This document shows positions 1 to 64,000 of a stretch of DNA of 64,000 bases, in pieces. The translations under genes were made by a program, and so were the position numbers. Under the pieces are notes generated by a model. That model had not been told where the DNA came from. It saw only the letters and a list, made by a program, of their open reading frames with translations, and made no database searches. Each line of letters opens with the position of its first letter. Positions within the stretch are counted from its first letter, which is position 1. This stretch comes from Planctomycetota bacterium. GTDB taxonomy: Bacteria > Planctomycetota > UBA1135 > UBA2386. The stretch is from positions 1,280,001 through 1,344,000 of the forward strand of contig JBKAGP010000001.1 of NCBI GenBank assembly GCA_046290465.1. The letters are read 5' to 3'.

Positions 1-3373
<3,373 letters not shown>

Positions 3374-3374
<1 letters not shown>

Positions 3375-4942
3375 CAGTCGCGGCGGAACACGGCCCTGGC
3401 CGGATCGTCGCGGTGCGCGCAGTGCACGTCCTTGCGGTTGACGGCGAGGTGCAGCAGCGTCGGCCAGCAGTCGGCGGGGTCGGCCCCCACCTCGGCGGCC
3501 AGCGCCGCGACGTCGCGCGGTTCGGCGGTGACGGCCGCGAGCAGCCGCCCCTGCAGCGCCAGCACCTCGCCGGCGGCCTTCTTGCCGGCCTCGACGCCGG
3601 GCTGGTGGTAGGCGTTGGTGTCGATCAGTTCGGCGTAGATCGAGACGGTGCGCTCGAACAGGCCGATCAGCGCCCCCAGCACCCGCTCGTCGATGCGGTC
3701 GACGCAGATCGTCGCCGAGCTGCGACCACTGTCGTGCAGCGCCCGGCGCGTGCCCTGCCAGAAGCCGTCGAGGTAGTCGCCGGCGGTGACGCCGGGCTCG
3801 ACCTCGTGGTGGCCCTGATCGCGGTCCTTCAGCACGCGCACGAACGTCGCGAAGAAGTCGTGGCGGCCGTCGCGCAGCTGCTGCACGTAGGCGTGCTGGT
3901 CGGTCGACCCCTTGTTGCCGTAGACGGCGATGCCCTGGTGGACCTGGTTGCCCTGGCGGTCGTGCTCCTTGCCGAGCGACTCCATCACCAGCTGCTGCAG
4001 GTAGCGCGACAGCAGCAGCAGACGGTCCTTGTACGGCAGCACGACCATCGCGCGTTCGCCCTTGCCGCGACCTTCGTGGTGCCAGTACGCGGCCAGCATC
4101 GCGGCCGGGTTGGCGTAGACGTCCGGGTTGCGGGTGGCGTCGTCCATCGCGGCGGCGCCGGCCAGGAACGCGCGCACGTCCATGCCGATCAGTGCCCCGG
4201 GCAGCAGCCCGACCGCCGACGTCACCGAGGTGCGGCCGCCGACCCAGTCCCACATCGGCAGGGTCTTCAGCCAGCCGTCGTCCTGGGCGCGCTGGTGCAG
4301 CTTGCTGCCGTCGGTGGTGATCGCGACCGCGCGCGGACCGAACGACAGGCCCTGCGCCTCGACCGCGCGCTGCACCTCGAGCATGCCGTTGCGGGTCTCC
4401 GGCGTGCCGCCCGACTTGCTGATCACGACGACCAGCGCGTCCTGCAGCGCGCCCACCCGCTGCAGCGCGAGATCGATGCCCTCGGGGTCGGTGTTGTCGA
4501 GCACCGTCAACGCCATCGGCGCGTCCGGCGTCTGGAACGCGTCGGCCAGCAGCATCGGTCCGAGCGCCGAGCCGCCGATGCCGCACAGCACCACCTTGGT
4601 GAACGCGCCGCCCTCGGGTGGCGCGATGCTGCCGGTGTGCACGGCCTGCGCGAACTGCTCGACGTCGTCGATGGTCGCCTTGATCGCCTCCTCGAGTCCG
4701 GGCTCCGGCGCCAGGCCCGGCGCACGCAGCCAGAAGTGGCCGACGCGGCGGCCCTCGTCCGGGTTGGCGATGCTGCCGGCCTCGAGCTCGCGCATCGCGA
4801 CCAGCGCGCGGTCGAGCGCGGGTTGCAGCGACGCGACGTCGGCTTCGACGAGGGCCGAGTGCGACAGGTCGAGCTCGACGAACGGGTCGTCGAGCACGCT
4901 GCGGAAACGGAGATAACGACCGAAGCGGGTAGAGGTATCCAT
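3374..4942 (-). CDS. pgi: Glucose-6-phosphate isomerase
   Basis: NPDEGRRVGHFWLR, GIGGSALGP, ISKSGGTPET, VGGRTS, QQLVMESLGK, GSTDQHAYVQQL, QPGVEAGKK. Confidence 0.96.
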
Positions 4943-4978
4943 TGCGGCGCGGGTCCGCGCGGATGGTAGTCTCAGCGG

Positions 4979-6454
4979 ATGGACCGCTCCACCGCGATCC
5001 TCGTCGCGCTGATCGCCTTTCTCGTCGCCCTGCTGGTGATCGGGTTCCGCGCCTCGAGACGCACGCACGACTCGGATGGCTTCTACCTCGGCGGCCGCTC
5101 GCTCGGCCCGTGGGTCGCCGCCCTGGCCGCCAACGCCAGTTCGTCGTCGGCGTGGAGCATCGTCGGCGCCAGCGGCTTCGCCTACCGCTTCGGAATGACC
5201 GCGCTGTGGCTGATCCCCGGCTGCGTCGGCGGCTTCCTGCTCAACTGGTTCGTGGTCGCGCCGCGGCTGCGCGCCGACACCGGCGACGCGATCACGCTGA
5301 CCGACTACCTGGCGGGCCCGGTCGGCGCGCCGGGCCGCCGGCGCATCGCGGTGTTCGCGTCGCTGCTGACGCTGGCGTCGCTGCTGACCTACGTCGCCGC
5401 GCAGATGCAGGCCGCCGGCGCGGCGTTCGGGCACGCGTTCCCGGCGACGTTCGGCGGCGACGCCAGCGTCGGCATCGTCATCGGCGCGGTCGTCACGGTG
5501 CTCTACACGCTGTTCGGCGGCTATTTGGCCGCCAGCGTCACCGACACCGTGCAGGGGCTGCTGATGGCGGCGGTCGCCGTGGTCGTGCCGGCCGCGGCGC
5601 TGGTGCACGCCGGCGGCGTCGGGCCGTTCTTCGACGCGGTCGCCAACCTCGGCGCCGACGGCACGTTCACCGAGCTCGACCGCGGCATCGACGCCGAACA
5701 CTGGCTCGGCCTGGGCGGCGCCAACCAGGGCGCCGCGGCGTTCGCGTTCGCGTTCGGGCTGGTCGGCATCGGCCTCGGCTACCCCGGCCAGCCGCACGCG
5801 GTGAACAAGTACATGGGCATGTCGCCGGACGCGTCGATGACCGTCGCGCGCACCGTCGGCCTGACCTGGGCGGTCGTGCTCTACACCGGCATGCTGGTGC
5901 TCGGCTGGTCGGTGCGGATCTGGTTCCCGATGGCTGCCGGCGAGCACGAGTCGGCGATCTACGAGGCGAGCAAGAACCTGCTGCCGGTCGCCGTCGACGG
6001 CGTCGTCGTCGCCAGCGTGCTGGCGGCGATCATGTCGACGGTCGACAGCCAGCTGCTGGTCTGTGCCAGCTCGGTCAGCCACGACCTCGGCCTCGCCAGG
6101 CGCTTTCCCGACCGCATGCTCGCGATCGCGCGCGGCACGGTGCTGGCGATCGGCCTCGGCGCCCTGGTCGCCGCGCTGCTGCTGCCCAAGGACGTGTTCG
6201 GCAACGTGATGTTCGCGTGGGCGGCGCTGGGCTCGGCGTTCGGCCCGATCCTGCTGGTGCGGCTGTGCGTCGGCCCGGTGGCACCGAACTGGGGCTTCCT
6301 GTCGATGCTGGTCGGCGGCGGCAGCGCGGTGCTGTTCTTCTACGTCAACCGGATGCAGCTGACCGACGTGCCGGCCGGCTTCCTCGACCGGGTCGTCTCG
6401 TGGCTGCTCGCGCTCGTGATTGCCTTTGTGGGCACGCGCCGTGCCAGCCGATAG
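4979..6454 (+). CDS. Sodium:solute symporter (PutP-like SSS family)
   Basis: Polytopic hydrophobic ORF with FYLGGRSLGP, GGYLAASVTDTVQG, GYPGQPH and AAIMSTVDSQLL. Confidence 0.9.
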   Translation: MDRSTAILVALIAFLVALLVIGFRASRRTHDSDGFYLGGRSLGPWVAALAANASSSSAWSIVGASGFAYRFGMTALWLIPGCVGGFLLNWFVVAPRLRADTGDAITLTDYLAGPVGAPGRRRIAVFASLLTLASLLTYVAAQMQAAGAAFGHAFPATFGGDASVGIVIGAVVTVLYTLFGGYLAASVTDTVQGLLMAAVAVVVPAAALVHAGGVGPFFDAVANLGADGTFTELDRGIDAEHWLGLGGANQGAAAFAFAFGLVGIGLGYPGQPHAVNKYMGMSPDASMTVARTVGLTWAVVLYTGMLVLGWSVRIWFPMAAGEHESAIYEASKNLLPVAVDGVVVASVLAAIMSTVDSQLLVCASSVSHDLGLARRFPDRMLAIARGTVLAIGLGALVAALLLPKDVFGNVMFAWAALGSAFGPILLVRLCVGPVAPNWGFLSMLVGGGSAVLFFYVNRMQLTDVPAGFLDRVVSWLLALVIAFVGTRRASR

Positions 6455-6464
6455 AACGGCGGTC

Positions 6465-7616
<1,152 letters not shown>

Positions 7617-7684
7617 GCCGCGCTGCCATCGGCGGTTCGGGCCGCGGTTGACCGCCGCGCGGCGCCGCGACGATACCAGCCGCG

Positions 7685-9570
7685 ATGACCGGTCGCAGGA
7701 CCGCAGAAGGGACCAAGCCGCCGCGCACCGGGCCGCTCGCCGGGTGCGTCACGGCGTTCGCGTCGGCGGTCAAGAACCTGACGATCTACCCGCGCAGCCA
7801 CCCGAGGGTGGTTGCGCGCGCCGACGAGTTCGTGCAGTGCCTCGCCGCGATCGACGCCGGCGACCTCGAACTGGCGGTGCACACCGGCGGTCTGCGGGTG
7901 CACGGTGCGGACCTCGCAGCCGACCATCTCGCGGTCCAGTGGCTGGCCCAGCGCTGCCGCGAGGCCGGGGTCCGCGCGATCGCGATCGCCTCCGAATTGC
8001 CGTCCCGACGACGTGCTCTCGTTCGGCGAAGCCCTGACCGCCTGCCGACCCGGCTCGGGGCCAGAGCCTGCCGCAGATCTGGCCGTCCGCCGACGCGCGC
8101 GTGCGGCCACTCGAGCTGGTCGTCGGCGAGCGGCGCTCGGCGCAGGCCACCGCGGCCCCGGACGGCACGCCACCACCGGCCGGCCCGCCCGCCGTGCCGG
8201 ACGTGCCGAGCGACCTGCGCAGCCTGCTGCAACGGATCGCCGAACGTCCTCAGGTGCGCAGCCTGATCGAGGCCCTCGCCGAAGCGGGCGGTGACGGTGT
8301 CGCCACCGGCTCGACGACCCGGCAGGTCGACCTGCTCGGCGTGATCGGCGCACGCATCCCCGCCGACGCGCCGACCGAGCTCGAACCGCTCGCCGCCACC
8401 ATCGAGCAGATCCTGTCGCGAACGCTCGAGGACGCGATCGAGCTGGCCCGCTGCGACAGCCAGGTGCGCGGCGCCGACCTGATGCGCAGTGCGGTGCAGG
8501 TGGCGCAGACGTACTTCGGCCGCTCGGACGTGGCCCCGCCGCAGTCGCGCGCGTTGCCCTCGGGGCGCCCCGAGGACGACTCGATCGCAGCCGACCTGCC
8601 CGCGCTGCTCGACGAACTGCGGGCCCTGCCCGCGGCCGAGGACCTGCGCCTGCCGCCCGCGCACGAACTCGATCTCGGCGCACCGACCATCGACCGGGAA
8701 CTGCTCGGCATCTGCCTGCACGGTCTGGCCGACGCGACCAGCACCGAGCGGCGCGCTGCGCTGCTGCGCTGGGTCGCGTCGACCGCGACGCGCGCGCCCG
8801 ACGGCGTCGACCAGGTGCTGCACGCCTACCTCGGGCCGCACAGCGCGTTGCCCCAGCCCACACGCCTCAGGATCCTGTCGGGCATGCTCGCAGCGGACCT
8901 GGTCGACACCGTGCGGCACGGTGGCTACCTCGACGACGACCTGTTGCGCGGCGGCTTCCCCGAGGTGCTGGCGCTGGCGGCGCGGACGTTCCGCGAGCCG
9001 GACGACTTCCGCCGGCTGCGCCTCGCGCTCGACGACATCGCGCCGCTGCTCGACAACGGCGGCGCCGACGCCGCTGCCGACGCCGGACACCTGGATGCGG
9101 ACCAGACGATCCGGCTGCTGGCCCGAACCGGCGGCCGCGCTGCGCTGCAACTGCTGGCGCGCAGCCGCAACCGCGACGGCCTGCGCGACGCCATGGTCGA
9201 AAGCGCGCGCGACCTCGGCCTGCCCGACGCCGAACGGATCGCGCTCGAGCGCAACCTCGCCGAACGCCTGCCGCGAGCCTACCAGGAGCGCCTGCTGCAG
9301 GCGTGCGCCGACGGAGCGTTCCCGTCGGCGCTGCGCGCCACCACCGCCGAGATCCTGAGCTCATACCTGCGAGGCAACCTGCGCACGGTGCCGGCGGCGG
9401 AGCTCGCGGACGCCGTCGACGCGCTCGAGCAGATCCCGTGCGCCCAGACTCGCACCTGCCTGGAGGCGCTGGCCCGGGCCGGCCGATTCTCGCTGTCCGC
9501 GGACCTGCGGGCGCTGCGGCAGCGAGCCCGCGAAGTGCTCGACCGCGCCTTCGGGAGAGCACGGTCATGA
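7685..9570 (+). pseudogene. Hypothetical helical protein split by two apparent +1 frameshifts (pseudogene or sequencing error)
   Basis: Coding-like text moves from the 7685 frame (..VRAIAIAS) to the 7812 frame (CRPDDVLSFGEALTACRPGSG) near 7995. It moves again to the 8101 frame (QSLPQIWPSADARVRPLELVV..) near 8060. The stop overlaps the HD-GYP start. Confidence 0.65.
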
Positions 9571-10976
9571 CCATCCCGCCCCCGGACGAGCGCGAGCGCA
9601 TCGACACCCGGACCGAGGCCACGCTGCTGGCCGAGGACCTGGCCGCAGCGCTCGTCAACAGCCGCATCTACGCGCTCGACCACCCGCGCGTACGCAGCTC
9701 GGTCGACCAGGTCCACCAGCGTGTGCGAACCCTGTGCGAGACCGAAGACACCCCGTCGGTCCGACTCGGCTCCTGGGACGGTATGGTCATCTACCGGCAG
9801 AAGCCGCTGCTCGGCGCCAGCATGGGCATGCAGCGCTGGAACGACAAGCTCGCCGAGTTCGGCGCTGGCGGCGTCGAGTTCGACGCCGGCGTCTCCACCT
9901 CCGACCTGCAGCTGTTCTTCGCGACCGTGCTCGAACGGCAACAACAGCCGCTCGACTGGTCGCAGTGCAACGAGCGGCTCGCCGCGCGCCAATGCGTCGG
10001 CATGCGGTTGCTGCCGCCGTACAGCGATGGCATCGAGCACGCGATCGGCGAGCCGGTGCAGCTCGGCCTCGGCTTCCACCAGAACGTCATGGACCTGCTG
10101 CAGAACGTCACCGTGCAGGTGTGTCGTGGCGGGCGGATCGACTTCGACCCGGTGCAGGCACAGGCCGAGCAGATGCTGCACCGCCTCGAGGCGCGCGACG
10201 AGCTGCGCCTGAGCCTCGCGCGGCACGAGCAGTTCGATGCGTTCACGTTCGGCCACTCGATGCGCGTCGCGATCCTGGCGATGAACTTCGCGATACAGCT
10301 GACCGACGACCGCGACCTGGTGGTGCGCATCGGCAGCGCGGCGCTGCTGCACGACGTCGGCAAGTCGCTGATTCCGTTCGAGATCCTGCACAGCCATCGG
10401 CAACTCGACGAGGACGAACGGCGCGAGATGAACCGCCACGCCGAGCTCGGCGCGCAGTGCCTGCTCGATCACGACGACGCCGACCCGCTCGCGGTCGCCG
10501 CCGCCTTCGGCCACCACCGCAGCGGCGACGGCAGCGGCTACCCGCGCACCACGCACGACCACCCGGTCTCGATGGTCACGTCGATCGTCAAGATCTGCGA
10601 CATCTTCGAAGCCCTGACCGCCGCGCGTCCGTACAAGCAGCCGATGTCGCCGATCCGCGCCTACCGCGTCATGCTCGCCATGGGCGACAAGCTCGATCGG
10701 CGCCTGCTGCGTCGCTTCATCGAGTCCAACGGCGTATACCCGGTCGGCCAACTGGTCGAGCTCGACGACGGCACCGTCGCCGTCGTGCGCGCCCAGACCG
10801 ACGATGCCCTGCGGCCCAAGGTCGAACGGCTCGAGGCACCGAACGTGACCGACCTGGTGCGCGGCGACGAACCGCTGCTCGACCTCAGCGACCTGCCGTG
10901 CGACTGCGCTCGTCAGGTGCTGCGCGAACTGACGCCGGACCAGGCCGAGACCCGACGGGCAGAGCGCCGCGGCTGA
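9567..10976 (+). CDS. HD-GYP domain cyclic di-nucleotide phosphodiesterase
   Basis: FTFGHSMRV, LLHDVGK, HHRSGDGSGYP, CDIFEALTAARPYK, and a C-terminal GVYPVGQLVELDDG. Confidence 0.9.
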   Translation: MTIPPPDERERIDTRTEATLLAEDLAAALVNSRIYALDHPRVRSSVDQVHQRVRTLCETEDTPSVRLGSWDGMVIYRQKPLLGASMGMQRWNDKLAEFGAGGVEFDAGVSTSDLQLFFATVLERQQQPLDWSQCNERLAARQCVGMRLLPPYSDGIEHAIGEPVQLGLGFHQNVMDLLQNVTVQVCRGGRIDFDPVQAQAEQMLHRLEARDELRLSLARHEQFDAFTFGHSMRVAILAMNFAIQLTDDRDLVVRIGSAALLHDVGKSLIPFEILHSHRQLDEDERREMNRHAELGAQCLLDHDDADPLAVAAAFGHHRSGDGSGYPRTTHDHPVSMVTSIVKICDIFEALTAARPYKQPMSPIRAYRVMLAMGDKLDRRLLRRFIESNGVYPVGQLVELDDGTVAVVRAQTDDALRPKVERLEAPNVTDLVRGDEPLLDLSDLPCDCARQVLRELTPDQAETRRAERRG

Positions 10977-11074
10977 CGCGGCGCAGCCACGGCCGCAAGC
11001 GGCCCGCAGGGTCGCCCCAGGACAACGAGTCCCCAAGGCCAACGAGCCATCGACCAGCTGTCGACCACTGCCGA

Positions 11075-12439
11075 CTAACTGCCGATGCGCGCGCGGCCGA
11101 GGCCGGTGGCGCCGGGGAACAGCTGGCTGCTGGCGAAGTCGACCACCAGGCCCTGGCAGAAGAACTGCAGGCCGTAGATGGCCGGCGAGTTGGGCAGCAC
11201 GAAGCTGTGCGACGCCACGCCGCCGCTGGCGAGCGAGAACACCGTGACCTCGGCGGACGTGCGCAACTCGCACCCGGGCAGACCGATCGCGGCGAGGTCC
11301 GCCGGCAGCGGCACGCCGTTCCACACGGTGTCCGACTCGCCGTATGCGGTCAGCACGCCGGTCGCCGTGCCGAGGTTGCCGTAGTCGAGGTCGAACGACT
11401 GGCCGATCGTCGGCGTCGTTCCGGAGAACGTCACCGCCCCGCCCGCCGGCGGGCAGTCCGGCCCGTAGATCGTGAAGTCGCCGGTCTGCGCCGCCTGGTA
11501 GGTCCAGAGGTCGTTCTGCACGCCAGGGCCGTAACCGCCGAACGTGATCAGCCGGCTGTTCAGCAGATCGTAGGCGGAGTTGTCAAAGTCCCGGCGAGGG
11601 CTCGGCGAGGTCGCCGGCGCGCGCTCGATCCAGTCGTAGCCGTCCCACTCCCAGGTGTCGCCGACGTTCTGGAACGACTGGATGAAGCCGCCGAACAGCA
11701 CGATGCGCTGCGCCACCAGGTCGTACTCGATCGTCGCGGAGACCCGCACGCCGGGCGAGTTGGCCGGAAACCGCTGCGTCCAGTCGCTGCCGTCGTACTC
11801 CCACGTCTCGCCGTTGTAGACGTTGGTCGAGGTGTCGCCGCCGTGCAGGACCATGACCCCGCGGTTGGCGTCGAACGCCATCCGGCAGTTGCGACCCGAC
11901 GGCGCGTTGGGCGTCTGGATCTGCGTCCAGTCGACGCCGTCCCACTCCCAGGTGTCGTTCTGGTAGCCGCCGCCGAACATCACGACGACCCCGCGGATCG
12001 AGTCGTACGCCATGCCCTGCTGGCGGCGGTTGGGAGGCACCGTGCTCGGCTGCGCCAGCGTCCAGTCGACGCCGTCCCACAGCCAGGTCTCGCTCAGCGG
12101 TCCGTTCGTCAGCCCGCCGAACATCACGGTGTTGCCGCGGATCAGGTCGTAGCACATCGCGCCGAGGTAGCGTCCGGGAGGCACCGTGGTCGGAGCCATC
12201 TGCGTCCAGCTGGTCCCGTCGAACTCCCAGGTGTCGTCCTGGTAGGAGACGGCGGCGAGGCGCCCGCCGAACACCACCAGCTTGCCGCGCGCGATGTCGA
12301 ACGAGGTCTGGTGCTGCCAGCGCGGCGCCGGCACCGGCCCGGTCGGGTTCAGCTGCACCCAGTTGCCCTGGGCGCAGGCGGCGGTGTGGACCGAAAACGC
12401 CGCGGTGATCGCGGCGACGAGGTGGGCGGTTGCGTTCAT
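11075..12439 (-). CDS. Secreted Kelch-like beta-propeller protein with a C-terminal beta domain
   Basis: Signal peptide, followed by about six repeats of P.PR....YD..RG..V.FGG....DTWEWDG.DW. Confidence 0.85.
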
Positions 12440-12577
12440 GAGCGAGGTGGGATCTTCTCCTTGCGGCCCACTCTACCGCCGCTGGCCGCCCCAGGGCAGC
12501 CCCGGCGATCGCGGCCAGCCCCGGCGGCGTCGGGCCAGCCGTTCGCCACCCGGGCGGCCTTGCCGCAACCGATTCCC

Positions 12578-13849
12578 CTACCCTTCGGAAATGCGCTCGA
12601 TGTCGGCGCCGATGCCCTGCAGCTTGTTCTCGATGCGTTCGTAGCCGCGATCGATGTGGTAGACGCGGCGCACGTCGGTGGCGCCGCGCGCGACCAGGCC
12701 GGCGAGCACCAGGCTGGCCGACGCGCGCAGGTCGCTGGCCATCACCGGGGCCCCGCGCAGCTCTTCGGTGCCTTCGATGATCGCGCTCGGGCCCTCGCGA
12801 CGGATGCGCGCGCCGAGGCGCTGCAGCTCGGAGGCGTGGATGAAGCGCTCGGGGTAGATCTTCTCGGTGATGACGGACACGCCCTGGGCGCGCGTCATCA
12901 GCGCCATGAACTGCGCCTGCAGGTCGGTCGGGAAGCCCGGGTAGGCCATCGTGGTGACGTCGACCGCCTTGAGCTGGCCGGACGACGTCGGCATCACCCG
13001 GATCGAGTCCTTGCCGACGTCGAGCTGCGCCCCGGCCGCGCGCAGCCGGTCGATCACCGCCAGCAGGTGCATCGGGTTGCAGTCGGTGACCGTGACGTCG
13101 CCGTTGAGCATCACCGCGCCGCACAAGAACGTGCCGGCCTCGATGCGGTCCGGGATCATGTCCCACTCACAGCCGTGCAGAGTGTCGACGCCCTCGATCG
13201 TCAGCAGGTGGCCGCCGATGCCCGAGATGCGGGCGCCACAGGCGTTGAGGAAGTGGCACAGGTCCTCGATCTCGGGCTCCATCGCCGCGCACTCGAGGTG
13301 GGTCGTGCCGGTCGACAGCGTCGCCGCCATCAGCACGTTCGCGGTGCCGAGCACCGTCGATCCCATGTTGCCGCCGAGGAAGCAGACGCCGCCGGACGGC
13401 CGGCCGCTCAGCGTCACGTAGCCGTCGGACAGCTCGACGTTGCCGCCGATGTCGCGCAGGCCCTTGATGTGCAGGTCGACCGGGCGGTGGCCGAACACGC
13501 AGCCGCCGGGGTAGCTGACCCGGGCCACGCCGCGCCGCGCCCACAGCGGGCCGAGCACGACGAAGCTGGCGCGCATCGTGCGGACCAGATCGTACGGAGC
13601 GACGTAGACCGTCTTGTCCTTGGCCTCGAGTTCGAGCGCGCCATCGGGCCGCCACGAGTGCACGACGCCGAGCTTGCCGAGGATGCGGAGGAGGTTCTCG
13701 ACGTCCTTCAGCCGCGGCATGTTGCGCAGCAGGATCGGACCATCGACCAGCAGCGAAGCTGCCAGGATCGGCAGTGCGCCATTCTTGCTACCGGAAACAC
13801 GAACGGTGCCGCGCAAGCCGCGGCCACCCCGGATACGGATTCGATCCAA
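12578..13849 (-). CDS. murA: UDP-N-acetylglucosamine 1-carboxyvinyltransferase
   Basis: [32 protein letters not shown] (catalytic Cys), [33 protein letters not shown] start with GGAGG upstream. Confidence 0.96.
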
Positions 13850-13977
13850 GGACCCCCTCCAAGCCAGCCGATCGACCCGGGCAATAGGTCGCTGGCTGAG
13901 TTTTGAACACTGGTGAGAACGAAACGAGTCCGCAAGTCTTGGCGTGCATCCCGGTTGCTCGTTGCGGAGCACCGTCG

Positions 13978-14047
13978 TGTGGATTCGACGTGGATGGTTA
14001 TCCACATCATTTCCACAGCTGCGACGGAGCCGGCTGACCGATCCACG
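13978..14047. promoter_or_regulatory. Cluster of DnaA-box-like 9-mers
   Basis: One perfect TTATCCACA at 13998-14006. Variants at 13978-13986 and 13989-13997 (minus strand), 14009-14017 and 14039-14047. Confidence 0.5.
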
Positions 14048-14333
14048 CCTCGCCCTGCGGCGTTCCGCCAGTGTGACCCTCCGATGCCATCGGTGCAAGC
14101 GCGCCGTTCAAGTTCTTCGCCCGACCGAGTTGCTTTCCGAGGTGACCACTTGGCTGTTGGTCCGACCACGATCCCTGCGCGAGTCCTGCGGACGGCGACG
14201 GGATCGCTTGCACAGGGCGCGTCATGCGCGTGTTGTCGGCCGACCCGATCGACCGGCGAGCGATCCTGCGGATGCGCGGCACAGAATCAGGCCTGCCGAT
14301 CCACGGGCCTGCCGCTCACCAACAGCCAAGTGG

Positions 14334-15206
14334 TCAGTTGGGGCCGGGGGCGTCGAAGTCGTGTTCGGCGAGGTCGACCAGGACTTCGACCCGATCGAGC
14401 CCCGCGCCGCAGCGGAGCACCCGTTCGCCGTCGTGGTCGAGCACGTAGACCCGCCCCTGCTCGTCGAGCGCCAGCGCCAGCGGATCGCGGCACGCCTCGT
14501 CGAGCGCCGGCAGCGGCAGGCGGGTGCCGTCGGGCCGCAGGGAGAGCAGCCGTGCGTCGACGCCGCCGTGGTCGACCACCAGCAGTTCGCCGCCGGCCAG
14601 CCGCACGACCGCTCCCGGCCGCGCCCCCTCGCCGCCCTGGCCGAGGCCGCGCTCCTGCACGAACGCACCGTCGTGGCGGAACGTCTGCAGCCGGCCCCGC
14701 AGGGTGTCGGCGACGACCAGGCCGCGCGCATCGCACCAGATGCCGCGCGGCGCCCCCCACTTCTCGCCCGGTTCGCCGCGTGCCGGCAACGCCCGGAGCG
14801 CGTGGCCGCCGAGGTCGAAGCACTGCACGGCGCGCCGCCGCGCACGTTCGCCGGTCACCACCCAGACGCGGTCGCGATGGCAGGCGACCGCGTGCGGTCG
14901 CTCGAGCACGCCGAGCTTGTCACGGCCACGATCGCCGCTGCTGGGCGGCGGCAACCCGAGATCGCCGAGGTGCTGGCCGAACGCGTTGTAGCGGCGCACG
15001 CACTGGTTCTGCGGGTCGGCGACGAACAGCCGGAAGTGGGCGTCGACGGCGACGCCGCCCGCGTCCGAGAAGCCGGAGGCGCCGACCGGCGTGGTCCACG
15101 ACGACATCCGCTCGCGCGCGTCGAGGTCGTAGAGGAACACGTGGCCGCGGCCGGCGGACCAGGTCACGCACAGCAAGTTGCTTCGAACCGCCAGCCCGCC
15201 GATCAT
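14334..15206 (-). CDS. NHL-repeat / beta-propeller protein
   Basis: Repeats such as GVAVDAHFRLFVADPQNQCVRRY, PRGIWCDARGLVVADTLRGRLQTF and PLALALDEQGRVYVLD. Confidence 0.8.
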   Translation of the reverse strand: MIGGLAVRSNLLCVTWSAGRGHVFLYDLDARERMSSWTTPVGASGFSDAGGVAVDAHFRLFVADPQNQCVRRYNAFGQHLGDLGLPPPSSGDRGRDKLGVLERPHAVACHRDRVWVVTGERARRRAVQCFDLGGHALRALPARGEPGEKWGAPRGIWCDARGLVVADTLRGRLQTFRHDGAFVQERGLGQGGEGARPGAVVRLAGGELLVVDHGGVDARLLSLRPDGTRLPLPALDEACRDPLALALDEQGRVYVLDHDGERVLRCGAGLDRVEVLVDLAEHDFDAPGPN

Positions 15207-15213
15207 CGCGACG

Positions 15214-15609
15214 ATGCTACCTGACGGACCGCGCCCGATCCGTTCTTCGCTGCTCGGATTGCTCGCCGCCGTCACGGTGTGCGCGGCTCCGGTGGCCGTG
15301 GTCGGATCGTGTTCGGTGATGCCCGAAGCCTCGCTCCCGCCGCACGTCGACTACACCTTCGACGCGCGCTATCGGGTCGGCGACGACGGCGCGATCGTGT
15401 TGCCGACCTCGCGCCGCATGCTGGTGATCCAGCGCCTCGACGTGGTGCCACCGGCGCGGTCCGAGTCGTTCGCCGATGGCGTGCGCGCGCTGCACTTCGC
15501 GCCGGGCACCGACGTACGGGTGCAGGGTGCGCTGCGCGCCTACGCGCTCGCGGACGGCACCACGCCGACGCTGGCCGACCTGCTGCCTGGAGCCGAACTG
15601 TCGCGATGA
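15214..15609 (+). CDS. Small exported or lipoprotein-like hypothetical protein (start uncertain)
   Basis: Hydrophobic N-terminal stretch ending VVGSC. The stop overlaps the next ATG. Confidence 0.5.
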   Translation: MLPDGPRPIRSSLLGLLAAVTVCAAPVAVVGSCSVMPEASLPPHVDYTFDARYRVGDDGAIVLPTSRRMLVIQRLDVVPPARSESFADGVRALHFAPGTDVRVQGALRAYALADGTTPTLADLLPGAELSR

Positions 15610-16514
15610 GCCAGCCGCAGCCACGCGTCGTCGTCGACCCCACCACCGGCCGGCCGATCCTGCTGGCACCGCAGCGCCAGCAGCGCCCGATGCACACCGG
15701 CAGCAAGAAGGTCGCGGCGCGCTGCCCGTTCTGCCGCGGCAACGAGGACGACACGCCGCCCGAACGCGACGCGGTGCGCGGCGACGACGGCGGCTGGCTG
15801 GTGCGCGCGTTCGAGAACAAGTACCCCGCAACCGTGCACCACGAGGTGATCGCGGAGGGTGGCGACCATCGCGAGCACCCGTGCGAGCTCGACGTCGCGA
15901 CCTGGCGCGCGGCGCTCGAGCTGTGGCGCCGCCGCGTGCAGACGATGGAACAGGACCTCGGACTGGCGCACGCGTTCTTGTTCAAGAACGTCGGCGCGCG
16001 CGCCGGCGCCTCGATCGCGCACAACCACAGCCAGGTGATCGGACTCGAGCAGCTGCCACCGCGGCTGCAGCTCGAGCTGGCGCAGCAGCGCGAGGCCGCG
16101 ACCTGCGGCATCTGCGCGTCGCTGCGGACGGCGGCGAGTGAGGACCGCGCGGTGTTCGGCAACGACGGCTACCTGGTGTTCTCACCGGACCCGCCGAAGC
16201 TGCCGTTCGAGACGGTGCTGGCGCCGCGCGACTGCGGCAGCGACTTCTTCGCGGCGGACCTCGACGAACTGGCCGAAGCGATGCACGCCTGGTTCGAGGC
16301 GCTCGACCGCGGCCTCGACCGGCCCGCGTGCAACCTCTGGCTGCACCGGATCCGCAGCGAACGGCTGCGCGACGGCGAGCACTTCCACTGGCACTTCGAG
16401 CTGCAACCGCGCACCGGCCAGCTCGCCGGACTCGAACTCGGCGGCGACATGTACATCAATTCGGTACCGGCACAGCTCACCGCGCAGCGGTTGCGCGACG
16501 GCAGACGTCGGTGA
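15606..16514 (+). CDS. Galactose-1-phosphate uridylyltransferase-like (HIT superfamily) protein
   Basis: CPFCRGNEDDTPPE, FENKYP, HEVIAE, FKNVGARAGASIAHNHSQ, FHWHFELQPR, GLELGGDMYIN. Confidence 0.85.
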   Translation: MSQPQPRVVVDPTTGRPILLAPQRQQRPMHTGSKKVAARCPFCRGNEDDTPPERDAVRGDDGGWLVRAFENKYPATVHHEVIAEGGDHREHPCELDVATWRAALELWRRRVQTMEQDLGLAHAFLFKNVGARAGASIAHNHSQVIGLEQLPPRLQLELAQQREAATCGICASLRTAASEDRAVFGNDGYLVFSPDPPKLPFETVLAPRDCGSDFFAADLDELAEAMHAWFEALDRGLDRPACNLWLHRIRSERLRDGEHFHWHFELQPRTGQLAGLELGGDMYINSVPAQLTAQRLRDGRRR

Positions 16515-16611
16515 CGGCGCGTCGCTGCCAACCCGTTTCTGCTCCAGGCGGTTGCGCCGAGCGCCGCATGACGCGACAGTCCGCCCCGCACCTCAGCCCT
16601 CTCGTGAAGGA

Positions 16612-18258
16612 ATGACGAACCAACCCAAACAGCAGTGGGGCTCGCGCCTCGGGGTCATCCTCGCCGTGTCCGGCTCCGCAGTCGGCCTCGGCAACTTCTT
16701 GCGCTTCCCGGGCAACGCGGCCGAGAACGGCGGCGGCGCCTTCATGATCCCCTACTTCATCGCCCTGCTGCTGCTCGGGATCCCGATCGGCTGGGCGGAG
16801 TGGACCATGGGTCGCTACGGCGGCCGCAAGGGCTTCCACTCGGCGCCGGCGATCCTGGGCATCTGGGCCAAGGGGGCTCTGGGCCGCTACCTCGGCGTGT
16901 TCGGGGTGCTGATCCCGCTCGGGGTCTACTTCTGGTACGTGCTCGTCGAAACGTGGTGCCTCTACTACGTGCTGAAGTACTTCACAGGCGGCATCGGGCT
17001 CGATCCGGCGACGATGGACATCGACAAGCAGGTCGAGGTCACCCACAACTTCTTCTTCGAGGTCACCGGCTCCGCCGACAACGGCATCCTGTTCAGCCAG
17101 CCCGACGGCGGCGGGATCCACCCGATCGTGTGGACCTTCCTGCTGGTCGCGGCGATCAACATCTTCTTCATCTTCCGAGGGGTCTCGAAGGGCATCGAAG
17201 CCGTCTGCAAGGCGGCGATGCCGATCATGGCCGTGCTCGGCGTGATCATGCTGGTGCGCGTGCTCACGCTCGGCACGCCGGACCCGGACAAGCCCGAGCA
17301 GAGCGTGCTGCACGGCCTGGGCTACCTCTGGAACCCACAGCTCGACAAGCTGTGGAACTTCGAAACCTGGCTCGCGGCCTCCGGGCAGATCTTCTTCAGC
17401 CTGTCCGTCGGCTTCGGCGTGATCATCAACTACGCGTCCTACATGCGGAAGAAGGACGACGTGGTGCTCTCGGGCCTGACCGCATCGGCGACCAACGAGT
17501 TCTTCGAGGTCGGCCTCGGCGGCTTGATCACCGTGACCGCCTCGATCGTCTTCGTCGGCGTCGCCGTCACGCAGACCGGCACGGGCGGCACGATGAGCCT
17601 GGGCTTCATGACCCTGCCGATGGTGTTCGCGCAGATGCCGGGAGGCACCCTGTTCGGCGGCGCGTTCTTCCTGATCCTGTTCCTGGCCGCGATCACCAGT
17701 TCGCTCTCGATGCTGCAGCCGACCAAGGCGTTCATCGAGGAGACCCTCGGCTGCAACCGCATGAAGTCGACGATGATCGTCACCGCGTGGGGCCTGGTCG
17801 GAAACTTCTTCGTGCTCTACTTCAGCAAGGAGCTGGTCGCGCTGGACACGATCGACTTCTGGGTCGGCACGTTCTTCATCCTGATCGTCGCCGGCATCCA
17901 GATCTTCGCGTTCGGCTGGATCTTCGGGGTCGAGAAGGGCATCGAAGAGGCGCACAAGGGCGCCAACATGCGCATCCCGCGGATCTTCGTGTTCATCATG
18001 AAGTACGTCTCGCCGACGTTCCTGCTGGTGATCGTGATCGGCTTCTGCTTCGACAACCTGCCGGACAAGACGCTCGACGACGGCACCGTGCAGCCCGGCC
18101 GGATCTCGAAGATCCTCGACAACCCGGACGCCATCAAGACGTGGGGCCTGCTGCTGCTGACGATCGGCGGCATCGCCGCGCTGGTGGCGATCGGCACCAG
18201 GCGATGGCGATCCCTCGGGCTCGACATCGACGGCAACGAACCCGCAAACGACGACTAG
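16612..18258 (+). CDS. Sodium-dependent transporter, NSS/SNF family
   Basis: WGSRLG..GSAVGLGNFLRFP..NGGGAFMIPY, QIFFSLSVGFG, FLAAITSSLSM. Confidence 0.95.
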   Translation: MTNQPKQQWGSRLGVILAVSGSAVGLGNFLRFPGNAAENGGGAFMIPYFIALLLLGIPIGWAEWTMGRYGGRKGFHSAPAILGIWAKGALGRYLGVFGVLIPLGVYFWYVLVETWCLYYVLKYFTGGIGLDPATMDIDKQVEVTHNFFFEVTGSADNGILFSQPDGGGIHPIVWTFLLVAAINIFFIFRGVSKGIEAVCKAAMPIMAVLGVIMLVRVLTLGTPDPDKPEQSVLHGLGYLWNPQLDKLWNFETWLAASGQIFFSLSVGFGVIINYASYMRKKDDVVLSGLTASATNEFFEVGLGGLITVTASIVFVGVAVTQTGTGGTMSLGFMTLPMVFAQMPGGTLFGGAFFLILFLAAITSSLSMLQPTKAFIEETLGCNRMKSTMIVTAWGLVGNFFVLYFSKELVALDTIDFWVGTFFILIVAGIQIFAFGWIFGVEKGIEEAHKGANMRIPRIFVFIMKYVSPTFLLVIVIGFCFDNLPDKTLDDGTVQPGRISKILDNPDAIKTWGLLLLTIGGIAALVAIGTRRWRSLGLDIDGNEPANDD

Positions 18259-18270
18259 GAGATAGCCATC

Positions 18271-18420
18271 ATGCTCTGCGAAACCCTCACCACCGTCGGC
18301 TGGGTATTCATGCTCGGCTCGATCGGCGCCGTCGGCACGCTCGTCGTCTACTGCTACAAGCGCATCCTGACGCAGCCGGAGAACGACGAGCCGGACCTGC
18401 CCGGCGGCCTCGGTCCGTAG
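18271..18420 (+). CDS. 49-aa single-TM protein, putative small subunit of the NSS transporter
   Basis: AGGAG at 18257-18261 precedes ATG 18271. Translation: MLCETLTTVGWVFMLGSIGAVGTLVVYCYKRILTQPENDEPDLPGGLGP*. Confidence 0.75.
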   Translation: MLCETLTTVGWVFMLGSIGAVGTLVVYCYKRILTQPENDEPDLPGGLGP

Positions 18421-18504
18421 TCGGCCCGACGCCAGCACGGACGTCGCGGCAACTCGTGCTGGAGGGGTGCCGTCGCGTCGGCGACGGCGCCCTGCGTTCG
18501 CCGG

Positions 18505-18909
18505 CTACTTCTCGGTGGCCTTGCCGGACTTGACCCAGCCTTTGTAGCCCTCGCGCAGGTGCTGCACGTTCTCGAACCCGAGCTCCTGGAACGTCGGCAG
18601 CGCACGGCTGCTTCGGCCACCGGAGCCTCAGTGCATGACGTAGGTCTTGCTGGGATCGAGCGTCTTCAGCTGCTCGACGAAGTCGGCCGCCTTGCAGTCC
18701 ATCAGCACCGCTCCCGGCAGGTGCCCCGCCTCGAACTCGGCCGGCGTGCGGATGTCCAGCACGACCACGTCGGGGTCGGAGGCCATCAGCGCCGCGGCAT
18801 CCGCGACCGAGATGTCGGGGTAGGCAGGCTCGGCGCTCTCGGCGCGCTCGGGATGGGACTTGCAGGCGGCGAGCGCGAGCAGGGAGGCGATCACGATGGT
18901 GGTTCGCAT
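18505..18909 (-). CDS. Rhodanese-domain lipoprotein with selenocysteine (TGA 18628-18630) at the catalytic position
   Basis: Lipobox LAAC and rhodanese motif VLDIRTPAEFEAGHLPGA. Reading through TGA gives YVMH-U-GSGGRSSRALPTFQELGFENVQHLREGYKGWVKSGKATEK* (TAG 18505-18507), which completes the domain. Confidence 0.9.
18597..18611 (-). promoter_or_regulatory. Candidate SECIS hairpin of the rhodanese gene
   Basis: mRNA GCAGC-CGUGC-GCUGC at +17..+31 after UGA, with G near the start of the loop. An alternative hairpin (GGCU..CGG-UGG-CCG..AGCC) is also possible. Confidence 0.45.
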
Positions 18910-18966
18910 GGCGCGCCCAGCGTAGCCGAGTTGCCGGCCGCATCGCCAAGAGCCCCACCGCGATCG

Positions 18967-19488
18967 CTACCGCGCCGCTTCGAGTTCGCGGCGGACTGCG
19001 CGCGACGACGAGATCGCGAGCCAGATCGACTGCACCAGCACCAGCCCGACCATCCCGAACAGACCGAACGGCGGCATCGTCTGCCAGTCCCCGTGGGCCA
19101 TCCGTTCCATCGCGAACAGGATCCAGCCGAACATCGCGACCAGCGTCAGCGCCAGCCACTGCACACCACGGGTGATCGAAGCGACGGCGCGCACGCGGGC
19201 CGGCTCGGGCAGTTCGCGGAAGCGCTCGCGCTGCGGCACGTTGAGCAACGACGAGTTGCGGCGGGCGAGGCCGACGACCCACGGCGGCAGCACCAGCCCG
19301 GTGAATCCGCCGAGCAGCGTCGCGAGCGTCGGCAGCAGGAACCACGAGCCGAAGCCCGGCTCGCGCCACGCGTCGGCGTTGCCCTGCAGGTCGAAGTGCG
19401 TCGGGATGCGCTCGGGCAGGTCGGGCCACGCGACCAGCGCGTAGGTCCAGAGCCCGACGAGCGCGGCGACGACGAACGCGCGGATCAT
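18967..19488 (-). CDS. DUF1648-like membrane protein
   Basis: WPDLPERIPTHFDLQGNADAW motif plus about four hydrophobic helices. Confidence 0.8.
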   Translation of the reverse strand: MIRAFVVAALVGLWTYALVAWPDLPERIPTHFDLQGNADAWREPGFGSWFLLPTLATLLGGFTGLVLPPWVVGLARRNSSLLNVPQRERFRELPEPARVRAVASITRGVQWLALTLVAMFGWILFAMERMAHGDWQTMPPFGLFGMVGLVLVQSIWLAISSSRAVRRELEAAR

Positions 19489-19811
19489 GCGTCGGATGGT
19501 ACGATCGTGACGCCGGTTCCGTACGCGAGCAGTTCGCTCATGTTCTGCGCGATGGCGCTGGTGGTGTAGCGCACGCCGACGATCGCGTTGGCGCCCTGCT
19601 GCTCGGCGGCGCGCTTCATGCGGTTGCGCGCCTCGCTGCGCGCCTCCTGCAGCATCTCGCTGTAGCCGCGGATCTCGCCGCCGACCAGCGACTTGAGGCC
19701 AGCCGCGATGTCGCGGCCGAGGTGCTTGGACTGCACCACGCAGCCCTCGGCGAGGCCGTGCACGGCGACGATGCGAAAGCCGGGGATCTCCTGGGTCGTG
19801 CTGAGTCTCAT
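19485..19811 (-). CDS. YbjQ/UPF0145-family protein
   Basis: GRDIAAGLKSLVGGEIRGYSEML..AR, GANAIVGVRY, LLAYGTGV. Confidence 0.92.
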   Translation of the reverse strand: MRLSTTQEIPGFRIVAVHGLAEGCVVQSKHLGRDIAAGLKSLVGGEIRGYSEMLQEARSEARNRMKRAAEQQGANAIVGVRYTTSAIAQNMSELLAYGTGVTIVPSDA

Positions 19812-19857
19812 GCCCAGCACGTTCGGCGCAAGGGCCGCGATATCCGCGGATGCGCCG

Positions 19858-21258
<1,401 letters not shown>

Positions 21259-21336
21259 GGTTCTTCGCGCAGAAGCAGACAGCGCGCCCGCGGCGGATCA
21301 AGCCAAGAAGTAGCGGGCGACCCAGGCTGGAAACGG

Positions 21337-21420
21337 CCCAGCTTGGAAGGAGCAGCTCGGCACGACCAGCTCGGAACGGCCAGTTCGGAACGGCCAGTTC
21401 GGAACGACCAGCCCCGAACC
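21337..21420. repeat. Tandem repeat, about six 14-bp units (consensus RCCAGYTCGGAACG)
   Basis: Units start at 21337, 21351, 21365, 21379, 21393 and 21407. Two are identical (GCCAGTTCGGAACG). Confidence 0.85.
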
Positions 21421-21427
21421 TACCGCC

Positions 21428-21907
21428 TCAGACCCCGACGTCGAGCGGCGGCACCGTCGGACCGCCGGCGTGCACCATGCGCTCCATCCGGATCCGGCTG
21501 CCCTGCACGCCCTGGCTCTCGAACCCGACCTCGCCGAAGAAGCCGAGCGCCGGTTCGTTGTTGAGGTCGATGTAGGCGACCAGGCGGCGCATGCCGACGG
21601 CCCGCGCGCGCACCAGCGCCTGCGCGAACATCTGCCGACCGAGGCCGCCGCGGCGGTGCTCGGGCGCGACGACCAGGGTGATGTCCGCTACGCCATCGGG
21701 CCCACAGTCGAGCCGGACCAGGCCGAGCTTCTCGCCGTTGGCCTGGGCCACCAGCGCGACGATGCGCTGGTCGCGCACCAGCCGCTCGGGCCAGGCCGAG
21801 GTGCCGCGCGGGACCTGCAGGCCGGGGCCGCAGAGCCACGGGGCGACCGCCTCGGCATCGGCGAGCTCGAACGGGCGCAGTTGCAGGGGGTCCGAGGAGT
21901 GGGGCAT
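21428..21907 (-). CDS. GNAT-family acetyltransferase
   Basis: VVAPEHRRGGLGRQM (motif A) and NEPALGFFGEVGF. Confidence 0.85.
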   Translation of the reverse strand: MPHSSDPLQLRPFELADAEAVAPWLCGPGLQVPRGTSAWPERLVRDQRIVALVAQANGEKLGLVRLDCGPDGVADITLVVAPEHRRGGLGRQMFAQALVRARAVGMRRLVAYIDLNNEPALGFFGEVGFESQGVQGSRIRMERMVHAGGPTVPPLDVGV

Positions 21908-21987
21908 GGGCGAGTCGACGCAATCTAGCCCCGCGGACCGGCGGGTAACCACCCGAACCGCCGCGACTTTGGCGAAGAATGCTTCGC

Positions 21988-22017
21988 TTGACCCAAGCCC
22001 GGCCGCGCGGCTAGCAT
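21988..22017 (+). promoter_or_regulatory. Putative sigma70-type promoter of the nusA-infB operon
   Basis: TTGACC-N18-TAGCAT, about 240 bp upstream of nusA. Confidence 0.4.
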
Positions 22018-22256
22018 GTCCGGCTCACTGGGCCTGCTCTCGGGCAGCCCCGGACCTGATGACGACCCCGGCAATCCCGGACAGTCGACAGGGTCTCCTT
22101 CCTTACTGGCCGCATGCCACCCTGGCCGCATGCCACTCAGGAACCCCGGACCAGAAGGCCGGGGAGCGGGGATTCTATCGCCTGCCCGGGCTTGGCGTTT
22201 CTCTGAACCGTTCTTCCGACCTTCCCAAGCACGCCTATCTCCCCCGGCATCACGGA

Positions 22257-23519
22257 ATGGCCAACCACGCAGAAATCCTCCGCTACATCGACTCCATCGC
22301 CCGCGACAAGGAGATCGACAAGGAAGCGCTGATTACCGGCATCGAGCAGGCGATGTCGCACGCGCTGGCGAAGAAGTATGGCGTGGACGATGTCGAGATC
22401 ATGCTCGACCGGGAGACCGGTGAGTTCGTGTGCAACTACGAGGTCTCGATGGAGGAGCAGGGCCGCATCTTCGCGATGTCGGTCAAGCAGGCGATCATCT
22501 CGCGCGTCCGCGAAGCCGAGCGCGACGTCATCTACGCCGAATACGAAGCCAAGCTCGGGGAGATCGTCAGCGGCAACATCCAGCGCTTCGAGGGTGACAC
22601 CGTCATCGTCAACCTCGGCCGCAACCTCGAGGGCATCCTGCCGCGCTCGGAGAAGGTGCGCAGCGAGAACTACAACGTCGGCGAACGCATCCGCGCCCTC
22701 GTCTACGAGGTCAAGAAGGTCGGTCCGCGCGTCAAGGTCATCCTCAGCCGCACCCACCGCGACCTGGTCCGGGCCCTGTTCGAACTCGAGGTGCCCGAGA
22801 TCGCCGACGGCACGATCATGATCCGCCGCATCGAGCGCGAGCCGGGCTACCGCACCAAGCTGGCGGTCGACTCGGGCGACGACAAGGTCGACTGCGTCGG
22901 CGCGTGCGTCGGCGTGCGCGGCAACCGCATCAAGTCGATCATCGACGAACTCAACGGCGAGCGCATCGACATCATCCGCTGGAACAACGAGGCGATGACG
23001 CTGATCGCCAACGCGCTCAAGCCGGCCGAGGTCGGCGACATCACCCTCGACCCGGACGTCAAGAAGGCGCTGGTCATCGTCGGTGAGGACCAGCAGTCGC
23101 TGGCGATCGGCCGCAAGGGCCAGAACGTCCGCCTGGCGAGCAAGCTCACCGGCTGGGACATCGACATCATGACGCGCGCCGAACTCGAGCAGTCGGTCGC
23201 CGAGGAGGACGCGGTCGTCGAGGAGTCGGCGACCGACGGAGCCGCCGCGGGCGTGGTCGACGCCGGCGCCGCCGAGGAGCCGGTCGACGTCGACGTTCCG
23301 CAGGCCGACGATTCGCAGGCCGACGATCCGCAGGCCGACGCACCGCAGGCCGATGCGGCCCCCGCGGAAGGGACCGAGGCGAGCCAACCACAAGCGGACG
23401 TGCCCGAGAGCGGCGCGGCCGACCAACCCGCGCCGGAGGCAGCCCCGGAGGCTGTCGCCGAACCCGAAGGCACCGACCCAGAACGCCCGGAGGGCGGCGC
23501 CGCGGGTGGGCAGTCGTAA
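22257..23519 (+). CDS. nusA: Transcription termination/antitermination factor NusA with an acidic low-complexity tail
   Basis: S1 and KH domains: LFELEVPEIADG, REPGYRTK, GACVGVRGNRI, AIGRKGQNVRLASKLTGWDIDI. Confidence 0.96.
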   Translation: MANHAEILRYIDSIARDKEIDKEALITGIEQAMSHALAKKYGVDDVEIMLDRETGEFVCNYEVSMEEQGRIFAMSVKQAIISRVREAERDVIYAEYEAKLGEIVSGNIQRFEGDTVIVNLGRNLEGILPRSEKVRSENYNVGERIRALVYEVKKVGPRVKVILSRTHRDLVRALFELEVPEIADGTIMIRRIEREPGYRTKLAVDSGDDKVDCVGACVGVRGNRIKSIIDELNGERIDIIRWNNEAMTLIANALKPAEVGDITLDPDVKKALVIVGEDQQSLAIGRKGQNVRLASKLTGWDIDIMTRAELEQSVAEEDAVVEESATDGAAAGVVDAGAAEEPVDVDVPQADDSQADDPQADAPQADAAPAEGTEASQPQADVPESGAADQPAPEAAPEAVAEPEGTDPERPEGGAAGGQS

Positions 23520-23619
23520 CCGACGACCCACCGAACCTTCATTCACCTTCGAGCACGCAAGAGCATAGAACCACACAGGCAAGGCCGTCGGACGGCGGTC
23601 CTGACCTAGGAGCAAACGT

Positions 23620-26600
23620 TTGAAAAAAGTACGAGTCTTCGAACTGGCCAGGGAATTCGGGATGAAGGGACCCGAACTGGCGAAGCTCTTGCGCGAGATC
23701 GGCTTCGAGAAGGTCAAGACGCACATGACCGCGCTCGATGACGCCGACCTGATGATGGTCGAAGCGCGTCTCTCGGCGCAGGGCCTGCGGCGCAAGCCCG
23801 CCGACGACGGCGATGACGGCGCCGGCCAGCCCAAGAAGCGTTCCCTCAGCGCAGTCGCCGAACAGGTCGACGAGGTGCCGGCCAAGAAGGAGCTGCCGAC
23901 CAAGAAGGCGCTGCCGAAGAAGCTGCCGAAGAAGGGCGAGCTGAAGAAGAAGGAGCTGCCGACCAAGGCCCCCATCGAGGCAGCGGCCGAGGCTCCTGCA
24001 GAAGCTCCCGCGGCGACCCCGATCGAGGAGGCGGCGACCGCTCCGGAACCGACGGCGGCCGAAGCCTCGGCGTCGACCGACGACGGCAGCGGCGCTGCGC
24101 TCGAGGCCGAGCCGACGCCCACGAAGCCGACGAAGCCGGCACCGCGTCAGGCGACGCCGAAGCCGGAACCGAAGGCCGAGCCGGCACTCGAGGCCGAGAA
24201 GGCGCCCGCGCCGCAGGCCGAGGCCCCCGCTCCGGCTTCCGAAGCGCCGGCATCCGAAGCACCCGCATCCGAAGCTCCGGCCGCGCCGGCCCCGGCCGAG
24301 CAGCCGCCGGCGAAGGAGCCCGCTGCCGAGAAGCCGGCCGACGCGGCTGCGTCGACCGACACTCCGGCCGCGGCAACTCCCGCTGCCGATGCACCGGCAG
24401 CGGACTCCCCCGCTGCTGGCACCCCGGCCGCTGGCACCCCGGCTGCTGGCACTCCCGCGGCCGAACAACCTGCCGACAGCACCCCTGCCGAGAAGGCAAC
24501 GCCTGCCGGCAAGCCGGAGCAGAAGGCTGCCAGTGGCGATGCCGCGGCGAAGGCCACGCCAGATGCCACGCCGGCCACCCCGGACGCCGCCCCTGCCGAG
24601 TCGGGCAAGGGGGACGCCAAGGAGCCGGTGCGCAAGCTGCTGGTGCCGCAGAAGAAGGCGACCGTCGTCGGCCGCATCGAACTGCCGCAGGAAACGATCC
24701 GCGACGCGACCCGCCGTTCGGCGCCGGCCGCGCCGCGCGACCTGCGTCGCGCCGCGCTGCAGAAGATGCAGCAGCGGGGCAGCATGCGCCAGATGGGCCC
24801 CGGCCACCGCCGCGGTCCCGGTGGCCGTGGTGGCCGCGACGGACGCGGTCACGGTGGCGGCAAGGGCAAGTCGCGCATCGTCACGCCCATCGATCCGAAC
24901 AAGCTCGTCGAGGTGCAGGAGCCGGTGTCCGTCAAGGGACTCTCGGCCGCGCTCGGCGTGCCGGTTCCGCAGCTGCTGTTCACGTTCATGACCAAGCTCA
25001 AGGTCATGGGCAAGAACATCAACTCGATGCTGTCGAACGACGAGGTCGAGCTGGTCGCGCTCGAGCTCAACCGCAACATCAAGGTCGTCGAACACAAGGA
25101 GGCGATGGACGAGCTGATCGAACAGCTCGTGCAGAAGAGCGAGGTCGAGGAGACCACGCAGCGCGCTCCGGTCGTCACCTTCATGGGCCACGTCGACCAC
25201 GGCAAGACGTCGCTGATGGACGCGCTGCGTGAGAGCGACATCGCCGGCCACGAAGCCGGCGGCATCACCCAGCACATCGGCGCCTACAAGGTCACCCACG
25301 ACGACGGCCAGGCCATCGTCGTGCTCGACACGCCCGGCCACGCGGCGTTCACCGCGATGCGTTCGCGCGGCGCCGAGCTGACCGACGTGGTCGTGCTGGT
25401 CGTCGCCGCCGACGACGGCGTCATGCCGCAGACCGAGGAGGCGATCAGCCACGCCAAGGCCGCCGAGTGCCCGATCGTCGTCGCGATCACCAAATGCGAC
25501 CTGCCCGGGGCCAACCCGATGCAGGTCAAGCAGCAGCTGATGATCAAGGGCCTGCAGTCCGAAGACTTCGGCGGTGAGATCGGCATGGTCGAGTGCTCGT
25601 CCAAGACCGGACAGGGCCTCGACGACCTCGTCGAGCGCATCCACCTCGAGGCCGAGCTGCTCGACCTCGAAGCGCGCCCTGACGCGGCCGGCAGCGGCAT
25701 CGTCGTCGAAGCCAAGCAGTCGGCGGCACAGGGTGTCGTCGTCACGCTGCTGGTCACCGACGGCACGCTGCGCCTCAAGGACCAGGTCGTCTGTGGCGAG
25801 TCGTTCGCCCGCGTGCGCGCGATGATCGACGACCATGGCACCAACCTCGAAGAGGCCGGCCCGTCGACGCCGGTGACGCTGTTCGGTCTCGACCGACTGC
25901 CGAGCCCGGGCGACAAGCTGTTCGCGGTCGAAAACGCCAAGAAGGCCAAGGAAGTCGTCGAAGAGCGCCAGCGCCGCGAGCGCGAGATGTCGCGTGCCGA
26001 GCGTTCGGCGGTCACCCTCGAGACCCTCTCGGCGAAGCTCGCCGAGAAGGACATGAAGGAGATCAAGATCATCCTGAAGGCCGACGCGATGGGCTCCCTC
26101 GAGCCGCTGCGGAAGTCGCTGGACGATCTGGCGACCAGCGAGGTCCGCGTCAACCTGGTGCACTCCGGCCTCGGCGGCATCAACAAGGCGGACGTCGACC
26201 TGGCCGCGACCTCCGAGTCGGTCATCGTCGGCTTCAACACGGTCGCCGACGCCAACGTGCGTCAGCTGGCCGACGAAGAGGGCGTCGACATCCGCTACTA
26301 CACGGTGATCTACGAGCTGATCGACCAGGTCAAGGACGCCATGGAAGGCGTGCTCGCCCCGGAAGAGGTGCAGAAGGTCATCGGCCACGCCGAGGTCCGC
26401 GCGATCTTCAAGTCGTCGAAGTTCGGCACGATCGCCGGCTGTCTGGTGCGCGACGGCGTCGCCAAGCGCGGCTGCATCACGCGCCTCGCCCGCGACGGCA
26501 AGGTCGTCTACAACGGCAAGCTCGCCAGCCTTCGTCGCATCGACGAGGACGCCAAGGAGGTCAAGGCAGGGTTCGAGTGCGGCATGACGCTCGAGAACTA

Positions 26601-26676
26601 CCAGGACGTCAAGGAAGGCGACACGATGGAGTTCGTCGAGATCGAGCTGATCAAGCGCAAGCTCGGCGACACGTAG
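23620..26676 (+). CDS. infB: Translation initiation factor IF-2
   Basis: TTG start with AGGAG upstream. [11 protein letters not shown]-terminus, a Pro/Ala-rich linker, [29 protein letters not shown]. Confidence 0.97.
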
Positions 26677-26757
26677 TCCAGCTCTACCGACTCCACCGTC
26701 CGGGCCTTCGCGCTCGGACGGGCGGCCGGCGCTGGCCCCGCACAGGATGCACCCGCG

Positions 26758-27054
26758 ATGCTCTACATCGGAGTCCTGCAGTTCACCTTGGAGCTCCCCT
26801 ACGCGGAGTCGCTCAAGGAGAAGCGCGGCGTCCTGAAGGCGCTGCGCGACCGCCTGCGGCGCTCGTTCAACGTCTCGATCTCCGAGTTCGAGGACCTCGA
26901 CGAGCCCACCATCGCCACGCTCGGCGCCGTCGTCGCCGGCAGCGACACCAAGCACGTCAACAGCACGATGGACCACCTGATCAACGAGCTGGACGAGTGG
27001 CGTGACGGCACGCTCACCGACCACCAGCTCGAGATCATCACGCCCAACTCATGA
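26758..27054 (+). CDS. DUF503 (YlxP-like) protein
   Basis: SLKEKRGVL..LRRSFNVSISE, in its usual position between infB and rbfA. Confidence 0.9.
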   Translation: MLYIGVLQFTLELPYAESLKEKRGVLKALRDRLRRSFNVSISEFEDLDEPTIATLGAVVAGSDTKHVNSTMDHLINELDEWRDGTLTDHQLEIITPNS

Positions 27055-27533
27055 ACGAACGTCGCCTCGCGCGCCTCGCCGAACAGATCAAGCAGCGCCT
27101 CGCCCAGGTGCTGCAGCGGGAACTCGCCGACCCCAAGCTCGGCCTGGTCACGATCACCCGCATCGAACTCGACAAGGAGTTCACCCAGTGCAAGGCCTAC
27201 TGGTCGGTGCTCGCCCCCACGGGCAAGGAGGACATCGCGCGCCGCGAGTCCGCCGAGGTGCTGGCGCGCGCTACCGGCTTCTGCCAGCGCGAGATCGGCG
27301 CGGTGCTGCACACGCGCTCGGTGCCACACCTGCAGTTCCTGTTCGATGAGGGCATCGGCGGCTCGATCCGGATGCAGCAGCTGCTGAAGGAGCTCAACCC
27401 GGGCGGCGCCGATCGCGGGGACCAACCGGAAGGCAGCGACGCCGAGGCCCAGGATGGCAGCGCCGAGGCCCAGGACGGCAGCGCCGAGGCCCCGGACGCC
27501 GACGATCCGCCCCCCGCTCCCCCGAAGGAGTAG
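27051..27533 (+). CDS. rbfA: Ribosome-binding factor A
   Basis: RLARLAEQIKQ, DPKLGLVTITRIEL, RSVPHLQFLFD. The C-terminal tail has a 21-bp EAQDGSA repeat. Confidence 0.92.
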   Translation: MNERRLARLAEQIKQRLAQVLQRELADPKLGLVTITRIELDKEFTQCKAYWSVLAPTGKEDIARRESAEVLARATGFCQREIGAVLHTRSVPHLQFLFDEGIGGSIRMQQLLKELNPGGADRGDQPEGSDAEAQDGSAEAQDGSAEAPDADDPPPAPPKE

Positions 27534-27613
27534 CCGCCGGCGCGACGACCGGGGAAGATGCCGGGGTCCGACGAATCCGAGAGTTCGTCCCAGCTGTCTC
27601 CGTTGCCGACGCC

Positions 27614-28582
27614 ATGCGCCTCCTCCTCCTGTCGCTGATCCCCCTCACGCTGCTGCCCGCGCAGCAGGAACCTGCGGCACCCGAAGGCGTGCCCGCCGCC
27701 GCCCGGCAGAAGCTGGCCGACGCGCTGACCAAGACCTCGCAGCAGCACGGCACCGCGTTCGAGCTGAAGTGGGGTCCGACCGGCAAGCAGGACGACAACA
27801 ACCCGTTCGGTCGCATCCTCGGCGCCCGCATGAAGGGCAAGGTCGCGGGCAGCTGGCACGACGGCCTGACGCACGTCCGGTTCGACGGGGACGAGGGCGA
27901 CGAACTGCTGCTGGCGGGCGCGCGCATGCTCGCCAAGGACGGCACCCGCGACTGGTGCCGGCGCCGTGGCCACTACGCCGACGGCAACAAGCTCGACTTC
28001 GTCCCCGATCCGCAGGCGCTGCTGCAGCAGCTCGGCGGCTGGCCGCTGGCGGTGACCCAGCGCGGCGCCGGGTCGTTCGACGACCGCCCGGTCGAGGTGC
28101 TGTCGGTCACGCTGACCAACGAGCAGTGCGCCGACCTGTTCTACGCGGGCGCGCTGCCGCAGGCGCTCAAGTATGGCGGCAACATGTTCGGCAACGCCGT
28201 GCAGCTCGCCATCGGCGGCGCCGCCGGCCGCCAGGCGCCGCCGGCCCCCAACCTGACCGTCGACCTCGCGATCTCGCTCGATCCGGGCACCGGTCGGGTG
28301 TTCGAGGTCCGCGGCAACGCCTGGGCCGAGAAGAACGGCAACGGCAACGTGTTCGTCTTCCATCGCGGCGCCGGCCAGGTGCAGGTCGGGGGTGCCGGCC
28401 AGGAGGACGAGGAAGAAGAAGAGGAGGAAGCCGAGCCCGAAGGCCCGCTCCAGTACAAGGACGGCCTGCCGCAGCGGAACAAGAAGAAGCTGTCGTGCAC
28501 GGCGTTCACGCTGCGCCTGACGCAGCACGGCCAGGCCGCGAAGCCGCAACTGACCGAAGCGCAGCAGAAGCTGCTGAAGTAG
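27614..28582 (+). CDS. Secreted hypothetical protein
   Basis: Signal peptide MRLLLLSLIPLTLLPAQQ, GC3-rich codons and a poly-Glu patch. Confidence 0.75.
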   Translation: MRLLLLSLIPLTLLPAQQEPAAPEGVPAAARQKLADALTKTSQQHGTAFELKWGPTGKQDDNNPFGRILGARMKGKVAGSWHDGLTHVRFDGDEGDELLLAGARMLAKDGTRDWCRRRGHYADGNKLDFVPDPQALLQQLGGWPLAVTQRGAGSFDDRPVEVLSVTLTNEQCADLFYAGALPQALKYGGNMFGNAVQLAIGGAAGRQAPPAPNLTVDLAISLDPGTGRVFEVRGNAWAEKNGNGNVFVFHRGAGQVQVGGAGQEDEEEEEEEAEPEGPLQYKDGLPQRNKKKLSCTAFTLRLTQHGQAAKPQLTEAQQKLLK

Positions 28583-28660
28583 GGCCGGATCCTCGATCGG
28601 ACCCGCAGGAGGCGGCCGCCAGCGACAGGTCCGCGACCGCGGTCGGCCACCAGGAGCGCC

Positions 28661-29506
28661 ATGCGAAACGCCGTCCTGCCGTTCGTCCTGGCGCTGCCGC
28701 TGTGCGCGGCGGCGCAGCAGCAGCCGGAGAGCCGGCCGGCGCACCCGACCCCGAAGCAGCTGCGCATCCAACGCCTGCACGACGACCTCACCGAGACCGT
28801 GGCACAGCTGCAGAAGGCACACGCGTTTCGCGGCACGGTCGTGTTCACGTCGCAGAACGACCTCAACCAGGTCGCGCCGCTCGACAAGGCATTCGTCGGC
28901 GCCCGCGACGGCACCGACCGTTGGTTCGCGCTCGACGACTGGCGCGTCGTGCAGCGACGCGATCGCACCGCGGTGCGGCGCGGCCAGCAGGGTGGCTGGC
29001 GCGAGCCCCTCGGCGACACGCCGGACGTGCCGCTGACCCCCGCGCTGCTGCTGCCGCACTTCCGGACGGCCGAGCTGTCGCCACCAGGACCGACCATGCA
29101 CAACGACCGCCCCGCGATGCGCGTGCACGCGACGTGGGCGGGCAAGGCGGCGAAGAAGGTGCTCTACGCCACCACCGTGCCGTCCTCGCAGCATGAACAG
29201 CTCATCGAAGCGCTGGCGAGCGCCGCCAGCCGCGGCAACGACAAGGTGCACGTCAGCGCGACGCTGCTCTACGATCCCGCGACACGCCGGTGGATCGAGG
29301 CGAGCCTGCGGTTCGCCTACCTCGACGGCCGCCCGTTCGCCGAGCACGAAGAACGCCCCGAACCGCCGCACGGCCTGCGGCCACTGCCGGGCAGGGTCAC
29401 GCTGCAGGCGATCTGGCACCTGCAGACGTGCAAGCCGGAGCAGGCCCCGAAGCCCGAACTCGACGACGAGGCGCAGCGCGTGCTGCGGCCGCGCAAGCGG
29501 CGCTGA
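28661..29506 (+). CDS. Secreted hypothetical protein
   Basis: AGGAG RBS and signal peptide MRNAVLPFVLALPLCAAAQQQ. Confidence 0.75.
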   Translation: MRNAVLPFVLALPLCAAAQQQPESRPAHPTPKQLRIQRLHDDLTETVAQLQKAHAFRGTVVFTSQNDLNQVAPLDKAFVGARDGTDRWFALDDWRVVQRRDRTAVRRGQQGGWREPLGDTPDVPLTPALLLPHFRTAELSPPGPTMHNDRPAMRVHATWAGKAAKKVLYATTVPSSQHEQLIEALASAASRGNDKVHVSATLLYDPATRRWIEASLRFAYLDGRPFAEHEERPEPPHGLRPLPGRVTLQAIWHLQTCKPEQAPKPELDDEAQRVLRPRKRR

Positions 29507-29510
29507 GCCG

Positions 29511-30578
29511 CTACTGCATGCGCAACAACGGCCCGTCGTCGTCGCGGGACACGAACCGACCTGCGATGGCGTGCGCTGGCACCCCGGCATCGCGCAGACG
29601 ATCGCTGAGCGCCTGCGCCTGCGCCTCGGGCAGCGCGATCAGCAGGCCACCGGACGTCTCGGCGTCGAACACCAGGTCGGCGAGCGCCTCGTCGACGTCG
29701 GTGCCGATCTCGACGCGAGCACCGAAGTGGCGCTTGCCGCGCGCGCAGCCGCCCGACAGCGCCCCCGCACGGACCAGTTCGAGCGCCCCTTCCATCAGCG
29801 GCAGGCTGCCGCTGTCGACGACCAGTTGCAGCCCCGCACCCTCGGCCATCTCGCACGAGTGGCCGGCGAAGCCGAAGCCGGTGATGTCGGTCGCGGCGTG
29901 CACGTCGAACTCCGTCGCGATCTCGGCCGCGGCCTTGTTGAGCGTCGCCATCACCGCCATCGCGCGTTCGGTCATCGCGGCGTCAGCGGCACCGGCCTCC
30001 ATCTTGTCCTTCTTCATCGCCGTCGACACCGCGCCCATGCCGAGCGGCTTGGTGACCAGCAGCGCATCTCCGTCCCTGGCGCCGCTGTTGCGCCAGAAGC
30101 GGTCCGGGTGCACGACACCGGTCACCGACAGCCCGTACTTGATCTCGCTGTCGACCACGGAGTGGCCGCCGCACAGCGACGCGCCCGCCTCCTCGGTCTT
30201 CTCGAGGCCACCGGCGAGGATCTCGCCGAGGATCTCGACGTCGAGCACGTTCGGCCAGCCGACGATGTTCATCGCGGTCAAACAGCGGCCGCCCATCGCG
30301 AACACGTCGGACAGCGAGTTGGCGGCGGCGATGCGTCCGAACCAGCGGGGGTCGTCGACGATCGGCGGGAAGAAGTCGAGCGTCTGCACCAGCGCGCGCT
30401 CGGCGTCGATACGCAGCACCCCCGCGTCCTCGAAGCCGGCGTGGCCGGCCAGGAGGTCGTCGTTCGGCGTCGCCTTCAGCTTGTGGAGAACCTGCCCGAG
30501 GCTCCCCGGCGGCAGCTTCGCTGCTCAACCGGCGCTGGAGGCGTAGCGCGTCAGGCGCAGATCAGGGGTCTCGGTCAT
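29511..30578 (-). CDS. selD: Selenide, water dikinase containing selenocysteine (TGA 30525-30527)
   Basis: MTETPDLRLTRYASSAG-U-AAKLPPGSL continues in frame into EDAGV, QTLDFFPPIVDDP, AANSLSDVFAMGG, GGHS, LTKPLG-like, TDITGFG and DAETSGGLL. Confidence 0.96.
30492..30515 (-). promoter_or_regulatory. Candidate SECIS hairpin of selD
   Basis: mRNA CUGCC-GC-CGGG-GAGC-CUCG-GGCAG at +10..+33 after UGA; the loop starts with G at +21. Confidence 0.6.
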
Positions 30579-30586
30579 GGCTTCCT

Positions 30587-31978
30587 TTATGCGTGCAACG
30601 CCTGCCGAACGGCAAGGGCGACGGCGTCGAGATCTTCGAGCAACAGCGTGCGCGCATCGAGCAGCACCTTGCCGTCGGCGACCCGCGCGAACACGCTGAC
30701 CGGCTGCGCGGCACGCAGCAGGTCGCACTCGCGGTCCCCGCCCGCGAACGCCGTCGCGAAGCTCGGCAGCGGCTTGGCGGGGTTGGCGCCGGACCCCGCG
30801 AACGAGTCGCTGCGCACGACCTCGGCGCCGTGCTCGGAGAGCAGCATCGCCAACGCCTGCGCGCGCTCCTCGAGGTCCTCGGGCGTGGCCGACAGCATGC
30901 GCAGCGTCGGCACGGCCTGCAGCGGGTCGCCGTCGCGGTAGAGCAGCAGCGTCGCCTCGAGCGCCGCGTGGGTCAGCTTGTCGCAGCGCATCGCGCGGTA
31001 GAGCGGGTGCGCGCGGCAGCGCGCGACCAGTTCGCTGTCGCCGACCAGGATGCCGCACTGCGGGCCGCCGAGCAGCTTGTCGCCGCTGAAGCAGGTCACG
31101 TGCGCCCCCATCTCGAGGCTGGTCGCGACGCGCGGCTCGTCGACGAGGCCGGGCAGCGGGTCGTTCCACAGCAGGCCCGAGCCGAGATCGTCGAGCACCA
31201 GCACCTCGCCGTCCTGCGCGTCGGCCAGTTCGCGCAGCTCGCGAACCGACGGCGTCGAAGCGAAGCCCTCGATGCGGAAGTTGCTCGGGTGCACCTTCAG
31301 GTAGGCCGAGGTGCGCTCGGTGGTGGCGCCGCGGAAGTCGCGCAGGTGGGTCTTGTTGGTCGCGCCGACCTCGACCATCTCGCAGCCGGCGCGCTTCATC
31401 ACGTCCGGCACGCGGAAGCCGCCGCCGATCTCGACCAGTTCGCCGCGCGACACGACCACTTCGGTGCCGGCCGTCAGCGCCGCCAGCATCAGGGTCGTGG
31501 CCGCGGCGTTGTTGTTGACGATCAGCGCGCCGCCGGCGCCGGTCAGGTCCCGCAGCAGCCCGGCCACCGCGCACTCGCGCTGGTCGCGCACGCCGGTGAT
31601 CGGATCGACCTCGACGATCGCGTAGCCGGCGGCGCCGGCCATCGCGTCGATCGCGGCCGGGGCGAGCGGCGCCCGGCCGATGCCGGTGTGCAGCACGATG
31701 CCGGTCGCGTTGTAGACCCGCTGGTGGCGACGCCGCTGCAGCACCTCGCAACGCCGCGTGATCGTCTGCACCAACGCTTCGGGCCGGCACTGCGCCTCCA
31801 TCGCCCCCGGGTCGATGGCGCCGTCGAGCGCGCCGCGGCGCAGTTCGTCGACGAGTTCGCGCACGACGCGCGTCAACGCGGGCTTCGGCAACGCCGCCAG
31901 CGCGTCGTGGCGCAGCAGCTGGTCCACCGATGGCAGGAGTCGCAGGGCGGCAGAACGGTCGGCGTCGGTTCTAGGCAT
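30587..31978 (-). CDS. selA: L-seryl-tRNA(Sec) selenium transferase
   Basis: LRLLPSVD, NATGIVLHTGIGRA, VNNNAAA, SRGELVEIGGGFRVPD, EVGATNKTH, KVHPSNF, DLGSG, FSGDKLLGGPQ. Confidence 0.96.
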   Translation of the reverse strand: MPRTDADRSAALRLLPSVDQLLRHDALAALPKPALTRVVRELVDELRRGALDGAIDPGAMEAQCRPEALVQTITRRCEVLQRRRHQRVYNATGIVLHTGIGRAPLAPAAIDAMAGAAGYAIVEVDPITGVRDQRECAVAGLLRDLTGAGGALIVNNNAAATTLMLAALTAGTEVVVSRGELVEIGGGFRVPDVMKRAGCEMVEVGATNKTHLRDFRGATTERTSAYLKVHPSNFRIEGFASTPSVRELRELADAQDGEVLVLDDLGSGLLWNDPLPGLVDEPRVATSLEMGAHVTCFSGDKLLGGPQCGILVGDSELVARCRAHPLYRAMRCDKLTHAALEATLLLYRDGDPLQAVPTLRMLSATPEDLEERAQALAMLLSEHGAEVVRSDSFAGSGANPAKPLPSFATAFAGGDRECDLLRAAQPVSVFARVADGKVLLDARTLLLEDLDAVALAVRQALHA

Positions 31979-32011
31979 ACGGGTGACGGTTGCTAACATA
32001 CCCGACCGCAC

Positions 32012-33712
32012 ATGCTTCGCGCTGCCCTCGAGACGCCCAGACCCGATCCGCGCGAACAGGCGCTCGCCCGCACGCTCGGCATGCCCGATCTGGTCGCGCG
32101 GGTGATGCTGGCGCGCGGCATCGACAGCCCGGAGCAGGCCAGGAGCTTCCTGCGGCCGGATCTCGGCAGCCTGCACGATCCGTTCCAGTTCCAGGACATG
32201 GAGAAGGCGGTGGCGCGCGTGCGCGACGCGCTGCGCGCGGGCGATCCGATCCTGATCCACGGCGACTACGACGTCGACGGCATCAGCGGCACGGTGCTGC
32301 TGCACAAGTTCCTCAGCCTGCTGCACTGCACGACGCGGCCGTACATCCCGGCCCGCGCCGACGGCTACTCGTTCTCGGCGGCGAGCGTCAAGGCGATCAA
32401 GGACGGCGGCTTTCCGCTGGTGATCTCCGTCGACAACGGCACCAACGCGATCGAGCCGATCGCCGAGCTGCAGCGCTCCGGCGTCGACGTGATCGTGACC
32501 GACCACCACGGCACCACCGAGAACGTCGCCGACGCCTACTGCCTGCTGAACCCGCGGCTGCCGGACGCCGGCTACCCCGACCGCAACCTGGCCGGCTGCG
32601 GGGTCGCGTTCTGCCTGGTCGCCGCGATGGCCGAGTCGCTGAGCACGACGATGCGGCGCAGCTCGGAGTTCGCCGACTTCCTGGTCGACGCGATGGGCTA
32701 CATCGCGCTCGGCACCGTCGCCGACGTGGCGCCGCTGTGCGGCGAGAACCGCACGCTGGTCTACCACGGCCTGCGCTCGCTGAGCGTCAGCCGCAACCCG
32801 GGCATCCGGGCGCTGATGGACGCCGCCGGGCTGCTGCATCGCGGCGCCGGGGTCGAGGACATCGCGTTCCGGCTGGCGCCTCTGATCAACGCCGCGGGCC
32901 GCGTCGGCCACGCCGACGACGCCGTCGCGCTGCTGTGCGCCAAGGGCTTTCCCGAGGCGCAGGCCGCCGCCAGGGTGCTCGAAGGCCACAACGAACAGCG
33001 CCGCAAGGTCGAGCGCGCGCTGCAGGACGAGGTGCTGCAGCTGACCGCCGAGCACGAAGGCCCGGCGGTCGTGCTGGGTGCCGACCACTGGCACCCGGGC
33101 GTGCTCGGCATCGTCGCTGCGCGCATCGCCGAACAGACCCACAAGCCGGTGCTGCTGCTGGCGTTCGAGGGCGACACCGGCCGAGGTTCCGGCCGCTGCA
33201 CCAACGGCGTACACCTGCGCGACGCGCTCGGCGCCTGCTCCGACCTGCTGGTCGCGCACGGCGGCCACGCCGCCGCCGCCGGCCTCGAGATCAAGCGCGA
33301 GAACTTCTCGGCGTTCCGCGAGCGCTTCGGCGAGGCCTGCCAGCGCCTGGCGCCGAGCGAGCATCCGTTCCGGGTCGACGGACTGGCAGCCTTCGGCGAG
33401 CTCGATCCGCAGACGATTCGTCGGCTCGAGTCGCTCGGGCCGTTCGGCAACGGCCATCCGCGTCCGCGCTTCGTCACCCACGACGTCAAGATCGTCGGCA
33501 ACCCGTTCGTCGAGATGCGCGGCCAACACGTGCGCGTGCGGCTGGCCAAGGGCGGCGACCTGCTGCCGGCCCGGGTCGTGCGCGGCGTCGAGCACTTCGA
33601 GACCATGCGCAACAACAAGGGGCCGTGGTCGATCGCCTACACGCCGCGGCTCAGCTCGCGCGGCGAGGACGGCCCGGTCCAGCTCGACGTGCACGACCTG
33701 TCGGCGGGCTAG
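32012..33712 (+). CDS. recJ: Single-stranded-DNA-specific exonuclease RecJ
   Basis: GDYDVDG, VDNG, TDHH, LGTVADV, INAAGR, HPGVLGIVA, GSGR, HGGHAAAAG. Confidence 0.95.
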   Translation: MLRAALETPRPDPREQALARTLGMPDLVARVMLARGIDSPEQARSFLRPDLGSLHDPFQFQDMEKAVARVRDALRAGDPILIHGDYDVDGISGTVLLHKFLSLLHCTTRPYIPARADGYSFSAASVKAIKDGGFPLVISVDNGTNAIEPIAELQRSGVDVIVTDHHGTTENVADAYCLLNPRLPDAGYPDRNLAGCGVAFCLVAAMAESLSTTMRRSSEFADFLVDAMGYIALGTVADVAPLCGENRTLVYHGLRSLSVSRNPGIRALMDAAGLLHRGAGVEDIAFRLAPLINAAGRVGHADDAVALLCAKGFPEAQAAARVLEGHNEQRRKVERALQDEVLQLTAEHEGPAVVLGADHWHPGVLGIVAARIAEQTHKPVLLLAFEGDTGRGSGRCTNGVHLRDALGACSDLLVAHGGHAAAAGLEIKRENFSAFRERFGEACQRLAPSEHPFRVDGLAAFGELDPQTIRRLESLGPFGNGHPRPRFVTHDVKIVGNPFVEMRGQHVRVRLAKGGDLLPARVVRGVEHFETMRNNKGPWSIAYTPRLSSRGEDGPVQLDVHDLSAG

Positions 33713-33876
33713 GAGCGCGTCCATCTTGTGGACGCGTTGCCAACCGTGATGGCGTAAGCGACGTATACGCGTGCGGACGGGGCTTTGCCCGTTAGAGCGC
33801 GTCCATCTTGTGGACGCGCTGCCAACCGTGATCGCGGAAGCGGCGAGTACGCGTGCGGAAGGGGCTTTGCCCGCTA
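33713..33876. repeat. Two tandem 82-bp units with internal inverted repeats (REP/MITE-like)
   Basis: 33713-33794 and 33795-33876 both start GAGCGCGTCCATCTTGTGGACGCG and end GGGGCTTTGCCCGYTA. Confidence 0.85.
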
Positions 33877-33950
33877 GCGGACCGCCGTTCTCGACAGAAC
33901 CGGCGAAGCCACGTTCGCAAAGGCAGGGCCACTTGCCGATAGTGACCGCC

Positions 33951-34667
33951 GTGACGAGCACCGCCGACCACGCCACTCCGCAGCAGCCCGAACGCAAGGG
34001 CCCGATCCGCCGCCTCTACGACTGGGTGATCGGCTGGGCCGACACGCGCTTCGCGGTGGCGGCGCTGTTCGTGCTGGCGTTCGCCGAGAGCAGCTTCTTC
34101 CCGATCCCGCCCGACGTGCTGATGATCGCGATGTGCATCGGCTGCGTGCCGATGAGCTACCGCTACGCGACCTGGTGCTCGATCGGCTCGGTGATCGGCG
34201 GTGCGGCCGGCTACGCGATCGGCTTCTTCCTGTGGGAGATCGACGGCGTGCAGCAGTTCTTCTTCGACTACATCCCCGGCGTCAGCCCGGCGACGGTCGA
34301 CAAGGTCGGCGGCCTCTACGAGCAGTACAGCTTCTGGATCGTGTTCGCGGCGGCGTTCACGCCGATCCCGTACAAGGTGATCACGATCCTGGCCGGGGTG
34401 TTCGCGATCAACTTCCCGATGTTCCTGCTCGGTTCGGCGATCGGCCGTTCGGCGCGGTTCTTCCTGGTTGCGTGGCTGTTCAAGAAGTTCGGGCCGGGCA
34501 TCAAGGAGTTCATCGAGAAGCGCTTCGCGCTGGTGACGTTCCTCGGCACCGTGCTGCTGGTCTCTGGCTTCGTCGCGATCAAGTTCGTGTTCCACACCGA
34601 CGATCCGCCGAAGGTCGAGGACGGCCGGCAGTTCGACGGCCCGAACGGCAACGACGACGGCAAGTGA
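33951..34667 (+). CDS. YqaA/DedA-family (VTT domain) membrane protein
   Basis: RRLYDWV, FAESSFFPIPPD, FTPIPYKVITI, GRSARFF. The GTG start is approximate. Confidence 0.9.
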   Translation: MTSTADHATPQQPERKGPIRRLYDWVIGWADTRFAVAALFVLAFAESSFFPIPPDVLMIAMCIGCVPMSYRYATWCSIGSVIGGAAGYAIGFFLWEIDGVQQFFFDYIPGVSPATVDKVGGLYEQYSFWIVFAAAFTPIPYKVITILAGVFAINFPMFLLGSAIGRSARFFLVAWLFKKFGPGIKEFIEKRFALVTFLGTVLLVSGFVAIKFVFHTDDPPKVEDGRQFDGPNGNDDGK

Positions 34668-34704
34668 TCTCGCTTCGATCCGCCGCGGCGCTACAAAGGA
34701 GCGC

Positions 34705-37410
34705 ATGGCGAAGCGGCTCTTCCTGATCGACGGCACGGCACTGGCATATCGAAGCTTCTTCGCGTTCCAGGGAACCGGGCGATCGCCGCTGACCACCGAG
34801 GACGGCCACCCGACGGCGGCGACCTACGGCTTCTGCATGACGCTGCGCGCGCTGATCGAGCGCGAGAGCCCCGACGCGATCGCGATCGCGTTCGACGGGC
34901 CGCGCAGCGACCTGCTGCGCACCAAGATCTACCCGGAGTACAAGTCGACCCGGACCAAGATGCCGGACGAGATGGCGGTGCAGCTCGACGACATCCGCGC
35001 CGCGGTCGAAGCGTTCGGGCTGCCGGTCGTCTCCAGCGACGAGCACGAGGCCGACGACGTCATCGGCACGCTGGCCGTGCGCGGGCGCGAGCACGGCATG
35101 CAGGTGTTCATCGTCACCGGCGACAAGGACTTCCTGCAGATCGTCGACGACCACATCCAGCTGTGGAACCTGCGCAGCTCGACCAGCAAGCCGGAGATCT
35201 TCGACCCCGCCGCGTGCGAGGCGAAGTGGGGCCTGCCGCCGACCGCCATCGTCGACATGCTGGCGCTGATGGGCGACAGCTCCGACAACGTGCCGGGCGT
35301 GCCCAAGGTCGGCAAGAAGACGGCGGTCGACCTGCTGACGCAGTTCGGTTCGATCGACGGCATCTACGAGCACCTCGACGAGGTCAAGAAGCCGTCGATC
35401 CAGAAGACGCTGACCGAAAACAAGGACCTCGCCGAACTGTCCAGGCAACTGGTGACGCTGCAGCTCGACCTCGACCTCGACGTCGACGTCGCCGATCTCG
35501 GGCCGGCCGAGCCCGACCCGGAGCAACTGCGGCCGCTGTTCCAGCGACTGCAGTTCAAGAACCTGCTGGCCGACCTCGCCGCCAAGAAGGCGCCGCAGGA
35601 GGACATCGAGCAACACTACGACCTGGTGCAGGACGACGAAGGGCTGGCGAAGTTGCTCGACCAGGTCCGCGGCTGCGACGAGGTCGCGATCGCCGCCGAG
35701 ACCTCGGGCATGTCGCTGCGCAAGCGCAAGCTGGTCGGCATCTCGTTCGCCACCAGCGCCGGCGTCGCAACCTACGTGCCGCTCGACGACGACAACCGCC
35801 AGCAGCGACTGGACGCGCTGCAGGAACTGCTGGCCGCGCCGAAGCCGAAGAAGCACTGCCACGACCTGAAGCGGCTGCTGGCGGCCCTGCGCCCGCTCGG
35901 CGTGAGCCTCGGCGGCGTCGACCTCGACACCATGCTCGCCAGCTACTGCAGCGAGCCGGGGCTGCGCTCCCACTCGCTCGCCGACCTGGCGCTGCAGCAC
36001 TTCGCGTTCAAGAAGACCTCCGAGAAGGACGTCGTCGGCAGCGGCAAGAAGCAGCGCACGTTCGCCGAGGTCGACCCGTCGCTGGTCGGCAACTACGTCA
36101 GCGAGGAGGCCGACCTGGTGCTGCGGCTCAGCACGCCGCTGCGCGAACAGCTCGAGCGCGCCGGCACCACCGCGCTCTACCGCGACCTCGAACTGCCGCT
36201 GGTCCCGGTGCTGCTCGACATGGAGTGGGAGGGCATCGCGATCGACACCGAGCACCTGCGCAAGCTGTCGGCCGAACTGCAGGACCGCATCGAGGACCTG
36301 CAGGAGCGCGTGTTCGAGCGGGCCGGCCACGAGTTCAACCTCGGCTCGCCGGCGCAGCTCGGCAAGGTGCTGTTCGACGAGCTCGAGGTGCACCGCGCGG
36401 CCGACATCAGCAAGCCGCGCCGCACCCCCACGGGTCAGTACAAGACCGACCACGAGGTGCTCGAGAAGGTCGCCGACAAGCACGAGGTGCCGCAATTGGT
36501 GCTCGAGTGGCGTCAGCTGACCAAGCTCAAGTCGACCTACATCGACAGCCTGCCGGCGTTGGTGCAGCCCGACAGCAAGCGCGTGCACACGACGTTCAAC
36601 CAGGCGGTCGCCGCGACCGGACGCCTCAGCAGCGAAGACCCCAACCTGCAGAACATCCCGATCCGCACCGAGGAGGGCCGGCGGGTGCGCGCCGCGTTCG
36701 TGCCGCGCAAGAAGGGCTGGACGCTGCTGTCTGCGGACTACTCGCAGATCGAGCTGCGCATCCTGGCGCACCTGTCCGAGGACAAGGCGCTGGTCGAGTC
36801 GTTCCGCAAGGGTGAGGACATCCACGCGCGCACCGCAGCGATCGTGCACGGCATGCTGCCGAACATGGTCACGCCCGAGCTGCGCAACCAGGCCAAGATC
36901 GTCAACTACGGCCTGATGTACGGCATGGGCGCCTCGCGCCTGGCCAACGAGACCGGCATGCGCCCGCCCGAGGCGAAGAAGTTCATCAAGAGCTACTTCC
37001 GCGCGCTGCCGGGCGTGAAGGAGTACCTCGACGGTTCGCTCGAGCATGCGCGCACCGAGAAGGAGGCGCGCACGATGTTCGGCCGCCGCCGGCCGCTCGG
37101 CGACATCGACTCGACCAACGCCATGCAGCGCATCGCCGCCGAGAACATGGCGGTCAACACCCCCATCCAGGGCGCCGCGGCCGACATCGTCAAGCGCGCC
37201 ATGCTGGCCGTGCACACAGCCCTGCAGGAGCGCAAGCTCGAAGCCAGGCTGCTGCTGCAGGTGCACGACGAACTGGTGCTCGACGTGCCCGACGACGAAG
37301 TCACCGAGGTCGAACGGCTGGTCCGCGACGCGATGGTCGGCGCCGCCGAGCTCGCGGTGCCGCTCGAGATCTCGATGGGCACCGGACCCAACTGGCTGGT
37401 CGCGCACTGA
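34705..37410 (+). CDS. polA: DNA polymerase I
   Basis: 5'-3' exonuclease motifs (LIDG, EADDVIG, GDSSDNVPGV) and polymerase motifs (TGRLSS, ADYSQIELR, KIVNYGLMYG, QVHDEL). Confidence 0.97.
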   Translation: MAKRLFLIDGTALAYRSFFAFQGTGRSPLTTEDGHPTAATYGFCMTLRALIERESPDAIAIAFDGPRSDLLRTKIYPEYKSTRTKMPDEMAVQLDDIRAAVEAFGLPVVSSDEHEADDVIGTLAVRGREHGMQVFIVTGDKDFLQIVDDHIQLWNLRSSTSKPEIFDPAACEAKWGLPPTAIVDMLALMGDSSDNVPGVPKVGKKTAVDLLTQFGSIDGIYEHLDEVKKPSIQKTLTENKDLAELSRQLVTLQLDLDLDVDVADLGPAEPDPEQLRPLFQRLQFKNLLADLAAKKAPQEDIEQHYDLVQDDEGLAKLLDQVRGCDEVAIAAETSGMSLRKRKLVGISFATSAGVATYVPLDDDNRQQRLDALQELLAAPKPKKHCHDLKRLLAALRPLGVSLGGVDLDTMLASYCSEPGLRSHSLADLALQHFAFKKTSEKDVVGSGKKQRTFAEVDPSLVGNYVSEEADLVLRLSTPLREQLERAGTTALYRDLELPLVPVLLDMEWEGIAIDTEHLRKLSAELQDRIEDLQERVFERAGHEFNLGSPAQLGKVLFDELEVHRAADISKPRRTPTGQYKTDHEVLEKVADKHEVPQLVLEWRQLTKLKSTYIDSLPALVQPDSKRVHTTFNQAVAATGRLSSEDPNLQNIPIRTEEGRRVRAAFVPRKKGWTLLSADYSQIELRILAHLSEDKALVESFRKGEDIHARTAAIVHGMLPNMVTPELRNQAKIVNYGLMYGMGASRLANETGMRPPEAKKFIKSYFRALPGVKEYLDGSLEHARTEKEARTMFGRRRPLGDIDSTNAMQRIAAENMAVNTPIQGAAADIVKRAMLAVHTALQERKLEARLLLQVHDELVLDVPDDEVTEVERLVRDAMVGAAELAVPLEISMGTGPNWLVAH

Positions 37411-37456
37411 GGGTCGCGCGCTGGGGCTCACGCACTGGGGCTCACGCACTGGGAAG
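37401..37456. repeat. Four 14-bp tandem units overlapping the polA stop
   Basis: CGCGCACTGAGGGT / CGCGCGCTGGGGCT / CACGCACTGGGGCT / CACGCACTGGGAAG. Confidence 0.7.
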
Positions 37457-37505
37457 GGGAAGTGAGCGCCCGGCGGTGCCTCCAGCGGGGCACGCAGCGG
37501 CTCAC

Positions 37506-38507
37506 TCAGCCATCACACTGCTTCTGCAGCCACGCCATCATCACGTAGCCCTCGGCCGTGTGGCGCGGCCCCTGCAGGCACGCGACCCGCCTTGCACTGC
37601 ACTGCACCAGCCGCGCCCGGAAGAACTCGAACAGGATCGAGCCGCTGTCGCGCGCCGCCTCGTCGACGCGGCTGTCGAGCTCGATGCTGGTCAGGCCTTC
37701 CTTCGCCATCCGCACCGACAACCGCTCGAGCTCCTCCGACGAGGTGCCGAACAGGAACTCGCGGAACGCCTGTAGCTCCGTGTCGCCGTAGTCGCCGGAG
37801 GTGAACAGGTCGACGAACTCCTCGTCGCCCCCCTGCGTCATCAGCTGCACCAGTTCGCAGTTGCCGGCCAGCGAGCCGCCGATCACGCGCACCCGCAGCC
37901 GGGCCTCCCAGGTCGCGTCGAGGATCGGAAAGAACTCGTTCACGCGCCAGGTCAGCCGGTTGCCCCACAGCTGCGCCAGGTTGCGCACGCCCTGTGCGCG
38001 CACCTCGCGCTCGACCGAGCCGTCGGTGACCACGTCGGCGAGCACCTCCTCGACCAGCCGCGTGTGCACCGCGGTGCGCAGCCGGCGCGCCGCGATCTCG
38101 CGCAGATGCTTCTTGAGCACGTCGTCCTCGAGGCTGCCGGTCAGGTGCCACAGCATGCGCAGGAAGTTGATCTGCGCCATGTTCATCGAGCGGCCGACCA
38201 GCGCCTGCGTCGGCGCGCGGAACGGGAACGTCGCCTGGTCGGACGACACCATGCGATCGACCAGCGTCTCGAGACCGCGGCGCTTGCCGTAGAGAACCTG
38301 GTCACGCAGCGGCGACGGGTAGCGCTCGAGCAGCTCGCCGAACATGCGCAGGCTCTTGAGCTGGTGCTTGATCATCTTGACCGAGTCGAACGCGTCCTCG
38401 GTCGGACTCTCCTCGAGCGCGGCGACGATCTTCTGCACGAGGTCCAGCTCCTCTGGCCGCAGCGGCTGCGGGCCTTCCTGGGTATGGGCTGAGCTCGTCT
38501 CGCGCAT
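37506..38507 (-). CDS. Hypothetical cytoplasmic protein (about 333 aa)
   Basis: Protein-like helical sequence with GC3-rich codons directly downstream of hisS; no motif recognised. Confidence 0.75.
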   Translation of the reverse strand: MRETSSAHTQEGPQPLRPEELDLVQKIVAALEESPTEDAFDSVKMIKHQLKSLRMFGELLERYPSPLRDQVLYGKRRGLETLVDRMVSSDQATFPFRAPTQALVGRSMNMAQINFLRMLWHLTGSLEDDVLKKHLREIAARRLRTAVHTRLVEEVLADVVTDGSVEREVRAQGVRNLAQLWGNRLTWRVNEFFPILDATWEARLRVRVIGGSLAGNCELVQLMTQGGDEEFVDLFTSGDYGDTELQAFREFLFGTSSEELERLSVRMAKEGLTSIELDSRVDEAARDSGSILFEFFRARLVQCSARRVACLQGPRHTAEGYVMMAWLQKQCDG

Positions 38508-38539
38508 CTGTAGGGAAGTAGTGTACTCCGTATTCGCAG

Positions 38540-39892
38540 TTACGAACGCATCGTCGCGGCGACGTCTTTCACGGCGCAGGCCTGCTGCTCGCCGCGGTCG
38601 AGGTCCTTCAGCGCGACCGTGCCGTCGGCGACCTCCTGCGGACCGAGGATCGCGACGTGCGAGACGCCGATGGCATTGGCGTAGCTGAGCTGCTTCTTCA
38701 TCGCCACCGGGTCGGCATGGATCTCGACGCGCAGGCCGCTCTGCCGCAGCTCGCTGGCCACCGCGATCGCCTGGGCCGCCGAGACCTCCCCCATCCGGCA
38801 CAGCAACAGCTGCGGGCCGATGCCGAGATCGGGGAACATGTCGCGCTCGGTCATCACCAGCAGCACGCGCTCGAGGCCGAGCGAGAACCCGACCGCCGGC
38901 ACCTGCTGCTTCTGGAACATGCCGATCAGGTTGTCGTAGCGACCGCCGCCGCCCATCGAACCGCCGAGCCCCTCGACCTGGATCTCGAAGATCGGTCCGG
39001 TGTAGTAGCTGAGCCCGCGCGCCAGCGTCGGGTCGAACGTCAGGTGCTCCGCCGCGGGCCCCGCCGCCGCGCAGGCGAACAGCTCCTGCAGCTCGCGCGC
39101 CCCGGCCGCGCCCGGACCGTCACCATCGGCCATGCGCTGCAGCGCGCCTTGCTCGCGCATGCGATCGAGCGACGCCAGCAGCCCGTCGGCCTGCGCCGCC
39201 GCGATGCCCTTGTCGGCCAGCTCCTGCTTGACGCCGTCCTCGCCGACCTTGTCGAGCTTGTCGAGCGCGATCAGCGCCAGCGACTCGTGCTCGGCCGCGA
39301 TGCCGGCGTCGGCGACCAGCGCGCGCAGCAGTTCGCGGTGGTTGCTCAGGATGCGGAAGTCCGTGAAGCCGAGTTCGCGCAGCACCGTCGCGATCGCGCC
39401 GCAGACCTCGGCGTCGGCGACCAGGCTCTTTGTGCCGGTGATGTCGACGTCGCACTGGTAGAACTCGCGGAAGCGGCCGCGCGCCGGTCGGTCGGCGCGC
39501 CAGACCGGCTGGATCTGGTAGCGCTTGTAGAACGCCGGCAGGTCCTTGTAGTTGGCGACCACGCGCGCCAGCGGCACCGTCAGGTCGTAGCGCAGCCCCT
39601 CGGCGGCGAGGTCGAGTTCGCCGAGCCCGCCCTCCTTGTCGACGCCGGACTCGATCGCGCGCTTCAGCTTGTCGCGGCGGTGCAGCAGGCGGTAGAGCAG
39701 CTGGTCGCCCTCGGGGCCGTACTTGCCGAGCAGCGTGCTGAGGTTCTCGATGGTCGGCGTCTCGAGCGGCACGAAGCCGAACGACTCGTAAACGCGCTGC
39801 ACGACGCCGAGCACGTGACGGCGCCGGACCACGTCCGGCGCCAGGAAGTCGCGCATGCCGCTCGGGGGCTTCGTCGAGATCGCCTTGCTCAT
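38540..39892 (-). CDS. hisS: Histidine--tRNA ligase
   Basis: PSGMRDF, LRYDLTVP, WRADRPARGRFREFYQCD, ARGLSYYTG, GGGRYDNL, GFSLGLER. Confidence 0.97.
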   Translation of the reverse strand: MSKAISTKPPSGMRDFLAPDVVRRRHVLGVVQRVYESFGFVPLETPTIENLSTLLGKYGPEGDQLLYRLLHRRDKLKRAIESGVDKEGGLGELDLAAEGLRYDLTVPLARVVANYKDLPAFYKRYQIQPVWRADRPARGRFREFYQCDVDITGTKSLVADAEVCGAIATVLRELGFTDFRILSNHRELLRALVADAGIAAEHESLALIALDKLDKVGEDGVKQELADKGIAAAQADGLLASLDRMREQGALQRMADGDGPGAAGARELQELFACAAAGPAAEHLTFDPTLARGLSYYTGPIFEIQVEGLGGSMGGGGRYDNLIGMFQKQQVPAVGFSLGLERVLLVMTERDMFPDLGIGPQLLLCRMGEVSAAQAIAVASELRQSGLRVEIHADPVAMKKQLSYANAIGVSHVAILGPQEVADGTVALKDLDRGEQQACAVKDVAATMRS

Positions 39893-39955
39893 CGTCTCCA
39901 TGGTGTAGCCCGCGCCGCGCGCGAAACCAAACGACCGCTGCGCTACGTTGCTCGA

Positions 39956-41581
39956 ATGGGAACGTTCGCGCGTCGCCTGGGCCTCGCCCTGGTCGCCCTC
40001 TGGCTGTCGTTGTGCGCCTCGCTGCCCGCACAGCAGCAGTCCCCGCAGCTCGACCCCAGGACGGCGGCGGCGCTGCACAGCCTCGCCGAGGACCTGGCCG
40101 AGCGTCGTCAGGCGCTGGTCGCGGCGACCGCGTCGACCGACACGCGGCGCATCGCCGAGCTGACGCTCGAGATCCAGAAGCTGCGCTGGGAGTTCGCCGA
40201 GCTGGCCTCGCACCTCGACGTGCAGGAGTTCGAGCAGCCGGGCAGCGACGGCATCCAGCTGCAGCAGGAGGTCGTCGACCTGATCGCGCCGGTGATCCAG
40301 ACGATCAAGGACGTCACTGCCGAACCGCGCGAGTACGCGGCGCTCGAGAAGCGCCGCGACCAGATCAAGCAGCGACGGGACGTGGCGCTGGCCGCCCGCC
40401 GACGGATCGAGCAGACCCGCGACGCGCTGCCCGACGACAGCCTCGAGCGCGCCGAGGCCGAACGCGAACTGCGCGACCACTGGATCCCGCTGCTCGACGA
40501 GCTCGGCCGCGAGTTGCTGGTCGTCGAAGCCAACCTGCGACGGCGCGACAGCAAGCAGGTCTCGCTGTGGACGCGCGTCACCGACAGCGTGCAGAGCTTC
40601 CTGCAGAGCTCCGGGCTCAACGTGCTGCTGTGCGTCGCGACGTTCCTGCTGGTCTACCTCGGCCTGCGCTGGATCAGCGATCGGTTGCTGCGGCGCAAGC
40701 GCCAGCGCGGCTTCTCGGTGCGGCTGGCCGAGGTGCTGATGCGCGTGATGACGCTGCTGGTCGCGATCGCCGCGACCATGGGCGTGCTCTACGTTCGCAA
40801 CGACTGGCTGCTGCTGCCGATCGGCATCATCTTCCTGGTCGGCGCCGGCTGGGTCGTCGTCAAGACGGCGCCGCTGTTCTTCGAGCAGATCCGGATGATC
40901 CTCAACATCGGGCCGGTCCGCGAGGGCGAACGGCTGATCGTCGACGGCCTGCCCTACCGCGTCGACGCGCTGCAGTTCTACAGCACGCTGGTCAACCCGG
41001 CGCTCAGCGGCGGCCTGCTGCGGGTGCCGGTCCAGGACCTGGTCGGCATGCGGTCGCGGCCGCTCGGCCACGACGAACCGTGGTTCCCGTGCGCCGAGGG
41101 CGAGGTCGTCGCGCTGACCGACGGCATCGTCGGCCGCGTCACCCTGCAGACGCCGGAGGTCGTCGTCGTGGTCGAACGCAGCGACGCGCCGCGCACCTAC
41201 CCGACCGTGGCGTTCCTCGGCATGAACCCGCGCAACCTGTCGCACGGCTTCGAGATCGTGGTGACGTTCGGCATCGACTACCGCCACCTCGAGCACGCCG
41301 TCGCCAAGGTGCCGCAGACTCTCGCCGAGCAGCTGCGTCAGGGGCTCGCCGACGATCCGGACCACGAACAGCTGCGCTCGGTGCGGGTCGAGATCGAGGC
41401 CGCCGGCGACAGCTCGATCGACTACGCGGTGCTGGTCGAGTTCGCCGGGCACGCGGCGCTGCGCTACCACGACCTGCACCGCAAGGTGAACACGCTGCTG
41501 ATCGCCGCCTGCGTCGAGCACGGCTTCGGCATCCGGCTGCCGCAGCTGCGGGTGCACGGCGTCGAACAGCAGGGCGGCTGA
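39956..41581 (+). CDS. MscS-like mechanosensitive channel protein with an N-terminal coiled coil
   Basis: Signal peptide, coiled-coil region, about three TM helices, then LNIGPVREGER and FGIDY MscS-type beta domains. Confidence 0.75.
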   Translation: MGTFARRLGLALVALWLSLCASLPAQQQSPQLDPRTAAALHSLAEDLAERRQALVAATASTDTRRIAELTLEIQKLRWEFAELASHLDVQEFEQPGSDGIQLQQEVVDLIAPVIQTIKDVTAEPREYAALEKRRDQIKQRRDVALAARRRIEQTRDALPDDSLERAEAERELRDHWIPLLDELGRELLVVEANLRRRDSKQVSLWTRVTDSVQSFLQSSGLNVLLCVATFLLVYLGLRWISDRLLRRKRQRGFSVRLAEVLMRVMTLLVAIAATMGVLYVRNDWLLLPIGIIFLVGAGWVVVKTAPLFFEQIRMILNIGPVREGERLIVDGLPYRVDALQFYSTLVNPALSGGLLRVPVQDLVGMRSRPLGHDEPWFPCAEGEVVALTDGIVGRVTLQTPEVVVVVERSDAPRTYPTVAFLGMNPRNLSHGFEIVVTFGIDYRHLEHAVAKVPQTLAEQLRQGLADDPDHEQLRSVRVEIEAAGDSSIDYAVLVEFAGHAALRYHDLHRKVNTLLIAACVEHGFGIRLPQLRVHGVEQQGG

Positions 41582-41584
41582 CGG

Positions 41585-42985
41585 TCAGCGCCGCCGGGCC
41601 GCGCCGAGGAACGTCAACAGCATCGGCCGCAGCAGGTCGTCCTCGCCGTCGAGAGCGTGCAGCGCGGTCTCGATCGTGGTGCCCATCAGCTGCACCGGGC
41701 TCGCGTCACAGCCGTCGCGCACCAGCAGGATCGTGCGGTGCCAGGCGTCGGCGCGCAGCGACGCGTGGTCCTGGTCGCCGAGCAGGTTGAGCAGCGGCGC
41801 CTTGGCGAGGAAGCGGAACGCCTCCGGGCCGCGCCCGGCCTGGCGCAGCGAACGGTCGGCCAGCGGCACCGCCGCCAGCACCCGGCCGGCGAGGCCGTCG
41901 GTCTCCGCGGTCAGCGCGCTGGTCGCCACCGCCAGGCCGCCTTGGCCGTAGCCGGCTGCGAACCGCAGCGGCGCCCGGCCGGCGGACGCGCGCGCCGCGC
42001 GCAGCTCACGGTAGAGCGCGGTCACGCGTTCGCCGTCGGGGTCGTCGACGACCTGCACGACGACCTCGACCCCGGCCGGCCGGCAGACGTCGACGAGCGC
42101 GCGGCCAAGCTGCCGTTCGCGATCGTCGGCGGCGATCCACAGCATCGCGGAGCGGCTCGCACGCGCCTTTGCGTCGCCGCCGGCGGTCGGGTCGCGCAGG
42201 AAGCGCAGCACCGGTTGCGTGACCTGGTCGCGCCGGGTCCCGAACTGGAACATGTAGTTGGCGTGGTCGCGCAGCGCGTAGCGCTCCGAACGCACCGGCA
42301 CGCCGCGGCGGAGCAGCTCGTCGCGCAGCAGCTGGCCGCACAGGGACAGGCCCGGCAGTTCCCGTTCGGCCCACGCGACGTAGGCCGGGCAATCGCCCTC
42401 GTCGGCATACAGCCACGGGCTGGCCTCGCGTCGCCGCCTGGCGTCGAGGCCGAACACGCCATCCAGCGCGACGTGCCGCGCGCGCACGTCGTAGACGCCG
42501 GACAGCAGCACCGCGCCGCGCAGCGCGCGCTTGGGCACTCCGGCGAGCTGCAGCTTGCGGTCGTCGTAGGCCAGCCAGCTGCAGAGGTGCGCGCCGGACG
42601 AGTGCCCCATCACGAACAGGCGGTCGCCGTCGTAGCCGTAGTCGCGGCCGTGGCGGTGCAGGTAGCCGAGCGCGTGCGCGCAGTCGAGCACCATCACGTC
42701 CGGCCTGGCGAACGGAAACAGCTGCGTGTTGATGACCGCGCACGCGAAGCCGTTGCCGGCCAGGGTCTCGCCGATGCGCGCGAACCGCTCCTTGCGGCCG
42801 CCGGTCCACGAACCGCCGTGCACGAACATGACCAGCGGCGGCGGCGCCTCGACCTGCGGCACGAACAGGTCGAGCCGGTTGCGGCGCGGCTGGCGCGCGA
42901 CCTCGGCATACTGCACGTCCTCGTGCACGGCGACCCGTTCTTGGGGCGCGAGGGCGAGCAGCAGCACGCTGACGGCGGTGATCAT
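41585..42985 (-). CDS. Secreted alpha/beta hydrolase (esterase-like) with an extra C-terminal domain
   Basis: FVHGGSWTGG oxyanion motif, GHSSGAH nucleophile elbow, LSGVYD. Confidence 0.85.
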   Translation of the reverse strand: MITAVSVLLLALAPQERVAVHEDVQYAEVARQPRRNRLDLFVPQVEAPPPLVMFVHGGSWTGGRKERFARIGETLAGNGFACAVINTQLFPFARPDVMVLDCAHALGYLHRHGRDYGYDGDRLFVMGHSSGAHLCSWLAYDDRKLQLAGVPKRALRGAVLLSGVYDVRARHVALDGVFGLDARRRREASPWLYADEGDCPAYVAWAERELPGLSLCGQLLRDELLRRGVPVRSERYALRDHANYMFQFGTRRDQVTQPVLRFLRDPTAGGDAKARASRSAMLWIAADDRERQLGRALVDVCRPAGVEVVVQVVDDPDGERVTALYRELRAARASAGRAPLRFAAGYGQGGLAVATSALTAETDGLAGRVLAAVPLADRSLRQAGRGPEAFRFLAKAPLLNLLGDQDHASLRADAWHRTILLVRDGCDASPVQLMGTTIETALHALDGEDDLLRPMLLTFLGAARRR

Positions 42986-43107
42986 GGGAGCAGCGTAGGC
43001 GCCCTACTTTGCACCGCCAAGCCCCGGCCGTTCTTCGCGGCTGGCGGCTGGCGAAGGTTGCAGGATGAACCGCGTACCGTACGGCAACCTACCGTACGGG
43101 GACCTGG

Positions 43108-46100
43108 TCAGTTGGATTTGCCGAGGAGGTAGGCGATCAGGTCGCGGAGTTCGTCGGCGGAGAGGCGGTCGACGAGGTCGGTGGGCATCGGGGAGATCGG
43201 CGACGGCTCGACCTTGGCGACCTGCTCGACGGGGATGCGCATCGGCACCGCGTCGGCCTTGGCCTCGACGACCTCGTAGACCTGCATGTCGCCGTCCCAG
43301 GTCTTGTGCACGACGCCGAAGTAGGCGGTGCCGTCGTGCTTGGTCAGCACCCGGCCGGAGTACTGGTCGCTGACGACCTTCGACGGCGCGAGGATCGACT
43401 CGAGCAGGTCCGTCGGGCGCATCTTGTTCTTCAGGCTGGTCAGATCGGGACCACCGAAGCCGCCCTCGCCTTCGAAGTAGTGGCACGACGCGCAGCCGGC
43501 GGCGTGGAACAGGTTGCGCCCCGACTTCTTGCGTCGGCCGTCGAAGCCCTGCTCGACGAGCGCGGCGATGTCGGCCTCCTGCCAGTCACGGCCGGGCCCC
43601 TTCGGCGGCTTGCTCTGGAAGCGCTGCTTCTTGGCGCGGGCGCGACCGACGACGAACTCGAGCGCCCGGCGGTGCTCGTCGCTGCAGGTCTCCCAGTGGC
43701 CGTCGATGATCCGGATCACGAAGCCGTCGTAGCTGGCCCCACCCGAACGCGTGCGTGCCTGCTCGAGGAAGCGGAACAGCGTGCGGCGCTGCTCGATGGT
43801 CCAACCGTGCCGCACCAGCCGCAGCGCGTCGGCGATCGCCAGCTGGCCGATCGGCGGCATGTTGGCGAGCATCGTGTTGATGACGCCGCCGTAGCTGGCG
43901 TTGCGCGACGCCAGCTCGGTCCATGCCGGCGGCTCGGACGGCCGCATCTCCGCGAGCATCGGCACCGCCTTGGCCAGCAGTCCCGGTGCATCGACGTAGG
44001 CGAGCAGTTCGCAGAGGTCCTGGTCGACGCGTTCGTCGCCGGACGGGAACAGCGGCAGCAGCCGGTCGCTGACCAGCTGGCCGACGCCGCGATCGACCGG
44101 GCCGAGCCGCATCACCGCGAGCGCGTGCGTGCGCAGCCACGCGATGCGCTGCTCGCGGTCGAGCTGGTCGAAGCAGAACCACCCGAGCGCATGAAGCAAC
44201 GGCTGCAGGTCGCGTTCGGAGCCGCGGCGGGCCAGCGCCATCAGGCCGGCGAACGCGCGCTCGGGCCGCGCCGGATCGACGTCCAGCACGGCCTCCCGGA
44301 TGTCACCGGACGGCAGCCGCTCGAGCGCGATGCGCATCGTCACGAACGGATCCATGCCCGAATGCTCGGCGTCGAGGATCTGCTGGGCGGTGCGCGTCTC
44401 GGTCTCGGTCCACGCAACCGGCTCGCCCCAGCGCTCGAGGCTGGCCGGCTCGCCGGCGAGCAGCGGCAGGCGCACCAGACGCGACGGCAGCCCGCGGCCG
44501 CCGGAGACCGTGTAGATGCAGTCCGGCGTGGTCGCGGTCCAGGTCAGGTCGGCGACCGGCCACGGCGCACCGACGATCCACGGCGCGCCCTCGCGGTAGA
44601 GCGTGCCGAACGTCCAGTCGAGGCCGAAGATGCCGCCGCGTTCGCCCGGCACGTAGATCATGCCGGTCGGCGAGCCGGGGCCGATGTCCTGCAGCGGCGG
44701 CGGCGCGTCCGGGTAGTCGGCCGCCCACTTGGCGCTGCCCTTGCGCCAGCCGTAGTCGACGCCGCTCTGGCCGGCGAGCCAGCGCGTCGGGCGGTACCAC
44801 GGCAGGCCGAGGTCCCACTCCATGTCGGCGTCGTAGATCACGACCTGGCCGTTGGGCAGCACCGCGAAGTCGAACGGATTGCGGAAGCCGCAGCAGATCA
44901 GCTCCCAGTGCTTCGCGTCGGGGTCGATCCGATAGAGGCAGCCGCCCGGCGGCGAGTAGCCGCCCCAGAAACCGCGCGCGTCGTTGATGCGCGGCGTCAG
45001 CCGATCCTCCTGCCACTCCGACGGCACCCGGTTGGCGTCGATCGCGGTCAGCCAGGTCATGTTGCCGTTGAGCACCAGCAGGTGCTCGCCGTCGGGCGCA
45101 ACGGCGATCGAGTGCGGACCGTGCTCGCCGCTGCCGTCGAACTCGCGCAGCAGTTCGACGTGCTCGAGCAGGTCGTCGCCGTCCTTGTCGGTGACGCGAT
45201 AGAGGCCGTCCTTGCCGCCGTTGACGACCGCGTAGAGCGCGTCGCGGAACCACAGCAGGCCGTGCGCACCGGACAGCTCTGCCGGCATCCGCGTGAACGT
45301 CGTGACGTCGCCAACCTCGCGCGCCGGCTCGATCCGGAACAGCCCGGCCTGGCGCTGGTCGCACGAATAGAGGCGGCCCTCGTCGTCGGCGCACAGCGAC
45401 ACCCACGAACCGAGCGAGCGCGGGATCTCGAGCAGCGTCATCGCGCCGTCGACCGGTCCGCCCGCCGCCATGCGCAGGTCGTCGGCCGGGAACGCGACCT
45501 GTGGTGCGTATTCGTCGACGTTGCTGCCGAGCGCGTCGGCACCGACGGTGCCGCTCCAGACGACGTCGCCACCGAGCGCGCCGAGCACGGTCACGCGGGG
45601 CCACGCCACGTCCGAGAAGCCGGGCGCGTCCCAGCCGTCGGGGTCGTCGGCGCTGCAGCGCCAGTGCTGGTCGCTGACGACCTCGCGCACCTGGACCCCC
45701 TCGCGCCACGCCAGCCGCGCGGCCATGCCGGCCGGGCCGCCGTCGTTCCACGCGTGCACCGCGATCACGTTCTCGCCCGGCCTCAGGTACGCGGCGACGT
45801 CGAGCAACGTCGGCGACTCCCACGAGTCGTCGCTGCCGGCCCGCTCGCCGTTGACGTAGATGCGGCAGTGGTTGTCGACCGTCACCCCGAGGCGCGCCTT
45901 GTCGGGCACCGAGTCCAGGCGGAACGAACGCCGGAAGAACAGTTCCTCTTCTTCCTCCGGCGAATCGTCCCAGAGCCACTGCGGCACGGCGCCCTGCGCG
46001 CGCTCCTGCGCCAGCTCGGCCTTGCGGGCATGGGCGCGCAGCAGCGGCGGCACGCTGCCGCGCCAGTTGTCGTGCGCCTTGCCGGAGAACTCGCGCAGCT

Positions 46101-46752
46101 CGAGGTTGCGGTACCAGACCTTCATCTTGGGACCGCGGTGCACCTGCAGCGCGATGCGGCCGTCGCGCGGCGCGGTCTCGCGCTGGTCGAGCAGCGCCGT
46201 GCACAGCTGGCCGTCGAGTTCGTGCCAGACGAGGTCGCCGATCGCGACGATGCGCAGGTCGTGCCAGGTGCCGAAGTCGACCGGCACCGGCGCCGCGAGG
46301 TCGCCGATCACGTCGCGGCCGCCGTCGCGCCAGCGAACGAACTGGCCGTGCTGCGCGACGATGCCGCCCGCCCCTTCGCCGTAGAGCATCGCCGCATACT
46401 CGGGCTTCGGGTGCACGTCGCACTGGTAGCCGACGACCCCGAAGGCACGCTTTCGCAGCACGCGGCTGCGGTACTGCACGCCGCCGTTGTTGTCGCCCTC
46501 CATGCGCACCTGCAGGCGCAGCTCGAAGTCGCCGAACGTGCCTTCGTGGACCAGGAACGTGTTGGCCTTCAGGTCGACGTCGTGGGTCGAGCCCAGCAGG
46601 GCGCCGTCGTCGACCGACCACACCGCGGGATCGCCGGACCAGCCGTCGAGGGTCCTGCCATCGAAGATCGGGACGGCGACGGCGACGTTCTGGGACGCCG
46701 CCACCGCCGCAAACAACATCGCCATCAGAGCCGAGGCAAAAGTCGTGCGCAT
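43108..46752 (-). CDS. Large secreted protein: DUF1080 domain, jelly-roll domain, beta-propeller dehydrogenase-like region and C-terminal c-type heme domain (PVC-type)
   Basis: IFDGRTLDGW..GRIALQVH (DUF1080), GEHGPH, GFRNPFD..DADMEWD, CASCH..GPDLT..LESILAPS..SPMP. Confidence 0.85.
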   Translation of the reverse strand: MRTTFASALMAMLFAAVAASQNVAVAVPIFDGRTLDGWSGDPAVWSVDDGALLGSTHDVDLKANTFLVHEGTFGDFELRLQVRMEGDNNGGVQYRSRVLRKRAFGVVGYQCDVHPKPEYAAMLYGEGAGGIVAQHGQFVRWRDGGRDVIGDLAAPVPVDFGTWHDLRIVAIGDLVWHELDGQLCTALLDQRETAPRDGRIALQVHRGPKMKVWYRNLELREFSGKAHDNWRGSVPPLLRAHARKAELAQERAQGAVPQWLWDDSPEEEEELFFRRSFRLDSVPDKARLGVTVDNHCRIYVNGERAGSDDSWESPTLLDVAAYLRPGENVIAVHAWNDGGPAGMAARLAWREGVQVREVVSDQHWRCSADDPDGWDAPGFSDVAWPRVTVLGALGGDVVWSGTVGADALGSNVDEYAPQVAFPADDLRMAAGGPVDGAMTLLEIPRSLGSWVSLCADDEGRLYSCDQRQAGLFRIEPAREVGDVTTFTRMPAELSGAHGLLWFRDALYAVVNGGKDGLYRVTDKDGDDLLEHVELLREFDGSGEHGPHSIAVAPDGEHLLVLNGNMTWLTAIDANRVPSEWQEDRLTPRINDARGFWGGYSPPGGCLYRIDPDAKHWELICCGFRNPFDFAVLPNGQVVIYDADMEWDLGLPWYRPTRWLAGQSGVDYGWRKGSAKWAADYPDAPPPLQDIGPGSPTGMIYVPGERGGIFGLDWTFGTLYREGAPWIVGAPWPVADLTWTATTPDCIYTVSGGRGLPSRLVRLPLLAGEPASLERWGEPVAWTETETRTAQQILDAEHSGMDPFVTMRIALERLPSGDIREAVLDVDPARPERAFAGLMALARRGSERDLQPLLHALGWFCFDQLDREQRIAWLRTHALAVMRLGPVDRGVGQLVSDRLLPLFPSGDERVDQDLCELLAYVDAPGLLAKAVPMLAEMRPSEPPAWTELASRNASYGGVINTMLANMPPIGQLAIADALRLVRHGWTIEQRRTLFRFLEQARTRSGGASYDGFVIRIIDGHWETCSDEHRRALEFVVGRARAKKQRFQSKPPKGPGRDWQEADIAALVEQGFDGRRKKSGRNLFHAAGCASCHYFEGEGGFGGPDLTSLKNKMRPTDLLESILAPSKVVSDQYSGRVLTKHDGTAYFGVVHKTWDGDMQVYEVVEAKADAVPMRIPVEQVAKVEPSPISPMPTDLVDRLSADELRDLIAYLLGKSN

Positions 46753-46857
46753 GGGAGCGCCAGTGTCACCGAGCCTTGGCGCCACGTCCATCCACTGCAC
46801 CGGCTTGCGAGCATCGTCGGCCCGACCGGCTGGCCCGTCCCGTGCTACCCTTGAGGT

Positions 46858-47424
46858 ATGCGCTACCTCCCCCTGCTGATCGGCGCGCTGCTGTTCGCCG
46901 CCCCCGCCAAGGCCGACAAGTTCTGGCTGTCGGACCCCAAGGCCCAGGCCAACGCCGCCGAGGATTCGTCCCCCAACCTCATCGAAGGTGTACTGCTCGC
47001 CGAAGACGAGGACGGCTACCACGTCCGCGTCGAAGGCGGCGAGATCCTGCTGCCGAAGAAAACCGTGTTCAAGGTCGAGAAGGACGGCCTGACCCTCGAC
47101 GCGATCGTCGCGGCCGAGAAGGACAAGCAGGCCGCGCTCGAACGCGCCAATGCCGAGCGACGCCTGGCGCAGCAGACCGCGCGCGCCGAGCGCGAGATCC
47201 GCGCCGCCGAAGCGACGGCCCGCCGCCGCGCCCGTGCGGTCGAGGCCGACGTGTCGCGCGACGGCGGCGAGCGCGTCGAGCCACAGGGCTTCGATCCGGT
47301 GCTCGGCGTCGCCACCGGCGGCAACACCGACGCGGACCTGATGCGCGACGCGCAGATCGCCTGGTCGCTGACCAAGGACCGCCGCTACCTCAAGCTGCTG
47401 CGCCAGCTGCGCCGCCTGCGCTGA
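46858..47424 (+). CDS. Secreted hypothetical protein with a coiled-coil segment
   Basis: Signal peptide ending AKA, followed by an Ala/Arg/Glu-rich helix. Confidence 0.75.
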   Translation: MRYLPLLIGALLFAAPAKADKFWLSDPKAQANAAEDSSPNLIEGVLLAEDEDGYHVRVEGGEILLPKKTVFKVEKDGLTLDAIVAAEKDKQAALERANAERRLAQQTARAEREIRAAEATARRRARAVEADVSRDGGERVEPQGFDPVLGVATGGNTDADLMRDAQIAWSLTKDRRYLKLLRQLRRLR

Positions 47425-47490
47425 TCGCCCCCGGCTGCCGACGAGGCCCCCCGCCTCGCCGCGCAGCTGGCCCGACTCAGCTGGCCCGAC

Positions 47491-49422
<1,932 letters not shown>

Positions 49423-49495
49423 CGACAGAAGCTCGCCGAAAGGCGTCGTCGGCGCAAGCGACAGCTCGGCGCCCCTCCCCCCTCCGACGCGCCGA

Positions 49496-50422
49496 CTAGG
49501 TCGCGATCCGGGACTCGGTCGGCCCCGGGCGCGCGACGTCCGCCTTCGGCAACTCGTCGCCGGCGCGCAGGGCGTCGAACAGCACCAGGCCGCGGCCGGA
49601 CTTCTTGACCTGGTACATCAGCGCATCGGCGCGCGCGACGATCGCTTCGACGCTCGCCGACGCCGCCAGCACCGTCAGCACGCCGATCGAGAAGTCGATG
49701 TCGAACGGCTGCCGCCACGCCGCCTTCAGCAGGCGCTTCTGCAGGCGCGTGATCACCCGGCCGGCACCGGCGTCGTCGGCGCCCGGCAGCAGGATCACGA
49801 ACTCGTCGCCGCCCAGCCGCGCGACCATGTCCAGCTCGCGCAGGTCCTCCTGCAGCGCCAGCGCGATCCGGCGCAACAGTTCGTCGCCGGCGTGGTGGCC
49901 GAACGCGTCGTTGACGCCCTTGAAGCCGTCGACGTCGATGTAGGCCAGCGAGAACGGGGTTCCCTGGCGCCGGCCGCGTGCGACCTCGCGCGCCGTCGCC
50001 GACCAGAACGCGCGTCGGTTGTGCAGGTCGGTCAGCGGATCGGTGCGCGCCAGCCGGCGCTCCTGGTCGAGCTGTTCGCGCAGCGTCGCGAGCAGCTGGC
50101 CGAACAGCTGGAAGGCAACGGTCAGCACCACCAGGTTGACGACTTCGAGCGCGGGCGTCAGCTCGTCGGCGTGGGTCGCCAGGTCGATGCCGAGCCAGAT
50201 GCCGGCGCTCAACAGGCCGAAGGCGCCCACGCCGACCCGGCCGATGCCCCAGGCGGCCAGCGAGATCGGCAGCAGGTAGCCGAGGCTGGCCGCGATCTCG
50301 GCACCGCTGAACCAGTCGAGCAGGCCGACGCATGCGAGCAGAACGGCGGCCACCACGGCCACCCGCACGGCACCCATCGACGCCAGACGGTCCAGGGACC
50401 GTTCCCGCCACCCACTGCGCAT
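49496..50422 (-). CDS. Membrane-bound diguanylate cyclase (GGDEF)
   Basis: About four TM helices, ARTDPLTDLHNRR, FKGVNDAFGH, RELD I-site, RLGGDEF. Confidence 0.92.
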   Translation of the reverse strand: MRSGWRERSLDRLASMGAVRVAVVAAVLLACVGLLDWFSGAEIAASLGYLLPISLAAWGIGRVGVGAFGLLSAGIWLGIDLATHADELTPALEVVNLVVLTVAFQLFGQLLATLREQLDQERRLARTDPLTDLHNRRAFWSATAREVARGRRQGTPFSLAYIDVDGFKGVNDAFGHHAGDELLRRIALALQEDLRELDMVARLGGDEFVILLPGADDAGAGRVITRLQKRLLKAAWRQPFDIDFSIGVLTVLAASASVEAIVARADALMYQVKKSGRGLVLFDALRAGDELPKADVARPGPTESRIAT

Positions 50423-50465
50423 GGCGGGACTCTAGGCCGTCCCGCCCGGGCGCACGAGAGCACAA

Positions 50466-51497
50466 CTAGGAGTTTCGGTCGCCACGGGCAGCTCCGCCCC
50501 GCACCGGAGGCGACTTGGCGGCAAGCTGTTGCAGCAGTTCGCGCTGCTCGTCGGTCAGCTTGTCCGGCAGCGCCAGCCGCACGACCAGGAACAGGTCGCC
50601 GCGGTCGCCATCGGTCCGGTGCAGGCCCTGGCCGCGCAGCCGCAGCCGCTGGCCCGACCGGGTGCCCGCCGGGATCCTGGCGGTGGCCGTGCCGCCGCGC
50701 ACCGCGACGTCGACCCGGGTGTCGTCGAGCAGGTCCCACGGCGCGATCTCGACGGTCGCCTCGACGTCGCCGCGGCCGCGGCTGCGGTAGACGTCGTCGT
50801 CGACCATCCGCAGCGTCAGCAGCAGGTCGCCGGGGCCGGCCGCCCCGGGCTGGCCGAGCCCGCGCAGCCGCAGCACCTGCCGATCGCGCACGTCGTCGGG
50901 GATCTTCAGGTCGATGTTCTTGTGCTGGTTGCTGGCGCCCAGGCCGCCGCACGCCGGACACGCGCCGGTCGCGAGCCGGCCACCGCCACCACAGGTCTCG
51001 CACGGCACCCGCATGCGGAAACCGAACGACCGCTTGCCGCCGAGCAGCGCTTCGCCGACCGACAGCTCGATCTCGGCCTCGGCATCGGCGCCGCGCTGCG
51101 GGGCCCGGTGCGCGCGACGCTGGCCGCCGCCGCCGGCGAACATGTCGCCGAACATCTGCGCGAAGAAGTCGGAGAACCCGCCGCCGCCCATGCCGCCACC
51201 GCCGCCGAACATGTTGGCGAACTGCTCCGGGTCGATGCCGCCGGCACCCTGGAACTCCTGGCCCTGGCGCCAGTTCGCCCCGAGCGAGTCGTAGCGCTTG
51301 CGCTTCTCGGGGTCGCTCAGCACCTCGTTGGCCTCGGCGATCGCCTTGAACTTCTTCTCGACCTCCTCGCGTTCGCTCTCGGGATGGCGGTCGGGGTGCC
51401 ACTCCTTGGCGAGCTTGCGGTAGGCGCGCTTGATCTCGTCGTCGCTGGCGGTGCGCGAGACGCCGAGGGTCTGGTAGTAATCCTGGAAGCTGGTCAC
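50466..51497 (-). CDS. DnaJ/CbpA-like co-chaperone
   Basis: J domain ([11 protein letters not shown]), G/F-rich region, two CxxCxGxG repeats and a DnaJ C-terminal domain. Confidence 0.92.
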
Positions 51498-51644
51498 GGG
51501 TCGCCTTCCTTCTATGGCTGCGCCCGCCGCCTCGCAACGGCGCGCCCCGCGGAACTGCCGCCACCGCGCGCCATGGCGGGTGGCGTTCGCGGGACTGCCC
51601 CGACGACCGCGGCCGTCGGGGCCCGATCGGCCTGCCCCGACCTG

Positions 51645-54308
51645 CTAGTACAGGCCGGTCGTGATCGCCACGCCGTTCGACGTGCGCGTCGTGTCGCTGA
51701 GCACCGACAGGTCCAGCGTCGCCGACTGGAAGTAGAGGTTCGCGCCGAGCGCGCTCACCGTCGTCAGGTCGACGCCCTCCCAGACCTGCGTGCCGCCGCC
51801 GCCGAACACGACGTCCGGACCGAGGATCAGATCCAGGCTCGCGTGCAGGCTGCAGTTGAGGTTGGCGCTCGGGAACGCGAACGCCAGCGGCAGGGTCAGC
51901 TGCTGCACGCCGACGATGCCGACGTGGAACACCGCCGTCGACGGGATGTTGCTGGTCTGCAGCTGGAACGGCGCGCCGAGCACCGGCGGCGCGATCGCGG
52001 TCAGCTCCAGGCCTTCGCGGTCGATGTCGGCGGCCAGGAAGCCGAACGGCGAGGCGGCCGACAGGTTGCGCGGCCCCGGGTCGTTGCTGACGCCTGCGCC
52101 GCTCTTGCCGACCAGCCAGTCCTCGGGACCGGTGTTGCCGAGCGCGCCGAACGAGATCACGAAGTTGCCGTTGGCCTCGTTGCCCCGGAACTGGATCGTG
52201 ACCGGATCGGACGTCGACCACAGGTAGACGCCGTCGTAGGTCACCATCCACTGGGTGCCCGACTCCTCGTACCAGACCTTGCCGCTGGCGGTCACGTCCG
52301 GCTGCAGGTCGGTCCAGGCGTAGTAGCCCTCCGACGGGTTGGAGAGCATCGTCGTGACGTCCGGCACGAAGCCGTTGCTGTTGCCCGGACCGCGCGCGAC
52401 CCAGCCGTTGGAGCCGACGTGCAGGCCGAGCGTGCCGGCCGCCACCGAGTCGTCGTCGCCGAGGTTGAGCTGGGTCGCCGCGCCGAGCGAACCGATCGCC
52501 AGGATCGTCGCCGGGCGGGTGTTGACGGTGTGCCCGCCGGTGGTCGCGGTGCCGAAGATCTCGAGGCCGGACAGGTCCATGCCCGCCTGCGTCAGGTACT
52601 CGTAGAACGACGTGAACGTCTCGACGCAGCCGGCGCCGTAGGTCTCGGCGACCGCGGTGTCGTCGCAGTTGCCACCGAGCGCGTAGAAGATGTTGGTGTT
52701 GACCACGCGCGGCTCGAAGCCCGGCAGCGTGAACGGCACGTTCGACGCGCGCCCGGCCGTCAGCTGCAGGTCGGCGTTGCTGTAGACCTCCGGGTTGCTG
52801 ACGCCGTTGGTGTAGCTGTGCGCGAAGCCGTTGGCGACCACCGCGACACCGAGGCAGCAGCCTTCGCCGAGCTGCAGCGGCGTGCCGAGCGCGAAGTTGG
52901 TCGGCACGTCGATGCCCGACGCGGTGCCGGCACCGGACGTGCGCAGCACCCAGACGCCGTCGATGTCGTAGCTGCACGAACCGTTGTTGGGCTGCACGTA
53001 GACGTCGATCGACACCGGCGTGCCGGCCGCCACGTCACAGTTGAGATCGAGGTCGCTGATGGTGACGCCGCCCGAACCCGTCAGGGCTTCGAACGAGAAG
53101 TAGACCGCGCCGCCGATCGAGCCGCCGTTGTTGCTGGCGAACGTCGTCGACAGCTGCGGGCCGCCGCCGGGGCCGCACACGCAGACGCCCTGCGGGTTGG
53201 CCAGCGCCGCCTGCAGGCCGGCGTTGTTGGAGCCGGTGCCGTTGTTGGCGCCGCCGCTGAGGCTGCAGCCGGCGTGCGTGTGGATGCCGATCGCGTTGTT
53301 GGTGCCGTCGAGGATCACCGGCGAACCCGAGTTGCCGCCGGTGGTGTCGGTGACGTAGCTGATCGCCGTGCCCGAGAACGCGTTGTACGGACCCGAGTGG
53401 GTCTTCTGTGCCTGGTTCCAGGTCGGCGAGATCGGCGAGCTGGTGGTGCCGTAGCCGGTGATGCGGATGTTCTGGCTGCCGACCGACGGCGGGCCGATCA
53501 GGTCGAACGCGACGTTGCCCTGCGCGGCGTAGGCCGACAGGCCGGTCGTCGAGTTGTCGAAGCAGCCGAAGTAGGCCCAGTCGTCGCCGATGCCCTGGCC
53601 ACCGTTGTCCTGCATCGAGGCCGGGTCGACCGCGTACTGGTCGGACGGCGGCGGGTGGTTGACGGTGCCGTTGTTGTTCGACAGCGGCACGTGGAACTCG
53701 ACGACCTGCGCGCTGCTGCCGCCGACGCAGTGGCCGGCGCTCAACAGGCAGTGGTTGCAGTCCTGGATCAGCCACGCCGTGCAGCCGATCGGCTCGAGTC
53801 GGCCGACGCGGTCGTCGCTGCTCGGCGTGCGGTCGTCGTTGGGCCCGCAGATCGAGTCCTGCAAGCGGAAGGCCGGGCCCGCGATCGCGCTCTTCAGCAG
53901 GAAGCGGTTGTTGCCGGTGCCGGGCTGGGCCAGCAGTTCGACCAGCACCGAACCGCCGTTGAAGTAGGCCGACGTCTCCTGCCACTCGCCGACGTGGCGC
54001 AGGTGCTGCGTCTGCACCGCACCGTCGCGCACCGACGTCAGCCGCAGGAACGAGCCGTCCTTGCCCGGGTCGGGGCTGCCGGACAGCACCACGGCCTCGT
54101 ACTCGAGGCGCAGCCAGGAGGCGTCCTGCACGGTCACGACCGTCGACCAGACGACCTGCGGCACGCCGACCGCAGCCGGCGCGGTGACGTTGTTCTGCAC
54201 GTAGCCCGAGTCGATGTCGAAGTAGTGCGTGGTGCTCTCGGGGTCGACCCCTTGAGCGGCGAGCGCACTGGTCAGGACCAGCGCGACGGCGGCTTGCTTT
54301 GTCTGCAT
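51645..54308 (-). CDS. Secreted trypsin-like (S1) serine protease with C-terminal accessory domains
   Basis: Signal peptide and catalytic triad motifs LSAGHC, DDWAYF and DTTGGNSGSP. Confidence 0.88.
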   Translation of the reverse strand: MQTKQAAVALVLTSALAAQGVDPESTTHYFDIDSGYVQNNVTAPAAVGVPQVVWSTVVTVQDASWLRLEYEAVVLSGSPDPGKDGSFLRLTSVRDGAVQTQHLRHVGEWQETSAYFNGGSVLVELLAQPGTGNNRFLLKSAIAGPAFRLQDSICGPNDDRTPSSDDRVGRLEPIGCTAWLIQDCNHCLLSAGHCVGGSSAQVVEFHVPLSNNNGTVNHPPPSDQYAVDPASMQDNGGQGIGDDWAYFGCFDNSTTGLSAYAAQGNVAFDLIGPPSVGSQNIRITGYGTTSSPISPTWNQAQKTHSGPYNAFSGTAISYVTDTTGGNSGSPVILDGTNNAIGIHTHAGCSLSGGANNGTGSNNAGLQAALANPQGVCVCGPGGGPQLSTTFASNNGGSIGGAVYFSFEALTGSGGVTISDLDLNCDVAAGTPVSIDVYVQPNNGSCSYDIDGVWVLRTSGAGTASGIDVPTNFALGTPLQLGEGCCLGVAVVANGFAHSYTNGVSNPEVYSNADLQLTAGRASNVPFTLPGFEPRVVNTNIFYALGGNCDDTAVAETYGAGCVETFTSFYEYLTQAGMDLSGLEIFGTATTGGHTVNTRPATILAIGSLGAATQLNLGDDDSVAAGTLGLHVGSNGWVARGPGNSNGFVPDVTTMLSNPSEGYYAWTDLQPDVTASGKVWYEESGTQWMVTYDGVYLWSTSDPVTIQFRGNEANGNFVISFGALGNTGPEDWLVGKSGAGVSNDPGPRNLSAASPFGFLAADIDREGLELTAIAPPVLGAPFQLQTSNIPSTAVFHVGIVGVQQLTLPLAFAFPSANLNCSLHASLDLILGPDVVFGGGGTQVWEGVDLTTVSALGANLYFQSATLDLSVLSDTTRTSNGVAITTGLY

Positions 54309-54440
54309 GATTTCGAGAGAGAGGCGAGACGAACGGGCCGGCGGCCCGCCTCGACCAGCATAGGCAGGATGCCCGATCCTTGGGCAAACTTGCTGCCGCA
54401 AGCTGCTGTTCCGCCACGGCGCGCGCCCGCCGACCTGCAG

Positions 54441-55253
54441 CTACGCCTTGCGGTAGATGCCCAGCAGGCAGTGTTCGGGGTAGGGCAGCCCCAGCGCGCG
54501 GCAGGCGCGCATGCCGAGCATCTCGCACTTCGACAGCGCCTCGAACCTGGCAAACGTGCGGCAGTCGTCGAGCCGCAGGAACGCCGCCTCCTTCATGCCG
54601 GCCGCGGCGAACTGGCGCTGCAGGTCGCCGCGGGTGTTCATCCGGAAGCGCGTCGGGAAGGTGTCCTTCGGCTGCGTGCCCCACAGCCACGACTTGACCA
54701 CGTGCCGCAGCCCCATCGGCGCCAGCCGCGTCAGCACCGGGATCGGCGAGCCCGAGAACACCGTGAACACCACCGCCAGCCCGCCCGGCCGCAGCGCCCT
54801 GCCGATCGCGCGCGTGCACGCCATCGGGTCGTCGATGTGCTCGGCGACCATGCGCATCGTCACCAGGTCGAAGGCACCGCCGCCGTCGTAGTCGTCGATG
54901 CCACCGGCGACCTTCTCGTGCACCCACGGGTTCTCCTGCAGCGTCGGGTCCGGGTCGACGCCGGTCAGCCGCGCGCAGCGCTTCGACAAAGCCTCGGCCA
55001 GGCCGAGGTTGTTGGGGAACAGCTCCCGGCCACAGCCGATGTCGAGCCACGACACGCCGGGCACGACCAGGCCGGCGACCAGTGCCTCGTAGACGTCGTC
55101 GGGCGTGTAGTAGCCGCAGCGCAGCCGCAGCCGCGGCCCCCATCCGAGCCGGTCCCGCGGGCCGTAGCGGCGATGGAACATCTGCCGCAGCGACGCTTCG
55201 TCGGGCAGCCGCAGCAGCAAGGGCGGCGGCGGCGTTGCTTCGATCTCGCTCAC
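54441..55253 (-). CDS. Class I SAM-dependent methyltransferase
   Basis: WLDIGCGR, FDLV..RMVAEHIDDP, LRPGG. The GTG start overlaps the upstream stop. Confidence 0.85.
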   Translation of the reverse strand: MSEIEATPPPPLLLRLPDEASLRQMFHRRYGPRDRLGWGPRLRLRCGYYTPDDVYEALVAGLVVPGVSWLDIGCGRELFPNNLGLAEALSKRCARLTGVDPDPTLQENPWVHEKVAGGIDDYDGGGAFDLVTMRMVAEHIDDPMACTRAIGRALRPGGLAVVFTVFSGSPIPVLTRLAPMGLRHVVKSWLWGTQPKDTFPTRFRMNTRGDLQRQFAAAGMKEAAFLRLDDCRTFARFEALSKCEMLGMRACRALGLPYPEHCLLGIYRKA

Positions 55254-56200
55254 GCCGGGAAGATCTCGTCCAGTTCGGCGACGCACTCGTCGGACAACGT
55301 CACGTCGAGTGCGCCGAGGTTGTGCTCGAGTTGCCGTTGGTCCTTGGCGCCGACGAGCACCGACGAGACGCCGGCGTTGCGCAGGCAGAACGCCAGCGCC
55401 ACCTGGGTCGCGTCGTGGCCGTGGCGCTGCGCCAGGTCGACCAGCTGCTGGGCCTTCTGCAGGTGCTGCTCGGTCAGGTAGCGGCTGACGAACTTCTTGC
55501 CCGAGTCCTCGGTCGCGCGCGAGCCCTGCGGCGGGGCTTCACCCGGCTTGTACTTGCCGGTCAGCACCCCCTGCGCCAGCGGCGAGTAGACCAGCTGGCC
55601 GAGGCCTTCGCGCAGGCTGGTCGGCACCACCGCGGCCTCGATGTCGCGGCGGTAGAGGTTGTAGAGCGGCTGGTTGGTGACCGGCACGTGCCAGCCCTCC
55701 TTGCGGCACAGCGCGACGACCTCGGCGATCCGTTCGGCCGGCCACATGCTGAGCCCCCAGTAGAGCGCGTGGCCCTGGGTGATCAGGTCGTGCATCGCCA
55801 GCGCGGTCTCGCGCAGCGGCACCTCGGGGTCGAACCGGTGGCATTGGTAGAGGTCGACGTAGTCGGTCTCCAGACGCTGCAGCGACTTCTTGATCGACTC
55901 GTGGATGTGCTTGCGCGACAGGCCGCGGTCGTTGACGTCGTCGCTCATTGCGAAGAAGCACTTGGTCGCGATCACCAGCCGGTGCCGCGGCAGCTCGCGG
56001 ATCGCGACGCCGAGCGCGCGTTCGCCCTCGCCGGTGTTGTAGACGTCGGCGGTGTCGAACAGGTTGACGCCGCGGTCGAAGGCCCGCGCCACGAGGTTCT
56101 GCGAGCCCGCGTCGTCGATCTCGTTGCCGATCGTCAGCCAGGAGCCGAGCCCGATCGCGCTGACCTTGACGCCAGAACCTCCGAGGTAGCGATATTGCAC
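55250..56200 (-). CDS. Aldo/keto reductase
   Basis: YRYLGGSGVKVSAIGLGSW, FDTADVY, GLSRKHI, DYVDLYQCH, YSPLAQGVLTGKY. Confidence 0.93.
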   Translation of the reverse strand: MQYRYLGGSGVKVSAIGLGSWLTIGNEIDDAGSQNLVARAFDRGVNLFDTADVYNTGEGERALGVAIRELPRHRLVIATKCFFAMSDDVNDRGLSRKHIHESIKKSLQRLETDYVDLYQCHRFDPEVPLRETALAMHDLITQGHALYWGLSMWPAERIAEVVALCRKEGWHVPVTNQPLYNLYRRDIEAAVVPTSLREGLGQLVYSPLAQGVLTGKYKPGEAPPQGSRATEDSGKKFVSRYLTEQHLQKAQQLVDLAQRHGHDATQVALAFCLRNAGVSSVLVGAKDQRQLEHNLGALDVTLSDECVAELDEIFPA

Positions 56201-56287
56201 GGCAGCGTTGTAGCAGCCGCGAACGGCGGTCGCCACAACGGCCCCATCGGGCTTCCACGGCGGCCTCGTTTGGGGGATGCTGCGCCG

Positions 56288-56803
56288 GTGAGCAAGAAGC
56301 GGATCGCCCTGATCTCGACCGGAGGAACGTTCGAGAAGACCTACGACGAGCTGCACGGCGTGCTCGACAACCACGAGAGCGTGCTCGACGTGGTGCTCGC
56401 CGGCCTGGAGCTGCGCGGCGTCGACATCGTGCGCGTGCCGCTGCTCAACAAGGACAGCCTGAAGATGACCGTGCGCGACCACGAGCTGATCGCGCGCACC
56501 GCGGCGTCGCTGTCCGAGGCCCACCACGGCGTCGTCATCGTGCACGGCACCGACCGCCTGCAGGTCACCGGCGAACGCATGGTGCAGCTGACGCCAGAGC
56601 CGATCGTGCCGATCGTGTTCACCGGCGCGATCCGGCCGTACATGCTGCGCAACACCGACGCGCTGCAGAACCTGACCGAGGCGCTGATCGGGGTGCAGAT
56701 CCTCGCCCCCGGCATCTACTGCGTCATGCACAACAAGGCGCTGCAGTTCCCGGGCGTGGTCAAGGACAAGGAGCGCGGCACGTTCGTGCGGAAGGATGGC
56801 TGA
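56288..56803 (+). CDS. Stand-alone asparaginase N-terminal domain protein
   Basis: ISTGGTFEK, KDSL, HGTD, IVFTGA. Only 171 aa. Confidence 0.85.
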   Translation: MSKKRIALISTGGTFEKTYDELHGVLDNHESVLDVVLAGLELRGVDIVRVPLLNKDSLKMTVRDHELIARTAASLSEAHHGVVIVHGTDRLQVTGERMVQLTPEPIVPIVFTGAIRPYMLRNTDALQNLTEALIGVQILAPGIYCVMHNKALQFPGVVKDKERGTFVRKDG

Positions 56804-57686
56804 GCACCCCACGGGCTCGGAGGCCGGCAGCCCCGATGCGCAGCCGACCGCAGCGCCGACGCCGGGCGCCCCGATGCAGAAGGCACCCATGCAGAAGGCA
56901 CCCGTGCAGTGGGCCGCCGTGCTGCCGATCGCGCTGGTCACGGCCCTCGGCCTGCTGCCGTTCGTGCTCTACCTGCTGCACCGCGCCGACCCGGTGCTGG
57001 CCGTCGAAGCCACCAACGCGCTGTCGTCGTGGACCGTGCGCGCGCTGCTCGCCGGCGGCGCCTGCGCCCTGCTGGCGCTGCTGCTCTATCCGCCGGCGCC
57101 GGCGTGGATCCGGCGGTTCGTCGATCGGCAGCGCCGCTCGTGGGCCGTCGACCGCGCCCCGCTGCTGCGGGCGCGCAAGGAGCTCGAACACTGCGAGACC
57201 GCGCAGAAGCACTTCGAGGTCGCCAGGCTGGCGTGGATCCGCACCGAATTGCCGCTGGTCGGCCCACACGCGCACCGCGCCGTCGAACTCGACCCGTCGA
57301 TGCCGCAGGCCCAGCACCTGCTCGGCCAGTTCCTGCTCGAAGCCGGTCGGCCGCAGCAGGCGGCCGCCGCGTTTGCCGAAGCCGAACGGCTCGACCCGGG
57401 CCACTCGTTCGGCGAAGCGCTGCTGCTCGAAGCCCGCGCGCGCTACGTCGCCGGGGACCGCGAGCAGGCGCTGGCCCGTTTCGAACAGCACCAGGCGCAG
57501 CACGGCGGCGGCCACCGCAGCAACTACTGGCGCGCCGAAGCGCTGCTCGCAGCCGGCCGGCGCGAGGACGCAGCCCGTGCGTTCGCCGAAGCCGCGAAGG
57601 ATCCCGGCCAGCGCCTGCCGACCGAAGAGAACTGGTTCCGCGCGCTGGCGCGCGTGCGCTGCTGGCGGCTGGGAGTGCGCGCGTGA
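56796..57686 (+). CDS. Membrane-anchored TPR-repeat protein
   Basis: Two TM helices followed by TPR-like helices (AVELDPSMPQAQHLLG, AERLDPGH). The N-terminus has PMQKA repeats. Confidence 0.8.
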   Translation: MAEHPTGSEAGSPDAQPTAAPTPGAPMQKAPMQKAPVQWAAVLPIALVTALGLLPFVLYLLHRADPVLAVEATNALSSWTVRALLAGGACALLALLLYPPAPAWIRRFVDRQRRSWAVDRAPLLRARKELEHCETAQKHFEVARLAWIRTELPLVGPHAHRAVELDPSMPQAQHLLGQFLLEAGRPQQAAAAFAEAERLDPGHSFGEALLLEARARYVAGDREQALARFEQHQAQHGGGHRSNYWRAEALLAAGRREDAARAFAEAAKDPGQRLPTEENWFRALARVRCWRLGVRA

Positions 57687-58549
57687 AGGACACCATCCAG
57701 AAGGTCGACGAGATCCCGGTCACGCTGGTCGTGCTGCTCGCGTACGTGACGATGGCGTTCCTCACCGGGATCGTCGACTACGACATCGAGAAGCTCGACC
57801 AGTACGGCATGTTGCGGCCGTTCCAGGTCGCCGCCGGTGAATGGTGGCGGCTGTTTTCGGCGGCGTTCCTGCACCTGGGGCTGCTGCACCTGCTGATGAA
57901 CGGCATGAGCATGATCTCGCTCGGCCCCGAGCTCGAACGTTCGCTCGGTAGCGTGCGGTTCGCGCTGCTCTACCTGGTATCGGCGCTCGGCGGCCACGTC
58001 GCGGTCTGCTTCGTCTACGGCCCGTTCGGCGCCGTCGCCGGCGGCTCCGGCGCGCTGTTCGGCATGCTCGGCGGCGCCGTCGCGATGCAGATGCACACCG
58101 GCCGGCACGTGATGTCGTTCCTCGAGTTCGAGGGGCCGCGCAGGCTGCTGTTCACGATTGTGATCTACTTGGTCGCCGGCGCGTTCCTACCGTTCATCAG
58201 CAACACGGGGCACGCCGGCGGGCTCGTCGCCGGCTTCCTGGTCACCTACCTGTTCCTGGTGCCGCCGCGGGCGGGCGCGCGACGCCTGCTGGCGTGGCGC
58301 GTCGCCGCAGCACTGCTGCTCGCCGGGTGCACGTTCTACGCGCTGCGTCCGGTGACGCGCTACGAGTGGCTGTGGAACACCTCCCTCACCGAACCCGACG
58401 CGAACCGCGCCGAACGCATGCGCCGCGCCGCGCTCGTCTCCTACTTCGGCCGCAGCAACATCAGCGCGGCCGACCGCTGGACCTGGGATGTCGAGGTGCT
58501 CCGCATCGAACACGAAGGCGACGGCCCGCGACCTCTCGACGGCCGCTAA
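57683..58549 (+). CDS. Rhomboid-family intramembrane serine protease
   Basis: GEWWRL, FLHLGLLHLLMN, GGSGALFG (catalytic Ser), SNTGHAGGL (catalytic His). Confidence 0.9.
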   Translation: MKDTIQKVDEIPVTLVVLLAYVTMAFLTGIVDYDIEKLDQYGMLRPFQVAAGEWWRLFSAAFLHLGLLHLLMNGMSMISLGPELERSLGSVRFALLYLVSALGGHVAVCFVYGPFGAVAGGSGALFGMLGGAVAMQMHTGRHVMSFLEFEGPRRLLFTIVIYLVAGAFLPFISNTGHAGGLVAGFLVTYLFLVPPRAGARRLLAWRVAAALLLAGCTFYALRPVTRYEWLWNTSLTEPDANRAERMRRAALVSYFGRSNISAADRWTWDVEVLRIEHEGDGPRPLDGR

Positions 58550-60117
58550 CGCGCCGCGTGCGCCCGCAGCCGCCGCACGCACGCGTCCTTGCCGAGCAGC
58601 CACACGCAGTCGAAGAACCCCGGCCCCTTGCTGGTGCCGGTCAGCGCCGCGCGCACCGGGTGCACGAACTGGCCGAACTTGATGCCGAGCTCCTGGATCA
58701 GCGCGCGCGTCCGTTCGCCGAGCTGGTTGGGCGTCAGCACCGTCGCCTGCGGCTCGTCCCCCTCTTCGGGGGTCGGCAGCGCCACCGCCTCGTCCGCCCC
58801 GCCGCGGTCGCCGCCGAAGCTCGCCGGCAGATCGAGGCCTTCGAGCAGGTCGGCGTAAGCGGCCAACCACTTGGGCGCGTCCTCGTGCTTGCCGAGGTTC
58901 TTCTGCGCGGCCTCGTCCGGCGTCGGGTCGTCGAACAGCCAGCGCAGCTTTTCCGGCAGCTCCGACAGCAGCTGGATGCGTTCTTGGAACAGCGCCACGG
59001 CGTTGCGCACGAAGCCGAGGTTGCCGTCCCAGTCGGCGCCCCCGAGCAGCGGCTCGACGAAGCCCCGCCCCTTCTGCACGAACGTGTCGAGGCTCCACTG
59101 CCGGATGTACTCGCCGCACATCCAGTGCAGCTTGTCGACGTCGAACTTCGCCCCGGCCTTGCCGACGCTGCCGATCGCGAACGCCTTGACCATCTCGTCG
59201 CGCGTGAACACGTCGCGGTCGGCCGAGAAGCCCCAACCCAGCAGCGCGATGTAGTTGAACACCGCCTCCGGCGGGTAGCCGAGGTCGCGGTACTCGAGCG
59301 TGCTCTTGACGCCCGGATCGCGCTTGCTGAGCTTGCCGCCCTTCTGGTTGAGGATCAGCGGGATGTGCGCATACTGCGGGCACTCGTGACCGAGCGCCTC
59401 GAACAGCAGCCGCTGCTTGACGCCGTTGAGGAAGTGCTCCTCGCCGCGCACGACGTGCGTGATCTTCATGTCGACGTCGTCGACGACGCAGGCGAAGTTG
59501 TAGAGCGGCACCCCGCCGGGCCGCACCATCACCCAGTCGTCGAGCTGCCGGGTGTTGACCTCGACGTCGCCGCGGATCAGGTCGTGCACCCTGACGACCT
59601 CGTCGTCGGGCATGCGGAAGCGCAGGTTGGGCTGGATGCCCTCGGCCTCGCGCGCGGCGCGCTCGTCGTCGGTCATCTCGCGGCAGTGGCCGTCGTAGCC
59701 GAGGAACGGGCTCTTTTGGGCCTTCTGCTGCTCGCGCACCTTCTCGATGCGCTCGGGACTGCAGTAGCACCGGTAGGCATGGCCGCTCTCGAGCAGCTGC
59801 GCCGCCGTCGCCGCGTAGCGGTCGAGCCGCTGCATCTGGAAGTACGGCCCGAACTCGCCGCCGCCGCAGGTGCGATCGCCGGCGTCGAACTCCGGCCCCT
59901 CGTCCCAGTCGATGCCGAGCCACGCGAGGCCTTCGAGGATGATCTGCAGCGACTCGTCGGTGCTGCGCGCGCGGTCGGTGTCCTCGATGCGCAGCACGAA
60001 CGTGCCGCCGAGGCTGCGGGACAGGGCCCAGTTGTACATCGCCGTGCGCGCGCCGCCGAGGTGCAAAGGGCCGGTCGGCGACGGCGCGAAACGCAATCGA
60101 GGGGTCGGATGGATCAT
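58546..60117 (-). CDS. gltX: Glutamate--tRNA ligase
   Basis: RFAPSPTGPLHLGG, LRIEDTD, ITHVVRGEEH, KLSKR, VRAALTG. Confidence 0.95.
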   Translation of the reverse strand: MIHPTPRLRFAPSPTGPLHLGGARTAMYNWALSRSLGGTFVLRIEDTDRARSTDESLQIILEGLAWLGIDWDEGPEFDAGDRTCGGGEFGPYFQMQRLDRYAATAAQLLESGHAYRCYCSPERIEKVREQQKAQKSPFLGYDGHCREMTDDERAAREAEGIQPNLRFRMPDDEVVRVHDLIRGDVEVNTRQLDDWVMVRPGGVPLYNFACVVDDVDMKITHVVRGEEHFLNGVKQRLLFEALGHECPQYAHIPLILNQKGGKLSKRDPGVKSTLEYRDLGYPPEAVFNYIALLGWGFSADRDVFTRDEMVKAFAIGSVGKAGAKFDVDKLHWMCGEYIRQWSLDTFVQKGRGFVEPLLGGADWDGNLGFVRNAVALFQERIQLLSELPEKLRWLFDDPTPDEAAQKNLGKHEDAPKWLAAYADLLEGLDLPASFGGDRGGADEAVALPTPEEGDEPQATVLTPNQLGERTRALIQELGIKFGQFVHPVRAALTGTSKGPGFFDCVWLLGKDACVRRLRAHAAR

Positions 60118-60201
60118 CGTTCGGCGCAGCAGGATGGCGGATCGGCGCTTCGGATGGAACGGCTTTGCACCGCCGCACCCCGGTCGCGATCGCAGCGCCG
60201 G

Positions 60202-60813
60202 CTACGGGCGCATGCCCAGCAGGTCGAGCTGCCAGCTCCCGCCGGCCTGGCGCAGCACCGACAGCGACGCGAGCTCGACGCCGAAGGCGGTCTGCGGGGC
60301 GTGCTCGACCCCCAGCAGGGTGCGGATCGCGTGCTTGACGGTGCCGCGGTGCGCGACCAGCAGCATGTCGCCGCGCCAGTCGGTGGCGACCAGTTCGGTC
60401 ACCGCTGCCGCGACCCGTTCCGCGAACGCGCGCCGCGGCTCGCCGCCTGGAAACGCATCGACCCGGCCAGCCTCGTGCTCGCCCCAGAACGACGGGAACG
60501 CCGCGTCGATCTCCTCGCGCGTCATGCCCTCGGCATCGCCGAAGTGGATCTCGCGCAGCCGTTGGTCGACGCGCAGCAGATCGGCGTCGAGCGACAGGCC
60601 GTCGCGGAGCAGCTCCGCGGACTCGGCGGCGCGCGACAGCGGCGAGTGCACGACCTCAGCAAAACGCACTCCCGTCAACAGCGGGAGCAGGCCGCGGATC
60701 TGCTCGCGGCCGACGTCCGACAGCGGCACGTCGTTGCTACCGTGGTAGCGGATCGACGACTGGCCTTCGGTCTCTCCGTGGCGCACGAGCCACAGCCGCC
60801 GTTCGGACGTCAT
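60202..60813 (-). CDS. Histidine phosphatase (phosphoglycerate mutase-like) family protein
   Basis: LVRHGET, SPLSRA, LREIHFG, PGGE, VAH. Confidence 0.9.
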   Translation of the reverse strand: MTSERRLWLVRHGETEGQSSIRYHGSNDVPLSDVGREQIRGLLPLLTGVRFAEVVHSPLSRAAESAELLRDGLSLDADLLRVDQRLREIHFGDAEGMTREEIDAAFPSFWGEHEAGRVDAFPGGEPRRAFAERVAAAVTELVATDWRGDMLLVAHRGTVKHAIRTLLGVEHAPQTAFGVELASLSVLRQAGGSWQLDLLGMRP

Positions 60814-60913
60814 CGTTGGAACACGCCGACGGATCGGACCTGCGCGCAGGTCCTCCGGAGGCGTTCCGTCAGGTGGTTGCCGGAAAGGTCCAAGCTGGCG
60901 AGCGGACGGTCGC

Positions 60914-61903
60914 CTACTTGACCAGCTGCAGCACGATCACCGCGCCGATGCCGATCACGACGAGGCCGATGCCGACCAGCACCGCGCGGTTCCAGCCAGC
61001 GTGCTCCTGCACGACCCGCTGCAGGCGGTTGGACTGGTCTTCGTGCGTGCGCCGCAGCGACGTCAGACTCTCCTCGTTGGCGCGCTTCAGCTCGTCGACG
61101 GCGCCCTCCTGAGAACGGCTGATGTCCTTGGCCAGGCCCTCGAGCTCCTCGGTGCGGCGCTCGGCGAGCTGCTTGGCGGCCGACGCCTGCTGGTTGCTGT
61201 TGTCGACCATCTTGTCCATCGACGTGTGGATGCGATCCATCGTCGACTGGAACTCACGAACCGTGGCAGCGGTGCGCTCGTCGGTCTTGGCGGCGCGGTC
61301 GAGCGCCTTCTCGACGTTCTCGAGCAGCGACGGCAGCTTCGTCATCGTCGCCGACAGCTGCACGCCCAGCGCGTTCTGCTTGTCCATCTGCGTGGACAGC
61401 GCCTTGAGCGCCTCGAGCTGCTGCTGGCCGAGCGCCGGCATCGAGCTGGTCGCATCGACGATCTGCTGCAGCTTCTCGTCGTTGGCGGCCTGCGCGCCCT
61501 TCATCAGCTGCGCGAGTTCCTGGAAGTGGTGACCCACCGCCATCATCGCCTCTTCGCGGTCCGACATCTTGCGCGTCGAACGCGCCTCGGTCGGCTGGAA
61601 GGTCGACGACACCGCGTGCGAGTTGCCGTTGGTGCGCTCGGCCTCGACGCGCGACGCGGCCGGGTGCGGCTGGGCGGCGGGCTTGGCTGCGGGCTTGCCT
61701 GCTGGCTTGGCGGCCGCGTGCGGCTTCGTGCTGCCGCTCGACGTGCTGCCGCCGGAAGAGCTGCCGCCGGGCGAGCTGCTACCCGTCGTGCTGCGGTTGG
61801 TGGAAGCGGCGCGCTTCTCGGCGGCCGGCTTTTCGACACGGACACCGGAGCCACTGCCCCAGCGTTCCTTCAGACGTTGGAAGAACGATCCCTTGTTGAC
61901 CAT
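60914..61903 (-). CDS. Coiled-coil protein with a disordered N-terminus and a C-terminal TM anchor
   Basis: Ser/Pro/Ala-rich region, long heptad-rich helix, ends AVLVGIGLVVIGIGAVIVLQLVK. Confidence 0.75.
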   Translation of the reverse strand: MVNKGSFFQRLKERWGSGSGVRVEKPAAEKRAASTNRSTTGSSSPGGSSSGGSTSSGSTKPHAAAKPAGKPAAKPAAQPHPAASRVEAERTNGNSHAVSSTFQPTEARSTRKMSDREEAMMAVGHHFQELAQLMKGAQAANDEKLQQIVDATSSMPALGQQQLEALKALSTQMDKQNALGVQLSATMTKLPSLLENVEKALDRAAKTDERTAATVREFQSTMDRIHTSMDKMVDNSNQQASAAKQLAERRTEELEGLAKDISRSQEGAVDELKRANEESLTSLRRTHEDQSNRLQRVVQEHAGWNRAVLVGIGLVVIGIGAVIVLQLVK

Positions 61904-62118
61904 CGTGCGCCTCAACGCCGCGTGACCAAACGCAGCGTCCAGTAGTGCGAGGACCGGGACCCGTGGCACCGGAGACCATCCGGGTGCGAAATCCGCGGAT
62001 CGATGACCATGCCGGCCCTCGTCGACCCGCACGAAGCTACCGTAGATCCGGCGCAGCGGGAAGCCGCAGTTTCACCAAGCTTCCGACAGGACCGGCAGAA
62101 TCCACCGAGGATTCAGGC

Positions 62119-62146
62119 TTGAACTCGCGCGTCCGGTCGCTAGCTT
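62119..62146 (+). promoter_or_regulatory. Putative promoter of tRNA-Ala
   Basis: TTGAAC-N16-TAGCTT, about 65 bp upstream of the tRNA. Confidence 0.4.
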
Positions 62147-62210
62147 CTTCGCCCTCCTTCCGACTCCAGACGCCACGCGCGTCCGGCCGAAGAAGGAACG
62201 CAGTGCCGAT

Positions 62211-62286
62211 GGGGAGTTAGCTCAGTTGGTAGAGCGCCACAATGGCATTGTGGAGGTCAGGGGTTCGACTCCCCTACTCTCCACCA
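62211..62286 (+). tRNA. tRNA-Ala(GGC)
   Basis: 76 nt. Acceptor stem GGGGAGT/ACTCTCC with G3.U70, D arm AGCTCAGTTGGTAGAGC, anticodon arm CCACA-ATGGCAT-TGTGG, TTCGA loop and encoded CCA. Confidence 0.97.
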
Positions 62287-64000
62287 TTCAAGCACTGCGT
62301 CGGGAAAATCCTCAGGAGCGGCCATCAGGCCCCTGAAGGCACCGGGAAGCAGGAGTGGCGGCGATTCTGTCTCCTGCCTCCAAGCACGCACGACAACCAG
62401 CAGGCGCCTGAGAACTCCTCAAGTAGCCCTGAGCGATGTAGCAAATCGCGTAGCAAGGTCACGGCAGATCGTGACGGGGCCCATGCGGCTCCACGCTGAC
62501 CGAGATTCGACCTGTGGCAGTGCTGGCCTGTTGCCCACCGTGACCCACCCGAAGCCAGCACGCAAAACGGGCGCCAGAATGCAGGCTCTGCCGCTAGCAG
62601 CACTGCCCAGAGCTGCCGCCCCTCTTGCCGTGGCATGCGCCTTTCCTGCTTGGCGCTGACCCGTGCTTACCGGGAGCTAGCCGCGTTCCCGCTGGCATCA
62701 GCGCCATCCTCAGGCCCCGAGGGCCCCCGCGAAGCCGGGCCGTCCGACCGCTGAGCTGGCAGCCCGGGAAGCTCGAAAGATCCCGCGGGGCTGTCGCCGA
62801 CCACCGCTACCAGGTGGCGCCACTCGATGCTCTCGCAGCTGTCGCAGTCGCTGGAAGGGCATGGGGCAGGCGTTTGCTGTCATGCAGTGCCGGTCGGGAG
62901 GATGGTCTTCCGCGCCAAGCGGGCGGGCCAGCCCTCCACGGCCCACCAGTCCGGAGGACCTGCGCATCCGTGCTGCTGAATAGCGGGCTGCCCCCTCCGT
63001 TACTGGCCGCCACCAGGAAGAGTCACTCGATCTCGATGATGGAGTCCGCCTACGCGGGGCTGATTCGGCCGAGCCTGCTGAGTCGGGGGGACAGCCTGGA
63101 GGCCGTCATGGGAATCTGAGGGTGAAGGCCGAGCGGATCGCTTGGAGGGCCACCATGGAAAAGCCAGAGTGCTTCACGCCCACGGCGGTCCACGTGGCAC
63201 TCCGCCGGTGGTTTCAACGGGGGCCACCCGCGCTTCCTGAGCGGCCGAACCAGGGACCACGGGGCACCTCAATGCCCCTGGTGGATCGCAACGGTGCCCA
63301 GTGTGGCTCAAATGGCGTCGAGATTCGACCTGTGGCTGTGCTGGCCTGTTACCCGCCACGACCACGACACCAAAACTCGCCCGCGCGGACCGAGATACAG
63401 TCTCTGCCGCTTGCCGCACCGACAAGGGCTGTCACCGCTCTTGCTGAGGTTTGGGCCTGCCCTGTTGGCACTACCTCCCTACGCACAAGGAGCTTCCGCC
63501 GCTCCAAACACCTAACCCTCGCCAACGTGCCAGCACTGGCGCGACCCTCCGGAGCCTGAAGGCCCCAAGCGGCCTCGCTTGAGGCTGGGCATCACGCGAG
63601 AATCGCCCGACCGTTGCCTCAGAGGACAGCTAGTCAGCATCACCGCGCAACCGGCTCCGCAGTCCATAGGCGACCTCTGCGGCTTGATGAGTGGGAACCT
63701 CTAGTAGGCAGACATCAGCCCCAACGTTGATGCGATGAGGGACCCCTGCCAGCGATGGCCCAACCAATGCACGGAACGCCCCCAGATGACGCCTCTCACA
63801 GCCGGCCACGACTGCTCCAGCCTCGAAGGACCAGGGCATCCACTCGGCAGGCTTTCCGCAGCGCCCGATCGCGCCCTCGATACGCGGCTCCAGACTAGCT
63901 ACGCACCCACCAACACGCACCGCAACTAGGTCGACGCCCAACGTAGGACGGGCAACTGTGAGCACGGACAGGCCGCACTCACTCAAGACACCAACAAGCC
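62287..64000. mobile_element. Possible edge of a tRNA-integrated island or its decayed remnant
   Basis: Right after the tRNA 3' end the dense GC3-biased coding pattern stops and the sequence looks less GC-rich. No recognisable protein is encoded. No integrase is visible. Confidence 0.4.

Follow-up and report, generated by a model that had tools for sequence, protein, structure and literature searches.

A planctomycete gene for a predicted rhodanese lipoprotein with an in-frame UGA, very likely read as selenocysteine, at the catalytic position

An interrupted rhodanese frame and its active site

In the genome of a Planctomycetota bacterium (GCA_046290465.1), a minus-strand gene for a rhodanese-like protein is cut short by an in-frame TGA, raising the question of whether the gene is broken or whether its internal stop is read as an amino acid. 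We analyzed this locus within a window of 64,000 nucleotides (contig JBKAGP010000001.1, positions 1,280,001 to 1,344,000), in whose numbering all coordinates are given. The frame starts at an ATG (18909-18907), reaches the TGA as codon 94 directly after ...LDPSKTYVMH, and then runs on for 40 codons, GSGGRSSRALPTFQELGFENVQHLREGYKGWVKSGKATEK, before it ends at a TAG, giving a read-through product of 134 residues in which this TGA is the sole in-frame one. The N-terminus, MRTTIVIASLLALAAC, contains a single basic residue, a hydrophobic stretch and a lipobox, LAAC, whose Cys is residue 16, and the Pfam Rhodanese model (PF00581) matches residues 37-127 with 72.4 bits (gathering cut-off 22.2, E 4.5e-20). 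The first-pass annotation, made from the letters of the sequence alone, had read this stretch as a hidden selenoprotein, pointing to an ORF that ends at the TGA after YVMH, the 40 further codons up to the TAG, the resulting single rhodanese domain of 134 residues, the N-terminal lipobox, a hairpin at +17..+31 after the UGA and the presence of selA and selD in the same window. All of these features were found again, the hairpin as GCAGC-CGUGC-GCUGC in exactly that interval (Table 1). We conclude that the gene is not broken and that its internal stop almost certainly encodes selenocysteine (Sec) at the active site.

Table 1. Features of the candidate Sec-rhodanese gene and of the selenium genes in the window
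Feature	Position	Strand	Basis
Predicted Sec-rhodanese lipoprotein precursor, complete CDS	18505..18909	-	Translation with TGA = U: 134 codons plus TAG 18505-18507
Predicted signal peptide with lipobox, M-R-T-T-IVIASLLA-L-A-A-C16	18862..18909	-	Sequence: positive n-region (R2), hydrophobic core, LAAC
Rhodanese homology domain, residues 37-127	18529..18801	-	Pfam, AlphaFold2, Foldseek
In-frame UGA, very likely Sec 94, at the catalytic Cys position	18628..18630	-	Alignment, orthologues, contigs
Active-site loop U94-G-S-G-G-R99-S100	18610..18630	-	Alignment columns, secondary structure of the model
Candidate SECIS core, GCAGC/GCUGC stem (5 bp), CGUGC loop	18597..18611	-	+17..+31 after the UGA
selD (selenophosphate synthetase)	29511..30578	-	TIGR00476, 352 bits against a cut-off of 125
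selA (L-seryl-tRNA(Sec) selenium transferase)	30605..31945	-	TIGR00474, 453 bits against a cut-off of 267.9; Pfam SelA 8.2e-109

The interruption falls on the catalytic position of the domain. When the target and one orthologue were aligned with 52 full-length Cys-type homologues, the column of residue 94 held Cys in 52 of 52 (motif C-x-S-G-x-R-S), which places the TGA exactly at the catalytic Cys, as the first-pass annotation had proposed. The loop columns C94, S96, G97, R99 and S100 are invariant or near-invariant in this alignment, in which D52, R54, E58 and G121 are invariant along with R99 and S100. Rhodanese sulfurtransferases have a six-residue active-site loop (C-x4-R), whereas Cdc25/Acr2 phosphatase-type members have C-x5-R. 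The loop of the target, U94-G-S-G-G-R99, fits the six-residue sulfurtransferase type and aligns ungapped with CQSGGRS (1tq1) and CGSGFRS (6mxv), two solved sulfurtransferases found as sequence matches. An AlphaFold2 model of the read-through product has a rhodanese fold with a mean pLDDT of 90.1, rising to at least 96 over residues 30-134, and in it U94 ends the strand 89-93 and opens the loop ahead of the helix 98-109; residues 1-29 have a low pLDDT (about 61), as expected for a signal peptide and tether. The best Foldseek matches are the rhodanese domains 3tp9, 3gk5, 3ilm and 6mxv, with a probability of 1.00, and Sud (1qxn) was also found.

Conservation across the UGA and the decoding machinery

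Searching 60 related genomes with stops read through, we recovered an orthologue with exactly one TGA, at the identical codon position, in 11 of 14 genomes of the same genus; the three genomes of this genus that yielded no orthologue are 71%, 84% and 74% complete. With this genome included, the TGA stands at the identical codon in 12 of 12 loci, and the frame runs on as U[GQR]SGGRSSR.LP...ELGF...GW. The gene ends in ...EK (...HK or ...AK in three) followed by TAG or TAA, at the same position in all 11 loci that reach the gene end, and none of the 11 full-length orthologues has a stop or a frameshift downstream of the TGA. The remaining locus (L016) is cut by a contig end and was left out of the codon alignment and of the phylogenetic tree described below. 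In the codon alignment of the 11 full-length Sec forms, the 40 codons that follow the UGA had a dN/dS of 0.241 and the 64 domain codons that precede it one of 0.283, dS being usable in 51 and 46 of the 55 pairs, respectively. The 40 codons past the UGA are under purifying selection: conservation continues beyond the TGA, as the selenoprotein reading had called for, and relatives have TGA or Cys codons at this position, with neither TAA or TAG nor decay after it.

The codon itself is accurately known. Contigs from three independent studies (strains 95-99% identical) match at 18628-18630 without a difference, carrying TGA and not TGC or TGT, and the variant nearest to the TGA among them is a synonymous TAC>TAT at 18640. 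A contig from an RNA library (run X18) covers just 18649-18895, ending 19 nt before the UGA, and possibly stems from DNA carry-over; it is therefore no evidence of expression or read-through. In public databases, about 45 protein clusters of 82-105 residues all end in ...KTYVMH, and relatives from Planctomycetota stand in GenBank as rhodanese-like proteins of 90-92 residues, bearing out the expectation that pipelines would call the gene truncated.

The genome is equipped to decode UGA as Sec, with selA, selB, selC and selD all above curated cut-offs. As had been asked of the rest of the genome by the first-pass annotation, both selB (353.7 bits) and tRNA-Sec (72.8 bits, anticodon TCA) were found, and selD has an in-frame TGA of its own at 30525-30527 (...YASSAG-U-AAKLPPG...). 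TGA is the ordinary stop of 2 of 13 checked genes, and 11 genes besides selD and the rhodanese gene have no internal TGA; the genetic code is thus not globally changed. The selD/selA pair lies 11 kb from the rhodanese gene, with housekeeping genes in between. Together with the conservation described above, we regard it as very likely that UGA94 encodes Sec.

In a phylum-wide sample (400 genomes and this one), a close homologue was present in five others, all five of them Cys forms. A quick maximum-likelihood tree (IQ-TREE; 68 rows, SH-aLRT, unrooted, database fragments left out along with L016) united 11 Sec forms and one Cys form from a neighboring genus in a clade with an SH-aLRT of 97, the Cys form being 50-52% identical to the Sec forms. 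In the tree, Cys-type lipoprotein rhodaneses from the same bacterial family surround this clade, whose inner order is not resolved, and among the genomes searched the Sec clade is confined to one genus. A single change from Cys to Sec near the base of the genus would account for this pattern, with reversion as the alternative in this unrooted tree. No close Cys paralogue was found in this genome, where the sole other rhodanese match is 28% identical. Scans of a sequence collection for relatives returned only distant Cys-type rhodaneses (27-58% identity), using back-translated patterns that were tailored to the target sequence and cannot match a TGA.

A candidate SECIS hairpin and the reading of the UGA

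Bacterial SECIS elements are stem-loops soon after the UGA with a G or GU in the apical loop, which lies roughly 16-37 nt from the UGA. RNAalifold gives the candidate at this locus, GCAGC-NNNNN-GCUGC at +17..+31, as its consensus structure, and all 12 of the 12 orthologues keep it intact; the stem has 5 bp (-7.5 kcal/mol), and the loop, at +22..+26, contains GU. The loop reads CGUGC in eight orthologues, AGGUC in one and AGGUU in three, GU being kept in all. The stem also leaves a trace in codon usage: among 27 columns with an invariant residue of at least fourfold degeneracy, only 4 are codon-invariant, and 3 of these 4 are stem codons (hypergeometric P = 0.0014), namely Ser100 (AGC), Ser101 (AGC) and Leu104 (CUG). 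No such constraint is seen in the Ser, Gly, Arg and Pro codons on either side, which vary freely. Codon preference could explain part of this freezing.

Measures of structure as such gave no comparable signal. The hairpin is not unusually stable (z = +0.69; 147 of 200 shuffles fold as well or better), an alternative pairing beats it in the single-sequence fold, and across the orthologues of the hairpin no pair has changed on both sides. Three additional lower-stem pairs were rejected because 4 to 11 of the 11 distinct rows leave them unpaired. No Rfam SECIS model matched at the gathering threshold, and a search of 18480-18680 at E up to 10 returned only a 10-bit chance match to a Ruegeria sRNA. 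In this genome of 70% GC, a hairpin of at least 5 bp is as frequent after in-frame TGAs as after control codons (48% each), and the bare presence of a hairpin is not above chance.

A second signal lies in the sequence of the loop. When 131 coding-flanked in-frame TGAs of this genome were compared with 37,776 TGC/TGG control codons, loops with GU were enriched after the TGAs (AGUU 28-fold, CAGU 15-fold, CGUG 5.3-fold, GGUC 4.8-fold). CGUG-type loops followed 6 of the 131 in-frame TGAs against 324 of the 37,776 controls (Fisher P = 0.001), in a class that was chosen post hoc and whose six TGAs include the rhodanese gene itself. Four of the other five CGUG-loop genes read through as plausible selenoproteins, one of them a 95-residue HMA lipoprotein whose UxxC metal site contains U and whose loop is likewise CGUGC; the fifth is an O-methyltransferase whose TGA looks like an ordinary stop. 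The hairpin thus draws its weight from the frozen synonymous sites and the loop sequence, and it is likely, but not proven, to be a SECIS element.

Set against these results, the other ways of reading the codon fare poorly. Were the TGA a true stop, as current annotation has it, the gene would be a remnant or pseudogene with a 93-residue product, and the 82-105-residue products that gene callers and GenBank list in about 45 clusters would be taken at face value; such a product would be without the active-site loop and two helices of the domain. This reading is scarcely credible in the face of the low dN/dS downstream, the absence of stops and frameshifts in all 11 full-length orthologues, the conserved terminal stop and the conservation of the TGA itself, whereas decay would scatter lesions. 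A sequencing or assembly error that turned TGC or TGT into TGA is refuted by the contigs of three studies, by the 11 other genomes and by the clusters ending in ...KTYVMH, leaving this explanation with next to no probability. Read-through by near-cognate Trp, Cys or Arg would yield a full-length protein without selenium, in keeping with a downstream frame that is clearly translated and with a hairpin that has neither covariation nor special stability. We nevertheless consider it very improbable: the Sec machinery is complete and selD itself uses UGA for Sec, the UGA falls exactly on the one residue where Sec replaces Cys, the stem codons show no synonymous change and other UGA genes have the loop as well, and a catalytic Trp or Arg would inactivate the enzyme, although 12 genomes retain the codon. 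We therefore retain Sec as the reading of UGA94, a recoded codon at the catalytic position with selection acting on the sequence downstream of it.

Predicted export and function, and relation to known rhodaneses

The lipobox consensus is [LVI][ASTVI][GAS]C, and the N-terminus, MRTTIVIASLLA-LAAC16, fits it. The column of the lipobox Cys (column 25) is invariant in 11 of 11 full-length orthologues, of which 10 fit a relaxed lipobox pattern, the exception reading SFGC, and lipobox-like signals are likewise present at the start of Cys-type relatives from this bacterial family. The lipoprotein machinery is complete in this genome, with lgt (130.1 bits, or 189.3 with a neighboring match in the same frame) and lspA (81.2 bits against a cut-off of 73.95). 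The sequence thus suggests an exported lipoprotein anchored in a membrane. Of the first-pass proposal of a membrane-anchored, extracytoplasmic seleno-sulfurtransferase, the Sec at the catalytic site has held up, while the anchoring and the sulfurtransferase function are read from sequence.

Taking these elements together, we think it quite likely that the gene encodes the 134-residue precursor of a lipid-anchored, extracytoplasmic single-domain Sec-rhodanese, lipoprotein export and sulfur transfer included. We infer the steps from selenium incorporation and lipidation to location, substrate and acceptor as follows. SelB and Sec-tRNA(Sec)(UCA) would decode UGA94 as Sec, guided by the in-frame hairpin 17-31 nt downstream, and the precursor would be exported by the Sec pathway. 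Lgt would acylate Cys16 and LspA would cut ahead of it, after which a flexible linker of about 14 residues would hold the domain at a membrane. The selenolate of U-G-S-G-G-R-S could then attack the sulfane sulfur of thiosulfate, polysulfide or persulfides, and the resulting enzyme Se-S(-) intermediate would hand the sulfur to an acceptor. Sulfane-sulfur transfer via an enzyme Se-S intermediate is the predicted function because of the six-residue loop and the matches to Sud, to PspE-like and to plant single-domain sulfurtransferases.

The gene neighborhood gives no functional clue. The order of an aaRS gene, a DUF1648 gene and the rhodanese gene, followed by a convergent small ORF and an SNF symporter gene, occurs only in the closest relatives; divergent orthologues are flanked by unrelated genes, and no selenium genes adjoin the rhodanese gene in either group.

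A genuine exported Sec-rhodanese might instead serve in redox or chalcogen handling, for example as a thiol oxidant of the selenenic/sulfenic type, like over-expressed PspE, as a detoxifier, or as a surface carrier of selenite-derived selenium, like ExtH-ExtI of Geobacter. The many further proteins of this genome that look like exported thiol-oxidoreductase selenoproteins (TlpA/AhpC-like, Thioredoxin_7, HMA and MsrA-like) and the link of the rhodanese-like lipoprotein ExtH to selenite uptake and reduction, as described in the available part of PMC6148476, are what give this idea its weight, and the absence of a conserved partner gene fixing a sulfur pathway agrees with it. Against it, the loop matches classical single-domain sulfurtransferases without a gap, the ExtH model scores only 15.8 bits against a cut-off of 200, selD and selA stand 11 kb off behind housekeeping genes, and the orthologues are not beside selenium genes. 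We accordingly judge a redox or chalcogen-handling role to be unlikely and keep sulfane-sulfur transfer as the predicted function.

The protein could also be imagined as an outward-facing chalcogen relay of a selenoprotein-rich planctomycete, a speculation to which we give little credence. Outside the cytoplasm, zero-valent sulfur or selenium drawn from thiosulfate, polysulfide or selenite would bind to the selenolate as an Se-S or Se-Se adduct, and the relay would pass it on to uptake or envelope-redox systems of the cell. In that case a selenoprotein would feed or protect the selenoproteome of its owner, most of which is exported, and this specialization would be marked by the change from Cys to Sec at the base of the genus.

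The locus reveals neither a new mechanism nor a new kind of system. Its value lies in correcting a recurrent error of public annotation, in which about 45 clusters and several GenBank records stand as fragments of 82-105 residues, and in adding a member with predicted lipid anchoring and extracytoplasmic location to the Sec-rhodaneses. Alongside the other recoded genes of this genome, at least a dozen in number, it suggests that this marine planctomycete genus puts Sec mainly in envelope proteins, and the Sec and Cys forms within one clade make a compact natural pair for asking what selenium buys a sulfurtransferase.

Sec-rhodaneses as such are not new, as the first-pass annotation had noted. 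Sec-containing rhodanese-related sulfurtransferases have been on record since 2005, when the Sargasso Sea selenoproteome was described (PMC1088965), and were also reported from Olavius symbionts (PMC1976440), and a 2026 review distinguishes five Sec-rhodanese forms, UxxS, UxxG, CxU, UxxG and a TsoB fusion (PMC13188914), as far as the available passages of these sources go. Forms 2 and 4 of that review, with MBM9537886.1 and MCY3690685.1 as exemplars in the passages available, are the UxxG forms. The target motif U94-G-S-G97 is likewise UxxG, a likeness of motif alone, and it thus belongs to a kind of Sec-rhodanese already known; as those passages present them, forms 2 and 4 share with the target a single rhodanese domain, Sec at the position of the catalytic Cys and a status of bioinformatic prediction only. 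The available passages of PMC13188914 contain none of the terms Planctomycet-, lipoprotein, signal peptide, periplasm and exported, the planctomycete selenoprotein list in S9 Table of PMC4807772 has no rhodanese, and a literature search for 'periplasmic rhodanese' with 'selenocysteine' found no paper. The literature searched agrees with the idea that this lineage's lipoprotein form has not been described before, though this is not proof.

Curated family models place the protein outside the named groups, and when four Sec forms of the clade were scored, every NCBIfam model stayed below its cut-off. NF041203 (rhodanese_LYCAU, 'rhodanese-related (seleno)protein', form 3, CxU) likewise represents a family of small rhodanese selenoproteins with an NCBIfam model, but membership was rejected at 37.6 bits against 115 for the target and 39.6-47.1 bits for three orthologues; in contrast to the CxU form, the target reads M-H-U and has no Cys two residues ahead of U. 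TsoB (NF045694) was rejected at 18.3 bits against 805. ExtH, described in the available part of PMC6148476 as a rhodanese-family lipoprotein of the Geobacter extHIJKL cluster tied to selenite uptake and reduction, resembles the target in that a lipoprotein anchor, predicted in the case of the target, holds a rhodanese domain at the cell envelope. Identity with ExtH was rejected by the score given above (NF040901, a model of 430 positions), and as described there ExtH belongs to a conserved conduit cluster whose Sec is in ExtKL and not in ExtH, whereas the target has no such cluster.

Among the nearest known proteins are two periplasmic single-domain rhodaneses, PspE of E. coli (PDB 2jtq) and Sud, the polysulfide-sulfur transferase of Wolinella succinogenes (PDB 1qxn), both exported, with a catalytic domain of about 100 residues, the same fold and the same loop length. 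Both were found as sequence matches (1qxn, E 3.4e-8; 2jtq, E 1.4e-4), and the Foldseek TM-score to 1qxn is 0.66. The target is not a PspE orthologue, since its scores lie far below the PspE cut-offs (TIGR02981, 16.6 against 126.3; NF007627, 18.1 against 102). PspE and Sud are soluble Cys enzymes, whereas the planctomycete protein very likely has Sec in place of the catalytic Cys and is predicted to be lipid-anchored.

Candidate selenoprotein genes elsewhere in the source genome

Judged from sequence, the number of selenoprotein genes in the source genome appears to be well above a dozen, and most of them seem to bear export signals. Three TlpA-like paralogues of the AhpC/TSA-Redoxin type (L215, L220 and L226) have the UGA within a common motif (...DFWG[FD]W-U-[PG]PCRAM...) and share a 7-bp hairpin of the GAGCG-GUC-GCUC type, which has the loop GGUC and begins at +25 in each gene. 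In two small HMA-like genes the UGA falls in the metal-binding motif, and one of these (L219) encodes a lipobox (LVAC) and has a CGUGC loop in common with the rhodanese gene. Further read-through candidates are listed with these genes in the table.

Features discussed in this section (G000:C1, contig of the source genome)
Feature	Location	Strand	Detail
L215, TlpA-like	G000:C1 2896767
L220, TlpA-like	G000:C1 3673738
L226, TlpA-like	G000:C1 5113979
L219, small HMA-like	G000:C1 3216715-3216999		...DISP-U-LQC...
L211, small HMA-like	G000:C1 1516135-1516467		...GLG-U-GGT...
L224, MsrA-like	G000:C1 4807444		...GMS-U-FWEG...
L212, AhpC-TSA_2	G000:C1 1724890		...HFG-U-LFT...
L228, deiodinase/Redoxin-like	G000:C1 6461678		...SYT-U-PPF...
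L218, Thioredoxin_7	G000:C1 3206721		...APW-U-GWC...
L221, FG-GAP propeller	G000:C1 3756620		...W-U-C...
L227, FG-GAP propeller	G000:C1 5536341		...W-U-C...
selD	window 29511-30578	minus	in-frame TGA at 30525-30527
Rhodanese codons 89-93	window 18631-18645	minus	ACC TAC GTC ATG CAY
49-residue ORF	window 18271-18420	plus	directly 3' of SNF-family symporter gene
2-base deletion vs window	window 18949		between DUF1648 and rhodanese genes
L022, Cys-type rhodanese	G034:C1:27165-27482		lipoprotein, another genus
Partial rhodanese copy	G010:C36:41469-41603		residues 90-134, TGA included
Weak rhodanese match	G052:C2:3132-3440		one TGA inside

Sequence context of the selD and rhodanese UGA codons

The selD product is itself a predicted selenoprotein (...YASSAG-U-AAKLPPG...), and immediately 3' of its UGA lies a GCAGC-GAA-GCUGC hairpin whose stem sequence is that of the rhodanese hairpin. 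In a codon alignment of rhodanese orthologues, the five codons preceding the UGA are nearly frozen at synonymous sites too, with GTC in 11/11 and ACC in 10/11, a pattern that could reflect a codon-context requirement for Sec insertion.

Neighbours and relatives of the rhodanese gene

The 49-residue ORF keeps its position in four sister genomes, at 68-90% identity, and its product may work with the SNF-family transporter, as a small subunit or as a partner. The intergenic deletion recurs in the contigs from each of the three independent DNA runs. It falls in the promoter-proximal spacer and represents either variation between strains or a minor error in the assembly.

A read-through search of related genomes recovered a second, partial rhodanese copy in one sister genome (78% identity), and a genome from another family gave a weak match (26% identity). 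The Cys-type L022 was placed within an otherwise all-Sec clade (SH-aLRT 97) of an unrooted tree, and is either the sister lineage or a Sec-to-Cys reversion.
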